Origin: Syntrophaceae bacterium UBA2208
GTDB lineage: Bacteria; Desulfobacterota; BSN033; UBA1163
Assembly (NCBI GenBank): GCA_002327885.1
Contig: DCUS01000125.1
Location: 1 to 51,706 of the forward strand
DNA length: 51,706 nucleotides
Direction: 5' to 3'
Shown here: positions 1 to 51,706 of the stretch, in pieces
Numbering within the stretch: position 1 is the stretch's first letter
Layout: the number at the start of each line of letters is the position of its first letter
Translations under genes and position numbers: made by a program
The notes under the pieces: model-generated
What the model saw: the letters and a program-made list of their open reading frames with translations, nothing else
Databases searched by the model: none
Told to the model about the DNA's origin: nothing

Positions 1-1866
1 GGTCTTCTAAAACTTAAAAAGGCAGGGGTCCATCTGGGGGCGGCCAAAACCCATCAACACACCGCAAAGAACAATATTCCAGAGACGTCCTTAAAGTTAG
101 AGTTGGCTCAAGGACTGATGAAATTCAATTGGGATGAGAAGGAACTTCTATTGACATGGGATTTCGATTCAGAAAAAAAAGGTAAATTTCACGGGAACCT
201 TTCATCACCGCAGCCTGCCCAGATGGCCCTTCCTGATCAGGGAAAGATTGCGGCAAATTGGGAGGGGATAGACCTCACCCTCCTCAAGCCCTATCTCCCT
301 CAACGGCTTTTTCTTGAAGGTGGCGTAGTCGGCCACTTCTCCGGACAGTGGTCAAATCGTCAACTCGATGCGTCTGGCGAGCTGAGGATCTCTCAAGGAG
401 TTGCGCGCTGGGAGAACGAGGGAGGTTCCATCAGGGCCCCTCTCCGTGCCGCACATGTAAAATGGGCCTGGCGTGACGATCATTTACTCGGGGATATTTC
501 TCTGGCACTCGAAGAATATGGCTATGCCAACGGAAGTTTCCAGTTTCCTCTATCTTCCCGATGGCCGACGACCATTCGTTTCAGGGATTCCATCCGGCTC
601 TCTCTCGAAGGGCAATTTCAGGAAAAGGGACTCCTTCAAGCTCTCTTTCCGGGCATGGTTCAGGAGAGTCAAGGGCAAATTCATCTCAACCTCATGGGAA
701 ATGGGACATGGGAGAGACCCAACCTTGAAGGTCATCTTAAACTGGAAAAGGCAGGAGCCTATTTGCCCGCGGCTGGCATTCGTCTGGAGGAATTGTATGG
801 AGAAGCACAGTTCAAAGGAGAGGAGATTCGCATCACTTCCTTTCGAATCCTTTCCGGTCCCGGGCAGATTGAAGGAAATGCAACCGTCCGAATCGAAAAC
901 TGGAAGGTTTCTCATTACCAGGGCCATCTGAAAGGGGAACGCTTTCAGACCGTTCATCTCCCGGAGCTACGGGTTTTGAGCTCTCCCCGCCTCGATTTCC
1001 ATGGCACCCCGGAAAAAATATCTGTAAGGGGGGAGATACTGCTTCCCGATCTCCTGATTTCCGGCCCCCCTACCAAAGACGTGATCCGTCCCAGTCCTGA
1101 TGTCATGGTGGTCGATATGCCGGAGGCAACGAAAAAAGTTCTGCCCATTGTCCCGGATGTTCAGGTTCGCATGCTTTTGGGAGAAAAGGTCTATTACAAA
1201 GCGGAGGGGATGGATGTCCGTCTGAAAGGAGGGTTGAGACTCAATGTCCAGGATCCGAATAAGATTGCTGCAGAGGGAGAAATCGGCGTGGTTCAAGGAC
1301 ATTATATTTTCTATGGCAAGAAACTTGAGATTATACGGGGGCGTCTCCTTTTCGCCGGAAGTTCTATTGACAATCCAACCATCGATGCCCTAGCCGTTCG
1401 AAAAATAGATGACATTCAGGCTGGCGTGGCCGTGACGGGTTCTCTTCAGAAACCGATCATCAAACTCTACTCTCGACCCTCCATGACGGATACAGATATT
1501 CTTGCCTACATTGTTTTAGGCCAGCCTCTTGGCAAAGGCACGGAAGCAGCTCCCTCCCTGATTCAGGCGGCAGGAGCCCTTCTCTCTGCAGGGGAATCCG
1601 TGATCCTGCAGGGCCAGCTTAAGAAGATGTTTGGCCTGGATACACTGGATATTACCACTCCGCCAGGCGGGGATGAAGTCTCCCGTTCTATGGTGACCAT
1701 CGGAAAGTACCTCACCCCCAAACTCTATATTAGTTTGGGTCGGTCGCTCTTCACCGACGCCGCTCTTGTCACGCTTCGTTATACCCTTTCCAAACGGTTG
1801 GAAATCGAAACCACAACAGGAACCGAAAGCGGCGTGACATTATTTTACAGAATCGAATTCAGGTAG
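1..1866 (+). CDS. tamB: TamB-family translocation/assembly module protein, C-terminal part (gene starts upstream of the window)
   Basis: Frame 1 is open from base 1 with no stop before the TTG listed at 103, so the ORF is cut by the window edge. It is a long beta-rich sequence ending ...RLEIETTTGTESGVTLFYRIEFR, a DUF490/TamB-type C-terminus. Confidence 0.7.
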   Translation, partial: GLLKLKKAGVHLGAAKTHQHTAKNNIPETSLKLELAQGLMKFNWDEKELLLTWDFDSEKKGKFHGNLSSPQPAQMALPDQGKIAANWEGIDLTLLKPYLPQRLFLEGGVVGHFSGQWSNRQLDASGELRISQGVARWENEGGSIRAPLRAAHVKWAWRDDHLLGDISLALEEYGYANGSFQFPLSSRWPTTIRFRDSIRLSLEGQFQEKGLLQALFPGMVQESQGQIHLNLMGNGTWERPNLEGHLKLEKAGAYLPAAGIRLEELYGEAQFKGEEIRITSFRILSGPGQIEGNATVRIENWKVSHYQGHLKGERFQTVHLPELRVLSSPRLDFHGTPEKISVRGEILLPDLLISGPPTKDVIRPSPDVMVVDMPEATKKVLPIVPDVQVRMLLGEKVYYKAEGMDVRLKGGLRLNVQDPNKIAAEGEIGVVQGHYIFYGKKLEIIRGRLLFAGSSIDNPTIDALAVRKIDDIQAGVAVTGSLQKPIIKLYSRPSMTDTDILAYIVLGQPLGKGTEAAPSLIQAAGALLSAGESVILQGQLKKMFGLDTLDITTPPGGDEVSRSMVTIGKYLTPKLYISLGRSLFTDAALVTLRYTLSKRLEIETTTGTESGVTLFYRIEFR

Positions 1867-1884
1867 TCAAAGGAGGAAGTTCGA

Positions 1885-3537
1885 ATGTTACCACATCCTT
1901 TAGCGGGCATGCCACCTCCAAATTCTATCTTAGTCAATGTTCCTCGATTAGTCACCGCGTACTATCTAAATCGTCCTGACCCCAAAAATCCTGCGGAGAG
2001 GGTCATCTTCGGAACATCCGGGCACAGGGGTTCGTCTTTTAAGAAAAGTTTTAACGAGGGTCATGTCCTGGCCATGACCCAGGCTATTTGTGACTACAGA
2101 AGGAAAAATGCGATTAATGGCCCTCTCTTTCTTGGAATGGATACTCATGCTCTTTCAGATCCAAGCCATATGACGGTTGCCGAGGTTTTAGCAGGGAATG
2201 AGGTCAACGTCATGGTCCACAAAAATCTGAATTTCACTCCTACCCCCGTGATCTCTCACGCTATTCTTGTCTACAACCGGGGAAGAAAGGCTGCCCTGTC
2301 CGACGGTATCGCCATTACACCCTCTCACAATCCTCCCGATGACGGAGGATTGAAATACAACCCGCCTCACGGCGGCCCTGCCGATACCAGCATAACGCGT
2401 TGGATAGAGAACCGAGCCAATGCCATTTTACAGTCCGGTCATGAAGAAATACGAAAGATTCCCTTTGAAAAGGCCGTTAAAACAGGCACCCTACGCCAAT
2501 ATGACTACATTACCTCTTATGTTGAGGATCTTAAAAATGTCATCGATCTTGAAATCATCCGATCGTCCGGTGTGCGTATTGGCGTCGATCCCATGGGAGG
2601 GGCCACCCTATCATTTTGGGAACAGATTGCCCAGAGGTATGAATTAGACCTGGATGTGGTCAATCCTATCGTTGATCCTACATTCGGCTTCATGACCATT
2701 GACCATGATGGCAAGATCCGAATGGACTGTTCTTCTCCTTATGCCATGGCCAGACTGATCGAATTGAAGGATAAATATGATATCGCCTTCGGAAACGATC
2801 CTGACGGTGATCGCCATGGTATTGTGACATCAAGCATGGGGCTCATGAACCCCAACTATTATCTGTCCGTGGCAATCTGGTATCTATTTCATAATCGGCC
2901 TGACTGGAACAAGGATGCGGCCATTGGAAAGACTCTGGTGACCAGCAGCATGATCGATCGGATAGCGGAGGAGATGGGGAGAAATTTATCCGAAGTCCCG
3001 GTTGGATTCAAATGGTTTGTCAAGGGCTTAATGAACGGCGCCCTTGGGTTTGCAGGAGAAGAAAGTGCAGGAGCCTCCTTTTTACGAAAAGATGGAACCG
3101 TGTGGACAACAGATAAAGATGGATTCATCCTCAATCTCCTTGCAGCAGAGATGACGGCAAGAACCGGTAGTGATCCCGGTGTGCAGTATCAAAATCTGAT
3201 AGAGATGTTCGGCAATCCGACCTATGAAAGAATCGACGCCGCAGCCACTCCGAAGCAGAAGGAGGTTCTTGGGAAACTTTCTCCAGATAATATAACCGAA
3301 TCCACCTTAGCCGGAGAGACCATTACAGCCAAGCTGACCGAAGCTCCGGGAAATAAGGCTCCATTGGGTGGCATTAAGGTAGTCACCCGAAATGGGTGGT
3401 TTGCTGTCCGGCCTTCCGGCACGGAAGATGTTTACAAGTTTTATGCGGAAAGCCTTAAGAGTAAAGAACACCTTATCCGTATTCAGGAGGAGGCCAGAAC
3501 AATCATTGAGACTTTTTTTAAATCTGCCGGGGTTTAG
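1885..3537 (+). CDS. pgm: Phosphoglucomutase (alpha-D-glucose phosphate-specific)
   Basis: 550 aa. It has the GTSGHRGSS motif and the phosphoserine loop TPSHNPPDDGGLKYN, and its length and architecture match E. coli Pgm. RBS AAAGGAGGAAG precedes the ATG. Confidence 0.9.
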   Translation: MLPHPLAGMPPPNSILVNVPRLVTAYYLNRPDPKNPAERVIFGTSGHRGSSFKKSFNEGHVLAMTQAICDYRRKNAINGPLFLGMDTHALSDPSHMTVAEVLAGNEVNVMVHKNLNFTPTPVISHAILVYNRGRKAALSDGIAITPSHNPPDDGGLKYNPPHGGPADTSITRWIENRANAILQSGHEEIRKIPFEKAVKTGTLRQYDYITSYVEDLKNVIDLEIIRSSGVRIGVDPMGGATLSFWEQIAQRYELDLDVVNPIVDPTFGFMTIDHDGKIRMDCSSPYAMARLIELKDKYDIAFGNDPDGDRHGIVTSSMGLMNPNYYLSVAIWYLFHNRPDWNKDAAIGKTLVTSSMIDRIAEEMGRNLSEVPVGFKWFVKGLMNGALGFAGEESAGASFLRKDGTVWTTDKDGFILNLLAAEMTARTGSDPGVQYQNLIEMFGNPTYERIDAAATPKQKEVLGKLSPDNITESTLAGETITAKLTEAPGNKAPLGGIKVVTRNGWFAVRPSGTEDVYKFYAESLKSKEHLIRIQEEARTIIETFFKSAGV

Positions 3538-3733
3538 CCATTCCTCCATGTAGGGATTCATCTGAGTTTGTAGCAAATTGCCACAGGATGTCTCTTTTCT
3601 CCACGATTTAACCTCTCCTAATTTTTGCATATACATTTTAACCGATTGAAATTTCAAATAATTTTCATTTAAATCTTCGGCATTCTTTTTGCTGATAATG
3701 ATTGTTATTGATTTCAATTTCAAGGAGGAAAAG

Positions 3734-4792
3734 ATGGCCTGGAAAGATGATGATGAATTTATTAGAGGAAGTGAAGGACAAGGCTACAGCGGCCCTTCGA
3801 TGGAGGACATTGCTGTAAAGATTCAGCAAAAACTATTCCGTTGGGGAGGAAAGAGAATTCTGTTCATCCTCTTAGCCATCGTAATCGGAATCTGGATAGC
3901 ATCGGGAATTTATATTGTCGGTCCAGGGGAAATGGGGGTGATTCGGCAATTTGGGAAGGAGGTGGATCAAACTTCCCCCGGGCTGAGATACCGTCTTCCC
4001 TGGCCCATTCAGACCCATGATGTGGTTCATTTAGCCAAAGTGAGGAGGGCGGAAATAGGCTTGCGGACGGATCCGTATTCGGGTAAGTCACGGCCCGAAA
4101 TCAAGGAAGCCCTGATGCTAACGGGTGATGAAAATATTGTGGATGCCCAACTCTTTGTTCAATACATTGTCAAAGATCCTTCTCAATTCCTCTTTCGGGT
4201 GAGAGAATCGGAGGTAGCCTTAAAGACCTCTGCGGAGGTGGCTCTTCGAAGCGTGGTAGGCAGGAATACAATTGATTATACGATGACCGAAGGAAGGGTT
4301 GTTGTTCAGGATGAGATTAAGAAATACCTTCAAACTCTTTTAGACGAGTACCAGACAGGTTTGATGGTGACGGAGGCCAGGCTCCTGGTGGTTGACCCGC
4401 CCGAAGAGGTGAAGGATGCCTTCCACGATGTGGTCAGGGCATGGGAGGATCGGGAACGCCTGATGCGGGAGGCAGAGGGGTACCGCGAGGACCTCATTCC
4501 CAAAGCCAAGGGGGAGGCTACCCAGATGGTACGAAGTGCAGAGGCATACAAGGAGCAACGGGTCATTCGGGCCCAGGGGGATGCCACGAAATTTTTAGAT
4601 GTTCTCAGAGCGTATAGGAAGGCGAAAGATGTGACCCGGGAGCGGCTCTATTTGGAAACTCTGGATAAAGTCCTGCCGGGAAGAGAAAAATATATTTTAC
4701 CCCCGGAAGGGAAAGGCTCGGTTCTAAAGTGGCTGCCCTTGAGAGAGATGACGATTTCACCCAAAGAAAACAAAGAAGATAAGAAGGAGTAA
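3734..4792 (+). CDS. hflK: FtsH protease modulator HflK (SPFH/band-7)
   Basis: It has one N-terminal TM helix (ILFILLAIVIGIWIASGIYIV), an SPFH domain and a charged C-terminal tail, and is followed directly by hflC. I moved the start to ATG 3734 behind AAGGAGGAAAAG (the track ORF begins at 3689). Confidence 0.85.
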   Translation: MAWKDDDEFIRGSEGQGYSGPSMEDIAVKIQQKLFRWGGKRILFILLAIVIGIWIASGIYIVGPGEMGVIRQFGKEVDQTSPGLRYRLPWPIQTHDVVHLAKVRRAEIGLRTDPYSGKSRPEIKEALMLTGDENIVDAQLFVQYIVKDPSQFLFRVRESEVALKTSAEVALRSVVGRNTIDYTMTEGRVVVQDEIKKYLQTLLDEYQTGLMVTEARLLVVDPPEEVKDAFHDVVRAWEDRERLMREAEGYREDLIPKAKGEATQMVRSAEAYKEQRVIRAQGDATKFLDVLRAYRKAKDVTRERLYLETLDKVLPGREKYILPPEGKGSVLKWLPLREMTISPKENKEDKKE

Positions 4793-4798
4793 ATAACC

Positions 4799-5668
4799 AT
4801 GGAAACGAAAAAGATCATCACATCCATTTTAATTTTGATCGGTTTTATCTTTTTATCAAATGCGACGTTCACGATCGATGAGAAGGAACAGGCCATTATC
4901 ACCCAATTCGGAAAATATATCCGAACCATTCAAGAGCCAGGATTGCATTTCAAGGTTCCAATCCTTCAAACCCTGCACCTTTTTGAGAAGCGGGTTTTGA
5001 CAACGGATGCCGTTGCTGTGGAATACATCACCGCCGACAAAAAGAGGGTGGTGGTGGATCATGTTTCACGGTGGAAAATTGAAGATCCTCTGGAATTTTA
5101 TCGGAGCGTTAGAACCGAGGCAGGGGCGCTCGCACGACTGGAGGATATCCTGGTTGCCCGCTTAAGGCAGGAGATTGCCAAACACACGTTTATCGGATTC
5201 ATCAGGGAGGATAGGGAGAAGATCGTTGAAACGGTAGCGAAAGAAGCCCATGAGTTGGCGAAACGTTTTGGCATCAAGATTATTGATGTTCGAATCAAAC
5301 GGGCTGATCTTCCCAAAGAGGTTCAGGCCAGTGTCTTTGCCCGTATGCAGGCAGAACGTCACCGGATTGCTATGCGATATCGGTCCGAAGGTGAACAGCG
5401 GTCTCGGGAGATCAAGGCGGAAACCGACAAAGAGAAAGAAATCATCCTTGCCAAAGCCTATCAACAGCAGATGAAATTTTTCGGCGAAGGGGATGGCCGT
5501 GCCACGGAGATTTATGCCTCTTCTTATGAACAGGACGCAGAATTCTATTCATTTCTCAGGAGACTCCAGACTTATGAAAAACTTTTTGAGGGAAAAACGA
5601 CGATTCTCCTTGAATCCGATTCCGAACTTCTCAAATACTTCAGAAATCCCCGGGTATCCAATAGATGA
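4799..5668 (+). CDS. hflC: FtsH protease modulator HflC (SPFH/band-7)
   Basis: 289 aa with an N-terminal TM helix and an SPFH domain, starting 7 nt after the hflK stop. This is the classic hflKC pair. Confidence 0.85.
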   Translation: METKKIITSILILIGFIFLSNATFTIDEKEQAIITQFGKYIRTIQEPGLHFKVPILQTLHLFEKRVLTTDAVAVEYITADKKRVVVDHVSRWKIEDPLEFYRSVRTEAGALARLEDILVARLRQEIAKHTFIGFIREDREKIVETVAKEAHELAKRFGIKIIDVRIKRADLPKEVQASVFARMQAERHRIAMRYRSEGEQRSREIKAETDKEKEIILAKAYQQQMKFFGEGDGRATEIYASSYEQDAEFYSFLRRLQTYEKLFEGKTTILLESDSELLKYFRNPRVSNR

Positions 5669-5842
5669 AAAGAACCGATATCTCGTCGTTAATGGTATCG
5701 TAAAGAGTTTCTGAAAAGGCTATTTTCGGCTTTTCCTTCACAAGCGGGGTTGGGTTAGCCTTCTTGGGTAATTAAAATTTCCTTGGAATCCCGTTTTTAC
5801 AGAGGCAACAATTTTCCTGAAATTGTTTCATTCGATGATAGG

Positions 5843-6220
5843 ATGGTCATGATGGAGAATGGCAAGAAACGAATATTGATTATTGAAGATGACGAGGAGA
5901 TGAGGTCTTTGTTGAAAGATTTCTTTGAGGAGGATGGGTTTGAGATAGATTCTGTGAGCAATGGCTCCGAGGCTTTCCGTAAGGTCGCCAGGGAGTCTTT
6001 TGATCTGATCATCACCGACATTCGAATGCCTGGCTTAACCGGATTAGATATTCTTCCAGGGATCAGGAAACTTCAACCGGAGGTCTCGATCATTGTGATC
6101 ACCGCATTTGGAAGTCAGGAGGTCCATCGTAAAGCCTTAGATAGAGGAGCGACCGCCTACTTAGAGAAGCCCATTCTTTTCAATAAACTTAGAACGTTGG
6201 TTCATGAAATGATCTTTTAA
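5843..6220 (+). CDS. Single-domain response regulator (REC only)
   Basis: KRILIIEDDEEMRSLL...DLIITDIRMPGLTGLDIL...VIVITAFG is a CheY-like receiver with the acidic pocket and phospho-acceptor Asp, and there is no output domain. The track ORF starts at TTG 5783. ATG 5843/5849/5852 are more plausible starts. Confidence 0.8.
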   Translation: MVMMENGKKRILIIEDDEEMRSLLKDFFEEDGFEIDSVSNGSEAFRKVARESFDLIITDIRMPGLTGLDILPGIRKLQPEVSIIVITAFGSQEVHRKALDRGATAYLEKPILFNKLRTLVHEMIF

Positions 6221-6239
6221 GAAAAAGGTGGAGTTAAGA

Positions 6240-6641
6240 ATGGTCGGAATTCTGATTGTCTCCCATGGAAGGTTGGCGGAGGCTCTCATCTCATCGGTTC
6301 AGGTTCTCGTTGGAAATTTACAGAAAACAAGAGGCGTTTCTGTCTGGCCAAAAGATAAAGGGAGAGAAGTTAAAGAGCGGATTCAAAAAGAAATCGAGGA
6401 AGTTGATGACGGAGATGGAGTGGTGATTCTGACGGACGTCTTGGGTGGGACCCCGACAAATCTCAGTCTTTCTTTCTTAAAAGAGGAGAAAGTCGAAGTC
6501 GTGACCGGTGTGAACATGGCGATGTTATTAACCCTATCGAGTTATCGAAAAGGACGGTCATTAAAAGAGATCGGCAAGTTAGTGAAGAAGTCAGGACGTC
6601 GAAGCATCACTCTGGCGAAATGTTTACTCAGAGCAAAGTGA
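6240..6641 (+). CDS. PTS EIIA component, mannose/fructose family (orphan)
   Basis: GILIVSHGRLAEALISS with the phosphorylatable His, and ...VVILTDVLGGTPTN, are typical of EIIA(Man). No EIIB/C/D lies nearby. The start follows an AAGGTGGAG RBS. Confidence 0.75.
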   Translation: MVGILIVSHGRLAEALISSVQVLVGNLQKTRGVSVWPKDKGREVKERIQKEIEEVDDGDGVVILTDVLGGTPTNLSLSFLKEEKVEVVTGVNMAMLLTLSSYRKGRSLKEIGKLVKKSGRRSITLAKCLLRAK

Positions 6642-6649
6642 GGGAAAAG

Positions 6650-6865
6650 ATGGATGAAGTGAAATGCCCAACATGCGGGAAGGCAATTATGACGACCGGG
6701 GAGGTAGAAAGTCTGATCAAAAGAACCATGAGTAAAACCCTGTTATCCCATTGTTTATGTGGGGAGTCCTTTGAAATCCGATCTCTTAAGAAAAATACCC
6801 TTAACATTTCTACCTCGTCCGGGAAAAAGGTCGAACAATTCATTGAAGATGAGCCAGGATCATAA
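6650..6865 (+). CDS. Small hypothetical protein with two Cys pairs (possible zinc ribbon)
   Basis: MDEVKCPTCGKAIM...SHCLCGESFEI, with a GAGGGAAAAG RBS. No family recognised. Confidence 0.4.
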   Translation: MDEVKCPTCGKAIMTTGEVESLIKRTMSKTLLSHCLCGESFEIRSLKKNTLNISTSSGKKVEQFIEDEPGS

Positions 6866-6940
6866 TGCCCACCCTTAGATTGGCTTTTTCAATGGCTTAT
6901 CCCTAAAGGGTCCTCTCTTTGTTCCGTTTGTTGAAGCGGT

Positions 6941-6969
6941 TTGGTGAGGCGACGATAATCGATTATAAT
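6941..6969 (+). promoter_or_regulatory. Candidate sigma-70 promoter of the gpgS cluster
   Basis: TTGGTG (6941-6946), a 17-nt spacer, then TATAAT (6964-6969), about 40 nt upstream of the gpgS ATG. Based on the sequence pattern only. Confidence 0.3.
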
Positions 6970-7010
6970 GAGGGTATTTCAACTTTCTTCCAAAGACAAG
7001 GAGGGGATCT

Positions 7011-8219
7011 ATGAGCGATTTTTTTCAACCCGGAGTGATCACCACCCTCCATCATTTAAAAAAAATGAACCTCGAACGGATAGAGATGGAATTGGAGTTC
7101 TATTCAAGGTATAATCCCATTGCACTCGTTTTACCCTCTCTCTATTCCGAACTTAAAGAGAAGGCCCTGAAAAGTATTGTTTCAGAGATCAAGAGGGTCA
7201 AATACATCAATCAGGTCATTGTCACTCTGGGAAGGGCAAATAAAGAAGAGTTTGAACATGCAAAAGAGTTCTTTTCCATACTTCCGCAGGAGACGATTAT
7301 CGTCTGGAACGATGGGGGACGAGTGGAATCCCTTTACGACATATTGGACAAGAATGATATTTCAGCGGGGGAGGATGGAAAAGGACGTTCCGCCTGGATG
7401 GCTTTTGGTTATATTCTTGCCAGTGAAAAGAGCGAGGTGATTGTTCTTCATGACTGCGATATCCTGAGTTATGATAGAGAATTCATAGCCCGTTTGTGTT
7501 ACCCGGTCACCAATCCAAATTTAGGATATGAATTCTGCAAGGGATATTACGCTCGGGTCACGAATAAATTGCACGGGAGAGTGACACGCCTTTTAGTTAC
7601 CCCTCTGTTGCGATCTCTTGAACGAATTTTAGGGTACCTTTCTTTTCTGGTCTATCTGGATAGCTTTCGATACCCTTTAGCCGGAGAATTTTCAATGATA
7701 ACGGATCTGGCAAGGATCAATAGGATTCCATGGGATTGGGGCCTTGAAGTGGGGGTCCTCTCGGAAGTCTTTCGAAATTGTTCCCTCCGGCGGATCTGTC
7801 AGGTCGATTTGACAGAGAATTATGAGCATAAGCACCAGGAACTTTCTCCGGATGATCCGAGTAAAGGGCTTTTAAGAATGTCTACGGACATCGCCAAGAA
7901 CCTTTTTAGAAACTTAGCCAGTGAGGGAATCGATCTTTCCGAAAGTCTGCTTAAGACATTAAAGGCAGCTTACTTAAGAATGGCGCAGGAGGCCATCACA
8001 AAATATCATGACGATGCGGCCATCAACGGGCTCGACTTCGATCGCCATGAGGAAGGAGTGGCTGTTGAAACCTTTACCAGAGGAATTGAATTGGCCGGCA
8101 AGGCATTTTTAGAGGACCCCCTAAGCATTCCCCTTATTCCTAATTGGAGTCGGGTGACCTCTGCGATCCCGGACTTTTTGGAGAGATTGAAGAATGCGGT
8201 CGATGACGACAACACGTAA
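7011..8219 (+). CDS. gpgS: Glucosyl-3-phosphoglycerate synthase-like retaining glycosyltransferase
   Basis: GKGRSAWMAFGYIL...VIVLHDCDILSYD...HGRVTRLLVTPLLRSL...PLAGEFSM...WGLEVGVLSEV...QVDL..NYEHKHQ follows the GpgS/MpgS-type motif order (DxD, GRVTEL-like loop, terminal HxH-like motif). An MpgP-like phosphatase follows it. Confidence 0.7.
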   Translation: MSDFFQPGVITTLHHLKKMNLERIEMELEFYSRYNPIALVLPSLYSELKEKALKSIVSEIKRVKYINQVIVTLGRANKEEFEHAKEFFSILPQETIIVWNDGGRVESLYDILDKNDISAGEDGKGRSAWMAFGYILASEKSEVIVLHDCDILSYDREFIARLCYPVTNPNLGYEFCKGYYARVTNKLHGRVTRLLVTPLLRSLERILGYLSFLVYLDSFRYPLAGEFSMITDLARINRIPWDWGLEVGVLSEVFRNCSLRRICQVDLTENYEHKHQELSPDDPSKGLLRMSTDIAKNLFRNLASEGIDLSESLLKTLKAAYLRMAQEAITKYHDDAAINGLDFDRHEEGVAVETFTRGIELAGKAFLEDPLSIPLIPNWSRVTSAIPDFLERLKNAVDDDNT

Positions 8220-9033
8220 ACTTATCATCTTTACTGACCTCGATGGAACGTTACTTGATCGAAACACCTATGCCTTTGAACAGGCGACGCCCGCTCTTCT
8301 TTTCATTCAGCAGAAAAACATCCCCCTTGTTTTTTCAAGCAGCAAAACAAGGGCGGAGATTGAATTTTACCGGAGAAAGTTGGAAAACGATCACCCATTC
8401 ATTTCTGAAAACGGAGGGGCGGTATTCGTCCCCAGATATTATTTTTCATTTCCTTTTTCTCATGACAGAGAATCAGGGGAATATCTTGTTTTAGAATTTG
8501 GCGCTTTCCATCCACACATTAGAGAGACATTAGAAGCAATTAAAAAGGAGACCGGGATAAAGATTCGGGGATTCTCCGATTTGACGGAAAAGGAAATTGC
8601 CTCTCTTTGCGGATTAAGTATGATAGAAGCAGGGTATGCCAAGAAGAGAGAGTACGATGAGCCGTTTATGGTGGAGGGAGGGGACAAAGAAGTCGAAAAG
8701 GTAAGGGAAAAGATTGAGGAAATGGGTTTGAGCTACGTGTGGGGAGGAAAATTTCACCATATTTTGGGCAAGAACGATAAGGGGAAAGCCGTTGAGATTT
8801 TGAAAGAGTTCTACGAGAAGCAATTCCTTTCGATTCTGACGGTTGGAATTGGAGATAGTCTGAATGACCTGCCCATGTTATCAGTCGTTGACCTTCCTGT
8901 TTTTCTCAAAGGGAAAGATAACGTTTCGGAGGAGGTTCTATCAGCGATTCAAAATATTACGATGGTCGATGACACTGGGCCACAGGCCTGGAACGAATTG
9001 ATTTTAAACATGCTCCATAAGTTGGGAATCTAA
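8194..9033 (+). CDS. HAD-IIB phosphatase, mannosyl/glucosyl-3-phosphoglycerate phosphatase family (MpgP/YedP-like)
   Basis: KLIIFTDLDGTLLD (HAD motif I), ...SSSKT (motif II) and ...GIGDSLNDLPML (motif IV). It overlaps the 3' end of gpgS by 26 nt. Confidence 0.7.
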   Translation: MRSMTTTRKLIIFTDLDGTLLDRNTYAFEQATPALLFIQQKNIPLVFSSSKTRAEIEFYRRKLENDHPFISENGGAVFVPRYYFSFPFSHDRESGEYLVLEFGAFHPHIRETLEAIKKETGIKIRGFSDLTEKEIASLCGLSMIEAGYAKKREYDEPFMVEGGDKEVEKVREKIEEMGLSYVWGGKFHHILGKNDKGKAVEILKEFYEKQFLSILTVGIGDSLNDLPMLSVVDLPVFLKGKDNVSEEVLSAIQNITMVDDTGPQAWNELILNMLHKLGI

Positions 9034-9050
9034 ATGGAAAGGGGAGATCG

Positions 9051-9356
9051 ATGCAGTTCTTCTATTGGTTGATTTTTCTGATGGCGATTGGAATTGCCAT
9101 CTTTACGGTCCAGAATTCGGACGCCCCGTTTATAAACATTAAATTTCTTCTGTGGCAATTTGAGACCTCCTTGGTCTATACCATCTTTGGATCCATCGGC
9201 GCCGGCATTCTGATCAGTTTATTTTTCTGGATTCCGAGAGTGGTCAAGACGTCGATTCGTTCAAGAGAATTGAAGCGAGAGATCAAGAATCTGGAGACCG
9301 TGTTATACAAACCTGCCTCTCTGGGGCAGAATGGGAATAAAAGCAAGGAGCCATGA
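9051..9356 (+). CDS. LapA/DUF1049-family small inner-membrane protein
   Basis: 101 aa with two TM helices (FFYWLIFLMAIGIAIFTV and VYTIFGSIGAGILISLFFWI), then a charged coiled tail (RSRELKREIKNLE). Confidence 0.6.
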   Translation: MQFFYWLIFLMAIGIAIFTVQNSDAPFINIKFLLWQFETSLVYTIFGSIGAGILISLFFWIPRVVKTSIRSRELKREIKNLETVLYKPASLGQNGNKSKEP

Positions 9357-9496
9357 AAAAACCGATGATGATTCCTATTCTCAGAAAATAAGTTTTCCGT
9401 TATAAGGTCAGGGTTAAGAGGCACTCGGGGAGGGTTCAAAGAGAAGGAAAGGGTGAGTGGTTAGAGGGATGTTGGGAATAGGTTAAGAGAGATCAG

Positions 9497-10759
9497 ATGG
9501 AACAATCATTTCAGACTCAATTGAAGGAGATGGAGGGGGCGGACATATTGGTAGGGGTCCCCAGTTACAACAATGCCCGGACCATTGGGCATGTGGTGCG
9601 GGCGGTGATGGCGGGTCTTGCCAAGTACTTTCCGAGGGCGAAGGCGGTATTGGTCAACTCAGATGGGGGGTCGAAGGATGGCACTCAGGAAGAGGTGAAG
9701 AAGGTACAGATAGAGGATTTCAAGACCATTCTGACATCTCACCCCGTTCATCCGCTCTCGAAGATTGTCACCCCCTACCATGGGATCCCCGGCAAAGGGA
9801 GTGCTTTTCGGACGATTTTTGAGGCGGCGGTATCCCTTGGGGCAAAAGCCTGTGTGGTGGTAGATTCGGATTTAAGGTCGATTACTCCGGAGTGGATGGA
9901 ACTTCTTTTGAGGCCTGTTTATGAAGAGGGTTTTGATTATGTGGCTCCTCTTTATGCCCGGCATAAGTTCGATGGGACGATCACGAACAGCATTGTCTAT
10001 CCGTTGACTCGGGCTTTGTATGGGAAAAGGATTCGTCAGCCCATTGGAGGAGATTTTGGTTTTTCAGGGAAGTTAGCGAGTTTCTATTTGACCCAGGAGG
10101 TGTGGGAGACCGATGTGGCCCGTTTCGGGATTGATATTTGGATGACCACTTTGGCGATTGCGGAAGGGTATCGGGTATGCCAATCCTACCTCGGGGCGAA
10201 AATCCATGATGCCAAGGATCCGGGCAGCGATTTGGGACCGATGTTTGCGCAGGTGGTTTCTTCGGTCTATGGGATGATGGGGAAATATGAGCCTTTGTGG
10301 AAGGAGGTTAAAGAAACCCAAGCTGTTCCGACGTTTGGATTCCATTATGAGGTGGGGCTGGAGCCTGTCTCTGTCAATATTGAGCGGATGGTGGGAAATT
10401 TCCGGTTGGGGGTGAAAGATTTAATGGAGATATGGGGGAAGGCGTTGACCCATGAGACAGCCCATTGGTTGGAATCGATTGGTCGTTTATCCGATGAGGC
10501 TTTTTCATTCCCCAAGGATTTGTGGGTTCGCATTATCTATGACTTTGCCACGATCTATCATCGGGGGTCGTTTCATCGTGATCACTTATTGAAATCGATG
10601 ATTCCGCTTTATTTGGGGAGGGTGGCTTCTTTTGTCAAGGAGAACCTGAGGAGTTCGGCCGGCGAAGTGGAGGAGGGGATCGAGTCTCTTTGCAAAGTCT
10701 TTGAGGAGATGAAGCCTTACCTCATCGAGCGTTGGGGTAAGGAAAAAGGAGGTGGGTAG
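9497..10759 (+). CDS. GT-A fold glycosyltransferase (possible one-step glucosylglycerate/mannosylglycerate-type synthase)
   Basis: ADILVGVPSYNNARTIGHVV...VVVDSDLRSI (DxD-like) is an N-terminal GT-A domain, followed by an alpha-helical C-terminal domain. The functional guess rests only on the position next to gpgS and the phosphatase. Confidence 0.5.
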   Translation: MEQSFQTQLKEMEGADILVGVPSYNNARTIGHVVRAVMAGLAKYFPRAKAVLVNSDGGSKDGTQEEVKKVQIEDFKTILTSHPVHPLSKIVTPYHGIPGKGSAFRTIFEAAVSLGAKACVVVDSDLRSITPEWMELLLRPVYEEGFDYVAPLYARHKFDGTITNSIVYPLTRALYGKRIRQPIGGDFGFSGKLASFYLTQEVWETDVARFGIDIWMTTLAIAEGYRVCQSYLGAKIHDAKDPGSDLGPMFAQVVSSVYGMMGKYEPLWKEVKETQAVPTFGFHYEVGLEPVSVNIERMVGNFRLGVKDLMEIWGKALTHETAHWLESIGRLSDEAFSFPKDLWVRIIYDFATIYHRGSFHRDHLLKSMIPLYLGRVASFVKENLRSSAGEVEEGIESLCKVFEEMKPYLIERWGKEKGGG

Positions 10760-11471
10760 CATGGGAGAGATCTGGCAAAGCGCCATATATGATTCGTTTA
10801 ACAAATTTTTAGGAAAAGTGACCACATTCCTGCCTAATCTGCTGGCGATGATCACGATTCTGATCATCGGGTTTCTCATTGCCTGGGCAATAAAGATATT
10901 GCTTTTACGTTTCTTAAATGCAATTAAGTTTGATAAGATTGGTGAAAAGTGGGGATTGACCCATATGCTCTCCAAAGGGGGAATGTCCTACTCCCCTGCA
11001 AATCTATTAAGTAAGTTCTTCTATTGGGTCATTGTCCTCATCACCCTCATCCTGGGGATTAATGCGCTTGAAGTGGCCGCGACACAAAACTTCGTCGCCC
11101 AATTCTTTAACTACCTTCCCAATCTCTTTGCAGCGATGATTATCCTGGTCATCGGATATTTGGTCGCTATATTCTTAAGCCAGGCCGCTTTGATTGCAGC
11201 CGTGAATGCCCAGATGGAATCAGCCAAATTCCTCAGCGGTTCTGTCCGATGGTTCATCATCGTTCTCACTTTGACCATGTCTCTCTATCATTTGGGCATT
11301 GCTGAGAAAGTGATTGTTTCGGCCTTTTCTATTACCTTTGGCGGCATCGTGCTTGCCTTATCCATTTCCTTTGGCTGGGGGGGGAGAGAATTGGCGAAGG
11401 ATTTCCTTGAAAGGCTTTATAGAAAAAAAGAGAAAGGAGAAGGTGAACAAGACCATCTCTCTCACATTTGA
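10752..11471 (+). CDS. Multi-pass membrane protein with repeated TM-helix modules (resembles N-terminal part of MscS-like channels)
   Basis: 239 aa with four or more hydrophobic helices arranged as repeats, and a charged C-terminus (KKEKGEGEQD). No MscS beta-domain was seen. Confidence 0.45.
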   Translation: MGSMGEIWQSAIYDSFNKFLGKVTTFLPNLLAMITILIIGFLIAWAIKILLLRFLNAIKFDKIGEKWGLTHMLSKGGMSYSPANLLSKFFYWVIVLITLILGINALEVAATQNFVAQFFNYLPNLFAAMIILVIGYLVAIFLSQAALIAAVNAQMESAKFLSGSVRWFIIVLTLTMSLYHLGIAEKVIVSAFSITFGGIVLALSISFGWGGRELAKDFLERLYRKKEKGEGEQDHLSHI

Positions 11472-11485
11472 AAGTAAATTTCTCA

Positions 11486-12547
11486 TCAATCAGGCCTCAG
11501 GCGAAGGCCACTCTGATCATCGAAGAAGTAGACATCGTGAAGGGAGAAAGAGGCCATAATTTGGTTTTGGAGGTGAGGTGTTTCGGCCGTAAGTATTTTA
11601 AATTCATTCTCGCCGACCCTGACGGAGACAAGGTGGGTAGTTCCAATCGGTTCGGTGAGGACGGCGGTTCCCTTCAAAGAGATCTCCTGATGTGTCCCCA
11701 GGACGATCTGTTCGGGTCTGATCCCTGCCAGGACTTCCCCTTGGGTTTTGATCGTCGTGTCAAAAACAATCAGGCCGTCGTCCGAGATGAACTTTGCGTT
11801 TTCGATTCTCCCATGAAACAGATTGATGCGGTGGGTTCCTAAAAATTCTGCCACAAATCGATGGTCTGGATTTTTATAAATGGATATGGGTTCTCCAGTC
11901 TGCCTGATTGTTCCATGATTCATCACTACGACGAAATCGGACATCATCATGGCCTCTGTCTGGTCATGGGTAACATAGATCACGGTGGCCTGAAGATCCC
12001 TGAAAAGTTTTTTAAGCTCTGTCCGGGTCACCTCTCTGACCTGGGCGTCCAGGTTACTCAGTGGTTCATCAAGAAGAAAGACTTCCGGGTCTCTGACCAG
12101 GGCCCTTCCGAGAGCCACGCGCTGCTGTTGTCCTCCGGAAAGCTGTTTTGGATATCTTTCCATGAAATCTTGTAGGTTGAGCATTCTTGCCACGTCATAC
12201 ACTTTCTTTTTTATGTCATGTTCCGGGTATCCTCTTAACCTGAGCCCGATGGCCATGTTCTCAAAGACCCTTTTGTGAGGATAAAGAGCATAGTTTTGGA
12301 AGACCATGGCAATGTTCCGCTTACCAGGAGGCACATCGTTCACGACGCCTCTCCCGATCAGAACCTCTCCGGAATCAGGTCTCTCTAAACCTGCAATCAA
12401 TCGGAGAAGGGTTGTCTTTCCACAGCCGGAGGGACCGAGAACAGAAGTGAACATTCCATTTGGGATTCTGAGGTTGATGTCTTGCAGAGCCGTGATCTTC
12501 CCACCCATGAAGAATTTTCTTACATTTTTCAGCTCAACTTCCGCCAT
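11486..12547 (-). CDS. Sugar ABC transporter ATP-binding protein (MalK/UgpC type)
   Basis: Walker A GPSGCGKTT, signature LSGGQQQRVALGRAL and Walker B FLLDEPLSNLD, plus a C-terminal regulatory (TOBE-like) domain. Confidence 0.9.
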   Translation of the reverse strand: MAEVELKNVRKFFMGGKITALQDINLRIPNGMFTSVLGPSGCGKTTLLRLIAGLERPDSGEVLIGRGVVNDVPPGKRNIAMVFQNYALYPHKRVFENMAIGLRLRGYPEHDIKKKVYDVARMLNLQDFMERYPKQLSGGQQQRVALGRALVRDPEVFLLDEPLSNLDAQVREVTRTELKKLFRDLQATVIYVTHDQTEAMMMSDFVVVMNHGTIRQTGEPISIYKNPDHRFVAEFLGTHRINLFHGRIENAKFISDDGLIVFDTTIKTQGEVLAGIRPEQIVLGTHQEISLKGTAVLTEPIGTTHLVSVRVGENEFKILTAETPHLQNQIMASFSLHDVYFFDDQSGLRLRPD

Positions 12548-12551
12548 TTCA

Positions 12552-13373
12552 TCATCCTTTCATTGCTCCTGTCGTCAGACCCTCAATCACCCAGCGTTGC
12601 AAGGCGGCGATGAAGAGGATAACCGGGATCGTGGTTAAAGCCACAGCGGCATTTATTTCACCCCAGGGAATTTCATAAACCGATGTACCACTCAACATGG
12701 AGATGCCTACCGGGACGGTATATTTCAATTGGGAAGGCATCAGTGTTAGGGCCAAGATGAATTCATTCCAGCAGAAGATGAAAACCAGCACGGCTGTAAT
12801 GGAAAGGGTGGGCCGGCTCAAAGGGATAACGATTTTAAACAGTCTTCCCATTGGAGAAAAGCCATCCATCAAGGCTGCCTCGTCGAGCTCTTTGGGCAAC
12901 TGCCTGAATGCGGCATGGAGCATCCATACCGCAAAGGGAAGATTCAGAGCCGTGTAGGAAAGAATCAGTCCGAAATAATGATTGACCAACATCAGCTTTG
13001 CCAACACCACAAAAAAAGGGATGGCGAGAAGCGCCGGGGGGACAATCGCTCCGATCAGGAACCATCTCTGAATCCTTCCGGCTTTTTCCAGATCCAGAGA
13101 TCTGAGACGGAAAGCGATCAAAGAAGCAATCCAAAGGGTCAATACTGTGGCTCCTCCTGCCACGATGAGGCTATTGAGAATATAACGACCGAAGGGCCTT
13201 TTGCTAAAGACATTTTCCGCATTTTCTAAGGAAAATTTCTCTGGAATATAAGTAACCGGAAGGGAGAAAACTTCGTCCGACGGCTTCAAGGCAGTCAGGA
13301 TCGTCCAGAAAAAGGGAAAGAGGCAGTAGAGAATCACAAGCCCCATGAATAGATAGAGAAGAATCTTTTTCAT
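12552..13373 (-). CDS. Carbohydrate ABC transporter permease (MalG/UgpE type)
   Basis: 273 aa with six hydrophobic segments and an EAA loop (ELDEAALMDGFSPMGRLFKIVIPL). Its start overlaps the upstream permease stop by 4 nt. Confidence 0.9.
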   Translation of the reverse strand: MKKILLYLFMGLVILYCLFPFFWTILTALKPSDEVFSLPVTYIPEKFSLENAENVFSKRPFGRYILNSLIVAGGATVLTLWIASLIAFRLRSLDLEKAGRIQRWFLIGAIVPPALLAIPFFVVLAKLMLVNHYFGLILSYTALNLPFAVWMLHAAFRQLPKELDEAALMDGFSPMGRLFKIVIPLSRPTLSITAVLVFIFCWNEFILALTLMPSQLKYTVPVGISMLSGTSVYEIPWGEINAAVALTTIPVILFIAALQRWVIEGLTTGAMKG

Positions 13374-15334
13374 TTCGGAACCTTTTCGTACCGGAGTGTC
13401 ATCGTCTTAACAATAACAACGCTAACCAAAATGAGCGTCAGCAGGAAGAATGAGGTGAGAAAAAATCCATAACCTAACTCATCATATCGAAAGGCGAGAT
13501 CATAAATGTAGAGACTCAAAGTGCGGGTGCTGTCTGCGGGTCCCCCTTTGGTGAGAACCCAAATGAGATCAAATATTCCTGCAGCATGAATGACTCTGAA
13601 AATGAGGGCAATCCGTATAAAGGGGATGAGCATCGGGAGGATGAGGTGGAGTAATTTCTTGGGAAGGTCTGCCCCATCAAGGGAAAGACTTTCCGTGAGC
13701 TCTTTTGGAATGGATTGTAGCCCTGCGAGAAGAATAATTGTCACAAAGGGTGTGGTCTTCCAGACATCCGCAAAGACAGCGGCCAACATGGCTCCTTCGG
13801 GACTTGAGAGCCAATTCAAGGGTTCCTGAATGAAGCCGATTCTCACCAGGACATCATTGATCACTCCAAAAGGGTTGTTAAACATCCACTGCCATGCCAT
13901 GGCCATCACGGCCGTCGGGAGTGCCCAGGGGATAAGAACAGAAAGGCGGTTCAACGTCCTCCCTCTCAAAGGGGCATTGAGAATCAGAGCAAAACAGAGC
14001 CCGAGAAATAGTTCGAAAGGCACCGAAAGAATCGTGAAAAGCAGGGTATTTTCCACTGTCTTGTGAAGGTCAACATCGACGGCAAGACGCCTAACCCAAT
14101 TCACTTTTTTCCCCTGGATATAACTGCTTACAGAACGATCCATGGCCGACACAGCATCCTGGGGGCGTTCAATCCCGACCAGGACTGCGCTCACATGCTT
14201 CTGGAGGATAGCGCTCACTTTGGCGTAATCGGGATGGACGGGTCTTGGTCTTGCTTTCAGAAGCACCTTGTAAAGTTCACTGGTGTGGGGACTCTCCTTC
14301 TGAATATCGGCATCATCGAAAAGGGATTTCCTGGTAGGAACGGCTCCTCTTCTAAAGTGAAGGATCTTCTGGGCATTGGCTGAGGTGGCAAATTCAATGA
14401 ATTTCCATGCTGCCTCTGGATGTTTTATCCCCTGCGCGATCCCTAATCCCCAGCCTCCAAGGGTGCCGGCGGGTTTCTGGCCTGCTTTGTGGATAAAAGG
14501 CACGATCCCTACCTTTCCTTTGAGCGGAGAATGGCTCAGTCTCAACCAAGCATAAGGCCAGTTTCTCATGAATAAAGCTTTACCTCTTTCGAAAAACTCT
14601 AAGGAATGCTGTTCCTGAAACGTCAGGACGCTTCGGGGCGCCCAGCCTTCCTCGATGACCTTCTTCATGAAACGGAGGGCCTCTATATTTTCAGGGGTTT
14701 CGAGACAAACCTTCTCGTTCTCATCCAAGACGGTCCCCCCTGCTCCCCATAGATATTCTAAATAATTGCATACCAGCCCTTCATACTGCATCCCTTGAAA
14801 CACAATGCCGTAACGTTCCGGAGGGTTGGAGTATGTCCTGCAGAGGTGCTCGAATTCCTCCCAGGTCTTAGGAGGTCGGGAAATGATATCTTTTCGATAA
14901 TAGAGCATTCCGACATCACTTCTTACAGGCACCCGGTAAATATGACTCTTGTAGTGACTGGCTTCGATGTCCCCTGGAAGAAATTTTTCCTGTTCTTCCT
15001 GAGGAAACCATGAATCAAGAGGCAAGAGCCATCCCCTTTGGGCGAAATTTGCCGTCCAGATTACATCCATGTAAACAAGTTCAAAGGGATCCCCGCCCAG
15101 AAAGGATCGGATATACATGTTCTGTCGTTCATCGGTGGACCACGGCCCTGAGATATAACTAATTTTTATGTCAGCGTGCCTTTCATGGAAATTTCGAATG
15201 ACCTCTGCCCAGGCTCCTCCGATGTCCTCGGGCCCGATCATTCTGAGGACCACTTGAGCAGAGGTGGAAACAGGAATACACAGGAGGATCAGAAGAATTA
15301 CAATCAGTCCGGTTCGTCTCACCTCCGCTTTCAT
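13370..15334 (-). CDS. Fusion protein: family-1 extracellular solute-binding protein (N-terminal ~420 aa) + MalF/UgpA-type ABC permease (C-terminal ~245 aa)
   Basis: This is one uninterrupted ORF. It has a signal/anchor (LIVILLILLCIPVSTSAQ), then a sugar-SBP-like region (GWGLGIAQGIKHPEAAWKFIEF). After that comes a permease core with the EAA loop ELTESLSLDGADLPKKLLHLILP. I preferred ATG 15334 to track start 15367, which has no RBS and overlaps the usp gene. Confidence 0.8.
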   Translation of the reverse strand: MKAEVRRTGLIVILLILLCIPVSTSAQVVLRMIGPEDIGGAWAEVIRNFHERHADIKISYISGPWSTDERQNMYIRSFLGGDPFELVYMDVIWTANFAQRGWLLPLDSWFPQEEQEKFLPGDIEASHYKSHIYRVPVRSDVGMLYYRKDIISRPPKTWEEFEHLCRTYSNPPERYGIVFQGMQYEGLVCNYLEYLWGAGGTVLDENEKVCLETPENIEALRFMKKVIEEGWAPRSVLTFQEQHSLEFFERGKALFMRNWPYAWLRLSHSPLKGKVGIVPFIHKAGQKPAGTLGGWGLGIAQGIKHPEAAWKFIEFATSANAQKILHFRRGAVPTRKSLFDDADIQKESPHTSELYKVLLKARPRPVHPDYAKVSAILQKHVSAVLVGIERPQDAVSAMDRSVSSYIQGKKVNWVRRLAVDVDLHKTVENTLLFTILSVPFELFLGLCFALILNAPLRGRTLNRLSVLIPWALPTAVMAMAWQWMFNNPFGVINDVLVRIGFIQEPLNWLSSPEGAMLAAVFADVWKTTPFVTIILLAGLQSIPKELTESLSLDGADLPKKLLHLILPMLIPFIRIALIFRVIHAAGIFDLIWVLTKGGPADSTRTLSLYIYDLAFRYDELGYGFFLTSFFLLTLILVSVVIVKTMTLRYEKVPK

Positions 15335-15341
15335 TTTTCCA

Positions 15342-16220
15342 TTATTCCTGACTTTGCTTTTGATCATTTACTTTTTTTCGAAACTTAGACTTTGAACGGC
15401 TAAATGCTTCTTTAAGTTCTTCAAGGGTTTTATCCAGGCCGACCCTGAGTTCCTCCCACGCTTCTTCACTCGAATCTTTGAGCTCCTGCAGTTTCTGGCG
15501 GGCGGCTTCCTGTTTCTGCCTTAGATTTTCAATCCGCTCCTTATACATCGTCTGAGCATCCGCTTTGACCTGTTCTGCCCTTGCTTTTAAACCCTCTATT
15601 TGGGGTTCCCACTCCTTCAATTGGGTTTCGATTCTCTCTTGATAAACCTTTTTTTTCTCCAGTAGGATCTCCTTTGGTTTTTGAATCAATGTCTTCATGT
15701 CAGGAGGAGCTTTTTCCGACTCAGAGGGTTCGGGTTCTCGAATCCCCGGACTTGCTTCCTTTGCTTCCTCCGGAAGACGATGAACCAGAAGAACGGGGCA
15801 TTGAGCAAGACGCATCACCTTTTCTGTCACCGATCCGAAAATGAGACGCTCCCATCCCGATTTTCCTTGAGTTGCCAGAACCAAAAGATCCGGCTTCTCT
15901 TCATCTGCAAGATCTATGATTTGTTGGGCCGGATCCCCTTGGAGCATAATGAGACGTGAACTTACCTGGTTCGATTCCAATTGATGAACCACTTCTTCGA
16001 GTGCCTTTCTTGAGGAAACTTCCAATTCCTGTTGGTAAGAGCGAGTATCAAAAGTCGATGGGATTCCCTCCGCAAAAGGGATAACAGGGACAGGGGAGAC
16101 GATGTGGACAATGCACAATTCGGATTTAAAGTGATAGGCTAACTCCTTTGCAACGGTCACAGCTTGACGTGATGGTTCACTGAAATCTGTAGGACAAAGA
16201 ATCTTCTTAAAGGGTAACAT
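15342..16220 (-). CDS. Universal stress protein (UspA domain) fused to one ~95-aa coiled-coil module
   Basis: The N-terminus MLPFKKILCPTDFSEPS...LLVLATQGKSGWERLIFGSVTEKV is the USP ATP-binding fold. The C-terminus KKVYQERIETQLKEWEPQIEGLKARAE...SSEEAWEELRVGLDKTLEELKEAF is heptad-rich. A paralogue lies at 29485-30618. Confidence 0.75.
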   Translation of the reverse strand: MLPFKKILCPTDFSEPSRQAVTVAKELAYHFKSELCIVHIVSPVPVIPFAEGIPSTFDTRSYQQELEVSSRKALEEVVHQLESNQVSSRLIMLQGDPAQQIIDLADEEKPDLLVLATQGKSGWERLIFGSVTEKVMRLAQCPVLLVHRLPEEAKEASPGIREPEPSESEKAPPDMKTLIQKPKEILLEKKKVYQERIETQLKEWEPQIEGLKARAEQVKADAQTMYKERIENLRQKQEAARQKLQELKDSSEEAWEELRVGLDKTLEELKEAFSRSKSKFRKKVNDQKQSQE

Positions 16221-16342
16221 CTTCCCTTCCTCCTTTCTTTGAATTTTTTTATCTCAACTTCATCCCAATTCGACGTTTCCAATATCCGTAATGCCAACCC
16301 GAAGTGCCGATATGGATACGCTCTTGCTCCCTCATAAGATTC

Positions 16343-16927
16343 CTAAGCCAATTTCTTTTTCAGCCGATAGATTGTTTCAAAAGAATTAAATAGATCAAGA
16401 TATTGCTCAAGGTAAGGGGTAAGCAAAAAATTCTTTCTCGCTGTCTCCTTTGCCTTCTTACCCATTCGGTGCCGGAGTTTTTCATTCTTGATCAATTTGA
16501 TTGTTTTTTCTGATGCCTTCTTTATGGACGAGACTAAAAAACCATTTTCCCCGTTACTGATCTGGCATCGAATTCCACCTACGTTTCCTCCAATCACGGG
16601 GGTCCCTTTCCACATGGCTTCAGCAACTGTCACACCAAAGCCTTCACGGATCGATTTTTGAAGCACAACCGTTGCTTTTCTTTGTAAGGCATTCACCAGC
16701 GCAGTGTCCCGGTGGCTTAGTATGATGATCCGTTCATCGCGGCATTCCAGAAGAGATTCATAAACCTCTGCTCCTTCCGGATCGTCTGTCGCCATATTCC
16801 CAAGCAGAACAAGGGTGCAGTCCACCTCCTTTCTTGCAAGTGTGAATGCTTATATGACCCCTTTCGGGTCTTTCCATCGGTCGAAACGAGAAATTTGCAC
16901 GACCAGAGGGAGATCTGTTGATGGATC
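16343..16927 (-). pseudogene. treT: Trehalose glycosyltransferring synthase (TreT-type GT4) remnant: C-terminal ~190 codons with an in-frame TAA
   Basis: Translating beyond the track ORF gives [51 protein letters not shown]...LQKSIREGFGVTVAEAMWKGTPVIGGNVGGI. This follows the TreT motif order. TAA is at 16850-16852, and the N-terminal GT-B half is absent. Confidence 0.6.
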
Positions 16928-17274
16928 GGGCGCCACTCGTCTCCTTTCAGAGGATCTCTCTTGTCAATCGTCTCTCCAAAGACATTGAACACCCTTCCCA
17001 GCACCCCCTTTCCAACGGGCACCTTTAGAAAATGACCTGTATCGATAACCGCGGATCCCAGAGCCAACCCTTGTGTGGGTGTAAGGGCAATGCCGCGGAC
17101 CGTACTGGAATCGAGATGGTTGATCACTTCGATGATAATGTTTTCGTCACCGCCCGCCCTCAGAACGTTATAGAGAGGCGGAAGACGTTCGGAAAACCTT
17201 ACGTCGACCACACTGCTTCGGACCGAAATGACCGTTCCCCGGTTGGATGGATCAGAAGTTTTTTGACTGTCCAT
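16921..17274 (-). pseudogene. atpD: F1-type ATP synthase beta subunit remnant: N-terminal ~120 codons only
   Basis: GTVISVRSSVVDVRFSE..LPPLYNVL...IIIEVINHLDSSTVRGIALTPTQGLALGSAVIDTGHFLKVPVGKGVLGRVFNVFGETID...WRPIH matches the beta-barrel N-domain of AtpD. Homology stops before the P-loop, at the junction with the treT remnant. Confidence 0.65.
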
Positions 17275-17444
17275 CGATTCATTTCCTTTTTTTGTTCTTG
17301 ATTCGCGCAATACACGGCTTCACTTCGATGATACTATTCGGATCTAAAGAGATGGAAAGCATCTCTGATCGGGAGATACAGATCGCAATCCCCATCCATA
17401 TCAGTAACGTCAAAGGCCGTGACCCTCCATCCCTTTGCCATCCT

Positions 17445-18890
17445 TTATCGAAGTGTAACTATTTTAAGTGAGTCGGCGCCATTCATCTCGCTGGTCGATA
17501 CACCCTCTACTAAAATAAATCTGTCACCTTTCCGGACCATTCCTGCATTGCCCATGAATTGCATGATCATATCAATCCGGAGATCCACCTGATTTTCCAC
17601 ATAAACAGGAAAAACCCCATAGGACATTGTCAGTAGCCTGTTCGCTTTCTCGTTGCCGCCAAAAGAAAATATCCAACAGTCGGGTTTAAATCGCGAGATA
17701 AGGCGAGGGGTGCCCCCGCTTTGCGTGGGAACGACGATATAGGGGATCTTTAATGCCTGCGCGGCTTCAACCGCATTCAGGGAAACGATATCCTCAGCGG
17801 TAGTTTTACCAAGACCTGCACCCTCCCTAAAATACGCCGGCAGATCGGATAAAGCTCTTATGACTTCCCATTCCCGTTCAACAGAGGTTGCGATTTTGGC
17901 CATCATTTCCACCGCTTCGACGGGATACCGACCTATGGCGGTTTCTTCAGACAACATAATGGCATCCGTTCCATCCAGAATCGCATTAGCCACGTCGGAT
18001 ACCTCAGCCCTGGTCGGCCTGATATTCTCCGTCATGGTTACCAGCATTTGGGTCGCTGTTATGACCGGACGTCCCAAAAGATTTGCCTTATGGATGAGTT
18101 TTTTCTGTATTGCCGGAACATCCTCCAGGGGAATCTGTACCCCCATGTCACCACGGGCGATCATGATTGCGTCGGCTGCATTTAGTATTTCGTCGATGTT
18201 GTCGATTGCTTCTGCCCGTTCAATTTTTGCTACCACATGGACCGACTTCCCTCTTTTTCCTGCAAACTCCCTCAGTTTTATGATGTCATCCGCTGATTCC
18301 GCAAATGAAACCCCGAAGGTGTCAATTCCCTCCCCCAGAGCAAAGTCAACGAACGCGAGATCACTTTCCGATACCGCATCTGCAAATATTTTTACCCCCG
18401 GAAGGTTTAATCCTTTATGGGAAAGTAGTGGACCGCCGATAATCGTGCGGCAGAACACCTCATCCGCCAATATCTTCTCCACCTGTAGTTGTATGAATCC
18501 GTCATTCAGAAAAATAAGGCTTCCCGGGGAGACGCTTTCAGGCAATCTGCTGTATTCAACGGGTATGCGGGCAGGCGTGCCGAGAATGTCTTTGGTGGTC
18601 AAAATGACCTCATCCCCTTTTTCCAATAAAAGCGGTTCTTCCTGGAGGTTACCGATTCGGATCTTAGGACCGGGTAGATCAACCATAATCAGACAATAAC
18701 GTTGGAGCTTCGCAGCCACAGCGCGTATATGCCGGATATCCTCCTTATGCCCCTGCAAAGTTCCATGGGCGAAATTGAGTCGTGCCACATTCATTCCCCG
18801 TTCAATCAATTGTTCCAGAACTGTTTCCGAACGGGAGGCAGGGCCTATGGTGCAGACGATCTTGGTTTTATGCGCCGGCAACTTCATCAT
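17445..18890 (-). CDS. pyk: Pyruvate kinase
   Basis: KTKIVCTIGPAS, NVARLNFAHG, MIARGDMGVQIP and ITATQMLVTM motifs; 481 aa. Confidence 0.9.
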   Translation of the reverse strand: MMKLPAHKTKIVCTIGPASRSETVLEQLIERGMNVARLNFAHGTLQGHKEDIRHIRAVAAKLQRYCLIMVDLPGPKIRIGNLQEEPLLLEKGDEVILTTKDILGTPARIPVEYSRLPESVSPGSLIFLNDGFIQLQVEKILADEVFCRTIIGGPLLSHKGLNLPGVKIFADAVSESDLAFVDFALGEGIDTFGVSFAESADDIIKLREFAGKRGKSVHVVAKIERAEAIDNIDEILNAADAIMIARGDMGVQIPLEDVPAIQKKLIHKANLLGRPVITATQMLVTMTENIRPTRAEVSDVANAILDGTDAIMLSEETAIGRYPVEAVEMMAKIATSVEREWEVIRALSDLPAYFREGAGLGKTTAEDIVSLNAVEAAQALKIPYIVVPTQSGGTPRLISRFKPDCWIFSFGGNEKANRLLTMSYGVFPVYVENQVDLRIDMIMQFMGNAGMVRKGDRFILVEGVSTSEMNGADSLKIVTLR

Positions 18891-19017
18891 AACCTTTCCT
18901 GTCTCTTATTTCTTCGATGCCTTCGTTTTGAATCTGTTGACCACAAGGCGTTGAGCGCATACTCCTGCACTATCCTGTGGGGGCACTGATCGTCGATCAT
19001 CAATCGTTTGCCATATT

Positions 19018-19983
19018 TTAACCTTCCGATTCTGACAAGGGAAATGATCCGGCCTCTGAAACCATTTTTTCATACAACCGCTCGGCATCTTCCCTCCGGC
19101 ACAGCTCTGTGCCCGGCGTCATGACGGCAGCGGCGCCGGCTGCCACTCCGAAAAGAACAGAATCCCGAAGCGTTTTCCCCTGTGCCAGGCTAAGGACAAT
19201 ACCGGCCACCATGCTGTCCCCGGCCCCGACCTTGCTGACAATCGGCACGGTCGGCGGCAGGATATGTTCGATGACATCTTCTAACACCATCAGGGCACCT
19301 GCCGAACCGAGAGAAATAATTAGCACTTCGCACCGACCACTTTTTACCATCTTTCGAGCCTCAATCTTTATCTGCGATTCCTCTTTGATATCCTTCCCGA
19401 TCAAGTCTCTGAATTCACGGACATTGGGCTTAATGAGATAGACGCCTTCCTGAAGGGCGCGGTTAAGGGCATCGCCGGAGGCATCAATGATAACTTTTGT
19501 TCCCTTTTCCTCTCCTGTGCGCGCCACCCTTGCATAAAAATCGGATGGCACGCCGGGAGGGAGACTTCCGCTCGCAACCAGGTAATCGGGTCTTGGACTG
19601 ATAGTTGACAACTCATCGAGGCACCGTTCCCATTCTTCATTGCTCAGAGCCGGACCCGGCATTCCAAAGCGAAATTGTTGGCCGGTGGATTCCTCCAGCA
19701 CAACAAGACTCTCCCGGATCATTCCTTCTATGGGAACCGGCCGGTGGCTTATTTCTTCCCGTTCCAGGAGATCCTTGAGTCTGTATCCTGTCAGGCCCCC
19801 TGCGGGATAGAGGAGCAACGATTCCCCTCCAAGCTTTTTTATCGCCCGGGCAACATTAACACCCCCACCCCCGGGTTCATAGTATGGAGCTTTGCAGTAC
19901 AGTTTACGCTCGGCAATGACATGATCAACACTTGAACTCTTGTCGATTGCCGGGTTCATTGTAAACGTAACGATCGTTTTCAT
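19018..19983 (-). CDS. pfkB: PfkB-family sugar-phosphate kinase (6-phosphofructokinase II / 1-phosphofructokinase type)
   Basis: MKTIVTFTMNPAIDKSS...EPGGGGVNVARAI and the C-terminal GAGDSMVAG motif. I moved the start to ATG 19983 behind a GGGGGG RBS (the track ORF begins at 20079). Confidence 0.75.
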   Translation of the reverse strand: MKTIVTFTMNPAIDKSSSVDHVIAERKLYCKAPYYEPGGGGVNVARAIKKLGGESLLLYPAGGLTGYRLKDLLEREEISHRPVPIEGMIRESLVVLEESTGQQFRFGMPGPALSNEEWERCLDELSTISPRPDYLVASGSLPPGVPSDFYARVARTGEEKGTKVIIDASGDALNRALQEGVYLIKPNVREFRDLIGKDIKEESQIKIEARKMVKSGRCEVLIISLGSAGALMVLEDVIEHILPPTVPIVSKVGAGDSMVAGIVLSLAQGKTLRDSVLFGVAAGAAAVMTPGTELCRREDAERLYEKMVSEAGSFPLSESEG

Positions 19984-20195
19984 TGATACCCCCCGTTCCT
20001 TTGCCCGAACATTTTCTCCAAAATAGCCTCCGGTCGGGAGGCCGGCCTTAATGAAACGGGCATCATTATCCTTCGACAATGCCCACGGCCTTGAGTTTAA
20101 CGAAAGGCCCTTGCCGTTAGACCGATCTCTTATTTTCTAACCAAACTCCATTTTTTGTTCAGCCGTAAGAGACCTTCCCTGTTCCGATATGGGGC

Positions 20196-21209
20196 CTACT
20201 TTCGACCCTTCGATGTGACATTCCTGGGCTCACCGCGGGAAAAAGAAGCGATGTTGTCAACGGTTGTGCTTAAGATGCGTTCTACAGCCTCCCGGGTGTT
20301 GAATGCGCTGTGCGGGGTAATGATCACATTACGAAGACGCAACAGGATGTGATTGAACAGCAGGGTTTCAAGATCATATTTTTTATGATATACCGAATGC
20401 AACAATTCCGCCTCTTCACGGATTACGGACTCTTCGGGCAGTACATCGAGCCCCGCTGCAGCCACCTTGCCGTCGGCAATTGCCTTTACAAGTGCTTTTA
20501 CGTCAACTATGTCACCGCGGGCAGTATTGATCAAGACCACGCCGTCTTTCATCTTTGCAAAGGCCTCACCGGAAATAAGATTACGTGTCTTCTCATTGGA
20601 AGGGACATGAAGAGTGATTATGTCGGATGTCGCCAAAAGCTCATCCATTGTCACATAGCGGAACCCCAGCTTTGACGCCAGTTGCTCGTTCTGCTTCACG
20701 TCACAGGCTACGACATTCATGCGAAACCCTTTTGCTATTTCGATAACACACTGGCCGATGCTCCCGGTTCCGATAACGCCCAGTGTTTTGCCGAGGAGAT
20801 CGAATCCTTGAAGGCCTGTCTGGGAAAAATCCCCCCTCCGTGTCCGGTCGACCGCTGCAACCAAATTGTGGCTGATTGCAAGAAGGAGTCCAAAGACGTG
20901 CTCTGCAACCGTATTGTCTCCATATACCGGCACGTTGCAAACGGTTATGTTATTTCCTTTGCAATACTCAAGATCGATATGATCGAACCCGGTTGACCGG
21001 GTGGCGACCAGCTTTACACGGCCCAAGTGTTTGAGCACTCCGGCGGAAAGATCCGAATAGATGAAAGGCGCCACGATGTCTGCGTCCGCATATTGCTTCA
21101 CATTATCCATGGTAAGCAATTCATTTACGAATTCAATCTCATGCTCCGTCTTCAGTTGTTCAAAAGCACGGCGCTCCCATTCCTCCACCTCAAAAACGAT
21201 AATCTTCAT
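20196..21209 (-). CDS. D-isomer-specific 2-hydroxyacid dehydrogenase (D-lactate dehydrogenase-like)
   Basis: NAD-binding GVIGTGSIGQ, and catalytic-region motifs LINTARG and ITPHSAF. ATG 21209 lies 7 nt after AGGAGG. It is adjacent to a lactate permease. Confidence 0.8.
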   Translation of the reverse strand: MKIIVFEVEEWERRAFEQLKTEHEIEFVNELLTMDNVKQYADADIVAPFIYSDLSAGVLKHLGRVKLVATRSTGFDHIDLEYCKGNNITVCNVPVYGDNTVAEHVFGLLLAISHNLVAAVDRTRRGDFSQTGLQGFDLLGKTLGVIGTGSIGQCVIEIAKGFRMNVVACDVKQNEQLASKLGFRYVTMDELLATSDIITLHVPSNEKTRNLISGEAFAKMKDGVVLINTARGDIVDVKALVKAIADGKVAAAGLDVLPEESVIREEAELLHSVYHKKYDLETLLFNHILLRLRNVIITPHSAFNTREAVERILSTTVDNIASFSRGEPRNVTSKGRK

Positions 21210-21253
21210 CAGCAAACCTCCTAAAAAAATTCTTTATCTAAATGGAGTCTGGC

Positions 21254-22834
21254 CTAAATAGTGCATCGCGATAACCACAATGTGACAAACCCTCCCAGAG
21301 TCGAATAGATCGCACAAGCCACAATGGTTCTCCCCAGAATCTTCCCCTCCTGGCCGGTTAATCCTACCGTTGCCCCGCCGGCAATAATATTATGCGGGCA
21401 AATGATGTTGCCTGCAGCGGCCCCAAATCCCTGCGCCCCAACCATGGTGAGAACAGGCAGGCCCAGATTCCGTGCGACCGTCTGCTGGAAGTCAGTAAAG
21501 AGAATATTTGAAGCTGTAGCTGAACCGGTTACAAATGTGCCGAGGACGCCAATCAGGGAAGAGAACACAGGCCACAACTCCCCCGCTGCATTGGCCGCAG
21601 TTGTGGATAGGATGTCAATCATTCCTGCATGAATCATGATCCGGGAGAGGCTCAGCATGGCGATAAGGGCAATGGTCACGGGTAAGAGCTTTCCGATGGC
21701 CTGTGCCATAGCCATTTTCACATCAGAGATGGTTGCGCGCTGCAAGAATGCGCCGGCAAGAAACCCAAGGTAAAGCATGCTTCCGGGATGATAAAGAGGC
21801 TCGATCCTGCCACGAAACGTATCTAACAGAACCCATTCCCAGGCAAAAGAGCTGAGAACATCTTTGACCGGAGGGATAAGACGTGTCAGCATGATAAGCG
21901 ATACGGGAATCCAATACGGGGCAGTGATGCGGTACAGGCTTACTGATGTTTTAGTGGTGCGCCCCGGGGAAGGAGCTTTTTCAAGCGTCATATTTTTTCG
22001 GCAGCATAATCTAAAGATCAAGACAAACCCCAATCCACCGAATAATGCCCCGCCGAGCGTGGGCAGCTCCGGTCCGACCCAGCGTGAGATGACAAAAAAA
22101 GGTATAAGAAATAATGCACCCGCCAGCGTTGTCCAGCCCCAAATGGAACTTATCATATCCTTCCTGTCTTCCAGCGACTTTGTAACCATGAACATTGCGA
22201 TAAAAAGCATCACCCAGCCCAAGATCGCATGATAAAACCCGGTCGCTCTTGCCAATTCGAGACCATCAAAGCCTGTCGAAGCAATCTGCGGCAGAATCGG
22301 GGTTCCAACCGCACCAAAAGAGACTCCAACCGAGTGGCCGATAAGGGCCACGGCTACCGAATCAACCGGGCGAAATCCGATGCTCACGAGAAAAGGAGCC
22401 GTCAGCGCAACAGGAGTGCCGAAACCGGCTAATCCTTCACCGAAGAGGGCAAAGAACCAGAAGATGAGCAGGGCTACGATCCGGGGATCTTTTGACAGAG
22501 AGGCTGTTTTTGACCTCACGGTATTTATTGCACCGGTATGAACTTGCAAATGATGAATGCAGAGAGCAGGGAAGAGGATCCACAAGATGGTAGCCGCCGT
22601 AAAGATCGCTTCAGAGAAAGCGCCTCCCATGGCCTGGATTGTACCGATGTCACCGTAGACATCACTTCCGTAGCCAAATCCCAGCCAAGCCAAAAGAATC
22701 GTCACGAACAGACTGATGACACCGGCTCTGGCAGCAGACCATCGGACCACGAGCATGATGATCAAAATGGTGATAATCGGCAGCATTGCGAGGGCTGCCT
22801 TTGTGGTCAAGTCTATCCTTCCACCCCCTGCCAA
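21254..22834 (-). CDS. lctP: L-lactate permease family (LctP) transporter
   Basis: About 520 aa and highly hydrophobic (12 or more helices). Gly-rich segments (GFGTPVALTAPFLV, GAQGFGAAAGNIICPHNI) are characteristic of LctP/GlcA. The start is uncertain (TTG 22834 or ATG 22786). Confidence 0.75.
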   Translation of the reverse strand: MAGGGRIDLTTKAALAMLPIITILIIMLVVRWSAARAGVISLFVTILLAWLGFGYGSDVYGDIGTIQAMGGAFSEAIFTAATILWILFPALCIHHLQVHTGAINTVRSKTASLSKDPRIVALLIFWFFALFGEGLAGFGTPVALTAPFLVSIGFRPVDSVAVALIGHSVGVSFGAVGTPILPQIASTGFDGLELARATGFYHAILGWVMLFIAMFMVTKSLEDRKDMISSIWGWTTLAGALFLIPFFVISRWVGPELPTLGGALFGGLGFVLIFRLCCRKNMTLEKAPSPGRTTKTSVSLYRITAPYWIPVSLIMLTRLIPPVKDVLSSFAWEWVLLDTFRGRIEPLYHPGSMLYLGFLAGAFLQRATISDVKMAMAQAIGKLLPVTIALIAMLSLSRIMIHAGMIDILSTTAANAAGELWPVFSSLIGVLGTFVTGSATASNILFTDFQQTVARNLGLPVLTMVGAQGFGAAAGNIICPHNIIAGGATVGLTGQEGKILGRTIVACAIYSTLGGFVTLWLSRCTI

Positions 22835-22890
22835 CGATCATGTCCGGCAGCAATTCAATCAGAAATTTCTCTATCCAGTGTTTCCATTCC

Positions 22891-25293
22891 TCATTTTTCC
22901 CTGAGGAGGTCAAAGGTCAAGGCTTCCCCAGGATTGAATTTGTACACCTTTCCCTGGAATCCGACTTTGGTTGCATGCAGCTCGCCCTTGCCCGAGGCGA
23001 TGGTCATGGACTCCGGCGTCGCGGTGATATCGAACCAGTTGCCCCTGTATTTGATTCTCATGGAGAGTTTCGGCAACCCCTGCGGGATGCTCGGATTGAA
23101 AAAGAGAATGTCGTCATGAAACTCCAGTCCCGTATAGCAGCGCTGCAAAATGTCTACGGTTCCTGCCATGGCGCCCAGATGAATACCTTCGTGCGTCGTG
23201 CCGCCCTGAATGTCCGAGACATCACTCTCCAGTGCCTTCTGGAAAAGCTCCCAGGAACGTGGACGGTCTGATCTGGCCAGAACCCAGGAATGGACGATGT
23301 TGCTCAGCGTTGACCCGTTGGAGCTTCTCTTCAGATAATATTTTATGTTCTCCGGTATACACTCCGGATCGAAATCGTATCCCATCTCTTTGAAGAGCTC
23401 ATGCAGTTCCTCCGAAGAGAACAGATAAAAGAGCATGAGGATATCAGCCTGCTTTGAAGCCTTATAACGATTGACGCTATCTCCTTCCGCCTCGAGAATG
23501 CGGTCGAGGCGCTGGATGTCGCCATATTTCTTTTGGTATCCCTCCCAGTCAAACTCCATTAACTGATCGTATCCCTCGAACTGGCTAATGATTCCCTCTC
23601 CATGAAATACCACGCGCATTTTCCCGATGATTTCTTCCCAGCGATCGATCTCTGATTGTTCCAGTCCCAATGTCTCCTGGAGGTCCTGCCTCCTTTCCGG
23701 CGGAAGAACACCGAGCGCCTTGAGCGCAGTCCGCAGCACATAGACGGTCATCACATTGGTGTAGGCATTGTTGTTGAGGCCGGGTTTTTCCGACTCCGGA
23801 TAGGCATCATGATATTCATCGGGTCCCATAACCCCGAGGATTTCGTAGCGCTCAAGTTCCCTGTTGTAGGTGGTGAGGCCCGCCAGGAACCTGGCAATCT
23901 CCAGAATCATCTCCGCACCGTAGGTCGAAAAGAATTCCACGTCTCCGGTTGTTTTGAAATATTGCCAGACGTTGTAGGCAATGGCGGCATTGACATGTCG
24001 CTGCAGATGGGTGTTGTCCGGCAGCCAGCGGCCCGATTTCGGGTTCAGATGGAGCTGCTGGGTTTCTTCCCTTCCATTGCTTCCGCTCTGCCAGGGATAG
24101 AGCGCACCCTTCACCCCTTCCTCCTGGGCGGCAAGCCGCGATCGGTTTAACCGCCTGTACCGGTAAAGAAGCAAAGACCTCGTGAGCATAGGAATTCTCA
24201 GATTGAGATAGGGAAAGATGAAGAGCTCGTCCCAGAAGATATGTCCTCTGTATGCCTCTCCGTGCCAGCCCCGTGCGGGAACACCGATGTCCAGATCGAT
24301 GGAGTTCCTCGAAACGGTCTGAAGCAGATGAAAGATATGCAGCCGCAGGATCGTCTGAGCCCGGTCATTGTCCGTGAGCCGGATGTCGCATCTGTCCCAC
24401 AGGTGATCCCATTGCAGGATGTGGCTCTGAAGCAGTTCGTCAAAATTCCCTGCATGCCTGACAGCCGCCACCGCATCCAGTGCAGGCTCGGAAATGGCAA
24501 AATCCCTGGAGGTATAAAAGGAAACGGTCTTTTCGATCTTCACGGGTTTATTCTGCACCCCATCGACAAAAAACTCCTGTGCAATATATCCGGGTTGCTC
24601 GATAAGTTTCCTTTCAACTTCTATGGGTTCATCATCAAGAAAAACACGCACCCTTGCGGCCTCAGCCACACGGACAAATGATTGATTGGTCTGAACGAGC
24701 AGATAAACTATATCATCGCTGACTCTTCCACTTTTCACGGGCTCAAGATGCTTGCTGTTAAGCTGTTTATATCGTTCCACTCCCGCATTGATGACGGCTC
24801 CATCGAGCGCGGAATGGATTTGAATCCGTCCTGTCCAATTCTCCGGTATGACGGTTATTTCAAGCCCGGCCAGATGCATAGTTGCGATATGCACGAAACG
24901 TCGCTCAATGACGGTCGTCTCGCGTTTCTGTTTATCTCTGAATCTCACTCTTCTTGAGAGAACGCCCTCTTTTATATTGAGTTCCTGGCGATAGGAAAGG
25001 ATCTCAACGGACATCAGATTGAACCAATCCTCTCCCTCGGGCCTACACCTCGTGAGCAGCCAGTTGGGCATATTGACCAGATCTTCATTTTCGACCACAC
25101 GGCCTGCGATGTCTGTCTTCAGCCGGTTATATCCTCCGGCAAGATAAGTGCCCGGATAATGAATCTCATCCGTTTCAGATTCAGGCGCCGCCCCGCGTGT
25201 TGCGAAATATCCGTTTCCAAGGGTGCAGAGCGCCTCCCGCAGGCTTTCTTTGGATGGTTCAAATCCTTCATAGACGAGTCTCCAGTGATTCAT
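22891..25293 (-). CDS. GH65-family glycoside phosphorylase (kojibiose/trehalose/trehalose-6-P phosphorylase type)
   Basis: The N-terminus MNHWRLVYEGFEPSKESLREALCTLGNGYFATRGA, the catalytic region GWHGEAYRGHIFWDELFIFP and ...GGTTHEGIHLGAMAG are typical GH65. ATG 25293 lies behind AGGAGG and overlaps the upstream stop (ATGA). Confidence 0.85.
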   Translation of the reverse strand: MNHWRLVYEGFEPSKESLREALCTLGNGYFATRGAAPESETDEIHYPGTYLAGGYNRLKTDIAGRVVENEDLVNMPNWLLTRCRPEGEDWFNLMSVEILSYRQELNIKEGVLSRRVRFRDKQKRETTVIERRFVHIATMHLAGLEITVIPENWTGRIQIHSALDGAVINAGVERYKQLNSKHLEPVKSGRVSDDIVYLLVQTNQSFVRVAEAARVRVFLDDEPIEVERKLIEQPGYIAQEFFVDGVQNKPVKIEKTVSFYTSRDFAISEPALDAVAAVRHAGNFDELLQSHILQWDHLWDRCDIRLTDNDRAQTILRLHIFHLLQTVSRNSIDLDIGVPARGWHGEAYRGHIFWDELFIFPYLNLRIPMLTRSLLLYRYRRLNRSRLAAQEEGVKGALYPWQSGSNGREETQQLHLNPKSGRWLPDNTHLQRHVNAAIAYNVWQYFKTTGDVEFFSTYGAEMILEIARFLAGLTTYNRELERYEILGVMGPDEYHDAYPESEKPGLNNNAYTNVMTVYVLRTALKALGVLPPERRQDLQETLGLEQSEIDRWEEIIGKMRVVFHGEGIISQFEGYDQLMEFDWEGYQKKYGDIQRLDRILEAEGDSVNRYKASKQADILMLFYLFSSEELHELFKEMGYDFDPECIPENIKYYLKRSSNGSTLSNIVHSWVLARSDRPRSWELFQKALESDVSDIQGGTTHEGIHLGAMAGTVDILQRCYTGLEFHDDILFFNPSIPQGLPKLSMRIKYRGNWFDITATPESMTIASGKGELHATKVGFQGKVYKFNPGEALTFDLLREK

Positions 25294-26861
25294 GCCGACC
25301 TCCTGCACAAAGGGATCAGTTTAAGCAGAAACTTACGGACTTCATCAGGATTCTTCAGGCTGTAAGCGGCTGCCGTCTCATAGGGTTTATCCCAGACCAC
25401 GATCCCGATCCCCCGTCCCTTCAGCGCTCTGAATGCGTCTTCATCGGTTACATCATCACCGATGTAAAAAGGCAGAACATTTTCTCCGTCGAGCTTCAAT
25501 GTGCGGAGCAAAGAGAGCAATGCCTTTCCCTTGTGCCAGTCGGTATCGGGCTGAAGCTCGAATATCTTTTTCCCGTAAGCCTTTCTGAGCTCCGGATGTC
25601 TTGCCGCAACTTCATCGACAACCTTCTCAACCCTTTCCACCTTCCCGGGATCTACGAGCCGGTAATGGATGGCAATGGCGAATTTTTTCCGCTCCAAGAG
25701 CATGCCCTGGATCGAGCCGAGTTCCTGAGAGAGCTCCTTCTCTGCCCTGTCAAGGACAGGAAGAAATTCCATCCCGATCTGATTTTCGACCTGCAACCCG
25801 CTCGGCCCTGCAATATCAAAGCCATGGCTTCCGGCATAGACGATGGAGTCAATCCGCACCTTGTCCCTGACATCCTCGAGGTCGCGGCCGCTGATGATCC
25901 CAACCGGGCAATGACGGGAAAGCTCGATCACGGCGGCCCGCATGTCTTCCCGCATGACCGCCTGGTCCGGGGTTTCGACGATGGGGGTAAGCGTGCCGTC
26001 ATAGTCGAGAAAGACCGCGATCCGTTTCTCTTCGGTCTCGCGGGAAATTGTCTCGAAGTCGTCCAGGGCGGAGGGGAGTGATTCCTCAGGTTCAAGATCA
26101 CTTGTGACGCAAATTTCGGAGAGGTCCTCAACGGCCACATCGGCTCCGTTGGCTAACAGGGTCTCTCTGTCGCCTGTTCGGGCAATTCCGATCACCAGCC
26201 CGAATTTCCCTGCCCGGCCGGCCTGGACGCCGGAAATGGCATCCTCAATCACCACCGCCCGCTCCGGTTTCACCTTTAATTGCCGGGCTGCCTCAATGAA
26301 AATATCCGGGGCCGGTTTCCCCGAAATCCCCAACATTTCGGAATCAACCCCGTCCACCCTCACGTCAAAAAGATCCGAAAGATTCACGGAATCCAGGATC
26401 ATGGCGCAGCTTTTACTCGATGAAATGATGGCTGTTTTCAGTCCACGCTTTTTTATGCTGTGAATTAAGTCTACGGTCGATTCGTATACCTCTGCGCCGT
26501 GCTCCTGAATCTGCTTCAGGAAATCGTCATTCTTCCGCTTGCCCAGGCCATGAATCGTTTCTGCCTCTGGCGGGTCCTCCAGCCGGCCCTCGGGCAGTTC
26601 GATCCCCCTTGACTCGAGGAAACTCCTCGCCCCGTCGAGCCGGGGTTTTCCATCCACATAGAGACGGTAATCATTGTCCATGTCAAACGGCTGGCATGGA
26701 ATCTCTTTGCTGGCGGCATGCCGGGAGAGAAAGTCATCGAACATCCTTTTCCAGGCGGCCGCATGCACCGATGCGGTATCCGTGACCACGCCGTCCAGAT
26801 CAAAAATGACCGCCTCAAAATCGACCGCCGGTATCGCAAGGGGGGTTTTTCCTTTAACCAT
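25290..26861 (-). CDS. Two-HAD-domain fusion: beta-phosphoglucomutase-like domain + trehalose-6-phosphate phosphatase (OtsB-like) domain
   Basis: The N-terminal half has AVIFDLDGVVTDT...VIEDAISGVQAGRAG (beta-PGM type). The C-terminal half has IAVFLDYDGTLTPIV...FYIGDDVTDEDAF (T6PP type). I set the start to ATG 26861 behind AGGAGGTGGAAA. Confidence 0.8.
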   Translation of the reverse strand: MVKGKTPLAIPAVDFEAVIFDLDGVVTDTASVHAAAWKRMFDDFLSRHAASKEIPCQPFDMDNDYRLYVDGKPRLDGARSFLESRGIELPEGRLEDPPEAETIHGLGKRKNDDFLKQIQEHGAEVYESTVDLIHSIKKRGLKTAIISSSKSCAMILDSVNLSDLFDVRVDGVDSEMLGISGKPAPDIFIEAARQLKVKPERAVVIEDAISGVQAGRAGKFGLVIGIARTGDRETLLANGADVAVEDLSEICVTSDLEPEESLPSALDDFETISRETEEKRIAVFLDYDGTLTPIVETPDQAVMREDMRAAVIELSRHCPVGIISGRDLEDVRDKVRIDSIVYAGSHGFDIAGPSGLQVENQIGMEFLPVLDRAEKELSQELGSIQGMLLERKKFAIAIHYRLVDPGKVERVEKVVDEVAARHPELRKAYGKKIFELQPDTDWHKGKALLSLLRTLKLDGENVLPFYIGDDVTDEDAFRALKGRGIGIVVWDKPYETAAAYSLKNPDEVRKFLLKLIPLCRRSA

Positions 26862-26895
26862 TTTCCACCTCCTGGAAATCATGAATCGGTATTTC

Positions 26896-29295
26896 CTACT
26901 TCTCTTTTCTCTTTCCTTTCTCCGCTCTCGCCACGTGTCGAATCATCTCTATGACGCTGTCAGGGTTTAAAGAGATCGAATCGATGCCCTCTTTTACCAA
27001 AAAGGTTGCAAATTCAGGATAATCACTCGGTGCTTGTCCGCAGATCCCAACTTTGCAGCGAGCCTTGTGAGCAGATTTGATCAGGTCCTGAATCATTTTC
27101 TTAATGGCTTCGTTTCTTTCATCGAAGAGAGGAGCGAGTTCGGCTGAGTCGCGATCCACTCCTAATACCAGCTGGGTGAGGTCGTTACTGCCGATGGAGA
27201 ATCCATCAAACCGTTTGGCGAATTGATCGGCCAAGATGACGTTCGATGGGATCTCACACATCACATAGACCTGAAGATCATTTTGGCCCCGCTTGAGGCC
27301 ATTCTTCGCTAAGACCTGGAGAACCCGGTCCGCCTCTTCCAAGGTCCTGCAGAAGGGAATCATAATAATGACATTCTTAAGGCCCATTTTCTCTCGAACC
27401 CTTTTAATCGCTTTGCATTCGAGAGCAAAGCCCTCGCGGTAGCGCTTACTGTAATACCGGGAAGCCCCCCGAAACCCGAGCATCGGGTTATCTTCTTTCG
27501 GCTCAAACTCTTTTCCCCCGATGAGATTGGCATATTCATTCGTTTTGAAATCACTCATCCGGACGATCACCGGATCGGGATATTGGGAGGCTGAAATTTT
27601 TGCAATTCCCCGGGAAAGACGGTCGACAAAGTACTCCGTTTTATCTTCATAACCAATGGCCAATTCTTCAATTCGATGATGTGCTTCGCGATCCTCCAAT
27701 TCATCGAAACGGACCAGTGCCATGGGATGAATTTTGATGATGTTATTGATGATGAATTCCATCCTTGCCAGGCCAATCCCTTCGCAAGGTAACCTCCACC
27801 ACCGGAAAGCAGCCGCAGGGCTGGCGATATTCATCATAATTTGTGTTTTCGTCTTTGGAATTTTTTCGAGGCTGACCTCCGATTCCTCATACTTCAAGAT
27901 CCCCTCATAGACGTAGCCCTGATCGCCCTCCGCACAGGAGATCGTTATTTCCTGACCGTCTTTCAGGACTTCTGTTGCTTCTCCGGTCCCCACGATGGCC
28001 GGAATCCCGAGTTCCCGGCTCACAATGGCGGCATGGCAGGTTCGTCCCCCATAGTCTGTCACAATTCCTTTGGCCTTTTTCATAATGGGCACCCAGTCGG
28101 GGTCAGTCATTTCGGTGACCAGGATAGAACCCTCCTTGAACCTTCCAATATGCTCCGCGCTTTTAATCTTGCAGACCTCACCGGCAGCAATGGCCTCGCC
28201 GATGCTCAGACCTGTGAGAAGCCTTTTGCCTCTCTTTTTGAGGCTATACGTCTTGAGTGAGCTCGCCTCCTTCTGAGACTGCACCGTCTCCGGACGGGCC
28301 TGAACAATAAAAAGGTCATCCGTCTCACCATCCTTGGCCCACTCAATGTCCATTGGTTTCTTATAATGTTTCTCGATGACAACGGCCCATCGAGCCAGCC
28401 GCAGGATTTCCCCGTTATTCAAAACGTAGGCCCGGCGTTCCTCTTTGGAGGTATCAATATTTTTAGTGGCTTTGGTTCCTCCCTTGGCGTAGACCATCTT
28501 TTTCTCTTTGCTCCCCACCGTTTTTTCAATGATGGGTTGGAGCCTCTTTTTATCTAACAATGGCTTGAAGACCATGTATTCATCGGGGGTTACCGTGCCC
28601 TGAACCACATTCTCCCCCAACCCCCATGAGGCATTAATGACGGCGACATCCGGAAATCCTGTTTCCGTGTCGATTGAAAACACTACCCCCGCACCGGCCT
28701 TGTCCGAACGGACCATTTTCTGAATGCCCACTGAAAGAGCCACCTTCATGTGATCAAATCCTTTCTCCTCACGATAGGCAATGGCACGATCGGTAAAGAG
28801 CGAGGCATAACATCTTCGGCATGCCTCCAGCAGTTCTTCCTCTCCGGAAATATTTAAGAAGGTCTCCTGTTGTCCTGCGAAGCTCGCCTCAGGAAGATCC
28901 TCGGCGGTCGCACTGCTGCGGACTGCCACATCGACGTCATCGGTCTTATAACGCTTGCATAACTCGGCGTAAGCGTTTCGGATGGCCTCGGAGAGTGCCT
29001 CTGGAAACTCGGCCTTCAAAAAAAGTCTCCGGATGGCCCTGCCGACCTTCTCCAGGGATTTTTCATCTTTCTCGAGATCATCGAGAAGGTTCTCCATTTT
29101 TTCCCGGAGTTGTTCGGCCTCTAACAATTCCCAGTAAGCCTCCGATGTGGTGGCAAAGCCCTCCGGAACGCGAACCCCTTCTTTTTTTAATGACCGGATC
29201 ATCTCCCCCAGGGAGGCATTTTTTCCTCCCACCATAGCGACATCCTTCGAACTCAGGTCTTCAAACCAGCGAATGTAATTATTTTCTTTTGCCAT
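26896..29295 (-). CDS. ppsA: Phosphoenolpyruvate synthase (pyruvate, water dikinase)
   Basis: 799 aa. The N-terminus has the ATP-grasp (VGGKNASLGEM). The phospho-His swivel domain is GGRTCHAAIVSRELGIPAIVG. The C-terminal PEP-utilising TIM barrel has GFSIGSNDLTQL. Confidence 0.9.
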   Translation of the reverse strand: MAKENNYIRWFEDLSSKDVAMVGGKNASLGEMIRSLKKEGVRVPEGFATTSEAYWELLEAEQLREKMENLLDDLEKDEKSLEKVGRAIRRLFLKAEFPEALSEAIRNAYAELCKRYKTDDVDVAVRSSATAEDLPEASFAGQQETFLNISGEEELLEACRRCYASLFTDRAIAYREEKGFDHMKVALSVGIQKMVRSDKAGAGVVFSIDTETGFPDVAVINASWGLGENVVQGTVTPDEYMVFKPLLDKKRLQPIIEKTVGSKEKKMVYAKGGTKATKNIDTSKEERRAYVLNNGEILRLARWAVVIEKHYKKPMDIEWAKDGETDDLFIVQARPETVQSQKEASSLKTYSLKKRGKRLLTGLSIGEAIAAGEVCKIKSAEHIGRFKEGSILVTEMTDPDWVPIMKKAKGIVTDYGGRTCHAAIVSRELGIPAIVGTGEATEVLKDGQEITISCAEGDQGYVYEGILKYEESEVSLEKIPKTKTQIMMNIASPAAAFRWWRLPCEGIGLARMEFIINNIIKIHPMALVRFDELEDREAHHRIEELAIGYEDKTEYFVDRLSRGIAKISASQYPDPVIVRMSDFKTNEYANLIGGKEFEPKEDNPMLGFRGASRYYSKRYREGFALECKAIKRVREKMGLKNVIIMIPFCRTLEEADRVLQVLAKNGLKRGQNDLQVYVMCEIPSNVILADQFAKRFDGFSIGSNDLTQLVLGVDRDSAELAPLFDERNEAIKKMIQDLIKSAHKARCKVGICGQAPSDYPEFATFLVKEGIDSISLNPDSVIEMIRHVARAEKGKRKEK

Positions 29296-29333
29296 TGTTC
29301 CTCCTACTCTCTGATTAAAAATAAAGCTAAAGG

Positions 29334-29471
29334 GGTTAAGTCAGTGGGTAAGGGTCATGATGCCAGTTTGGTCAGCAGGTTAAGTTATTCCTGCCTGGCC
29401 GGCAGGCAGGGGTCTTAAGAATTGAACCTTACCCTTTCCCGTTGAACTATACTGGCATCCTAACCTTAACC
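29334..29471. repeat. Cluster of interlocking inverted repeats around a central 8-bp-stem hairpin
   Basis: The central hairpin is CCTGCCTG-gccgg-CAGGCAGG (29390-29410). It is flanked by TTAAG/CTTAA, GGGTAAGG/CCTTACCC, GATGCCAGT/ACTGGCATC and GGTTAAG/CTTAACC pairs. Two of the pairs cross rather than nest. Confidence 0.5.
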
Positions 29472-29484
29472 GTCAGACCATTCT

Positions 29485-30618
29485 TTAACGGTTCTTAAAT
29501 CTTGAGGCTGCCCGATTGAGAGCCCTTTTCAAGTCCTTCACCGCATCCTCCACTCCTCCCTTGAAGTCCTCCCACGCTTCGTCTCCGGATCCTCTTAGTT
29601 CGCGAAGATTTTTCTTTACGGATCCCTGTTTTTTCTTCAACTCTTCAATCTGTTTGAGATAGGCTATCTTGGCTTCGGCTTTTGACTTTTCTCCTTTCGC
29701 CCTAAGCACATCAATTTCACCACCCCATTCCTTTAATTGCGCTTCCATCTTTTCAACGTAAGCTTTCTTCTTTCCCGATACTTTTTCAGTCATCTCCTCC
29801 TCCTTCTTTTTGAATTTCGAAATAGTCCTATCGAAAGCATCCTTCAATTCATCTAAACTTTTCTCCAAACCGGTTTTAAGTCCCTCCCAGATATTTTCCC
29901 CGGATTCTCTCAGCTCCCCCAGCTTCCTCTGTGCGACCTCCTGCTTGGCCCGCAGATCTTCGATCTGTTTTTCGTATTTGGTTTTTATTTCCGTCTTCGA
30001 CTTTTCGGCTTTCGCCTTCAGGTCATCGATCCTGGCACCCCATTCTTTCAGCTGGACATCTATCTTCTCCTGATAGGCTTTCTTTTCTTGAGCCTCCGGA
30101 GGTCCCATTTCTTTTTTCCCGGAAAAGCCTAAAACCTCCCTTCTTGTGAGAGTTTCCTCGCTCTCTTCTGACGGAACTTTGGTGGCAACCGTGAGAACCG
30201 GGCATTTTGCACGGTGGACAACCTTCTCCCCAACCGAACCAAAAATAAGGCGGTCCAATCCTGTTCGGCCTCTGGTGGCAATGACGATCAGATCCACATT
30301 CTCCTGATCGGCGATGCCCACAATTTCATCTGCCGCATTTCCCCGCAACACAATTAAACGTACCTTCAATTCCTTCCATTCAAGTTGATTGATGATCTCC
30401 TCCAGTGATTTTCTCGAAGTGACCTCTAACTCCTGCTCATACAAGGGGACATTGAAGGCTGCCCCCCCGCCCATAGGAACCACAGGGGCCGGGGAGACCA
30501 CATGGAGAATACACAACTCAGATCCAAAATGAAATGCTATCTCACCCGCTGTCTTGATTGCTTCATAGGAGGGTTCACTGAAGTCCGTTGGACAAAGAAT
30601 TTTCTTAAAAGGTAGCAT
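29485..30618 (-). CDS. Universal stress protein (UspA domain) fused to two tandem ~95-aa coiled-coil modules
   Basis: It has the same MLPFKKILCPTDFSEPS... N-terminus as 15342-16220. Two modules follow: KKAYQEKIDVQLKEWGARIDDLKAKAEKSK... and KKAYVEKMEAQLKEWGGEIDVLRAKGEKSK.... ATG 30618 has better RBS spacing than 30624. Confidence 0.75.
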   Translation of the reverse strand: MLPFKKILCPTDFSEPSYEAIKTAGEIAFHFGSELCILHVVSPAPVVPMGGGAAFNVPLYEQELEVTSRKSLEEIINQLEWKELKVRLIVLRGNAADEIVGIADQENVDLIVIATRGRTGLDRLIFGSVGEKVVHRAKCPVLTVATKVPSEESEETLTRREVLGFSGKKEMGPPEAQEKKAYQEKIDVQLKEWGARIDDLKAKAEKSKTEIKTKYEKQIEDLRAKQEVAQRKLGELRESGENIWEGLKTGLEKSLDELKDAFDRTISKFKKKEEEMTEKVSGKKKAYVEKMEAQLKEWGGEIDVLRAKGEKSKAEAKIAYLKQIEELKKKQGSVKKNLRELRGSGDEAWEDFKGGVEDAVKDLKRALNRAASRFKNR

Positions 30619-30654
30619 TTTCATTTCCTCCCTTCATCGAATTACAGTTCATTC

Positions 30655-31656
30655 TTATTTAGATTCCTTAGCAATCCGTAATGCTTCTCTGATCATCTGA
30701 TTCGTATAGCCCCATTCGTTATCGTACCAGCTCATAACCTTCACCAAATCTCCATCAACCACCTGGGTCATCTCTAAATCAATAATAGAGGCCCGAGGGT
30801 CCTTGATAATATCGGATGAGACGATCGGATCCTCTGAAGCTCCTAAAATCCCTTTGTATCGGGGGCTCTCGGATTCTTCTTTGAAGATCTTATTGACTTC
30901 GTCAACCGTCGTTCTCTTGGAGGTAACGAAGACAATATCCGCGATCGACCCGACCGGAACTGGTCCGCGCACGGCCACGCCATCAAACTTTCCCTGGTAT
31001 TGAGGAAGGGCCTTTGTTGTGGCGACGGCTGCTCCTGTTGAAGTCGGCACAAAATTCATGGCCCCCGCTCTTCCTCTCCTCCACTTTTTGTTTGGCCCGT
31101 CCACAATAGCCTGGGTAGAAGTGTAGGCATGGATGGTAGTCATGGTCGCTTTCTTGATGCCTATCCTTCTTCCCATAATCTCGACAACAGGCGTAATACA
31201 ATTGGTCGTGCAACTGGCGCAGGACAGAATCTGAGCTGTCCCTTTGGGTTTATTGACGCCATGGACGACCGTGATCACTTCTTCATCCTTTGCCGGAGCG
31301 GAGAGGATCACATGCTTTGCACCGGCTTTGATGTGTTTTTCCAGATCTTCCTTTTTATTAAAGATGCCCGTGCATTCAAACACCACATCGATCCCTAAAT
31401 CACCCCAGGGAAGGGAGGAGGGGGCCTTCTGATTAAGAACCTTATACTTTTTCCCATTTACTACCAAATCATCTTGCTCACTTTCCACCTTCTTCTCATA
31501 CCTTCCGTAAACCGTGTCATACTTCAACAAATAGGCGAGGTGATCGGGAGGAATGAGATCGTTAACAGCCTTTAACTCCAGCTCCGGTGTATCTAAGATG
31601 ATCTTAAAAGTTGCCCTTCCAATTCTCCCCAATCCATTAATTGCAACGTTTACCAT
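30655..31656 (-). CDS. gap: Type I glyceraldehyde-3-phosphate dehydrogenase
   Basis: VNVAINGLGRIGR (Rossmann) and active site SCASCTTNC. I moved the start to ATG 31656 behind AAAGGAGG (the track ORF begins at 31740). Confidence 0.9.
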   Translation of the reverse strand: MVNVAINGLGRIGRATFKIILDTPELELKAVNDLIPPDHLAYLLKYDTVYGRYEKKVESEQDDLVVNGKKYKVLNQKAPSSLPWGDLGIDVVFECTGIFNKKEDLEKHIKAGAKHVILSAPAKDEEVITVVHGVNKPKGTAQILSCASCTTNCITPVVEIMGRRIGIKKATMTTIHAYTSTQAIVDGPNKKWRRGRAGAMNFVPTSTGAAVATTKALPQYQGKFDGVAVRGPVPVGSIADIVFVTSKRTTVDEVNKIFKEESESPRYKGILGASEDPIVSSDIIKDPRASIIDLEMTQVVDGDLVKVMSWYDNEWGYTNQMIREALRIAKESK

Positions 31657-31757
31657 GATGGACCTCCTTTCTTGTACCTCGCTCACCCTGGCCCATGGAG
31701 TATATTTCGCTACTCCACAGAGCGAGTCCTTCCCCATCAAAAAGGAAGGGCTGCTTC

Positions 31758-32810
31758 CTAAGCTACATTCACCTCCTTACAGAGATAGACATCCTGAACC
31801 GCATTTAGTAAGGCCACGCCCTCCTTCATTAGTTTTTGAAATGCTTTTCGTCCCGTAATCAACCCCATGCCTCCTGCCCGTTTGTTGATCACCGCTGTAC
31901 GCACGGCTTGAGCCAGATCATCTTCTCCTGCCGATGCTCCGCCAGAATTGATCAATCCGGTCCGACCCATGTAGCAATTGGCGACCTGGTAACGGGTCCA
32001 CTCGATGGGATGGTCAGGGGGCAACTGGCTATACACTTTTTCATCCGTCTTTCCGAACTTTAAAGCCATAAATCCCCCGTTACATTCCGGCTGCTTCTGC
32101 TTGACAATATCGGCTTGAATCGTCACTCCCAAATGATTGGCTTGTCCTGTAAGGTCTGCGGCCACTTCGTAATCCTTATCGGCCTTGAACTCCGCGTTGC
32201 GCAAATAACACCACAGCACGGTGAACATTCCCAATTCGTGAGCCCGTTCGAAAATATTCGAAATCTCGACAATCTGCCTTCTCGACTCCTGCGAACCGAA
32301 GTAGATCGTCGCTCCAATTCCCACGGCACCCATCTCGAAGGCTTTCTCTACGCTTGCAAACAACACCTGATCATAGGTGTTAGGATAAGAGAGGAGTTCG
32401 TTATGGTTCACTTTGACGATGAAGGGTATCCGATGGGCATATTTTCGGGCCATGGCACCAAGCACTCCAACGGTAGAGGCGACCGCATTACATCCTCCCT
32501 CGATGGCGAGTTCGATGATCTTCTCCGGATCAAAATAGATGGGATTTGGAGCGAAGGAGGCCCCTGCCGAATGTTCAATTCCCTGATCTACTGGAAGAAT
32601 GGATAAATATCCCGTATCCACCAATCTTCCGGTCTTAAACATCCATCGCAAATTGCGGAGGGTAGCCACTGGTCGATCGGATGGAATAAAAATCCGTTCA
32701 ATGAAATCTGGACCTGGTAAATGTAACTGGTCTTTTGAAATCCCTTTGCACCGATATTCGAGAAGGGACTTGCCTTTGCCCAACAATCCTTCAATTTCCT
32801 CGATCCTCAT
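31758..32810 (-). CDS. fbaB: Class I fructose-bisphosphate aldolase, FbaB/DhnA type
   Basis: It is collinear with E. coli FbaB over its full length. Shared stretches include [55 protein letters not shown] and [18 protein letters not shown]. Confidence 0.85.
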
Positions 32811-32860
32811 AGAGACCCCCAATTCTCAGGATACCCGGGAACCAGCATATCAGGTAACCA

Positions 32861-32908
32861 GGAATCCTGATACTCTGATACCCTAATACCCTAATATCCT
32901 GATATCCT
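32861..32908. repeat. Tandem octanucleotide array (6 units, consensus RRATAYCCT-like) in the fbaB upstream region
   Basis: The units are ggaatcct gatactct gataccct aataccct aatatcct gatatcct, read directly in phase. ATCAGG/CCTGAT inverted motifs flank the array. Confidence 0.6.
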
Positions 32909-32914
32909 GGATAA

Positions 32915-33190
32915 TTAATGGATTTCCCATTCTCCATAACGCATACCGTTGCGCAATCTTCCAAATTCGATCTTTTTATTCTTTTCCAGGGCATCCACCA
33001 GTATCTCCGCTTCCAGGAGCGAACACCCCATCTTGTCGTAAAGAAAGCCCCTGAATTCGGTCTTGCCCCGAAGATATGTTTCCCTGAACGGAGAGGCAAA
33101 CCGTTTCAATAGGAGACGGCAAGCCCTGTTGAACTTCCCGACATCCACTCGGGTCTGCGACTCCGCTCTTTTTCGCTTTTTCATGATCAA
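32915..33190 (-). CDS. Hypothetical 91-aa basic protein
   Basis: The ORF start overlaps the stop of the upstream gene (ATGA at 33187-33190), which suggests translational coupling. No family recognised. Confidence 0.4.
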   Translation of the reverse strand: MIMKKRKRAESQTRVDVGKFNRACRLLLKRFASPFRETYLRGKTEFRGFLYDKMGCSLLEAEILVDALEKNKKIEFGRLRNGMRYGEWEIH

Positions 33191-33801
33191 TAACGAAATA
33201 CAGCAGCCAGAGGCGCCTCATCCGGCATCTCCTCCGGCTTCATGGCATACACTGTCACTCCGTTTAAAATCGTGTGAACAGCCGCAAAATCGAGCAGGTC
33301 TTCGTCCCCGAATTCCGGTTCCGCGTGAATATGAATTGTACACTTATCCGGGTCGAAAAAGCCCCATTGCTGGACACCTACAGTCACCCATAGGATATCG
33401 ATTCTTCCCTCACAAGCCGCTGGAACAATTTTCTTCAGGTCCTTTGAAGCCCGCGCACTGCCCGCTAATTGCTTATATTTGGCCATGGCCTCTTCTTGAG
33501 CTTTGAGAAATTGAGGTTCGACAATCCCCCATGCCTGCCCGTGTAATTCTTCCGCCTTCAAGCTCTCTGGGTTTCCCGTAATCCCCTGTTCCAACAAATG
33601 GGGATAGCTGTTGGCTTCCCTGTAAATCGGAAAGAGGTAATCGACTCTGCAGGAAACAAGAAAGGGACGTCCATAACCAAACTGTTTCAGCGCTTCGGTA
33701 CCGGTGGCTTTTCCTGTCAGTTGTTTCACTTCCTCTACATCCACTTCTTTCTGAAATCGATTTTCCAAATATTTCTTAACTTCGGCTAACTCAAAATTCA
33801 T
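33187..33801 (-). CDS. Half-length protein whose C-terminal ~150 aa resemble bacterial eRF1-like (baeRF / host-attachment-type) proteins
   Basis: The C-terminal pattern is ...DYLFPIYREANSYPHLLEQGITGNPESLKAEELHGQAWGIVEPQF...ASKDLKKIVPAACEGRIDILWV...GDEDLLDFAAVHTILNGVTVYAMKPEEMPDEAPLAAVFRY. I recognise this from memory as the family's C-terminal half. The N-terminal ~55 aa are unrelated to that family. Confidence 0.4.
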   Translation of the reverse strand: MNFELAEVKKYLENRFQKEVDVEEVKQLTGKATGTEALKQFGYGRPFLVSCRVDYLFPIYREANSYPHLLEQGITGNPESLKAEELHGQAWGIVEPQFLKAQEEAMAKYKQLAGSARASKDLKKIVPAACEGRIDILWVTVGVQQWGFFDPDKCTIHIHAEPEFGDEDLLDFAAVHTILNGVTVYAMKPEEMPDEAPLAAVFRY

Positions 33802-33813
33802 ACCTTACCCCTT

Positions 33814-34038
33814 CTATTGCCTCACCATGGGTGCTCCGCATTTGGGACACATCTGCTGGTAGCAAGGAATCCCAACCTGATGACGGGCTGTTGTCCCGCA
33901 AGAAGGGCTTACACAATCACCCACAGGTCCCGAACCGGGCTTTGTCCCACCCATGCGGCCTCTTCGGCCTCCGATGCCTCTTCTTCCTGTTCCAGGTCCA
34001 CTCCCCGCTGGGGGACCCTTTCTGTCTCCTCTTGGTAT
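33814..34038 (-). CDS. DUF5320-like small zinc-ribbon protein, not in the ORF track (no canonical start; ATA at the expected Met)
   Basis: AAAGGAG, 7 nt, then ATA CCA AGA GGA GAC gives (M/I)PRGDRKGPPAGSGPGTGRRG...CVSPSCG..H..GIPCYQQMCPKCGAPMVRQ*. A TAA lies 5 codons upstream in frame. The first ATG is 27 codons in. The stop is 12 nt before the next gene. Confidence 0.4.
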   Translation of the reverse strand: MPRGDRKGPPAGSGPGTGRRGIGGRRGRMGGTKPGSGPVGDCVSPSCGTTARHQVGIPCYQQMCPKCGAPMVRQ

Positions 34039-34188
34039 TTTGGAGCTCCTTTCTTAAAGAGGAAAGCACTGACTATTGATCCTGCCTTCTGGTGCAATCT
34101 CTCTCGGGCATATTGAAACTGATACGGGCCAGAACCCGCCAGTCAGTGGCATCAGTGTCTCGAAATGATTTCTTCATAATCTTCTCTT

Positions 34189-36855
34189 TTACTCAAGAGA
34201 GAGAATTCCATGGATAACCTCTCTCTTGCGCTCCAATGTAAATCCCCTCCTGGTAAACATTCCAAGCATCGTTTTATTGTCGGAGAGAATATACCCGATG
34301 ATCCGTTTCACGCCGCGGTCCTTGGCAATTTGAATACAATAATCCGTCAGTAATGAACCCACACCCCTGTTCTGCCATTGATCCCCTACCACGACTGCCA
34401 ACTCCGCAGTCTCCATATCAGGGTTAGTAACTAACCGTCCCACTCCGATCAATTTTTTACCTCTGTCCTGATGCATCTGAGCAACCATGGCAACCTCCCG
34501 CTCATAGTCAATAAAACAGTATCTCTCGGCCATCTCATGGATGGCCTTCTGCCCAACATTGAAGAAACGCAACCGCATGGTTTCGAGAGAGAAGCCCTCC
34601 AGCAATTCGAGCCAGAGGGGCTCATCCTCCGGTTTGATCGGCCGGAGGATGATGGGGGTCCCATCTTTCATTCGTTCCTGCCGAACATACTTCTTGGGAT
34701 AAGGGCGTATGGCAAGGTGGCTATAAGGTCTGAGGGCCCTCTCGATGGCTTCTTTGTCGATAAAGACGCGGGCATCCAAGACCCATGCCCTTTCCGGTCC
34801 GATGAGCAATGGATTGATATCCATCTCTTCGATCTCCGGGCAATCTACGACGAGATAAGAAAACCGAATCAGGATTTCCTTCAAGAGGTTGAGATTTACC
34901 GGTGGGCGCCCTCTGTAGCCTTGCAAAATTTTATATCCTTTAATCGACTCGACCAGTCTTTGAGCCAGCCGTTCATTGAGTGGCGGAAGGCTGATGGCTC
35001 GATCCTGGAGGACTTCAGCCAGTATTCCTCCCATCCCAAAGAGGATGACAGATCCGAAAGTCCCATCTTTTTTCGACCCGATGATCAGTTCATACCCCTT
35101 CTCGTCGATCATCTTCTGAACCGTTACCCCCTCGACGACTACATCTCTCTTATGGCCCCTGACATTTTCCATAATTTTTTCAAAACCACGACGCACAGCC
35201 TCTTCTGAACCAAGTCCAAGTAAGACACCCCCTGCATCGCTCTTATGGGTCACCTGGGGAGAAAGTATTTTCAAAACGACCGGATAACCAATTTCGTTTG
35301 CGATCGCCCCGGCCTCGTCACCGTTTTTCGCTGGAAATGACTTGACAATAGGAATTCCATACAGTTCCAATAGGGATTTAGAAGCGACCTCGGAAAGAAC
35401 TTCCTCCTTCTCCCTTCTGACCAACTCACTTACTTTTGTCCGGTCGAATTCAAATTCGATGGGAATCTCTTCCGGAGTTTCATAAAGGAGTTCAAGGTTG
35501 CGACCATAGGAATACATATAAGTAAAGGTCTTGGCTGCCTCTTCGGGGGTAGTGTAGGTTGGAATATTCCTTTGATTGAGAATCTCGATCCCTCCTTGAA
35601 CACTCCTCCCTCCCATCCAGGAGGTAAGCAAGGGTTTCATCGAATTCTTGGAAGCCTCCCCTGCGAAATGGGCCACTTCGGCGGAGTCGGTCATCGTCTG
35701 TGGCGTAAGAATCACCAGAACACCATCCACGCCCTTGTCTTCGAGGATGATTTCAAGAACCCTTCCAAATCGCTCGGGTGGCGCATCTCCCAGGATATCG
35801 ATCGGATTACCATGACTCCAGAAGGAAGGCAAAAATCCGTTTAATCCATCTATTGTCTCTTTGGATAAAACAGCCAATTCTCCGCCGTACTTGATCAAAG
35901 CATCAGCGGCCATGACACCCGGGCCACCCGCATTCGTGATGATCGCCAGCTTAGGACCAATTGGTCTCTTCTGTTTGGCAAGAATTTCAGCGCAGTTGAA
36001 GAGGTCTTTGACCTCCTCTACACGGACCATTCCTGCTCTTTGGAAGGCAGCATCATAGACTAAATCTTCTCCTGCCAGGGCGCCGGTGTGTGAGACGGCT
36101 GCCTTGAAGCTTTCCGAGAACCTCCCGGATTTGACAACAACAATAGGTTTCTTTCTCGCAAAGGCGCGAGCCGCACTCATGAATTTACGAACATTTGTCA
36201 AACTCTCGATATAAAGAAGAACACTATGCGTTTGCCCATCGGTCCCCAAGTAGTCAATCAGATCACCAAAATCCACATCAATCATCCCCCCTATTGAGAT
36301 GAAGGAGCTGAATCCAATATTTTCCTGGATCGACCAGTCAAGAATTGCCGAGCAAAGTGCTCCGGACTGAGAGATGAGAGCGACATCTCCGGCTTTTGGC
36401 ATGAACGGAGTGAAAGTTGCATTCATCTTTATCTTGGGGACGATTACACCCAGACAGTTTGGCCCAATGATCCTGACTCCATAAGGCCGGGCATTTTTAA
36501 GAATATTTTCCTCGAGTTTGAGACCTTCCTTTCCCACCTCCTTGAATCCGGCGGAGATGATGATGACACCTAAGATTCCAGCCTTTCCGCAGTGCTCAAT
36601 CAATTTAGGAACGGTCTTGGCAGGGGTAGCGATGATTGCCAGGTCGACCTGTTCTGGAATTTCGCTTACGCTGGAGTAAGCATTTATCCCTTCCACTTCC
36701 TCTCCTTTCGGATTGACAGGAAAGACTCCTCCGTCATATTCGGAGGAAACCAGATTTTTAAACACGATGCGGCCTACGCTGCTTGGATTTCTGCCAGCAC
36801 CAATGACTGCGATTCGCTTTGGTAAAAATATCTTATCTAAGTTGAGAGTACTCAT
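34189..36855 (-). CDS. ADP-forming acyl-CoA synthetase-like domains fused to a C-terminal GNAT acetyltransferase (PatZ/Pat-type protein acetyltransferase architecture)
   Basis: 888 aa. It has a CoA-binding N-terminus (IAVIGAGRNPSSVG), succinyl-CoA-synthetase-like and ATP-grasp regions, and a C-terminal GNAT (QNRGVGSLLTDYCIQIAKDRG). The length and domain order match E. coli PatZ (YfiQ). Confidence 0.85.
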   Translation of the reverse strand: MSTLNLDKIFLPKRIAVIGAGRNPSSVGRIVFKNLVSSEYDGGVFPVNPKGEEVEGINAYSSVSEIPEQVDLAIIATPAKTVPKLIEHCGKAGILGVIIISAGFKEVGKEGLKLEENILKNARPYGVRIIGPNCLGVIVPKIKMNATFTPFMPKAGDVALISQSGALCSAILDWSIQENIGFSSFISIGGMIDVDFGDLIDYLGTDGQTHSVLLYIESLTNVRKFMSAARAFARKKPIVVVKSGRFSESFKAAVSHTGALAGEDLVYDAAFQRAGMVRVEEVKDLFNCAEILAKQKRPIGPKLAIITNAGGPGVMAADALIKYGGELAVLSKETIDGLNGFLPSFWSHGNPIDILGDAPPERFGRVLEIILEDKGVDGVLVILTPQTMTDSAEVAHFAGEASKNSMKPLLTSWMGGRSVQGGIEILNQRNIPTYTTPEEAAKTFTYMYSYGRNLELLYETPEEIPIEFEFDRTKVSELVRREKEEVLSEVASKSLLELYGIPIVKSFPAKNGDEAGAIANEIGYPVVLKILSPQVTHKSDAGGVLLGLGSEEAVRRGFEKIMENVRGHKRDVVVEGVTVQKMIDEKGYELIIGSKKDGTFGSVILFGMGGILAEVLQDRAISLPPLNERLAQRLVESIKGYKILQGYRGRPPVNLNLLKEILIRFSYLVVDCPEIEEMDINPLLIGPERAWVLDARVFIDKEAIERALRPYSHLAIRPYPKKYVRQERMKDGTPIILRPIKPEDEPLWLELLEGFSLETMRLRFFNVGQKAIHEMAERYCFIDYEREVAMVAQMHQDRGKKLIGVGRLVTNPDMETAELAVVVGDQWQNRGVGSLLTDYCIQIAKDRGVKRIIGYILSDNKTMLGMFTRRGFTLERKREVIHGILSLE

Positions 36856-37041
36856 TTCTTTCTCCTCTCAAGCCCCCAAGTAAACTTTCGTATCTTCATT
36901 GTTCTTCGAGCTCCACTTTGAGAGCGAAAAATTTCAACAGATCTTTCAATGCGATGATGCCAAGGAGACGATTCTTTTCGGTCACCATGAGACGGCTGGC
37001 TCCTGTTTTAGATATTATTGTGATTGAGCCGGTTTTCTTTG

Positions 37042-37392
37042 CTATAACAGTTCTCTAATCTTCTCTTTAAATTCTTTGAGGTCCGTTGACTTCATTAGAT
37101 ACGCGTCTGCTGCCCAGCTCATAAAATCTTCCTGATAACCCGGATGAGAGGTGTGAAGGATGACGGGGATGTTTTTATCTTTCCCAATGATCCGGCCAAG
37201 GGCCTCCATCCCATCCATCTTAGGCATGACAATATCAAGAACAATCAGATCGGGTTTCTCCTTCTCCACCTTCTGAAGTGCATCTTTTCCATTTTTCGCC
37301 GTCAGAACTTCATATCCCTCCCCCTCCAGCTCTTCTTCATAAAGATCTCTTAGTCCCTCATCATCATCCACAATCAAGATTTTCTTTTTCAT
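37042..37392 (-). CDS. Single-domain response regulator (REC only)
   Basis: MKKKILIVDDDEGLRDLY...DLIVLDIVMPKMDGMEAL...PVILHTSH, with no output domain. I moved the start to ATG 37392 behind AGGAG (the track ORF begins at 37500). Confidence 0.8.
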   Translation of the reverse strand: MKKKILIVDDDEGLRDLYEEELEGEGYEVLTAKNGKDALQKVEKEKPDLIVLDIVMPKMDGMEALGRIIGKDKNIPVILHTSHPGYQEDFMSWAADAYLMKSTDLKEFKEKIRELL

Positions 37393-37631
37393 AACAATCT
37401 CCTGCAAGAGAATGGTCGAATCTGTTATAAAGAAAGCTCTTTCGATTGAAAAAGACTTCACGGCCCTCGGGAGTCTTAATGAACCTGGCTCCATACTCAC
37501 TAAAAAGGTTTATTACGGTGGCCATGTTCCATCTTCCAAGAATCTTTCTTCGTTCCTCGGGTTGGTTTCCTTATATAATCCTCGCTCTGCCGACGAGCTA
37601 CATGGGATGTCTCCTGCACCCTATTAGTTCA

Positions 37632-37826
37632 TTACTTGCATTGCCTTTGTTTATCTATTTTCTGATTCTGAGGCAAAGAACCTATGTTCAAATTTTCTAC
37701 TGCAGTTGAGAACTGGCCCGATCCATCCTCAGTCTCCAAAACCACCACTTTGTCTCCAATCCACTTCACCCGATAGTTTCCTCCGATGAGAGTTATCCTT
37801 ACTTGGTCTCCTTCTCTAAGTGACAT
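37632..37826 (-). CDS. Hypothetical 64-aa protein
   Basis: An ORF with a weak AAGGGG RBS. No family recognised. Confidence 0.3.
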   Translation of the reverse strand: MSLREGDQVRITLIGGNYRVKWIGDKVVVLETEDGSGQFSTAVENLNIGSLPQNQKIDKQRQCK

Positions 37827-38302
37827 TAGATATCATCCCCTTCTTATATCTTTTCTCGTTTTTCTGAGACGGATTATTTCGCATCCTCCGAAATGAATCT
37901 TTTTTTCTAAGATCACTCCACCAACCATCTCACCGCAAAAGAAGCTTTTCCATTCCCGCTAATTTCCTTGCTGATCGAAAAACCTTTCATAATAGGTGTT
38001 GTTTCCACAGCGAAAACAATCGATAAATTAGCTTTTAGCAATAACGATACCAGATTTATTAAGTTGCATTTTTAGGAGTGTTAATAAGAAGTTAGGCTGA
38101 GTGGACAAAAAAGACCCATTATGAGAGCCGTGGCATACTGCCCCAATCGTAGCACCATGCCCCTTTTCTTTTCGGATTTAAATAAAATGTCCATTGACAC
38201 ATAAAGCTGTCTACATAGAAAGCCAAGGTCTTTGAGACCATGGATCCCGTCGGCCATAGCCTATGTTATCGGACGATGAATGCGAAGAGGTACTTCCTTT
38301 TT

Positions 38303-38461
38303 TTAAATTCGCCTCGTCCGTTTCGGTGGTTTGGGAGGTGGCTTAGGCGGGGGTGGTTCTTTTGGTGGTTTTGGAGGCTTTGGCGGTTTCTTTGGCGGTA
38401 TGGGTGGGCTCGGGGGGATAGGGGGTTTCGGTGGTTTCGGTGGTTGAGGTTTCTTTTTCAT
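38303..38461 (-). CDS. 52-aa Pro/Lys-rich peptide, (P-P-K)n-like, not in the ORF track
   Basis: AAGGAG, 7 nt, then ATG. The product is MKKKPQPPKPPKPPIPPSPPIPPKKPPKPPKPPKEPPPPKPPPKPPKRTRRI*. The track's + strand ORF 38240-38482 is its antisense mirror. Confidence 0.35.
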   Translation of the reverse strand: MKKKPQPPKPPKPPIPPSPPIPPKKPPKPPKPPKEPPPPKPPPKPPKRTRRI

Positions 38462-38704
38462 GTCTCATCTCCTTTTATTTGAGATAGGGAACCCGAGTCA
38501 TGGCCAATACGTGGGCCGGCCATAGTAATCATAGAGAGGCGAACTTCATACTTCCGGTTCACAGGGGCTGCCGTGGCACCAAGGAGTCCCGAGGCTACTG
38601 TAACTCCCAGCGGAGCTCGTGCCTCACCTCCAGCCCCAAAGCTAATCGCAAAGGGGGGCATCCCCGGACGTCCCCAGACGGAGAACCACCCCCTCTCCGG
38701 CTTC

Positions 38705-39274
38705 TTAGAGGTCCGAGCGGATCGCCCAAGAGCTCTGAGGGTAAAAACGTTGAAGCTTGATCCACGATTCCTTCAAATCCTCCACGTTGTGCGACTCCAG
38801 ATACTTGCCCACACCGAGGTAGTATAAAGCCGCAGGGGCAAATCCGCTGGTGGGAAATTTCGTGTGAACCTCCTGATAAAATGAAACAGCTTCCTGGTAT
38901 CTCTTTTTTCGCAATGCATAGTGACCAAGGCCCGTTATGAGCATCGCTGCATATTCAGAGGGCGGGAGCCAACCCTCGGTGTGATAGATCACCCGCTTCT
39001 GCCCATCAAGAATATTGAGGTTCGGAGTCCATATGGCGTCAAACTCCTCTACCAGTTTTTCAGCTTCTGCCACATTCACCTGGACAGGAATGAAATACTC
39101 GTTGAGGATCGTGGCAACAGAGAGATCAGGGTACGTCACGGCACCCAGCTTGGTGCACCCTGTTCACCCTTCCTTGAAAAAATCGAGAAGCATCGGCTTC
39201 TTCTCTTTGGAAACCCGTCCCATCCCTTCCTCCATAGACCTCATCCATTTTACCTTTCCTTCAAGTCCTTTCAT
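38705..39274 (-). CDS. Thioredoxin-fold protein with U-x-x-C redox motif (candidate selenoprotein; TGA 39164-39166 read as Sec) and helical TPR-like C-terminus
   Basis: ATG 39274 sits behind AGGAGG. The reading frame runs ...KEKKPMLLDFFKEG-TGA-TGCTKLGAVTYPDLSV... and continues in frame into track ORF 38705-39139. The TGA falls exactly where the first Cys of the thioredoxin CxxC lies. A hairpin follows it. Confidence 0.65.
39127..39162 (-). promoter_or_regulatory. SECIS-like stem-loop 1 nt downstream of the in-frame TGA
   Basis: On the minus strand the sequence is UGA-A-CAGGGU-GCACC-AAGCUG-GGUGC-CGUGACGU-ACCCUG. This gives a 5-bp apical stem with a 6-nt loop containing G and U. It sits on a 6-bp lower stem with an asymmetric bulge. 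Confidence 0.45.
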
Positions 39275-39289
39275 AAAACACCTCCTTTT

Positions 39290-39514
39290 TCAGTGTTGGT
39301 ACCGAATGGATCTCACTTTCTGCGTCCAGGGTTCTTCTTTTCCTGTCAGTCGATGTTTCCCAATCCCCTTTTGAATTCGCTCCTGAAATAGGGTGTGGCA
39401 ATCGTTGCAGATACCCCTTGTCTCCGTGGTGTCCAAAAAGGGTGCTTGATGCCCGTAGATGATCCCACAAACAGAGCATCGCTGGATCATGGCCTTTCTC
39501 CCTTCATCGCTCAA
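39290..39514 (-). CDS. Small Cys-rich hypothetical protein (CxxC...CxxC, possible zinc finger)
   Basis: CSVCGIIYG...GICNDCH. Its ATG overlaps the DUF488 stop (ATGA), which suggests translational coupling. Confidence 0.45.
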   Translation of the reverse strand: MSDEGRKAMIQRCSVCGIIYGHQAPFLDTTETRGICNDCHTLFQERIQKGIGKHRLTGKEEPWTQKVRSIRYQH

Positions 39515-39873
39515 TGACCTCTCGAACTGTGCCGAGCAGTGACATACTCTTTCAGGACAACGGCGTTGTTGTGCTCCGGATCCTTGGCGCTGTAGATGAG
39601 GGTCACAGGCTCATCTTTGGCCATCTCCACGATCTTTTGAACGAGTTCCGTTTTCTCATCAAGTTCTTTGAAATAACGTTTCTTGAATTCGGGCCATTTT
39701 TCTGGGTCATGGGAGAACCACTTCCTCAGTTTACTGCTCGGGGCGATATCTTTGACCCAATCATCAATAGCGGCCTTTTCTTTCTTCACACCCCGTGGCC
39801 AAATCCGGTCGACCAGAATCCGCAGTCCGTCCTTCTTTTGAGGTTCTTCATAAGCCCGTTTCACTTCAATCAT
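39511..39873 (-). CDS. DUF488 (YeaO-like) family protein
   Basis: IEVKRAYEEP...GLRILVDRIWPRGVKKEKAAIDDWVKDIAPSSKLRKWFSHDPEKWPEFKKRY...VTLIYSAKDPEHNNAVVL matches the DUF488 signature. ATG 39873 lies behind AAGGAG. Confidence 0.75.
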   Translation of the reverse strand: MIEVKRAYEEPQKKDGLRILVDRIWPRGVKKEKAAIDDWVKDIAPSSKLRKWFSHDPEKWPEFKKRYFKELDEKTELVQKIVEMAKDEPVTLIYSAKDPEHNNAVVLKEYVTARHSSRGH

Positions 39874-39970
39874 GATTTTCTCCTTGCGCCTCACCACTCG
39901 TTACTCCCGTGAACCTGTTAGAAATGAAAGCCATCGCGCAGTTTCATATATGTTTTTTTGCCCATATTCT

Positions 39971-40192
39971 CTATTCGCAAGGGCCTTCGATGCAGTAGAA
40001 CATTCCAGTGCAGCCATATTTCTTCTGCACATCACACTGCGGGCAGTTGCACCCTTGTTTCGGTTTGGGCGCACTGCTCTTTCCCCTCGCGCAGAACAAG
40101 GATTCCCCTAATACTCCAGGATAGGTAGGGCAGGTTCCACAGAACTTAAGGCAGATATCGACGTTTTCAGGCATGTCCTCTACTCTTGGCAT
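39971..40192 (-). CDS. DUF2769-like Cys-rich small protein
   Basis: The pattern CLKFCGTCPTY...LFCARGKS...GCNCPQCDV...YCIEG matches DUF2769 as I recall it. Confidence 0.55.
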   Translation of the reverse strand: MPRVEDMPENVDICLKFCGTCPTYPGVLGESLFCARGKSSAPKPKQGCNCPQCDVQKKYGCTGMFYCIEGPCE

Positions 40193-40220
40193 GGTTCCCT
40201 CCTTTTCCCCCTCATTTTAT

Positions 40221-41573
40221 TTATTTGTTTTCATCCCGATGCCAGCGTTCCATGTGTCGTGCATGGGTTTCCAAATACGCTCCGGGCTTGAAGTATTGAT
40301 CATAGAACTCAAGATCCAAGTGGTGGGCTTGCAGATAGATAAAGACCAAGATCGTGGGAACCGTTCCGGGAAACTTGCCAAAGCGCTCCAGAATATATTC
40401 GGCTTGGGCGGCAATGCATGCTTGAAACTCCTCATTATGTACCTGAGCGCTTCCACGTACTTTCCCATTATCTTTCCACGGACCAGGTGTCTGGTCATGG
40501 AAAGGGCCACCCGGACCGAATTTTTTCTTAACTACGGCCTCGATGACAGATTTCATATCAGGGAAATGGGGAGGACAGTGGCCCTCAAACACTCCCTGTA
40601 ATCCAGTCACGTTTGGCACTGCCCAGCCCTCTCGCTGATCATATCGGAATCCTAAACCCGGAACTTCAGGATCTCCGCTTGCGCCCAGGATCGAATAGGG
40701 ATTGACTCCGTTAAACATCCACCCTCCGAGCCCCATCGCTTGAAGCATCAAGGCTCCGGCATAACAGGAGGTAACAAGTTCCGTAGTCGCTTCAGTAAGC
40801 GAATAACGTTCAATGAAACTTAAAGGCAGGAGATTCTCCGGATCGTACAAGTGCTTGAACTTTTCAAGACCTTGTATCTTTTCTCCATGCACATCGTTGT
40901 ACAGGCAGTAGCCATTCTGCAGGTAGTAACAAAGATTCAATACATTATGAAGAGCTACGTCCGCAGCCGGGAATATGAAAAGACTCCCGGGTCGGTTGAC
41001 GACCCAGTGGTTATGGCCTTCAATATGGGGATCACGAGGGGGGAGATACAGGCGACCATCAGCAAGTTTTTGGATGCGTGAGCGATGGTTTTCCAAAGTT
41101 GCATTCAGGTCGAGAGAGCCGTCCTTTTTCATCCTCCTCAGGTCAAACGCATCTCTCGCCTGAAGCATATAGACACCCTCGTCATCGGTAAAAAAGACTT
41201 CGCTGACATGAAATCCCGCTGCAGAAGGAAATGTGCGGCCACCCGCGGCAGAAGCATAATTAGGTAGGTACGGTGCATAGCGGCCATTATAGGGAATAAG
41301 GAAGTTCCATCCGGTATTCCCGGCAACGGCAGACAAAACGAGTAGTTTTTCCAGTTCAGTAAGAGGGAAAGGGTTATGCTTTGATTTGTAAGCGAGGACA
41401 CCTTCGGGGATTTCCGCCCCCATGAAGAACCTACGAGACCGCCGGCCTGTGAGCGCCTCAACAAAAGGAAGCTTCAACATATCCTTAAATCCGGGGGGCA
41501 ATTTCGCCTTTTGCATATAACTCTTCGCCTTTTCCAACCTTCTCTTCGGCAGGATTATATGTTCTCCATCCAC
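40221..41573 (-). CDS. Nitroreductase-superfamily (SagB/ThcOx-like) protein, function unknown
   Basis: VEALTGRRSRRFF and a later ...LMLQAMGLGGWMFNG resemble nitroreductase-fold signatures. At 450 aa it is roughly double a simple nitroreductase. Confidence 0.45.
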   Translation of the reverse strand: MDGEHIILPKRRLEKAKSYMQKAKLPPGFKDMLKLPFVEALTGRRSRRFFMGAEIPEGVLAYKSKHNPFPLTELEKLLVLSAVAGNTGWNFLIPYNGRYAPYLPNYASAAGGRTFPSAAGFHVSEVFFTDDEGVYMLQARDAFDLRRMKKDGSLDLNATLENHRSRIQKLADGRLYLPPRDPHIEGHNHWVVNRPGSLFIFPAADVALHNVLNLCYYLQNGYCLYNDVHGEKIQGLEKFKHLYDPENLLPLSFIERYSLTEATTELVTSCYAGALMLQAMGLGGWMFNGVNPYSILGASGDPEVPGLGFRYDQREGWAVPNVTGLQGVFEGHCPPHFPDMKSVIEAVVKKKFGPGGPFHDQTPGPWKDNGKVRGSAQVHNEEFQACIAAQAEYILERFGKFPGTVPTILVFIYLQAHHLDLEFYDQYFKPGAYLETHARHMERWHRDENK

Positions 41574-41582
41574 CCTTGACGA

Positions 41583-41879
41583 TCAGGACAAATCGCGCTT
41601 CTTTTCTTCAAATTCCTCTTTATCGATGTCACCCCGGGCGTATCTTTTCTTCAAGATTTCCAGAGCAGTCTCCTCCGGTTTTTGAACATGGCTCCCCGCA
41701 CGACTTGATACCACCAACCATCGGATCAGAAAGACAATGGCCACAATGATAAGAATCCAAAAAAGCCCCATCATGATGAAACCAAACCAGCCCATCCCAA
41801 ATCCCCAGTCCATCATCCCAGGACCATGCCCCCATCCGTAGTCACGCCATTGCGTAGAGATATGATGAATGAAGCTCAT
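41583..41879 (-). CDS. SHOCT-domain membrane protein
   Basis: A Gly/Trp/Met-rich N-terminus, one TM helix (LFWILIIVAIVFLIRWLVV) and a C-terminal ALEILKKRYARGDIDKEEFEEKKRDL SHOCT motif. Confidence 0.7.
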   Translation of the reverse strand: MSFIHHISTQWRDYGWGHGPGMMDWGFGMGWFGFIMMGLFWILIIVAIVFLIRWLVVSSRAGSHVQKPEETALEILKKRYARGDIDKEEFEEKKRDLS

Positions 41880-41913
41880 ATTTCTCCCTTCTTATTTCCC
41901 TGAAGTTACTCTT

Positions 41914-42765
41914 TCACCCGTAGCTCTCCATGACCTTTGCCAGTCGGTCCCGATCCACACTCTGTTTGAAGAGCTGGCCTTTCTTGAGAGATGGGAAATA
42001 CTCCTCGTACGGGGGCCTGTCGTTTCGGTAGATGACCCCAATGGGGATTTCATCTCCCCACTTCTGGGCCTCATGCATGGCGCTTTCCCAATCCGTGGGG
42101 TCATAAGATGATGGCAGCTCCTTACAACGATCCTTGTACCATTTGAAGGTATTGACCCTGTTGAAGGAGGGGCAGGGCTGAAGCACATCGACCAGAGAGA
42201 ATCCCTTGTGGTCAATGGCCTGACTGAGCATGTCCGCAAGGTGGTCCTGGTTCCCGGCAAAGCTTCTGGCTACGAAGCCCGCGTTCATGGTGACGGCGAC
42301 GGCCACGGGATTGAAAGGCGACATGGCAACCCCTTCGGGCTGAGCCTTCGTCACAAAACCCTGGTCCGACGTTGGACTGGCCTGGCCCTTCGTGAGGCCG
42401 TACACCTGGTTGTTATGGCCCAAGAGCGTGACATCTATGTTGCGCCGGATGGCCGCAAGGAAGTGGTTCCCTCCCTCTGAGTACATACAACCGTCCCCGC
42501 TCTCGGCAATAACGATTAGATCGGGATTGGCCAGTTTTGCACCGGTTGCCACAGGCAGACACCGGCCATGCAATCCGTTGAAGACATTCGCGTTCAGGTA
42601 ATGGGGGGCTTTGCCTCCCTGCCCGATTCCGCAGACGAAGAGAACCTGATGTGGCTCCAGGTTCCGCTGAACAAGCCCTTTCTTCACCCCCTCCAATAGG
42701 GAAAAGTTCCCGCACCCCGGACACCACGCAGTTTTAAACTGTCCATAATCTTTAACGTCAACCAT
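41914..42765 (-). CDS. korB: 2-oxoacid:ferredoxin oxidoreductase beta subunit (TPP-binding)
   Basis: WCPGCGNFSLL and TPP-binding GDGCMYSEGGNHF; 283 aa. Confidence 0.85.
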   Translation of the reverse strand: MVDVKDYGQFKTAWCPGCGNFSLLEGVKKGLVQRNLEPHQVLFVCGIGQGGKAPHYLNANVFNGLHGRCLPVATGAKLANPDLIVIAESGDGCMYSEGGNHFLAAIRRNIDVTLLGHNNQVYGLTKGQASPTSDQGFVTKAQPEGVAMSPFNPVAVAVTMNAGFVARSFAGNQDHLADMLSQAIDHKGFSLVDVLQPCPSFNRVNTFKWYKDRCKELPSSYDPTDWESAMHEAQKWGDEIPIGVIYRNDRPPYEEYFPSLKKGQLFKQSVDRDRLAKVMESYG

Positions 42766-42841
42766 GATTTCCTCCCTTCCTTAAATACCAAACCATAGGT
42801 CCCGTATTCTGGATTCAAGATTCCTTGTGAAGTCTTCCTCA

Positions 42842-44518
42842 TCACCTTAAATTCTCCAGAATATAATCCGGAGTGATCGGTAACCCGTCGTATCTCGCAA
42901 CGCGATTCTTGATAATGAACCCTGTCTCCCTGCGGATAAGCTGTGCCAATTGCCCGGTCGCATTGCTTTCCACGCAAACAACCTTTTTGGCCTGGTCCAA
43001 GTGCCTGAAGAATTGATCTGGAACCAAAGGCCAAACCTGGGAAAAATGGAGGGTCGCTACTTTCTTCTTCTTTGATCTGATCTCAGAAGCGGCCTCTTCG
43101 ACGGCCCCTTTTGTTGAGCCCCAGCAAACCAGCAGCGTGTCAGGGTTCTTATCCCCGTCATACAGGGGTGAAATGACCTCTTTGAGGATGCCGTCTCCTT
43201 TTCTCAGGCGTTTGTCAACCATCTTTGGACGGATCGAGAGATTCTCTGTCAGGTGGCCGTTCTCGGTGTGCTCGTGACTATCAGCAACGACGAGATGTTT
43301 GCTGACCCCTGGAAGCAAGCGTGGAGAGATGCCGTTTTTTGTCCTCCGATAACGAAGGTAGGGCGACTCTTTGACCGACGAAGGATCAAAGCCGGCTTTG
43401 ACAAAAGAAAGTTTCGTCACGTCGATCGGCTTGATATCCTGATAGGAATCGGCAAGGAAGTGATCTGTCAGCACAAACATGGGTCCCTGGTATTTTTCTG
43501 CAAACTCAAAAGCCTTTCGGGTCAGATGGAAGCACTCCTCGATAGTCCCGGGCGCAAACACTGCCCGGGGGAACTCCCCGTGGCCTGCATGGAGGACAAA
43601 CCAGAGATCTGCCTGCTCGGTTCGGGTGGCCAGCCCCGTTGCTGGACCCGGCCGCTGGCCGATGACGATGACCACCGGCGTCTCGCTGACCGCCGCCAGG
43701 CTGACACCTTCGACCATCAGGGCAAACCCGCCTCCCGACGTAGTCACCATGCTCGGAGCCCCCCCAAAGGAGGCTCCGATCGCCATATTGATTGCAGCAA
43801 TCTCATCTTCGACCTGTTCAACAATCAGATCCATATCCTTTGCCCGGTTGATAAGCGTCTGTGGAATAGAGGTAGAAGGGCTCATGGGATAAAAGGCGCA
43901 GAGCTTCATGCCCGCGGAGATCGCCCCCAGCGCAACCGCTTCGTGACCATGCATCAGCCAGCGTTCTGGTGGCTTTATTACAGAAGGCAGCTTCTCCCAC
44001 TGGAGGTCCTTCTCTTCAACCCATCGGTACATCGTCTCAAGAACCTTCCGGTTCTCCTCGAAACGTTCCTTCCCCAGGTCATCTTCAAGCGCCTTGGCCA
44101 GAATGCTTTTATCGATCCCGAGAAGGCTGGCTGCGATCCCTACAGAAGCCGTATTCCAGTAAGTCTCTTCTCCGAAATCTTTGAAGGGGACTCCGATCCA
44201 GCTTTTTTCTTTGATATCCCACTCGGCATTGCCGATCACGCGACCCTTTTTCGCTCTGAGCTTTTTCCGGTGAATCTCCACCGTCTCTTCATTTAGGGCG
44301 ATCAGCATGTCGACCTCTTCCTGGGGGGCGAGCACTTTTCCCGCACCGAATCGAATGGCGAAAGTATTGTGGCCTCCGCGAACCCGAGACTCATAGGTCT
44401 GTGTCACATGAACAGAAAAACCACTCCGCATCAGACTCTTGGCAAAGATGGGTCCGATTGTCTGCAGACCCTGCCCTGCCTCACCACCGATAAGGATATT
44501 CAAAATCCTCTCCTCCAT
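42842..44518 (-). CDS. korA: 2-oxoacid:ferredoxin oxidoreductase alpha subunit with fused N-terminal gamma domain
   Basis: The N-terminus ILIGGEAGQGLQTIG...RGGHN is the gamma domain. The alpha pyrimidine-binding and transketolase-C-like regions follow (MHGHEAVALGAISAG...YPMSPST). Confidence 0.85.
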   Translation of the reverse strand: MEERILNILIGGEAGQGLQTIGPIFAKSLMRSGFSVHVTQTYESRVRGGHNTFAIRFGAGKVLAPQEEVDMLIALNEETVEIHRKKLRAKKGRVIGNAEWDIKEKSWIGVPFKDFGEETYWNTASVGIAASLLGIDKSILAKALEDDLGKERFEENRKVLETMYRWVEEKDLQWEKLPSVIKPPERWLMHGHEAVALGAISAGMKLCAFYPMSPSTSIPQTLINRAKDMDLIVEQVEDEIAAINMAIGASFGGAPSMVTTSGGGFALMVEGVSLAAVSETPVVIVIGQRPGPATGLATRTEQADLWFVLHAGHGEFPRAVFAPGTIEECFHLTRKAFEFAEKYQGPMFVLTDHFLADSYQDIKPIDVTKLSFVKAGFDPSSVKESPYLRYRRTKNGISPRLLPGVSKHLVVADSHEHTENGHLTENLSIRPKMVDKRLRKGDGILKEVISPLYDGDKNPDTLLVCWGSTKGAVEEAASEIRSKKKKVATLHFSQVWPLVPDQFFRHLDQAKKVVCVESNATGQLAQLIRRETGFIIKNRVARYDGLPITPDYILENLR

Positions 44519-44584
44519 AATGTTTCTCCTCGTCTTTATCTAAGTATTTGGTTGTGCGTTTATCTTATTCACATTGAAAACAGA

Positions 44585-44782
44585 TCAGCTCCTTTTACCT
44601 CCGGGAAGTCTCACCCATCTCCGCGTGAGCGGTAGGGGGACTGCCTTCAATCCGCTCCTGTTTTCTAAAATTGTCGGATCGATGATATCGCCACAAAGGA
44701 CGCATCTCCTTCGCCAGAAATGCTCTTGGGGTCCATAAAATTTCTGGTAAGTCATACTACCCTCACAACGGTCACATCTCAT
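44585..44782 (-). CDS. Small zinc-ribbon hypothetical protein, first gene of the kor cluster
   Basis: MRCDRCEGSM...RRRCVLCGDIID. ATG 44782 lies behind AAAGGAG (the track ORF begins at 44809). Confidence 0.45.
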   Translation of the reverse strand: MRCDRCEGSMTYQKFYGPQEHFWRRRCVLCGDIIDPTILENRSGLKAVPLPLTRRWVRLPGGKRS

Positions 44783-44850
44783 AATGAACTCCTTTCCGGA
44801 ACTTCCCAAAAAATTTCTCCGCGTTTGCTGAACGACTCCAATGTGTGATA

Positions 44851-44866
44851 ATCAAAAGACATGCCA
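44851..44866 (-). promoter_or_regulatory. Sigma-54-type -24/-12 promoter candidate
   Basis: The minus strand reads TGGCAT-gtctt-TTGAT, with exact GG-N10 spacing and A instead of the consensus C at -12. It lies about 70 nt upstream of ATG 44782. An identical 16-mer is at 46899-46914. Confidence 0.5.
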
Positions 44867-45000
44867 ACGCTTTCCGATGATACATAAAATGATGTTTTGA
44901 TTTTATTTCGATAACTTGGGAGGCAGTGATCAAGACGGATGAAAAAACATTGGCAGGGATTAACCGTGGAAGCATGCCACACCTGGGGCACACTTCCCCG
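44851..45000. repeat. Copy 1 of a ~150-bp duplicated regulatory cassette (promoter + AT-rich spacer + palindromic upstream site)
   Basis: It aligns along its length with 46899-47047. Shared blocks are ATCAAAAGACATGCCAAC, TTTTGATTYTATTTCRRTAACTTRGGARGCAGT and CGTGGAAGyrTGCCACACyTGGGGCACrCTTCC. The last block is an imperfect palindrome, GGAAGyrTGCC-N8-GGCAyrCTTCC. Confidence 0.65.
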
Positions 45001-45076
45001 TTTGAAGCTGGATTATGTGGCCTGCCTGGTACTCGTAGATATCTGAAAAAGCAGGTTCTCTTATGATGCCTGGTTA

Positions 45077-45275
45077 TCAGGCAGCATTCAGTTTAGTATG
45101 ATTTGCGATTTTTAAAAACCTTGCATTAATAGCCACGATCACTGTGCTGAGCGACATCAAAACTGCTCCCATTGCCGGTGACAGGAGCACACCATACCCA
45201 TAGAGGACGCCAGCCGCCAGAGGAATGGCAAAGGCATTATATCCCGTGGCCCAGACCAGGTTTTGCACCAGATCG
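45077..45275 (-). pseudogene. P1B-type heavy-metal ATPase remnant: last ~60 codons only
   Basis: ...[55 protein letters not shown] is the final two TM helices of CopA/ZntA-type pumps. Nothing upstream in this frame resembles an ATPase. Confidence 0.6.
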
Positions 45276-45441
45276 TCCGATTCCAGCTCAGGTCTTTGCC
45301 GGTCCGCTCCGAGACAATGCGCTGAACGTCGCCGAAGCCAGCGTCCTTGGGCGCCAGGATTGAAGCGCACCCGTAGAGAGGCAGCATCGAAATAAGAAAC
45401 AGCCATCGCACCACCCGCCTTCTCGGAATCCTCAACCTCAC
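45272..45441 (-). pseudogene. Outer-membrane efflux lipoprotein (CzcC/CusC, TolC family) remnant: first ~55 codons only
   Basis: [55 protein letters not shown] has a signal peptide, a lipobox Cys and the typical GF.DV...V.ERTG..L.W N-terminal motif. Homology ends at about 45275 where the ATPase tail begins, in another frame. Confidence 0.5.
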
Positions 45442-45647
45442 TGGTGCCTCTCCATTTGCATTTCCTTCATCTCTGGGGGTAGTGGGTCCGGAGTTGGGAA
45501 CTGGATCGTCAACACGCCCGACCCGTTGATTGCAGGCGCTTGAGGAGCTGCAGGGTTCGCCGGGTGTTTCTCGGAGGAGATTATGCCATGATGCGCACAG
45601 CTAAGCAGAAATATGCACAAGAGAGTTACCGTAAGAGAGAAACCCAT
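45438..45647 (-). CDS. Small lipoprotein, hypothetical (His/Pro/Met-rich; possibly metal-related)
   Basis: It has a signal peptide with an LLSC lipobox and ends ...[13 protein letters not shown]. Its stop overlaps the start of the czcC remnant. Confidence 0.4.
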
Positions 45648-45746
45648 CGCCTTTCCTCCCCACGCATTTTCGCATCAACTTTTCAGGAGGCTACTTTGTC
45701 TTCTTCATCCATCAAGGTAATCCGGAACTTGGTAGAACAAGCCGGA

Positions 45747-46187
45747 CTACTCCCACTTCGCGACCCATTCTGAAATCATCTGATTCAGTTTCTTTTTTTG
45801 ATCTTCGTTTAGATTTTTTTGAAACTCGACCATGAGATCAAAGGCTCGATTGATCCGTTCGGTTTCCGCCCGAAACAATCCCTGGAGAAGGGAAGTCATC
45901 TTTCGAATATCTGAAATCTCTTTTATCCCTTCCTCTTTGATGTTCACAAGCGCCTCTTTTTTCTCGATCTGTCCCTCCTGGAAGTTCTTGCGGATGTCGA
46001 GTTTGAGCCGTTCCAATTGGATCTTCTGATCTTCGCTGAGATTGAGCTCTCCTGCCGTCTTATCGACCATTTTAACGAAGGCCTTTTCAGCCTTTGACAT
46101 CATATCCATTTTGGGACGGCAACCGACGAATAGAACGCCCAAAACCGCTACTGATAGAAAAACAATTAGATATCGATCTGACTTCAT
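45747..46187 (-). CDS. Spy/CpxP/ZraP-family periplasmic protein (LTxxQ-type motifs), lipoprotein
   Basis: LFVGC lipobox and two LxxxQ repeats (LSEDQKIQLERL, LNEDQKKKLNQM) in an all-helical 146-aa protein. Confidence 0.6.
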   Translation of the reverse strand: MKSDRYLIVFLSVAVLGVLFVGCRPKMDMMSKAEKAFVKMVDKTAGELNLSEDQKIQLERLKLDIRKNFQEGQIEKKEALVNIKEEGIKEISDIRKMTSLLQGLFRAETERINRAFDLMVEFQKNLNEDQKKKLNQMISEWVAKWE

Positions 46188-46326
46188 CTTCTTTCCCCTT
46201 TCTCAGATTGGATGTGGGTGACGGAAACCTCATCAAACCCGGGTGCCGGGACACAGACTTTGCCAACTACCCCATGAGCATTCTCACCGAAGAGCGAGAT
46301 TCCTTTACCCTTCAATCAGCTCCATA

Positions 46327-46836
46327 CTACTTCAACGGCCCGGTAAAAATGAAATCATTGGTCCTCTTCTTTCCATGGCAATTGATACAGCCTTCGATCT
46401 TTCCTTCTGCTTCAATTTTTCCGTCGGGGGTGTATTTGGCCCAGAACCAATCATTGGCTGCCGGATTGTATCCCGAAACTTTGTACATGACTGTCAATGC
46501 CGCTTATTTCTTGTCTGGCGTATAATTCTCCTTCGCGACGATCGAGCCGGCCGGGAGCATCCCTTTCTTTTCCTGGATGGCCTTGAGTGCTGTGCCGTTG
46601 ACATAGGTGGTGAGCAACGCTCCATGCGGTTCCGTTCCTTTGTAGAGAGCAGTCTTGCCAGGCCACATCTTCCATTTATTTGAATAATCCACCTTTTTCA
46701 AATGGTCCCATAAGGAGGCCCCGGAAGCCTCCACCATCGTGGCTTTTCCTTTCGACATCTTTCCTTTGACTTGGGCCCAAAGAAACCCTGAAAATAGGAA
46801 TACCAGAACGAATAACAGTATGAATAGCTTTTTCAT
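46327..46836 (-). pseudogene. Cytochrome P460-family gene interrupted by an in-frame TAA (46504-46506)
   Basis: The track ORF (110 aa: signal peptide, ...EPHGALLTTYVNG..., ...GSIVAKENYTPDKK) stops at TAA. The same frame continues AALTVMYKVSGYNPAANDWFWAKYTPDGKIEAEGKIEGCINCHGKKRTNDFIFTGPLK*. That stretch carries the CxxCH haem motif expected at the family's C-terminus. Confidence 0.6.
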
Positions 46837-46898
46837 ATGATGCTCCTCCTTCCTTGAATTTATTTTTGCTGAGTAGTTGCTTCCCTTGAAAGTTATTA

Positions 46899-46914
46899 AT
46901 CAAAAGACATGCCA
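46899..46914 (-). promoter_or_regulatory. Sigma-54-type -24/-12 promoter candidate
   Basis: The minus strand reads TGGCAT-gtctt-TTGAT, identical to 44851-44866. It lies about 60 nt upstream of the cytochrome P460-like ATG 46836. Confidence 0.5.
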
Positions 46915-47047
46915 ACACACCGGGGTATAATATCAAAAGGTCTTTTGATTCTATTTCAGTAACTTAGGAAGCAGTCAGCAAGATGGCTAAGGAGTATTGA
47001 TAGAACTGGGTCGTGGAAGTGTGCCACACTTGGGGCACGCTTCCACG
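46899..47047. repeat. Copy 2 of the ~150-bp duplicated regulatory cassette
   Basis: See 44851-45000. In this copy the palindrome GGAAGTGTGCC-N8-GGCACGCTTCC pairs perfectly apart from one G:T. Confidence 0.65.
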
Positions 47048-47051
47048 ACTT

Positions 47052-47258
47052 CTACTTGGGAATGATGCGATAGATTCGGTCATCTCCCTCACTGGGACTC
47101 CCTCTTCCGTCCCTATTGCTTGTCAGAAAATAAAGGGCTCCGTCCGGGCCTTCAACGACGTCCCGGAGTCTTCCGTATTTTCCCTCTTCGTCGCCGCTCC
47201 CAAACCAGCGCTCGATCCTTGTCACCCGGTAACCACTGGACACCCTATGGCGGAACAC
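47052..47258 (-). pseudogene. PQQ-dependent soluble sugar (glucose/sorbosone) dehydrogenase remnant: C-terminal ~45 codons
   Basis: ...RLRDVVEGPDGALYFLTSNRDGRGSPSEGDDRIYRIIPK* is the typical last beta-propeller blade and C-terminus of YliI/Asd-type enzymes. Its upstream part is replaced by the 3' end of the MBL/rhodanese gene (overlap 47222-47258). Confidence 0.5.
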
Positions 47259-48607
47259 GCCGCCATGGAACCCAGGCTATCCTCCACGACATCGAAGCCA
47301 TGATTCTTCAATATGGAAGCCGCAATGATTGCCCTCCGGCCACTTCCACAGAAGGTAGTGATCCGTTGATTTCTCGGGATCTGGTCCAAACGGTCCGGCA
47401 ATTCGCCCACATAGATATGGTGGGCATTGGGCAAGTGTCCTTTCTGAAATTCCTCGATCGTTCGCACGTCGAGTAAAGTGAAACGCTCTTTTTCCTGAAT
47501 CCGCTGCGTCAATTCTTGAGCATGAATCGCAGGAATTCTGTCATATTTGTGTCCGCCGACCTCCCACGCATAAAGTCCTTCATTGAGAAAGCAAGTCACC
47601 TTGTCATATCCCAGACGGAGAAGAAACCGCACGGCCGTTTCCACATCCGAATATTTGTGGACCACTAATCCCAGAGGTCTATCATAAGGGAGAAACCAAC
47701 CTGCAAATGCAGGAATCATATCCAACGGGAGAGCCAAGCTACCGGGAATAAAGGCCCCGGCAATTGCCTCCGGGCTCCGAGCGTCAAGAGCCAGCATACC
47801 CTTTTTCATCGCATCGGAAAACTCGGCAGGGCCCACAGGGGGCGGTTTAGAAATCTCGTAAACGGGAGGCGCGTTGCCCTCCTGATTGTAATGCTCCATC
47901 TGTTTGAAATAGGGTGGCTTGTAGTGGTGCTCATGAACCTTGTGTTTGATGAATTGATCTCGCTCCGTCAGTTGGAGAAGCGGGTTGTGTTTGCGTTCGA
48001 ATCCCAGAGTGGAGAACTCCCTGGCAGCCATACCACTTCCGCATACCGACCCTGCTCCGTGAGCCGGAAAGAGGAGCACGTGATCCCCGAGGGGCAGGAG
48101 TTTTCTAAAGAGACTGTCATATAGCAGCCCTGCCACCTCCTCGGGACAATCCGGAAAGAAATCCGTGCGTCCTACATCTCCTATGAAGAGCGTGTCGCCG
48201 GTAAAAACAGCAATCGGCTCGTTTCCAAAGTTCTTATCGGTCAGAGTCAAAGAAATGCTTTCATAAGTATGACCAGGCGTTTCGAGCACGGTCACCACAA
48301 GGTCTTCGAACTTAAAAATATTGCCTTCCCGAACAGAAGTCCCATAATGAAAATCGAGCGCTTCTCCATGATAGATCGCTGCGCCGGTGCGTCGGGCAAG
48401 GTCTATCGAACCGATCACATAGTCCTCGTTACGGTGCGTCTCGAAGATGTGGGTGATGACTGCCCCGTTACGTTGAGCGATATCAACATAGATCTCGCAG
48501 TCTCTTCGTGGATCCACCACTGCGCACTCCTTTCCGGATCCGAAAATGTAGGACATATGGGCCAAGCCTTCCGAACGTATCGTCTCAAAAAATATCTTTT
48601 CCGCCAT
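47222..48607 (-). CDS. Metallo-beta-lactamase-fold protein fused to two rhodanese-like domains (persulfide dioxygenase/rhodanese fusion architecture)
   Basis: MBL motifs are TPGHTYES, GDTLFIGDVGRTDF and FPAHGAGSVCG. Motif 1 reads THRNEDY instead of HxHxDH. The C-terminal rhodanese active-site loop is TFCGSGRRA. Confidence 0.8.
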   Translation of the reverse strand: MAEKIFFETIRSEGLAHMSYIFGSGKECAVVDPRRDCEIYVDIAQRNGAVITHIFETHRNEDYVIGSIDLARRTGAAIYHGEALDFHYGTSVREGNIFKFEDLVVTVLETPGHTYESISLTLTDKNFGNEPIAVFTGDTLFIGDVGRTDFFPDCPEEVAGLLYDSLFRKLLPLGDHVLLFPAHGAGSVCGSGMAAREFSTLGFERKHNPLLQLTERDQFIKHKVHEHHYKPPYFKQMEHYNQEGNAPPVYEISKPPPVGPAEFSDAMKKGMLALDARSPEAIAGAFIPGSLALPLDMIPAFAGWFLPYDRPLGLVVHKYSDVETAVRFLLRLGYDKVTCFLNEGLYAWEVGGHKYDRIPAIHAQELTQRIQEKERFTLLDVRTIEEFQKGHLPNAHHIYVGELPDRLDQIPRNQRITTFCGSGRRAIIAASILKNHGFDVVEDSLGSMAACSAIGCPVVTG

Positions 48608-48681
48608 GGAACTCCTCCTCTTAATTGTATGTGAGTCGGAACCTTATCTTTTGCAGCCCAGTCTAACAGTCTAAGAATGAA

Positions 48682-48697
48682 TCCAAAAAATGTGCCA
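48682..48697 (-). promoter_or_regulatory. Sigma-54-type -24/-12 promoter candidate for the MBL/rhodanese gene
   Basis: The minus strand reads TGGCAC-atttt-TTGGA with correct spacing, about 75 nt upstream of ATG 48607. The -12 element is non-consensus (G for C). Confidence 0.4.
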
Positions 48698-48750
48698 AGA
48701 GAAATCAGATTTTTCTAGAATATCATTGTGTCTCCTTTATTATTAAGTAG

Positions 48751-48879
48751 TGTCTGTCCATAAATAGCCCTTTCCGTCATGCCGGACTTGATCCGGCATC
48801 CAGAAAGTCTTGAAAGTACTGGATTCCGGCTTTCACCGGAATGACGATTCTGGTTGAGTGGGCAATTTATAAACAGACA
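48751..48879. mobile_element. MITE/REP-like palindromic element (~130 bp)
   Basis: The outer inverted repeats are TGTCTGTCCATAAAT (48751-48765) and ATTTATAAACAGACA (48865-48879). The inner inverted pair is CGTCATGCCGGACTTGATCCGGCATCCAG (48775-48803) and CTGGATTCCGGCTTTCACCGGAATGACG (48819-48846). Each inner unit is itself a small hairpin. There is no coding capacity. Confidence 0.45.
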
Positions 48880-49102
48880 TTAAATAGTTATGGTTTGTCC
48901 ATTTCGAGGAGATAGATCCCGGGCAAAGAAATATGGGAAGGCCAAAGTAACCCAAACAAAATAATCGGGGCAAGTTTCTACGGTTGGGGCAGATCTACGG
49001 GGCACATTGCCACGAATTGGTTCCAATAGCTAACTCAATGTCTCCATTTGTTCTCTATTAAGTCATCAAATTAATTTGAGAAATTCGGGTTCTACCTTAT
49101 CT

Positions 49103-49118
49103 TGGCACATTTATTGAT
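49103..49118 (+). promoter_or_regulatory. Sigma-54-type -24/-12 promoter candidate for the NOX-like/Tpx genes
   Basis: TGGCAC-attta-TTGAT, 100 nt upstream of ATG 49218. Three GGGGCA motifs (48967, 48986, 48999) lie about 100-135 nt further upstream. Confidence 0.5.
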
Positions 49119-49217
49119 TTACATCTTTGGGTGCCACCCTTGTGATACGTGCATTCATTCGTGCGCATTGAACCGAGCACACAGTTAAATCGCTCAATGG
49201 ATTGAGAGGAGGGCAGA

Positions 49218-50537
49218 ATGTGGCCAGGATTGTCGCGAATCATTCTTCATCTGTTAGCGTTTTGCGCTCCCTTTATCGTAATCATCTTTTTCCACTTCCA
49301 TTCGGACCACGGTCTTCTCTCTGAGATAGCAAAAAACTTTGCCCTTTTAGGGTTTGTGGTCCTCATCCTTCAACCCGTTTTGGGTGGACGGTTCAAGTGG
49401 ATCGAACGGCCTTTCGGTCTCGACATCCTCTTCCGGTACCATAAATACATGGGCGTTTTCGCAGCTTGCCTGCTCTTGATCCACCCTCTCTTGCTTGCAG
49501 CCGGAGGAGGCGGCTTGCACCTGCTTTTCTCCCTCAATGTCCCCTGGTATATCTGGCTGGGAAAGATCGCTTTGTTTCTCCTTCTTGTGAACATCGGCCT
49601 CTCCCTTTACCAGTCAAGCCTGCATCTGAAATTTGAGAAATGGCGTCTTGGTCATGATGCATTAGCAGTTCTGATCATCGTCCTTGCATTCACCCACAGT
49701 TGGTTTGCAGGGCATGATCTGAAGATTCTCCCTATGAAATTTCTATGGGTGATCGCTTTGGGAGCTGCCGCCGTAACGTTCGTTTACCACCGGATCATCA
49801 GGCCCTATCGACTTGGCCGTCATAAATATTCCGTTGCCGATGTTCAGGCCGAGACAAAGAATGTATGGATCGTCAATCTCTCTCCTCCCGAAGGAGAAAA
49901 ACCGTACGATTTCCTGCCAGGCCAATTTCATTTTCTCACTTTTCATCGGGATCGGAACCTGCCCGAAGAAGAGCACCACTGGACCATCTCATCCAGTCCA
50001 ACCCAAAAAGGCTACATAAGTTCCACCATCAAGGAATTGGGCGATTTCACCTCGACCATCGGACAGACCAGACCGGGAGACACGGCAACTGTCCACGGTC
50101 CCTTCGGTCGTTTCTCTTACCTCCTCCATCCCGAAGAGAAAGACCTTGTCTTTATCAGCGGAGGAATTGGGATCACTCCTTTGATGAGCATGCTTCGGCA
50201 TATGCGAGACACACAAAGTACCCTTCCGGTGTTGCTTCTGTATGCCAGCGAGGATGAGGAGGAAGTTATTTTTCGACAAGAACTCTTCGAGATCGAAGCA
50301 GGGGGATTTCCACGCCTGAAGGTGGTTCTCGTCCTGAGTAAGCCCAGAAAGGATTGGAGCGGTGAAAAAGGCTATATTAATCGCAAAATAATTGAAAAAT
50401 ATACCGAGGGACGTATAAAGGGAAAGGGCTTCTATATCTGTGGTCCTCCTGGACTGATTGATCTCACTCTTCGAATCCTCGGAGAACTCGGCGCTCCCGA
50501 TGAGCGTATTCACATAGAGATCTTTTCTTTCCTTTAA
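49218..50537 (+). CDS. NOX/FRE-like membrane flavocytochrome: ferric-reductase-type 6-TM haem domain fused to FNR-like FAD/NAD(P)H-binding domain
   Basis: Two His...His pairs, each separated by 13 residues, sit in predicted helices (HKYMGVFAACLLLIH and HDALAVLIIVLAFTH). FAD motifs are PGQFHFLTF and HHWTISSSP. The NAD(P)H motif is ISGGIGITPLMSML, and the C-terminus has FYICGPPGL. Confidence 0.8.
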   Translation: MWPGLSRIILHLLAFCAPFIVIIFFHFHSDHGLLSEIAKNFALLGFVVLILQPVLGGRFKWIERPFGLDILFRYHKYMGVFAACLLLIHPLLLAAGGGGLHLLFSLNVPWYIWLGKIALFLLLVNIGLSLYQSSLHLKFEKWRLGHDALAVLIIVLAFTHSWFAGHDLKILPMKFLWVIALGAAAVTFVYHRIIRPYRLGRHKYSVADVQAETKNVWIVNLSPPEGEKPYDFLPGQFHFLTFHRDRNLPEEEHHWTISSSPTQKGYISSTIKELGDFTSTIGQTRPGDTATVHGPFGRFSYLLHPEEKDLVFISGGIGITPLMSMLRHMRDTQSTLPVLLLYASEDEEEVIFRQELFEIEAGGFPRLKVVLVLSKPRKDWSGEKGYINRKIIEKYTEGRIKGKGFYICGPPGLIDLTLRILGELGAPDERIHIEIFSFL

Positions 50538-50572
50538 ACGATAAACGAGCATTCCAACGAAGGAGAATCACT

Positions 50573-50668
50573 ATGCGAAAGAAAAAACTGAATCAAGCAA
50601 CGAGAGTGATCATAGCCATTCTTATCGTTTCTGCGGTCCTTCTGGCCTGCATCCGTATCTATCTTTAG
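50573..50668 (+). CDS. 31-aa single-TM peptide, not in the ORF track
   Basis: GAAGGAG RBS, 7 nt, then ATG. The product is MRKKKLNQATRVIIAILIVSAVLLACIRIYL*. It lies between the NOX-like gene and tpx. Confidence 0.35.
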   Translation: MRKKKLNQATRVIIAILIVSAVLLACIRIYL

Positions 50669-50678
50669 ATACGGATGC
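50649..50678 (+). other. Perfect 12-bp-stem hairpin overlapping the stop of the 31-aa ORF
   Basis: GCATCCGTATCT-atcttt-AGATACGGATGC. No U-tract follows, so it is not a canonical intrinsic terminator. Confidence 0.5.
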
Positions 50679-50797
50679 AGGTGGATACCACAACAACGTT
50701 GCAGTCCACCCGCTGGGAAGATGATGAAGCCAACATAAGAGGGAACAAGGGGTTCAACATCTTGGGAAGACAATACGAAAAAAAAGAGGAGGAAAGC

Positions 50798-51415
50798 ATG
50801 AAGACCAAAATCTGGGTCGTTTTGGGCCTAGCGGCTTTATTGGGAATGGGATGCGTTACAACAAAAAAGATGGAGATGAGTTCAGAGTCCGTTAAGCCAG
50901 GAACCGAGGTCACTTTCAAGGGAACCCCCCACAAGCTACTCGGAGATCCTTTGACAGTAGGAGCTTCCTTGCCCTCAGTCAAGTTGACAGACGCCAGGAC
51001 GATGAAGGACGTCGATCTTTCAGCCGAGCGCGGCTCTGTACTCTTTTTGAGTACCGTCGTCTCCATCGATACTGCGGTGTGAGAAGAACAGACGCACCGC
51101 CTCGGTGAGGCGGTAGATAAACTTCCCAAAGGAATCAAATGGATCACCATCAGCCGGGATACCCCTTTTGCTCAGAGACGGTTTGCTGATGAAGCCGATC
51201 TCGAGGATATCTGGTTTCTGTCTGATTATAAGACGGGGGCGTTTGGACGAGCCACAGGTCTTCTGGTCGATCAACTCATGTTTCTGGCAAGGTCCATCAT
51301 CATCGTCGATCAGCTGGGAAAAGTCCGCTACGTCCAGGTCGTGCCCGAGCTCACCAAACTGCCGGATATGGAAAAAGCTTTTGAGAAGGCACGCCAGCTT
51401 TCAAAAGAGAACTAA
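50798..51415 (+). CDS. tpx: Exported thiol peroxidase (Tpx family) with TGA (51080-51082) at the peroxidatic Cys position: candidate selenoprotein
   Basis: ATG 50798 sits behind AGAGGAGGAAAG, followed by a signal peptide, MKTKIWVVLGLAALLGMGC. The frame reads ...VLFLSTVVSIDTAV-TGA-EEQTHRLGE...ISRDTPFAQRRFADEADL...ARSIIIVDQLGKVRYVQVVPELTKLPDMEKA. It is collinear with E. coli Tpx (PSIDTGVCAA...LPFAQSRFCGAEG...). The 333 nt after the TGA stay open in frame, and a hairpin lies downstream. Confidence 0.7.
51096..51114 (+). promoter_or_regulatory. SECIS-like stem-loop 13 nt downstream of the tpx in-frame TGA
   Basis: ACCGCCU-CGGUG-AGGCGGU is a perfect 7-bp stem whose apical loop contains GGU, at the distance expected for bacterial SECIS elements. 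Confidence 0.5.
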
Positions 51416-51706
51416 TGCAAACGCATTTATTTCTTTGACATCAAGCCCCTTCAGCCTTCCCTTTCCCCGCTGAGGCTGTGTCATAATCGCAACCGGAGGG
51501 GAGAGGGATGGGGTGAGGGGCGATTCCGTTGAGTGTAATAAGATTTAATGCGTTTTTATCAGTCAGTTGCGGTCGGGAGATTTAGAGGGAGGAGAATGAA
51601 GCCGGAGTCATAGGTCTGCAAAGTTAGCGGCTACCACCAATGATGTTATCGATGTATTAATAGGAGCGCATTATATTATTTAACTATTTTATAGGGCCTG
51701 ATCCCA

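Follow-up and report, generated by a model that had tools for sequence, protein, structure and literature searches.

A NOX-like flavocytochrome with a small membrane partner and an exported selenocysteine thiol peroxidase as recent neighbours in a Syntrophaceae genome

Introduction

On the forward strand of contig DCUS01000125.1 of Syntrophaceae bacterium UBA2208 (51,706 nucleotides, referred to here as the window), three co-directional genes raise the question of whether a membrane flavocytochrome supplies electrons to an exported selenoperoxidase. They encode an FRD-FNR fusion (49218-50537), a short peptide (50573-50668) and a thiol peroxidase (Tpx, 50798-51415). A first-pass annotation had described the three products as a NOX-like flavocytochrome, a single-helix membrane peptide and an exported Sec-Tpx, and these sequence-level claims all check out; it had also proposed that the first serves the last. 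We consider it rather probable that the region is instead a junction between two separately evolving units within one lineage-specific sigma-54-type stress operon, the two units having become neighbours only recently.

An exported thiol peroxidase with one selenocysteine

The third gene (50798-51415, + strand) encodes, according to Pfam and homologue alignment, a lipoprotein-type thiol peroxidase that lacks a resolving Cys and has selenocysteine as its peroxidatic residue. Its frame is unbroken except for a single TGA (51080-51082, +; context SIDTAV-U-EEQ), which is flanked on either side by conserved sequence and falls, in an alignment with E. coli Tpx and 15 homologues, on their peroxidatic Cys, and which recurs in the orthologues L141 (84% identity) and L138 (74% identity), so that three orthologous lineages share this UGA, read here as selenocysteine. 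RRFADEA aligns with SRFCGAE of E. coli, in which Cys95 is the resolving residue and the basis of the atypical 2-Cys mechanism; this protein has Ala there, as does each of the 15 lipoprotein homologues aligned, and its mature form holds no other Cys.

Export is predicted from a ~35-aa N-terminal extension (MKTK, a hydrophobic stretch, then LLGMG-C with Gly at -3), an assignment made by alignment with homologues. The Cys of this motif (Cys19, codon 50852-50854, +) is the predicted lipidation site, and it aligns with the lipobox Cys found in all full-length homologues (e.g., LSAC, LVLGC, FGC, LMGC). Pfam Redoxin and AhpC-TSA both score well above their cutoffs, while the best NCBIfam match, thiol peroxidase NF001808, remains below its own (112.6 vs. 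123 bits, with U written as C) and Prx-SUH (NF045827) is not matched (85 bits vs. a cutoff of 298). The active site retains T-A-V-U and the Arg of RRF; the Pro of PxxxTxxC is Val here, at a position that varies across the subfamily. The nearest large group of relatives consists of lipoprotein Tpx sequences of ~208 aa with Cys at the peroxidatic site (60-67% identity), which share the N-terminal extension and the Ala at the resolving position. Together with the Sec orthologues, this alignment supports the proposed exported one-Sec Tpx without resolving Cys. The region brings to light a widespread family of lipoprotein Tpx enzymes that are exported and work with a single Cys or Sec.

Starting 13 nt past the UGA is a SECIS-like hairpin (51096-51114, +; ACCGCCUC-GGU-GAGGCGGU) with a folding energy of -16.3 kcal/mol (z -2.2). 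The hairpin, with its apical loop GGU, is kept in the Sec forms L141 and L138, its seven pairs being invariant in the three orthologues and the synonymous site of the loop varying; the Cys-form homologues have no such hairpin, and no Rfam family matched it. No tRNA genes were found in the window, nor did any scanned window ORF match a Sec-machinery family in Pfam.

Because it is exported and has neither a resolving nor any other Cys, this Tpx requires an external reductant. For an envelope peroxiredoxin, the known precedent is reduction through a thiol relay, ScsB -> TlpA -> PprX (PMC3322552); genes for DsbD, CcdA and TlpA were not found among the 38 window ORFs scanned with Pfam.

A NOX-like flavocytochrome with a conserved small partner

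The first gene (49218-50537, +) encodes a 439-aa NOX-like flavocytochrome with six transmembrane (TM) helices, four haem-ligand His residues, and FAD and NAD(P)H domains. Pfam assigns to it Ferric_reduct (42.9 bits vs. a cutoff of 28), FAD_binding_6 and FAD_binding_8 (both above cutoff) and NAD_binding_1 (72 bits), with NAD_binding_6 slightly under its threshold (21.1 vs. 22.2 bits). Across 23 aligned sequences, the His pairs H75/H89 and H146/H160 are invariant, as are the motifs HHWTISS (FAD) and GGIGITP (NAD(P)H). In NOX and long-form FRD flavocytochromes, two such His pairs, in helices 3 and 5, ligate two b-haems. The AF2 model (pLDDT 77.6, six helices) found SpNOX as its best Foldseek match (8qt6, E 7e-23, TM-score 0.76/0.83), with NOX5 and DUOX1 also matched. 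SpNOX was likewise the sole full-length solved relative found by sequence search; for the TM domain alone, similarity to solved NOX enzymes was not picked up by sequence comparison. The Pfam domains, the His pairs and the match to SpNOX thus support the NOX-like fold for outward electron transfer that had been suggested. SpNOX reduces cytochrome c directly, and non-O2 periplasmic acceptors have been proposed for bacterial NOX-like proteins (Hajjar et al. 2017, PMC5676040).

The tiny single-TM peptide encoded next (50573-50668, +; MRKKKLNQATRVIIAILIVSAVLLACIRIYL), behind the ribosome-binding site GGAG, proved to be the product of a real gene. Its pattern is MR-x3-L-x-+-x-T followed by a TM helix and a conserved Arg28, and an ORF of the same layout follows FRD-FNR in 81 of 118 testable loci, as against 6% of random positions. 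The start of this ORF, accepted from -30 to +100 nt relative to the FRD-FNR stop, usually lies 10-30 nt past it; the count comes from a heuristic detector, which overlooked some genuine partners (L011, L050) and probably let through a few spurious ones (L030). Where FRD-FNR identity reaches 45% or more, our own tally from the locus table gives a partner in 58 of 65 loci. The loci come from Desulfobacterota, Chloroflexota, Planctomycetota, Acidobacteriota, Gemmatimonadota, Gammaproteobacteria and others, and besides the small partner no family recurs across the neighbourhoods of FRD-FNR relatives. The peptide matched no curated family, and we found no description of the small subunit in the literature. 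From this synteny we infer that it is a dedicated, physically bound subunit of the flavocytochrome, with a predicted N-in/C-out topology.

In 14 of the 81 loci only, the partner carries a haem-c extension. Eleven of these have one CxxCH (Pfam Cytochrom_C confirmed for L006; precomputed Cytochrom_C/Cytochrome_CBB3 matches for L004), and three (L040, L064, L073) are NrfA-like pentahaem Cytochrom_C552 proteins with five CxxCH and E-values down to 1e-119, although at 290 bits the NrfA-like partner is below the NCBIfam NrfA cutoff of 595. Neither NrfH nor NrfBCD was found by Pfam among the scanned ORFs neighbouring the NrfA-like partners. Since the partner in these relatives anchors a cytochrome c or an NrfA-like protein, the pairing of FRD-FNR with this partner suggests that NAD(P)H drives the export of electrons to haem acceptors in the periplasm, and the periplasmic haem c domains give the proposed outward direction of transfer independent support.

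Gene neighbourhoods and the peroxidase

Does the flavocytochrome also serve Tpx? The first-pass annotation had set conserved co-occurrence of the two genes as the test of that idea, and here the claim of a conserved system fails. Among ~124 loci of FRD-FNR relatives, Tpx occurs in one, at a distance of 5.5 kb. Conversely, FRD-FNR is absent from all six Tpx neighbourhoods examined outside this species, comprising four Cys-type loci (4/4) and two Sec-type lineages (2/2), and the orthologues of Sec-Tpx are the middle genes of sor-tpx-sodC trios with no FRD-FNR within ~6 kb (for L138-L143, this absence applies to the locus rather than to whole genomes). In the sister species (L144), FRD-FNR, the peptide, sor and sodC are present and tpx is absent. 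The missing co-occurrence rules against a dedicated MsrPQ-like donor/enzyme pair of FRD-FNR and Tpx.

Three features do speak for flavocytochrome and peptide passing NAD(P)H electrons directly to the exported Sec-Tpx, like MsrQ to MsrP: the genes all run the same way from a single sigma-54-like promoter, the peroxidase needs a reductant from elsewhere, and the outer loops of FRD-FNR, predicted to be short from the helix boundaries of the AF2 model, resemble those of SpNOX, where the outer haem is accessible (PMC5676040). Against it stand the neighbourhood counts, the sister species that keeps FRD-FNR and peptide without tpx, and the origin of the adjacency in a recent sor deletion (below), and we regard such direct supply as very unlikely. 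A further argument against it is that we know of no peroxiredoxin in which a haem reduces the selenenic or sulfenic acid. A specific NOX-to-selenoperoxidase system is not supported.

A recent sor deletion in a modular operon

The adjacency of peptide and tpx has a simple history. In L135, a strain 99.96% identical, sor lies between the two genes: the alignment with the window matches up to 50793, is interrupted by ~485 extra bp that contain a 131-aa Desulfoferrodoxin gene (sor), and resumes at window position 50783. The adjacency in the window is therefore the product of a ~485-bp sor deletion, its junction (~50783-50793) lying at an RBS-like microhomology. The remaining spacer (50669-50797, +), which precedes sor in sister strains and is preserved ahead of sor in L001/L144, once served as the 5' leader of that gene. 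Strains differ in gene content, in that the window is without sor and L136 without sodC while FRD-FNR is kept in both, which makes the sor-tpx-sodC operon a modular one whose whole genes are gained and lost between strains.

The sigma-54 consensus, TGGCAC-N5-TTGC, has GG at -24 and GC at -12. A sigma-54-like motif, TGGCAC-ATTTA-TTGAT (49103-49118, +), lies ~100 nt 5' of the FRD-FNR start, and a second, nearly identical one, TGGCACATTTTTTG (48684-48697, - strand), is 77 nt upstream of a divergent MBL-rhodanese gene (47222-48607). Both are in the divergent intergenic region 48608-49217, each facing its own gene, and TGGCAC-N5-TTG thus occurs twice in the window where 0.30 occurrences are expected; the -12 element is TTGA at 49103, and overall the motifs read TGGCAC-N5-TTGA or TTGG, without the C of the consensus. 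The motif is kept 5' of FRD-FNR in L001/L144 and recurs there in L031. The promoter region 5' of FRD-FNR is moreover homologous to that 5' of sor in L141, and a homologous region stands ~105 nt ahead of sor in L141-143, loci that lack FRD-FNR. Genes for an NtrC-type sigma-54 activator and a PAS-domain sensor protein are found near the promoter in L135, L136 and L141. The homologous promoter region ahead of sor-tpx-sodC in a relative lends support to the single apparent operon that had been read from the window.

Because the ancestral sigma-54-like promoter now lies 5' of FRD-FNR, sor, tpx and sodC probably need read-through. Alternatively, the genes could be mere neighbours on separate transcripts, the flavocytochrome being an unrelated reductase (e.g., of Fe(III)) and tpx being transcribed from the 130-nt spacer, which would fit the gap itself, the hairpin at the peptide stop, the apparently monocistronic Tpx homologues elsewhere and the otherwise unrelated neighbours of the FRD-FNR family. 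That hairpin (50649-50678, +), visible in the sequence over the peptide stop codon, does exist as first noted and is mostly preserved in L001/L144 (one mismatch), but it has no T-run and a terminator role was not called. With no terminator-like site found in the peptide-tpx gap, and with the spacer being the old sor leader and its ancestral promoter lying ahead of FRD-FNR, read-through is probable and we think separate transcription unlikely. Beyond the tpx stop, by 30 nt and before sodC, a long G+C-rich hairpin (51445-51521, +; -52.5 kcal/mol, z -4.25, 0 of 200 shuffles folding as well, no T-run) is a possible transcript end or stabiliser.

In two related species, the ancestral sor promoter precedes an operon that unites FRD-FNR and peptide with genes for ROS defence, and because of this shared operon they may have a functional tie to oxygen/ROS defence in this lineage. 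One form of it would be a periplasmic O2-scavenging chain, in which the NOX-like protein turns O2 into superoxide outside, SodC dismutates it and Sec-Tpx clears the peroxide, with Sor acting in the cytoplasm. The sharing of the operon with the superoxide-specific genes sor and sodC in this species and L144 and the promoter shared near the PAS sensor/NtrC-type activator pair would accord with this, as would the superoxide that SpNOX yields in vitro (PMC5676040). The link of FRD-FNR and peptide to ROS genes is, however, limited to a single clade of genus rank and probably goes back to one insertion event; outside it, haem c domains and not ROS genes are what the family is paired with, sor (window) or sodC (L136) was lost while FRD-FNR was kept, and Tpx would still need a reductant. 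We think this chain unlikely.

Two units and their proposed roles

In the junction that we favour, the first unit (49218-50668) is a bacterial NOX-like flavocytochrome with a predicted dedicated subunit, the 31-aa single-pass peptide. Electrons would pass from NAD(P)H to FAD on the cytoplasmic side and then across the membrane via two b-haems, most likely reaching haem or other acceptors in the periplasm; the small subunit, with its predicted N-in/C-out orientation, is in this organism an anchor only, whereas in relatives the outer end bears the monohaem cytochrome c or pentahaem NrfA-like domain. The second unit is the exported lipoprotein-type Tpx, with one selenocysteine and no resolving Cys, a member of a sor-tpx-sodC set for defence against peroxide and superoxide. 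The flavocytochrome, which tpx adjoins in this strain solely through the loss of sor, is a less likely reductant for it than sulfide or a route through thiols or thioredoxin-like proteins of the periplasm.

The physiological acceptor of bacterial NOX-like proteins is a question raised by the discoverers of SpNOX (PMC5676040), and a conserved small membrane partner that is fused, in some lineages, to a cytochrome c or an NrfA-like enzyme offers a concrete, testable answer. These fusions hint that NAD(P)H may feed haem enzymes of the periplasm without the use of quinol dehydrogenases. A bolder reading, which we rate as improbable, is that the family consists of two-subunit NAD(P)H electron exporters whose conserved single-helix subunit docks or tethers a cytochrome c or an NrfH-less NrfA-like enzyme, and that the pair was captured in this lineage into a sigma-54 oxygen-stress operon to power periplasmic detoxification, including Sec-Tpx, directly or via a carrier.

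Comparison with known systems

The flavocytochrome has the same six-helix, four-His, two-haem domain plus FAD/NAD(P)H domains as Streptococcus pneumoniae NADPH oxidase (SpNOX; PDB 8qq7, 8qt6, 8qta) and the bacterial "long-form" FRD proteins (Zhang et al. 2013). SpNOX, also with short outer loops, is its best structural match, yet sequence identity is only ~19%, and the FAD/NAD domains of FRD-FNR score best with FNR/cytochrome b5 reductase-type Pfam models. The family described here further differs in its conserved small membrane partner, sometimes with haem c, none being reported for SpNOX or the long forms in the papers compared.

The idea of an FRD-type membrane haem protein that feeds a dedicated periplasmic enzyme is similar in MsrQ-MsrP of E. 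coli (with the flavin reductase Fre), but MsrQ lacks the fused dehydrogenase. The msrP and msrQ genes are a conserved pair, whereas the FRD-FNR/Tpx pairing is not conserved and the conserved partner of FRD-FNR is a single-helix protein. MsrP is a molybdoenzyme and the specific periplasmic partner of MsrQ (PMC12525009, PMC5676040). As a small accessory subunit, albeit a predicted one, the peptide recalls p22phox and CydX, with no sequence relation to either. Both of these are small membrane accessory subunits of haem-containing oxidoreductases (NOX2 and cytochrome bd, respectively), p22phox having several helices. The likeness to NrfH-NrfA and NrfBCD-NrfA comes through the pentahaem Cytochrom_C552 partners of three relatives, not through the window, and unlike in those systems the NrfA-like partner has its own N-terminal anchor.

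On the peroxidase side, the protein shares its fold and active-site context (SIDT-x-V-C/U and FAQ-x-RF) with the atypical 2-Cys Tpx of E. coli, from which it differs as a probable exported lipoprotein with Sec for the peroxidatic Cys, Ala for the resolving Cys and the Pro of PxxxTxxC lost. Sec in place of the peroxidatic Cys, in a TxxU context, is also found in the TxxU class of Sec peroxiredoxins, to which PrxU of Eubacterium acidaminophilum belongs, and in Prx-SUH (NF045827); Sec-Prx figures among the listed classes of selenoproteins (PMC13188914). The Tpx described here is not Prx-SUH and belongs to an exported 1-Cys lipoprotein Tpx subfamily. Finally, in the ScsB/DsbD -> TlpA -> PprX route of Caulobacter an exported peroxiredoxin also depends on reducing power from across the membrane, although PprX is a PrxQ-type enzyme and is reduced by a thiol-disulfide relay (PMC3322552).

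A NOX-like flavocytochrome with a probable small membrane partner

The gene at 49218-50537 (+) encodes a 439-aa flavocytochrome (FRD-FNR hereafter) carrying the Pfam domains Ferric_reduct, FAD_binding_6/8 and NAD_binding_1. An alignment of 23 family members shows no variation in its four candidate haem ligands (H75, H89, H146 and H160), in the FAD motif HHWTISS or in the GGIGITP motif for NAD(P)H. Structurally, an AlphaFold2 model (pLDDT 77.6, pTM 0.76) places six helices before a two-lobed dehydrogenase, and its top match among solved structures is SpNOX, the Streptococcus pneumoniae NADPH oxidase (8qt6, TM 0.76/0.83), with NOX5 and DUOX1 as further fold matches. SpNOX is also the only full-length solved relative by sequence, and was reached only by the full-length profile or by fold search (the transmembrane domain alone returned no match in sequence and profile searches against the PDB). 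The domains, the four histidines and the SpNOX-like fold bear out the NOX-like gene described in the first-pass annotation.

The same annotation had pointed to a tiny peptide gene beside FRD-FNR, and an ORF for a 31-aa peptide, MRKKKLNQATRVIIAILIVSAVLLACIRIYL, does lie at 50573-50668 (+) behind a GGAG ribosome-binding site. Curated families gave no member match for it (only a sub-threshold YkgR hit, 14 bits), and we found no description of it in the literature on small NOX subunits in bacteria. With a detection range of -30 to +100 nt between the FRD-FNR stop and the ORF start, a comparable partner ORF was recovered in 81 of 118 testable FRD-FNR loci vs. 6% of 2,480 random positions, which rejects a chance ORF as the source of the peptide. 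By our own tally of the locus table, the partner is present in 58 of the 65 loci at ≥45% FRD-FNR identity. It usually starts 10-30 nt past the FRD-FNR stop and follows a common layout (MR, three residues, L, a basic residue, T, ~17 hydrophobic residues and a conserved Arg, this last being Gln in a distant clade). The surveyed loci derive from Desulfobacterota, Chloroflexota, Planctomycetota, Acidobacteriota, Gemmatimonadota, Verrucomicrobiota, Gammaproteobacteria and others. Such synteny suggests that the small subunit binds the flavocytochrome.

Some partners are larger. The N-terminal helix is extended by a ~90-aa domain with one CxxCH in 11 loci (Pfam Cytochrom_C for locus L006), and by a pentahaem Cytochrom_C552 (NrfA-like) protein in three gammaproteobacterial MAGs (E down to 1e-119). 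The three NrfA-like genes lie directly 3' of the FRD-FNR relative (L040 5866-7089, L064 7226-8458 and L073 7110-8159), and each product has an anchor helix of its own at the N-terminus, similar in type to the window's peptide. Pfam scans of the neighbouring ORFs at these loci returned no NrfH or NrfBCD, and the gene pair may form an NAD(P)H-fed route to the NrfA-like enzyme. Given the positive N-terminus of the partner, its helix is predicted to be oriented N-in, C-out, so that the haem c domains would face the periplasm, beside the outer b-haem.

Distant matches covering only the FAD/NAD part of FRD-FNR were also seen in four candidate-phyla-radiation MAGs (L075, L078, L080 and L084), where the downstream gene begins, as judged by eye, like an ApbE flavin transferase; these neighbours recall flavinylation-associated extracytosolic electron-transfer systems (PMC8238504).

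A selenoprotein member of an exported Tpx family

The tpx gene (50798-51415, +) is a single continuous frame broken only by a TGA at 51080-51082; E. coli Tpx and 15 close homologues have their peroxidatic Cys at the aligned position. RRFADEA lines up with E. coli SRFCGAE, so that Ala replaces the resolving Cys, as it does in all 15 aligned homologues; both substitutions had been read correctly at first pass. Cys is otherwise absent from the mature protein. Among ~2,100 database matches, the best 120 are mostly ~208 aa long, 59-71% identical and encoded with a normal Cys codon, and 14 of the 15 aligned homologues have ~35 extra N-terminal residues that end in a lipobox-type Cys (the exception is N-terminally shorter).

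Five short database entries (94-127 aa, sharing 70-94% identity with the N-terminal part of Tpx) come from gene calls that stop at the UGA, and the DNA of two of these lineages, represented by loci L141 (84% identity) and L138 (74%), contains the same in-frame TGA. A hairpin, ACCGCCUC-GGU-GAGGCGGU, begins 13 nt past the UGA and retains seven invariant pairs across all three lineages (window, L141 and L138), with variation at a synonymous site in the loop; three Cys-type homologues have no comparable hairpin at that site. Rfam searches of the whole window at the gathering threshold, and of 48600-51706 at E up to 5, returned no relevant match. The window contains no tRNA genes, and no Sec-machinery family was matched among its scanned ORFs. 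The protein scores 112.6 bits against the NCBIfam thiol peroxidase model, slightly below the cutoff of 123, and membership in the separate Prx-SUH family was rejected (85 bits vs. a cutoff of 298). Taken together, these comparisons point to a selenoprotein: an exported, one-Sec Tpx, probably lipidated, from a large family of exported proteins. Peroxiredoxins that have Sec in a TxxU site are already recognised as a class of selenoproteins (PMC13188914).

The Pro of the PxxxTxxC motif is absent from the window Tpx and from many exported subfamily members, which have Val, Thr or Ala there (alignment A2, window residues 86-95). The tpx stop is followed after 30 nt by a long G+C-rich hairpin without a T-run (51445-51521; -52.5 kcal/mol, z -4.25).

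Gene neighbourhoods of FRD-FNR and Tpx

The first-pass annotation raised the possibility that FRD-FNR passes electrons across the membrane to Tpx, and the synteny check that it suggested gave no conserved gene pair. Among flavocytochrome-relative loci from species-representative genomes (80) and metagenomes (43), plus a few more from individual hits, tblastn with Tpx found a Tpx in only one (L027), 5.5 kb off the FRD-FNR gene. When flanking ORFs were clustered all against all, and 148 neighbours from 26 loci were annotated with Pfam, no family recurred more than twice, and peroxidase or other ROS-defence genes were not enriched outside the window's clade. Four Cys-type lipoprotein tpx genes sit in unrelated, mostly monocistronic surroundings without FRD-FNR, and we found no described pairing of a NOX-like protein with Tpx, cytochrome c or NrfA in the literature. 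With this counter-evidence from natural genomes, we consider direct electron supply from the flavocytochrome to Tpx very improbable.

Three public contigs (L135, L136 and L137) carry a protein-identical flavocytochrome. L135, with 99.96% identity to the window across 7.6 kb, has ~485 extra bp between the peptide gene and tpx (L135 7577-8061), coding for a 131-aa Desulfoferrodoxin/neelaredoxin-type superoxide reductase (sor). This gene is deleted from the window, L136 and L137, with RBS-like microhomology at the window junction (50783-50793); the adjacency of peptide gene and tpx in the window is thus the product of a recent deletion. A Cu,Zn superoxide dismutase gene (sodC), probably for a lipoprotein (N-terminal LLSTCS, read by eye), lies 3' of tpx in L135 and L137 and is deleted in L136. 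In a sister species (L001/L144, 87% identical at the nucleotide level), the promoter, FRD-FNR, peptide, spacer, sor and sodC are all present in a chromosomal context unlike the window's, and tpx is missing between sor and sodC (L144 6970-7245). Whole genes of this operon therefore come and go between strains and sister species.

Loci L141-143, at the window-syntenic position adjoining 2-oxoacid:ferredoxin oxidoreductase genes, have sor-tpx(Sec)-sodC and no FRD-FNR. In loci L138-140, tpx(Sec) is accompanied by sodC and by sor in inverted orientation, with no FRD-FNR within 6 kb; these absences concern the locus only, and the gene may be elsewhere in those genomes. This comparison identifies the sor-tpx-sodC trio as the conserved unit around Tpx. 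An oxygen-scavenging chain from NOX through SodC to Tpx would suit the genes found here but not the FRD-FNR family at large, and we regard it as unlikely.

Two copies of a ~150-nt element (44849-45000 and 46895-47064, 73% identical, with a palindromic core) flank a segment with an LTXXQ-family gene, and L141 and L144 have copies too, which border segments where the genomes differ. These elements may be REP- or MITE-like and involved in rearrangements. Elsewhere in the window, two short overlapping ORFs at 16346-17310 (-) resemble gene fragments and may be pseudogenes (one, of 160 aa, corresponds to a C-terminal part of a group-1 glycosyltransferase, and the other, of 197 aa, is limited to the N-terminal barrel of an ATP synthase alpha/beta subunit), and a 204-aa bacterial eRF1-like (baeRF) family protein is encoded amid central-metabolism genes (33190-33801, -).

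A sigma-54-like promoter, probably shared

The motif TGGCAC-N5-TTG occurs twice in the window (0.30 expected), both times correctly oriented within the divergent intergenic region 48608-49217, as a nearly identical pair at 48684-48697 (-), facing an MBL-rhodanese gene, and 49103-49116 (+), facing FRD-FNR. Because the -12 element is without the consensus C, we rate the sigma-54 assignment as no more than probable. The motif also precedes an FRD-FNR relative in locus L031 (5874-5887) and stands ~105 nt upstream of sor in L141-143 (L141 3213-3226), and L135, L136 and L141 encode an NtrC-type activator and a PAS-domain sensor protein at a distance of a few kb.

The region upstream of FRD-FNR, motif included, is homologous to that upstream of sor in L141. 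FRD-FNR and the peptide gene thus appear to separate the sor leader from an ancestral sigma-54-like promoter, which makes co-transcription with tpx likely here and suggests a lineage-specific regulatory link to ROS defence. The single operon proposed at first pass is thereby retained as likely, its promoter as probable. A simple scan found no terminator between the peptide gene and tpx. That flavocytochrome/peptide and Tpx are unrelated neighbours on separate transcripts is improbable, since the promoter homology counts against it. The link of FRD-FNR to ROS genes would represent one evolutionary event and not a recurrent association.

The divergent gene behind the twin motif (47222-48607, -) encodes a persulfide-dioxygenase-like protein in which a metallo-beta-lactamase fold is joined to rhodanese domains, and is not found in the syntenic region of L141.

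Proposed electron export and comparison with known systems

The reading that we favour, and hold to be reasonably probable, separates the two proteins: electrons from NAD(P)H would pass through the flavocytochrome and its 31-aa subunit to a periplasmic acceptor, and Sec-Tpx would work independently as part of the ROS trio, with a thiol or thioredoxin-like relay, or else sulfide, as its reductant. For an envelope peroxiredoxin, the ScsB-TlpA-PprX relay is the sole documented precedent (PMC3322552). For the flavocytochrome, non-O2 periplasmic acceptors of bacterial NOX-like proteins have been proposed by Hajjar et al. (PMC5676040), and the natural cytochrome c and NrfA-like fusions provide genomic support for this idea.

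Follow-up and report, generated by a model that had tools for sequence, protein, structure and literature searches.

A gene for a Tpx-like peroxiredoxin, a predicted lipoprotein, with an in-frame UGA, very probably a selenocysteine codon, in an uncultured Syntrophaceae bacterium

Gene layout and protein product

The DNA analyzed in the present study (hereafter, the window) is the whole 51,706-nucleotide stretch of contig DCUS01000125.1 from Syntrophaceae bacterium UBA2208. For single proteins encoded in the window, the closest relatives with a name come from Syntrophales, Nitrospirota, 'Deltaproteobacteria' and Desulfobacterales MAGs. Near its end, the window carries a Tpx-like gene with a TGA triplet at codon 95 (Table 1). 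A previous sequence-only reading had proposed that the frame of this gene stays open beyond the TGA, and this was borne out: from the ATG, the frame passes through the TGA and 110 further sense codons to a TAA, which gives a conceptual product of 205 aa. The Tpx motifs expected downstream of the TGA (DxPFAQxRF, ARxxxxxD and VxExxxxPD) are all present, as DTPFAQRRF, ARSIIIVD and VPELTKLPD. In the conceptual translation, the peptide spanning the residue at the UGA, denoted here as Sec95, is GSVLFLSTVVSIDTAV-U-EEQTHR.

Table 1. Features of the Tpx-like gene and of a second TGA-containing gene in the window
Feature	Position	Strand	Basis or remark
Shine-Dalgarno sequence GAGGAGG	50786..50792	+	5 nt ahead of the start codon; read from the sequence
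Start codon and lipoprotein-type signal peptide, MKTKIWVVLGLAALLGMG-C19	50798..50854	+	Sequence pattern; conserved
Lipobox Cys19 codon	50852-50854	+	Sequence pattern
Coding region, codons 1-94	50798..51079	+	dN/dS 0.07-0.26
Thr92 codon (Thr of the TxxU/TxxC active-site motif)	51071..51073	+	Invariant in alignments A1 and A2
UGA codon 95, putatively read as Sec (peroxidatic Cys column)	51080..51082	+	TGA in 6/6 orthologous lineages
Coding region, codons 96-205 and TAA	51083..51415	+	Pfam and PDB alignments; dN/dS 0.04-0.22
TAA stop codon of the Tpx-like gene	51413-51415	+	
Ala130 codon (resolving-Cys column)	51185-51187	+	Alignment to Tpx structures
Catalytic Arg165 codon	51290-51292	+	Pfam and PDB alignments
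SECIS-type hairpin	51096..51114	+	5' arm 51096-51103, GGU loop 51104-51106, 3' arm 51107-51114
Conserved 7-bp core of the hairpin	51097-51103 paired with 51107-51113	+	6/6 Sec forms
Second TGA/SECIS gene (thioredoxin fold and TPR, UxxC)	38705..39273	-	Pfam Thioredoxin_2 across the TGA
UGA of the second gene (motif DFFKEG-U-TGC)	39166-39164	-	
Hairpin of the second gene	GGGUGC 39146-39141, loop CGUGAC 39140-39135, GUACCC 39134-39129	-	

The N-terminus consists of MKTK, a hydrophobic stretch and LLGMG-C19, and in the alignments the lipobox reads LLGMGC or LMGC in the Sec orthologues and xxGC in the Cys-type relatives. Cys19 is shared by all of the Sec forms and by most Cys-type relatives; by this pattern reading, the Tpx-like protein is a predicted lipoprotein, which would be exported and lipidated. 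After Cys19, the mature protein contains no further Cys. All of the assemblies examined list the gene as a hypothetical protein of 94-127 aa (94 aa, corresponding to codons 1-94, at loci L002 and L003), and some of them also list a stray ORF of 45 aa and a spurious antisense ORF. Past the UGA, 65 codons go by with no in-frame start codon, the first being that of Met161 at 51278; thus, the codons after the UGA can be translated by read-through only.

Comparison of the 205-aa product with family profiles had been suggested as a check on its Tpx identity. Two Pfam models align straight over the TGA, both with scores exceeding the Pfam cut-offs: Redoxin (2.2e-18, 66.9 bits, residues 54-194) and AhpC-TSA (PF00578; 1.9e-13, 50.9 bits). 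In a PDB search, all 18 matches at E <= 1e-10 were Tpx proteins. B. subtilis Tpx (2jsy) was aligned at E=1.9e-29; its peroxidatic Cys (SIDTGVC) falls on the TGA column, as had been proposed for the Cys of an SIDTxVC motif, and its Thr falls on Thr92. Thr92, Sec95 and Arg165 are all present and invariant in the alignments. Val88 takes the place of the Pro in the canonical PxxxTxxC/U motif, a position at which the Cys-type relatives have P, A, V or T. With the NCBIfam Tpx model NF001808, the window protein scored 112.6 bits and the orthologue at locus L007 scored 111.9 bits, below the curated cut-off of 123. The Cys-type lipoprotein relatives scored 120.6-122.1 bits, and the whole lipoprotein clade lies just under the threshold.

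Canonical Tpx is an atypical 2-Cys enzyme, in which the resolving Cys (C95 in E. coli, C94 in B. subtilis) forms an intramolecular disulfide. The resolving Cys of 2jsy (ARWC) falls on Ala130 of the window protein, and because Ala replaces this Cys, the intramolecular disulfide mechanism is impossible. The lack of the resolving Cys had been recognized previously and regarded as unusual. The lack itself was confirmed, but it is not unusual for this gene: in an 18-sequence alignment, all 17 Cys-type relatives also have Ala (RFA) at this column. As judged from this alignment, the entire lipoprotein Tpx-like subfamily lacks the resolving Cys, and this lack is not specific to the Sec form.

Conservation of the TGA and of the downstream hairpin

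Orthologues were retrieved by a protein database search with the 94-aa truncated product as the query. This search gave five diverged orthologues (70-94% identity), which come from other metagenomes. Each of them carries TGA at the column of codon 95, with the frame beyond it intact; counting the window, six of six lineages thus have TGA there. Both the TGA and the stem are retained in two further variant contigs. Three other independent assemblies contain the gene at 100% identity, TGA included, and assembly error is thus ruled out. The orthologous contigs are not chimeric copies of one sequence, since their proteins diverge by 6-30%. Over the approximately 110 codons past the TGA, comparisons between orthologues gave dN/dS values of 0.04-0.22 at dS values of 0.14 to >2, with neither a frameshift nor an extra stop in any orthologue. 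The genes therefore do not end at 51082, and the interpretation of the locus as a selenoprotein gene, and not as the site of a nonsense mutation, agrees with these data.

The TGA might nevertheless be a nonsense mutation in a recent pseudogene whose downstream frame has not yet decayed. A single substitution converts TGC or TGT to TGA, gene callers truncate the Tpx-like gene, and a real nonsense interruption does occur in the window, namely an in-frame TAA (46506-46504) within a cytochrome-P460-like gene. However, maintenance of the TGA in six lineages, together with purifying selection on the downstream codons while synonymous sites are near saturation, for practical purposes rules out both a pseudogene and genuine termination at the TGA, and we regard the probability of a pseudogene as negligible. 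Another explanation is that translation terminates at the UGA to give a 94-residue lipoprotein, and that the downstream part is expressed from an internal start or owes its conservation to something other than being translated in this frame. A 45-codon ORF from the ATG at 51278 is indeed called as a gene in several assemblies. However, purifying selection starts right after the UGA, where EEQT is invariant, and spans the 65 codons ahead of 51278; neither a Shine-Dalgarno sequence nor a start codon follows the UGA; and in every homologue and in the solved structures, the two halves form one thioredoxin-fold domain. A split gene is therefore extremely improbable.

In contrast to the Sec orthologues, all 85 Cys-type homologues have TGC or TGT at this column. 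The Sec forms constitute a single clade that lies within the Cys forms. No Sec form of the Tpx-like gene was found in 185,579 GTDB species genomes, and a search for related loci in genome_contigs gave three loci, all of the Cys type. A degenerate DNA pattern (DTxV-TGA-ExQTHxLG), which the window itself matches, had no match in genome_contigs or metagenome_contigs; these collections do not include the samples concerned, and His100 is replaced by Arg or Pro in two orthologues.

A hairpin downstream of the TGA had been described as a 7-bp stem with a CGGUG loop. Its position and its start 13 nt past the UGA were confirmed, and the described structure is equivalent to an 8-bp stem with a GGU triloop, of which 7 bp form the conserved core (CCGCCUC-GGY-GAGGCGG in the Sec forms). 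The window hairpin has a dG of -13.2 kcal/mol, with a z of -2.8 for the local fold. All six Sec forms have a GGY triloop on a stem of 7-10 bp (dG from -11.5 to -21.4 kcal/mol), and the distance from the UGA to the loop is 21 nt in each. The published criteria for a bacterial SECIS (bSECIS) are an apical loop of 3-9 nt with a G in its first two positions, an upper stem of 4-16 bp, a UGA-loop distance of 16-37 nt and an MFE of <= -7.5 kcal/mol (PMC13188914). According to our own re-implementation of these criteria, the hairpin lies within every one of the limits in six of six Sec forms, in line with the earlier suggestion of a SECIS-like element. For comparison, among the 2014 TGA trinucleotides in the window, 9 (0.45%) precede a hairpin that is as stable and lies within the same limits. 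No match to Rfam was found in the window at the gathering thresholds.

None of the 85 Cys forms has a comparable hairpin at that position; two have a comparably stable hairpin elsewhere, in unrelated sequences. The association between the hairpin and the TGA is significant by Fisher's test (p = 4e-8) when shared ancestry is ignored. The stem codons CGC, CTC, GAG and GCG are invariant in six of six orthologues, while 91 of the 111 other columns with a conserved residue (82%) use more than one codon; furthermore, in the Cys forms, codon usage at the corresponding Leu, Gly and Glu positions varies freely. The co-occurrence of the hairpin with the TGA and its constraint at synonymous sites also argue against a pseudogene. 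The seven core pairs of the stem never vary, and a two-sided change was seen in one pair only; because the core is invariant, classical covariation is uninformative. Since all of the Sec forms descend from a single event, the TGA-hairpin association represents one evolutionary origin, and it is the maintenance of this association over time, not its independent recurrence, that supports function.

Decoding of the UGA and a possible function

TGA is the ordinary stop codon of 13 of the 31 Pfam-supported genes in the window; thus the genetic code is standard, and an alternative code in which TGA specifies Trp or Gly was rejected. Whole-window scans for genes with an in-frame TGA gave two credible cases, the Tpx-like gene and a thioredoxin-like gene approximately 12 kb away on the same contig (Table 1). 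Another TGA candidate, at 46494-46496 on the minus strand, was discarded; its frame differs from that of its gene, and the gene is in fact interrupted by a TAA. Among database relatives of the second gene, approximately 80 of 86 are cut off at the TGA column, and only two full-length Cys forms were found. Loci L020 and L021 have TGA at this column, followed by an identical 18-nt hairpin. The best curated NCBIfam selenoprotein model gave 30 bits, and none of these models covers the second gene. The presence of a second conserved TGA/SECIS gene on the contig indirectly suggests that the organism decodes UGA as Sec.

UGA might instead be read through with a standard amino acid (Trp, Cys or Arg) by a near-cognate tRNA, the hairpin serving as a generic stimulator. 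For the Tpx-like gene, the assignment of Sec is based on the sequence, and the Sec machinery is absent from the one contig available from this genome: selA, selB and selD were not found within the window or the fetched loci, and ARAGORN gave no tRNA-Sec in the window or 14 loci. However, the UGA coincides exactly with the catalytic Cys, a position at which peroxidase chemistry requires Cys or Sec, and Cys would be inserted far more efficiently through TGC or TGT, as used by all 85 relatives. The hairpin fits the SelB-type bSECIS model in its loop (GGU) and spacing, and the second gene, with its UGA at the first Cys of CxxC and a conserved hairpin, shows the classic Sec/Cys pattern. Thus, insertion of a standard residue appears improbable, and the organism presumably has the Sec machinery elsewhere in its genome.

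The gene structure, the conservation of the TGA, translation downstream of it, the hairpin and its association with the TGA, and the standard code are all directly supported by the data. Given these, we consider it highly probable that 50798-51415 is one intact gene for a Tpx-like peroxiredoxin lipoprotein, in which UGA codon 95 specifies Sec by means of the downstream SECIS. That is, what looks like a stop at codon 95 very probably encodes selenocysteine and is accompanied by an RNA signal of its own; the choice of Sec over another residue is what the catalytic column and the hairpin suggest.

A possible mechanism is as follows. SelB carrying Sec-tRNA(Sec) would bind the hairpin and deliver Sec to the UGA, so that the ribosome would proceed through the remaining 110 codons with no termination. 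The signal peptide would then be cleaved and Cys19 lipidated, giving a membrane-anchored mature protein. As this protein would be free of Cys, Sec95 would be its only redox-active residue. Sec95, together with Thr92 and Arg165, may reduce H2O2 or organic hydroperoxides and be converted to a selenenic acid. With Ala in place of the resolving Cys throughout the subfamily, recycling of the selenenic acid would require an external reductant, as in a 1-Cys-type (here, '1-Sec') mechanism.

The neighborhood of the orthologues fits a role of the Tpx-like enzyme in removing peroxide that would be formed when an anaerobe meets oxygen. A superoxide reductase gene adjoins the orthologues and, of the five lineages with a visible flank, four have it immediately upstream; a gene for a lipoprotein Cu/Zn superoxide dismutase (SodC), which carries a lipobox, is located beside them wherever the downstream flank was recovered. 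This adjacency suggests a periplasm-facing detoxification chain in organisms of hydrocarbon, sediment and soil environments.

As for evolution, the Sec form arose once from a Cys-type ancestor, with the SECIS probably built outward from Leu-Gly-Glu codons that were already in place (CUC-GGY-GAG), through the replacements Tyr101Arg (CGC) and Gln/Glu105Ala (GCG). Cys-type sister sequences already have a CUC-GGC-GAG core. We give about even chances to the broader proposal that these genes represent an unrecognized subfamily of exported, lipid-anchored '1-Sec' Tpx-like peroxidases using a periplasmic reductant, caught near its origin, and that the clade records the stepwise birth of a SECIS through these two replacements, in parallel with the Cys-to-Sec switch.

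More than 110 families of prokaryotic selenoproteins have been catalogued and Sec-peroxiredoxins have been known since 2001; for specialists, our results are therefore useful rather than surprising. The known class of selenium peroxiredoxins gains a gene that annotators truncate and that is conserved in related uncultured anaerobes. The annotation of both TGA genes is corrected, and an uncultured anaerobe lineage is marked as a putative Sec user. Selenium-dependent peroxide defenses would gain a Tpx-like enzyme that is tethered to the membrane and depends solely on Sec. Furthermore, a tight Sec clade among hundreds of Cys forms offers a natural case for studying the benefit of the Cys-to-Sec switch and the assembly of a SECIS inside a conserved coding sequence.

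Comparison with known peroxiredoxins and selenoproteins

The window protein shares its fold with canonical Tpx of E. coli and B. subtilis (NF001808; 2jsy, 3p7x and 1qxh), with approximately 35-40% identity over 166 residues, the motif S-I-D-T-x-V-[C/U], and the catalytic Thr and Arg in common. It differs in having a predicted Sec in place of the peroxidatic Cys and Ala in place of the resolving Cys, and in the addition of approximately 35 N-terminal residues that comprise the putative lipoprotein signal and a linker.

Among selenoproteins, the Sec-containing Prx class is defined by PF00578 and a TxxU motif (Table 1 of PMC13188914), and both were found in the window protein, the latter as T92-A-V-U95. 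PrxU of Eubacterium acidaminophilum is an experimentally verified Sec-peroxiredoxin (Sohling et al. 2001; Table 1 of PMC13188914), and WP_011365628.1 is the representative of the class in that review (PMC13188914). Sec-peroxiredoxins of the PrxU type and the window protein have in common the thioredoxin fold, Sec (predicted here) in place of the peroxidatic Cys in T-x-x-U, a UGA followed by a bacterial SECIS hairpin in frame, and abundant Cys homologues. However, the window protein belongs to a Tpx-like branch, with its best PDB and NCBIfam matches to Tpx, and it has a putative lipoprotein signal peptide and a Cys-free mature form. It also has Val in place of the Pro in the PxxxTxxU motif of the review, a comparison in which PrxU and WP_011365628.1 were considered by their descriptions only.

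Prx-SUH is a Tpx-related selenoprotein family with the Sec motif CxxU (Haft & Tolstoy 2025, cited in PMC13188914). The Prx-SUH model NF045827 aligned with nearly the whole length of the window protein at 85.4 bits; the Cys-type relatives scored 87-100 bits, and the curated cut-off is 298 bits. Unlike Prx-SUH, the window protein has TxxU (T-A-V-U) and no Cys nearby; by NCBIfam score and listed motif, on which this comparison is based, it is not a member of Prx-SUH.

The second gene resembles the thiol:disulfide interchange or thioredoxin-like UxxC selenoproteins, which are assigned to PF13098 (Table 1 of PMC13188914). It shares with them the Thioredoxin_2 domain, the UxxC motif and the pattern of widespread TGA forms and rare Cys forms, and differs from them in having a C-terminal TPR-like extension and no signal peptide.

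A conserved in-frame TGA in a Tpx-like peroxidase gene

The sequence-only reading had described a Tpx-like gene that continues past an in-frame TGA at the position of the peroxidatic Cys and lacks the resolving Cys, and its coordinates and features were all found to be correct on re-reading. Past the TGA, the frame is open for 110 sense codons and then ends with TAA, so that the conceptual product has 205 residues. This product aligned across the TGA with Pfam Redoxin (2.2e-18, residues 54-194) and AhpC-TSA (1.9e-13), and scored 112.6 bits against the NCBIfam Tpx model. When it was used as the query, all 18 PDB matches at E <= 1e-10 were thiol peroxidases. The best structure match was B. subtilis Tpx (2jsy; E = 1.9e-29); there, the TGA column corresponds to the peroxidatic Cys (SIDTGVC), and Ala130 to the resolving Cys (ARWC).

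Coordinates of the two TGA-containing genes and their hairpins in the window
Feature	Position	Strand	Remarks
Shine-Dalgarno-position GAGGAGG	50786-50792	+	ahead of the ATG of the peroxidase gene
Start codon ATG, peroxidase gene	50798	+	read in the sequence
In-frame TGA, codon 95	51080-51082	+	read in the sequence
Hairpin of the peroxidase gene	51096-51114	+	begins 13 nt past the UGA; 8-bp stem, GGU loop
Stop TAA, peroxidase gene	51413-51415	+	read in the sequence
Second TGA gene (thioredoxin fold + TPR)	ATG 39273, stop 38707-38705	-	window-wide TGA scan
UGA of the second gene, DFFKEG-U-TGC (UxxC)	39166-39164	-	Pfam Thioredoxin_2 aligns across the TGA
Hairpin of the second gene, GGGUGC-CGUGAC-GUACCC	39129-39146	-	23 nt past the UGA

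The gene, including the TGA, was 100% identical in three other independent assemblies (ENA, Logan/SRA, and JGI) and is not an assembly error, and the TGA was kept in contigs from two further runs (sediment and soil) with 14-17 differences from the window. For more distant orthologues, the protein database was queried only with the 94-residue N-terminal fragment, which is the gene-caller output for the TGA-interrupted gene. It matched five short "hypothetical proteins" with identities of 94, 84, 77, 74, and 70%, all ending in ...S[IV]DTAV. In the DNA of these orthologues (L004-L013), the TGA is at the same column in every case, and the frame beyond it is intact for about 110 codons. The source samples were hydrocarbon, freshwater, sediment, and soil metagenomes. 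Codon-level conservation downstream of the TGA was also borne out; dN/dS was 0.04-0.22 (Nei-Gojobori), similar to or below the upstream values, at synonymous divergences from 0.14 up to saturation (>2). The conserved TGA and the constrained downstream frame exclude a nonsense mutation, a pseudogene, or a true stop. Furthermore, because the first in-frame start codon past the TGA is Met161 (51278), the 65 strongly constrained codons between them can be translated only by read-through of the UGA. Among 31 Pfam-supported genes of the window, the stop codons are TGA in 13, TAA in 10, and TAG in 8; the genetic code is standard, and the UGA is recoded site-specifically. One assembly has a called antisense ORF of 161-163 aa (50665-51150, minus strand; 11938-12429 in L001, the same gene in another assembly) that overlaps the peroxidase gene; since purifying selection acts on the plus-strand frame, this ORF is probably spurious.

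The hairpin downstream of the UGA and its origin

The hairpin noticed in the sequence-only reading is present, with a dG of -13.2 kcal/mol in the window. Bacterial SECIS (bSECIS) criteria are a 3-9 nt apical loop that has G in its two initial positions, a 4-16 bp upper stem, a UGA-to-loop distance of 16-37 nt, and an MFE <= -7.5 kcal/mol (PMC13188914). All six TGA forms have CCGCCUC-GGY-GAGGCGG with the loop starting 21 nt past the UGA, a 7-bp core (the stem reaches 8 bp in the window and 10 bp in L007, one of the diverged orthologues), and dG from -11.5 to -21.4 kcal/mol. An equally good criteria-passing hairpin occurs at just 0.45% of the 2014 TGA trinucleotides of the window. In the 85 Cys-type homologues with fetched DNA, the column is TGC (49) or TGT (36) and none has the hairpin; a comparably stable hairpin was found in two, at other positions and with unrelated sequences.

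Among the six orthologues, more than one codon is used at 91 of the 111 columns (82%) with a conserved degenerate amino acid, whereas the four stem codons (Arg CGC, Leu CTC, Glu GAG, and Ala GCG) are invariant, for which the chance is roughly 0.18^4, about 0.001. No such constraint is seen on the corresponding Leu, Gly, and Glu codons of the Cys forms, which vary freely. Within the element, only the third base of the loop varies (U or C); as the core is invariant, there is almost no classical compensatory covariation. Since all Sec forms also trace to one origin in the neighbour-joining tree, the case for a SECIS rests on the upkeep of the element and not on independent recurrence. By these criteria and controls, the hairpin behaves as a SECIS.

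The Sec clade has H/R/P-R-L-G-E-A-G, as against H-Y-L-G-E-(K/E/Q)-G in the Cys forms. The Cys-type sisters in the tree (L074 and L065) carry TAT CTC GGC GAG CAG, a 3-bp core with a GGC loop. From this state, the replacements Tyr101Arg (CGC) and Gln105Ala (GCG) would bring in a further three G-C pairs on each side. Codon 100 of L007 is Pro (CCC) instead of His, which together with GGG at codon 106 gives the 10-bp stem. The putative SECIS is young and its origin traceable.

Sec decoding and gene neighbourhood

Genes for selA, selB, selD, and tRNA-Sec were found neither within the window nor in any fetched locus. A window-wide scan for in-frame TGA codons flanked on either side by open frame yielded a second TGA gene. 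About 80 of its 86 database relatives are fragments of 138-148 residues starting just past the UGA column (annotated N-terminally truncated), and only two are full-length Cys forms. In two diverged relatives (L020 and L021), the same column is TGA, preceded by a Met-initiated extension of about 40 residues, and the hairpin is identical to that of the second gene. The gene corresponds to the UxxC thioredoxin-like selenoprotein class (table of PMC13188914); its best score against the curated NCBIfam selenoprotein models was 30 bits, and none of them covers it. With two conserved TGA/SECIS genes within 12 kb as indirect evidence, the organism very likely decodes Sec. The selenoprotein reading of the peroxidase gene is supported by the conserved TGA, the constrained downstream frame, and the SECIS-type hairpin, and we consider Sec recoding at its UGA highly probable; most of the remaining doubt lies in the possibility that the UGA is read through with insertion of another residue.

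In L001, L004-6, and L011, the peroxidase gene is immediately preceded by a 131-residue superoxide reductase gene; in L007-10, the superoxide reductase gene lies downstream on the opposite strand. The upstream form is of the neelaredoxin type and is absent from the window and from two other assemblies (L002 and L003); a 493-bp presence/absence polymorphism (window 50783-50785 versus L001 11569-12061) holds this gene. Its presence in L001 and in orthologous loci L004-6 and L011 suggests that the window carries a deletion at this site. In L001, L003, and L004-6, the peroxidase gene is followed by a Cu/Zn-SOD gene with its own lipobox (LLSTC). In L002, about 1.1 kb with this gene is missing (compare L001 12995-14095 and L003 3014-3571); the window end (51706) is about 10 nt short of the L002 breakpoint, and the assembly break there is probably due to strain variation. 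The neighbourhood points to a role in oxygen defence; periplasm-facing SodC would yield H2O2, and a tethered peroxidase beside it would make a coherent pair. On the same strand, 261 bp upstream of the peroxidase gene, a NOX-like protein (49218-50537), in which a ferric-reductase transmembrane domain is fused to an FNR-type FAD/NAD(P)-binding module, might transfer electrons through the membrane; its gene is no neighbour of the peroxidase in the orthologous loci.

Other genes of the window were also noted. An in-frame TAA (46506-46504) interrupts a cytochrome-P460-like gene (46327-46836, minus strand) that has a 5' signal peptide and, near 46380, a CINCH haem motif; unlike the two TGA genes, it seems to be a pseudogene or to carry an ordinary nonsense mutation. 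For a 204-aa protein (33187-33801, minus strand), the match was to archaeo-eukaryotic release factor-like families of bacteria (baeRF_family3, 2e-21); what these domains do is poorly understood. Two overlapping ORFs (16343-17310, minus strand), one of 160 aa whose match is confined to the C-terminal half of a GT1 glycosyltransferase and one of 197 aa with an odd ATP-synt_ab_N match, may be a frameshifted or fused gene.

Protein features and comparison with known peroxiredoxins

The N-terminus (MKTK, a hydrophobic stretch, and LLGMG-C19) is conserved across Sec and Cys forms and looks like a lipoprotein signal. Thr92, Sec95, and Arg165 are invariant, and the Pro of PxxxTxxC is replaced by Val88 at a position variable within the subfamily. 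Because the processed mature protein contains no Cys and all aligned relatives have Ala at the resolving-Cys column, a one-residue (1-Cys-type) cycle is predicted, in which Sec95 alone would be redox-active and would be recycled by an external reductant.

The peroxidase resembles Tpx in fold and best matches, but it lacks the resolving Cys, and both it and the whole lipoprotein clade narrowly miss the curated Tpx equivalog cut-off. Prx-SUH, the Tpx-related selenoprotein family of Haft and Tolstoy 2025, listed with the motif CxxU in the review PMC13188914, was rejected as its identity; the score was 85 bits against a cut-off of 298, and the peroxidase has TxxU, not CxxU. No Sec form of the peroxidase was found among GTDB species representatives, and no description of a Sec form of the lipoprotein Tpx-like clade in the literature searched. 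TxxU Sec-peroxiredoxins are an experimentally verified class (PrxU; Table 1, PMC13188914), and with T-A-V-U and PF00578 the peroxidase falls within its definition. Our sequence comparisons thus indicate a genuine, previously unannotated selenoprotein gene of the Sec-peroxiredoxin class, distinguished by a predicted lipoprotein anchor, Sec as the putative sole redox-active residue, and a young SECIS with a traceable origin.
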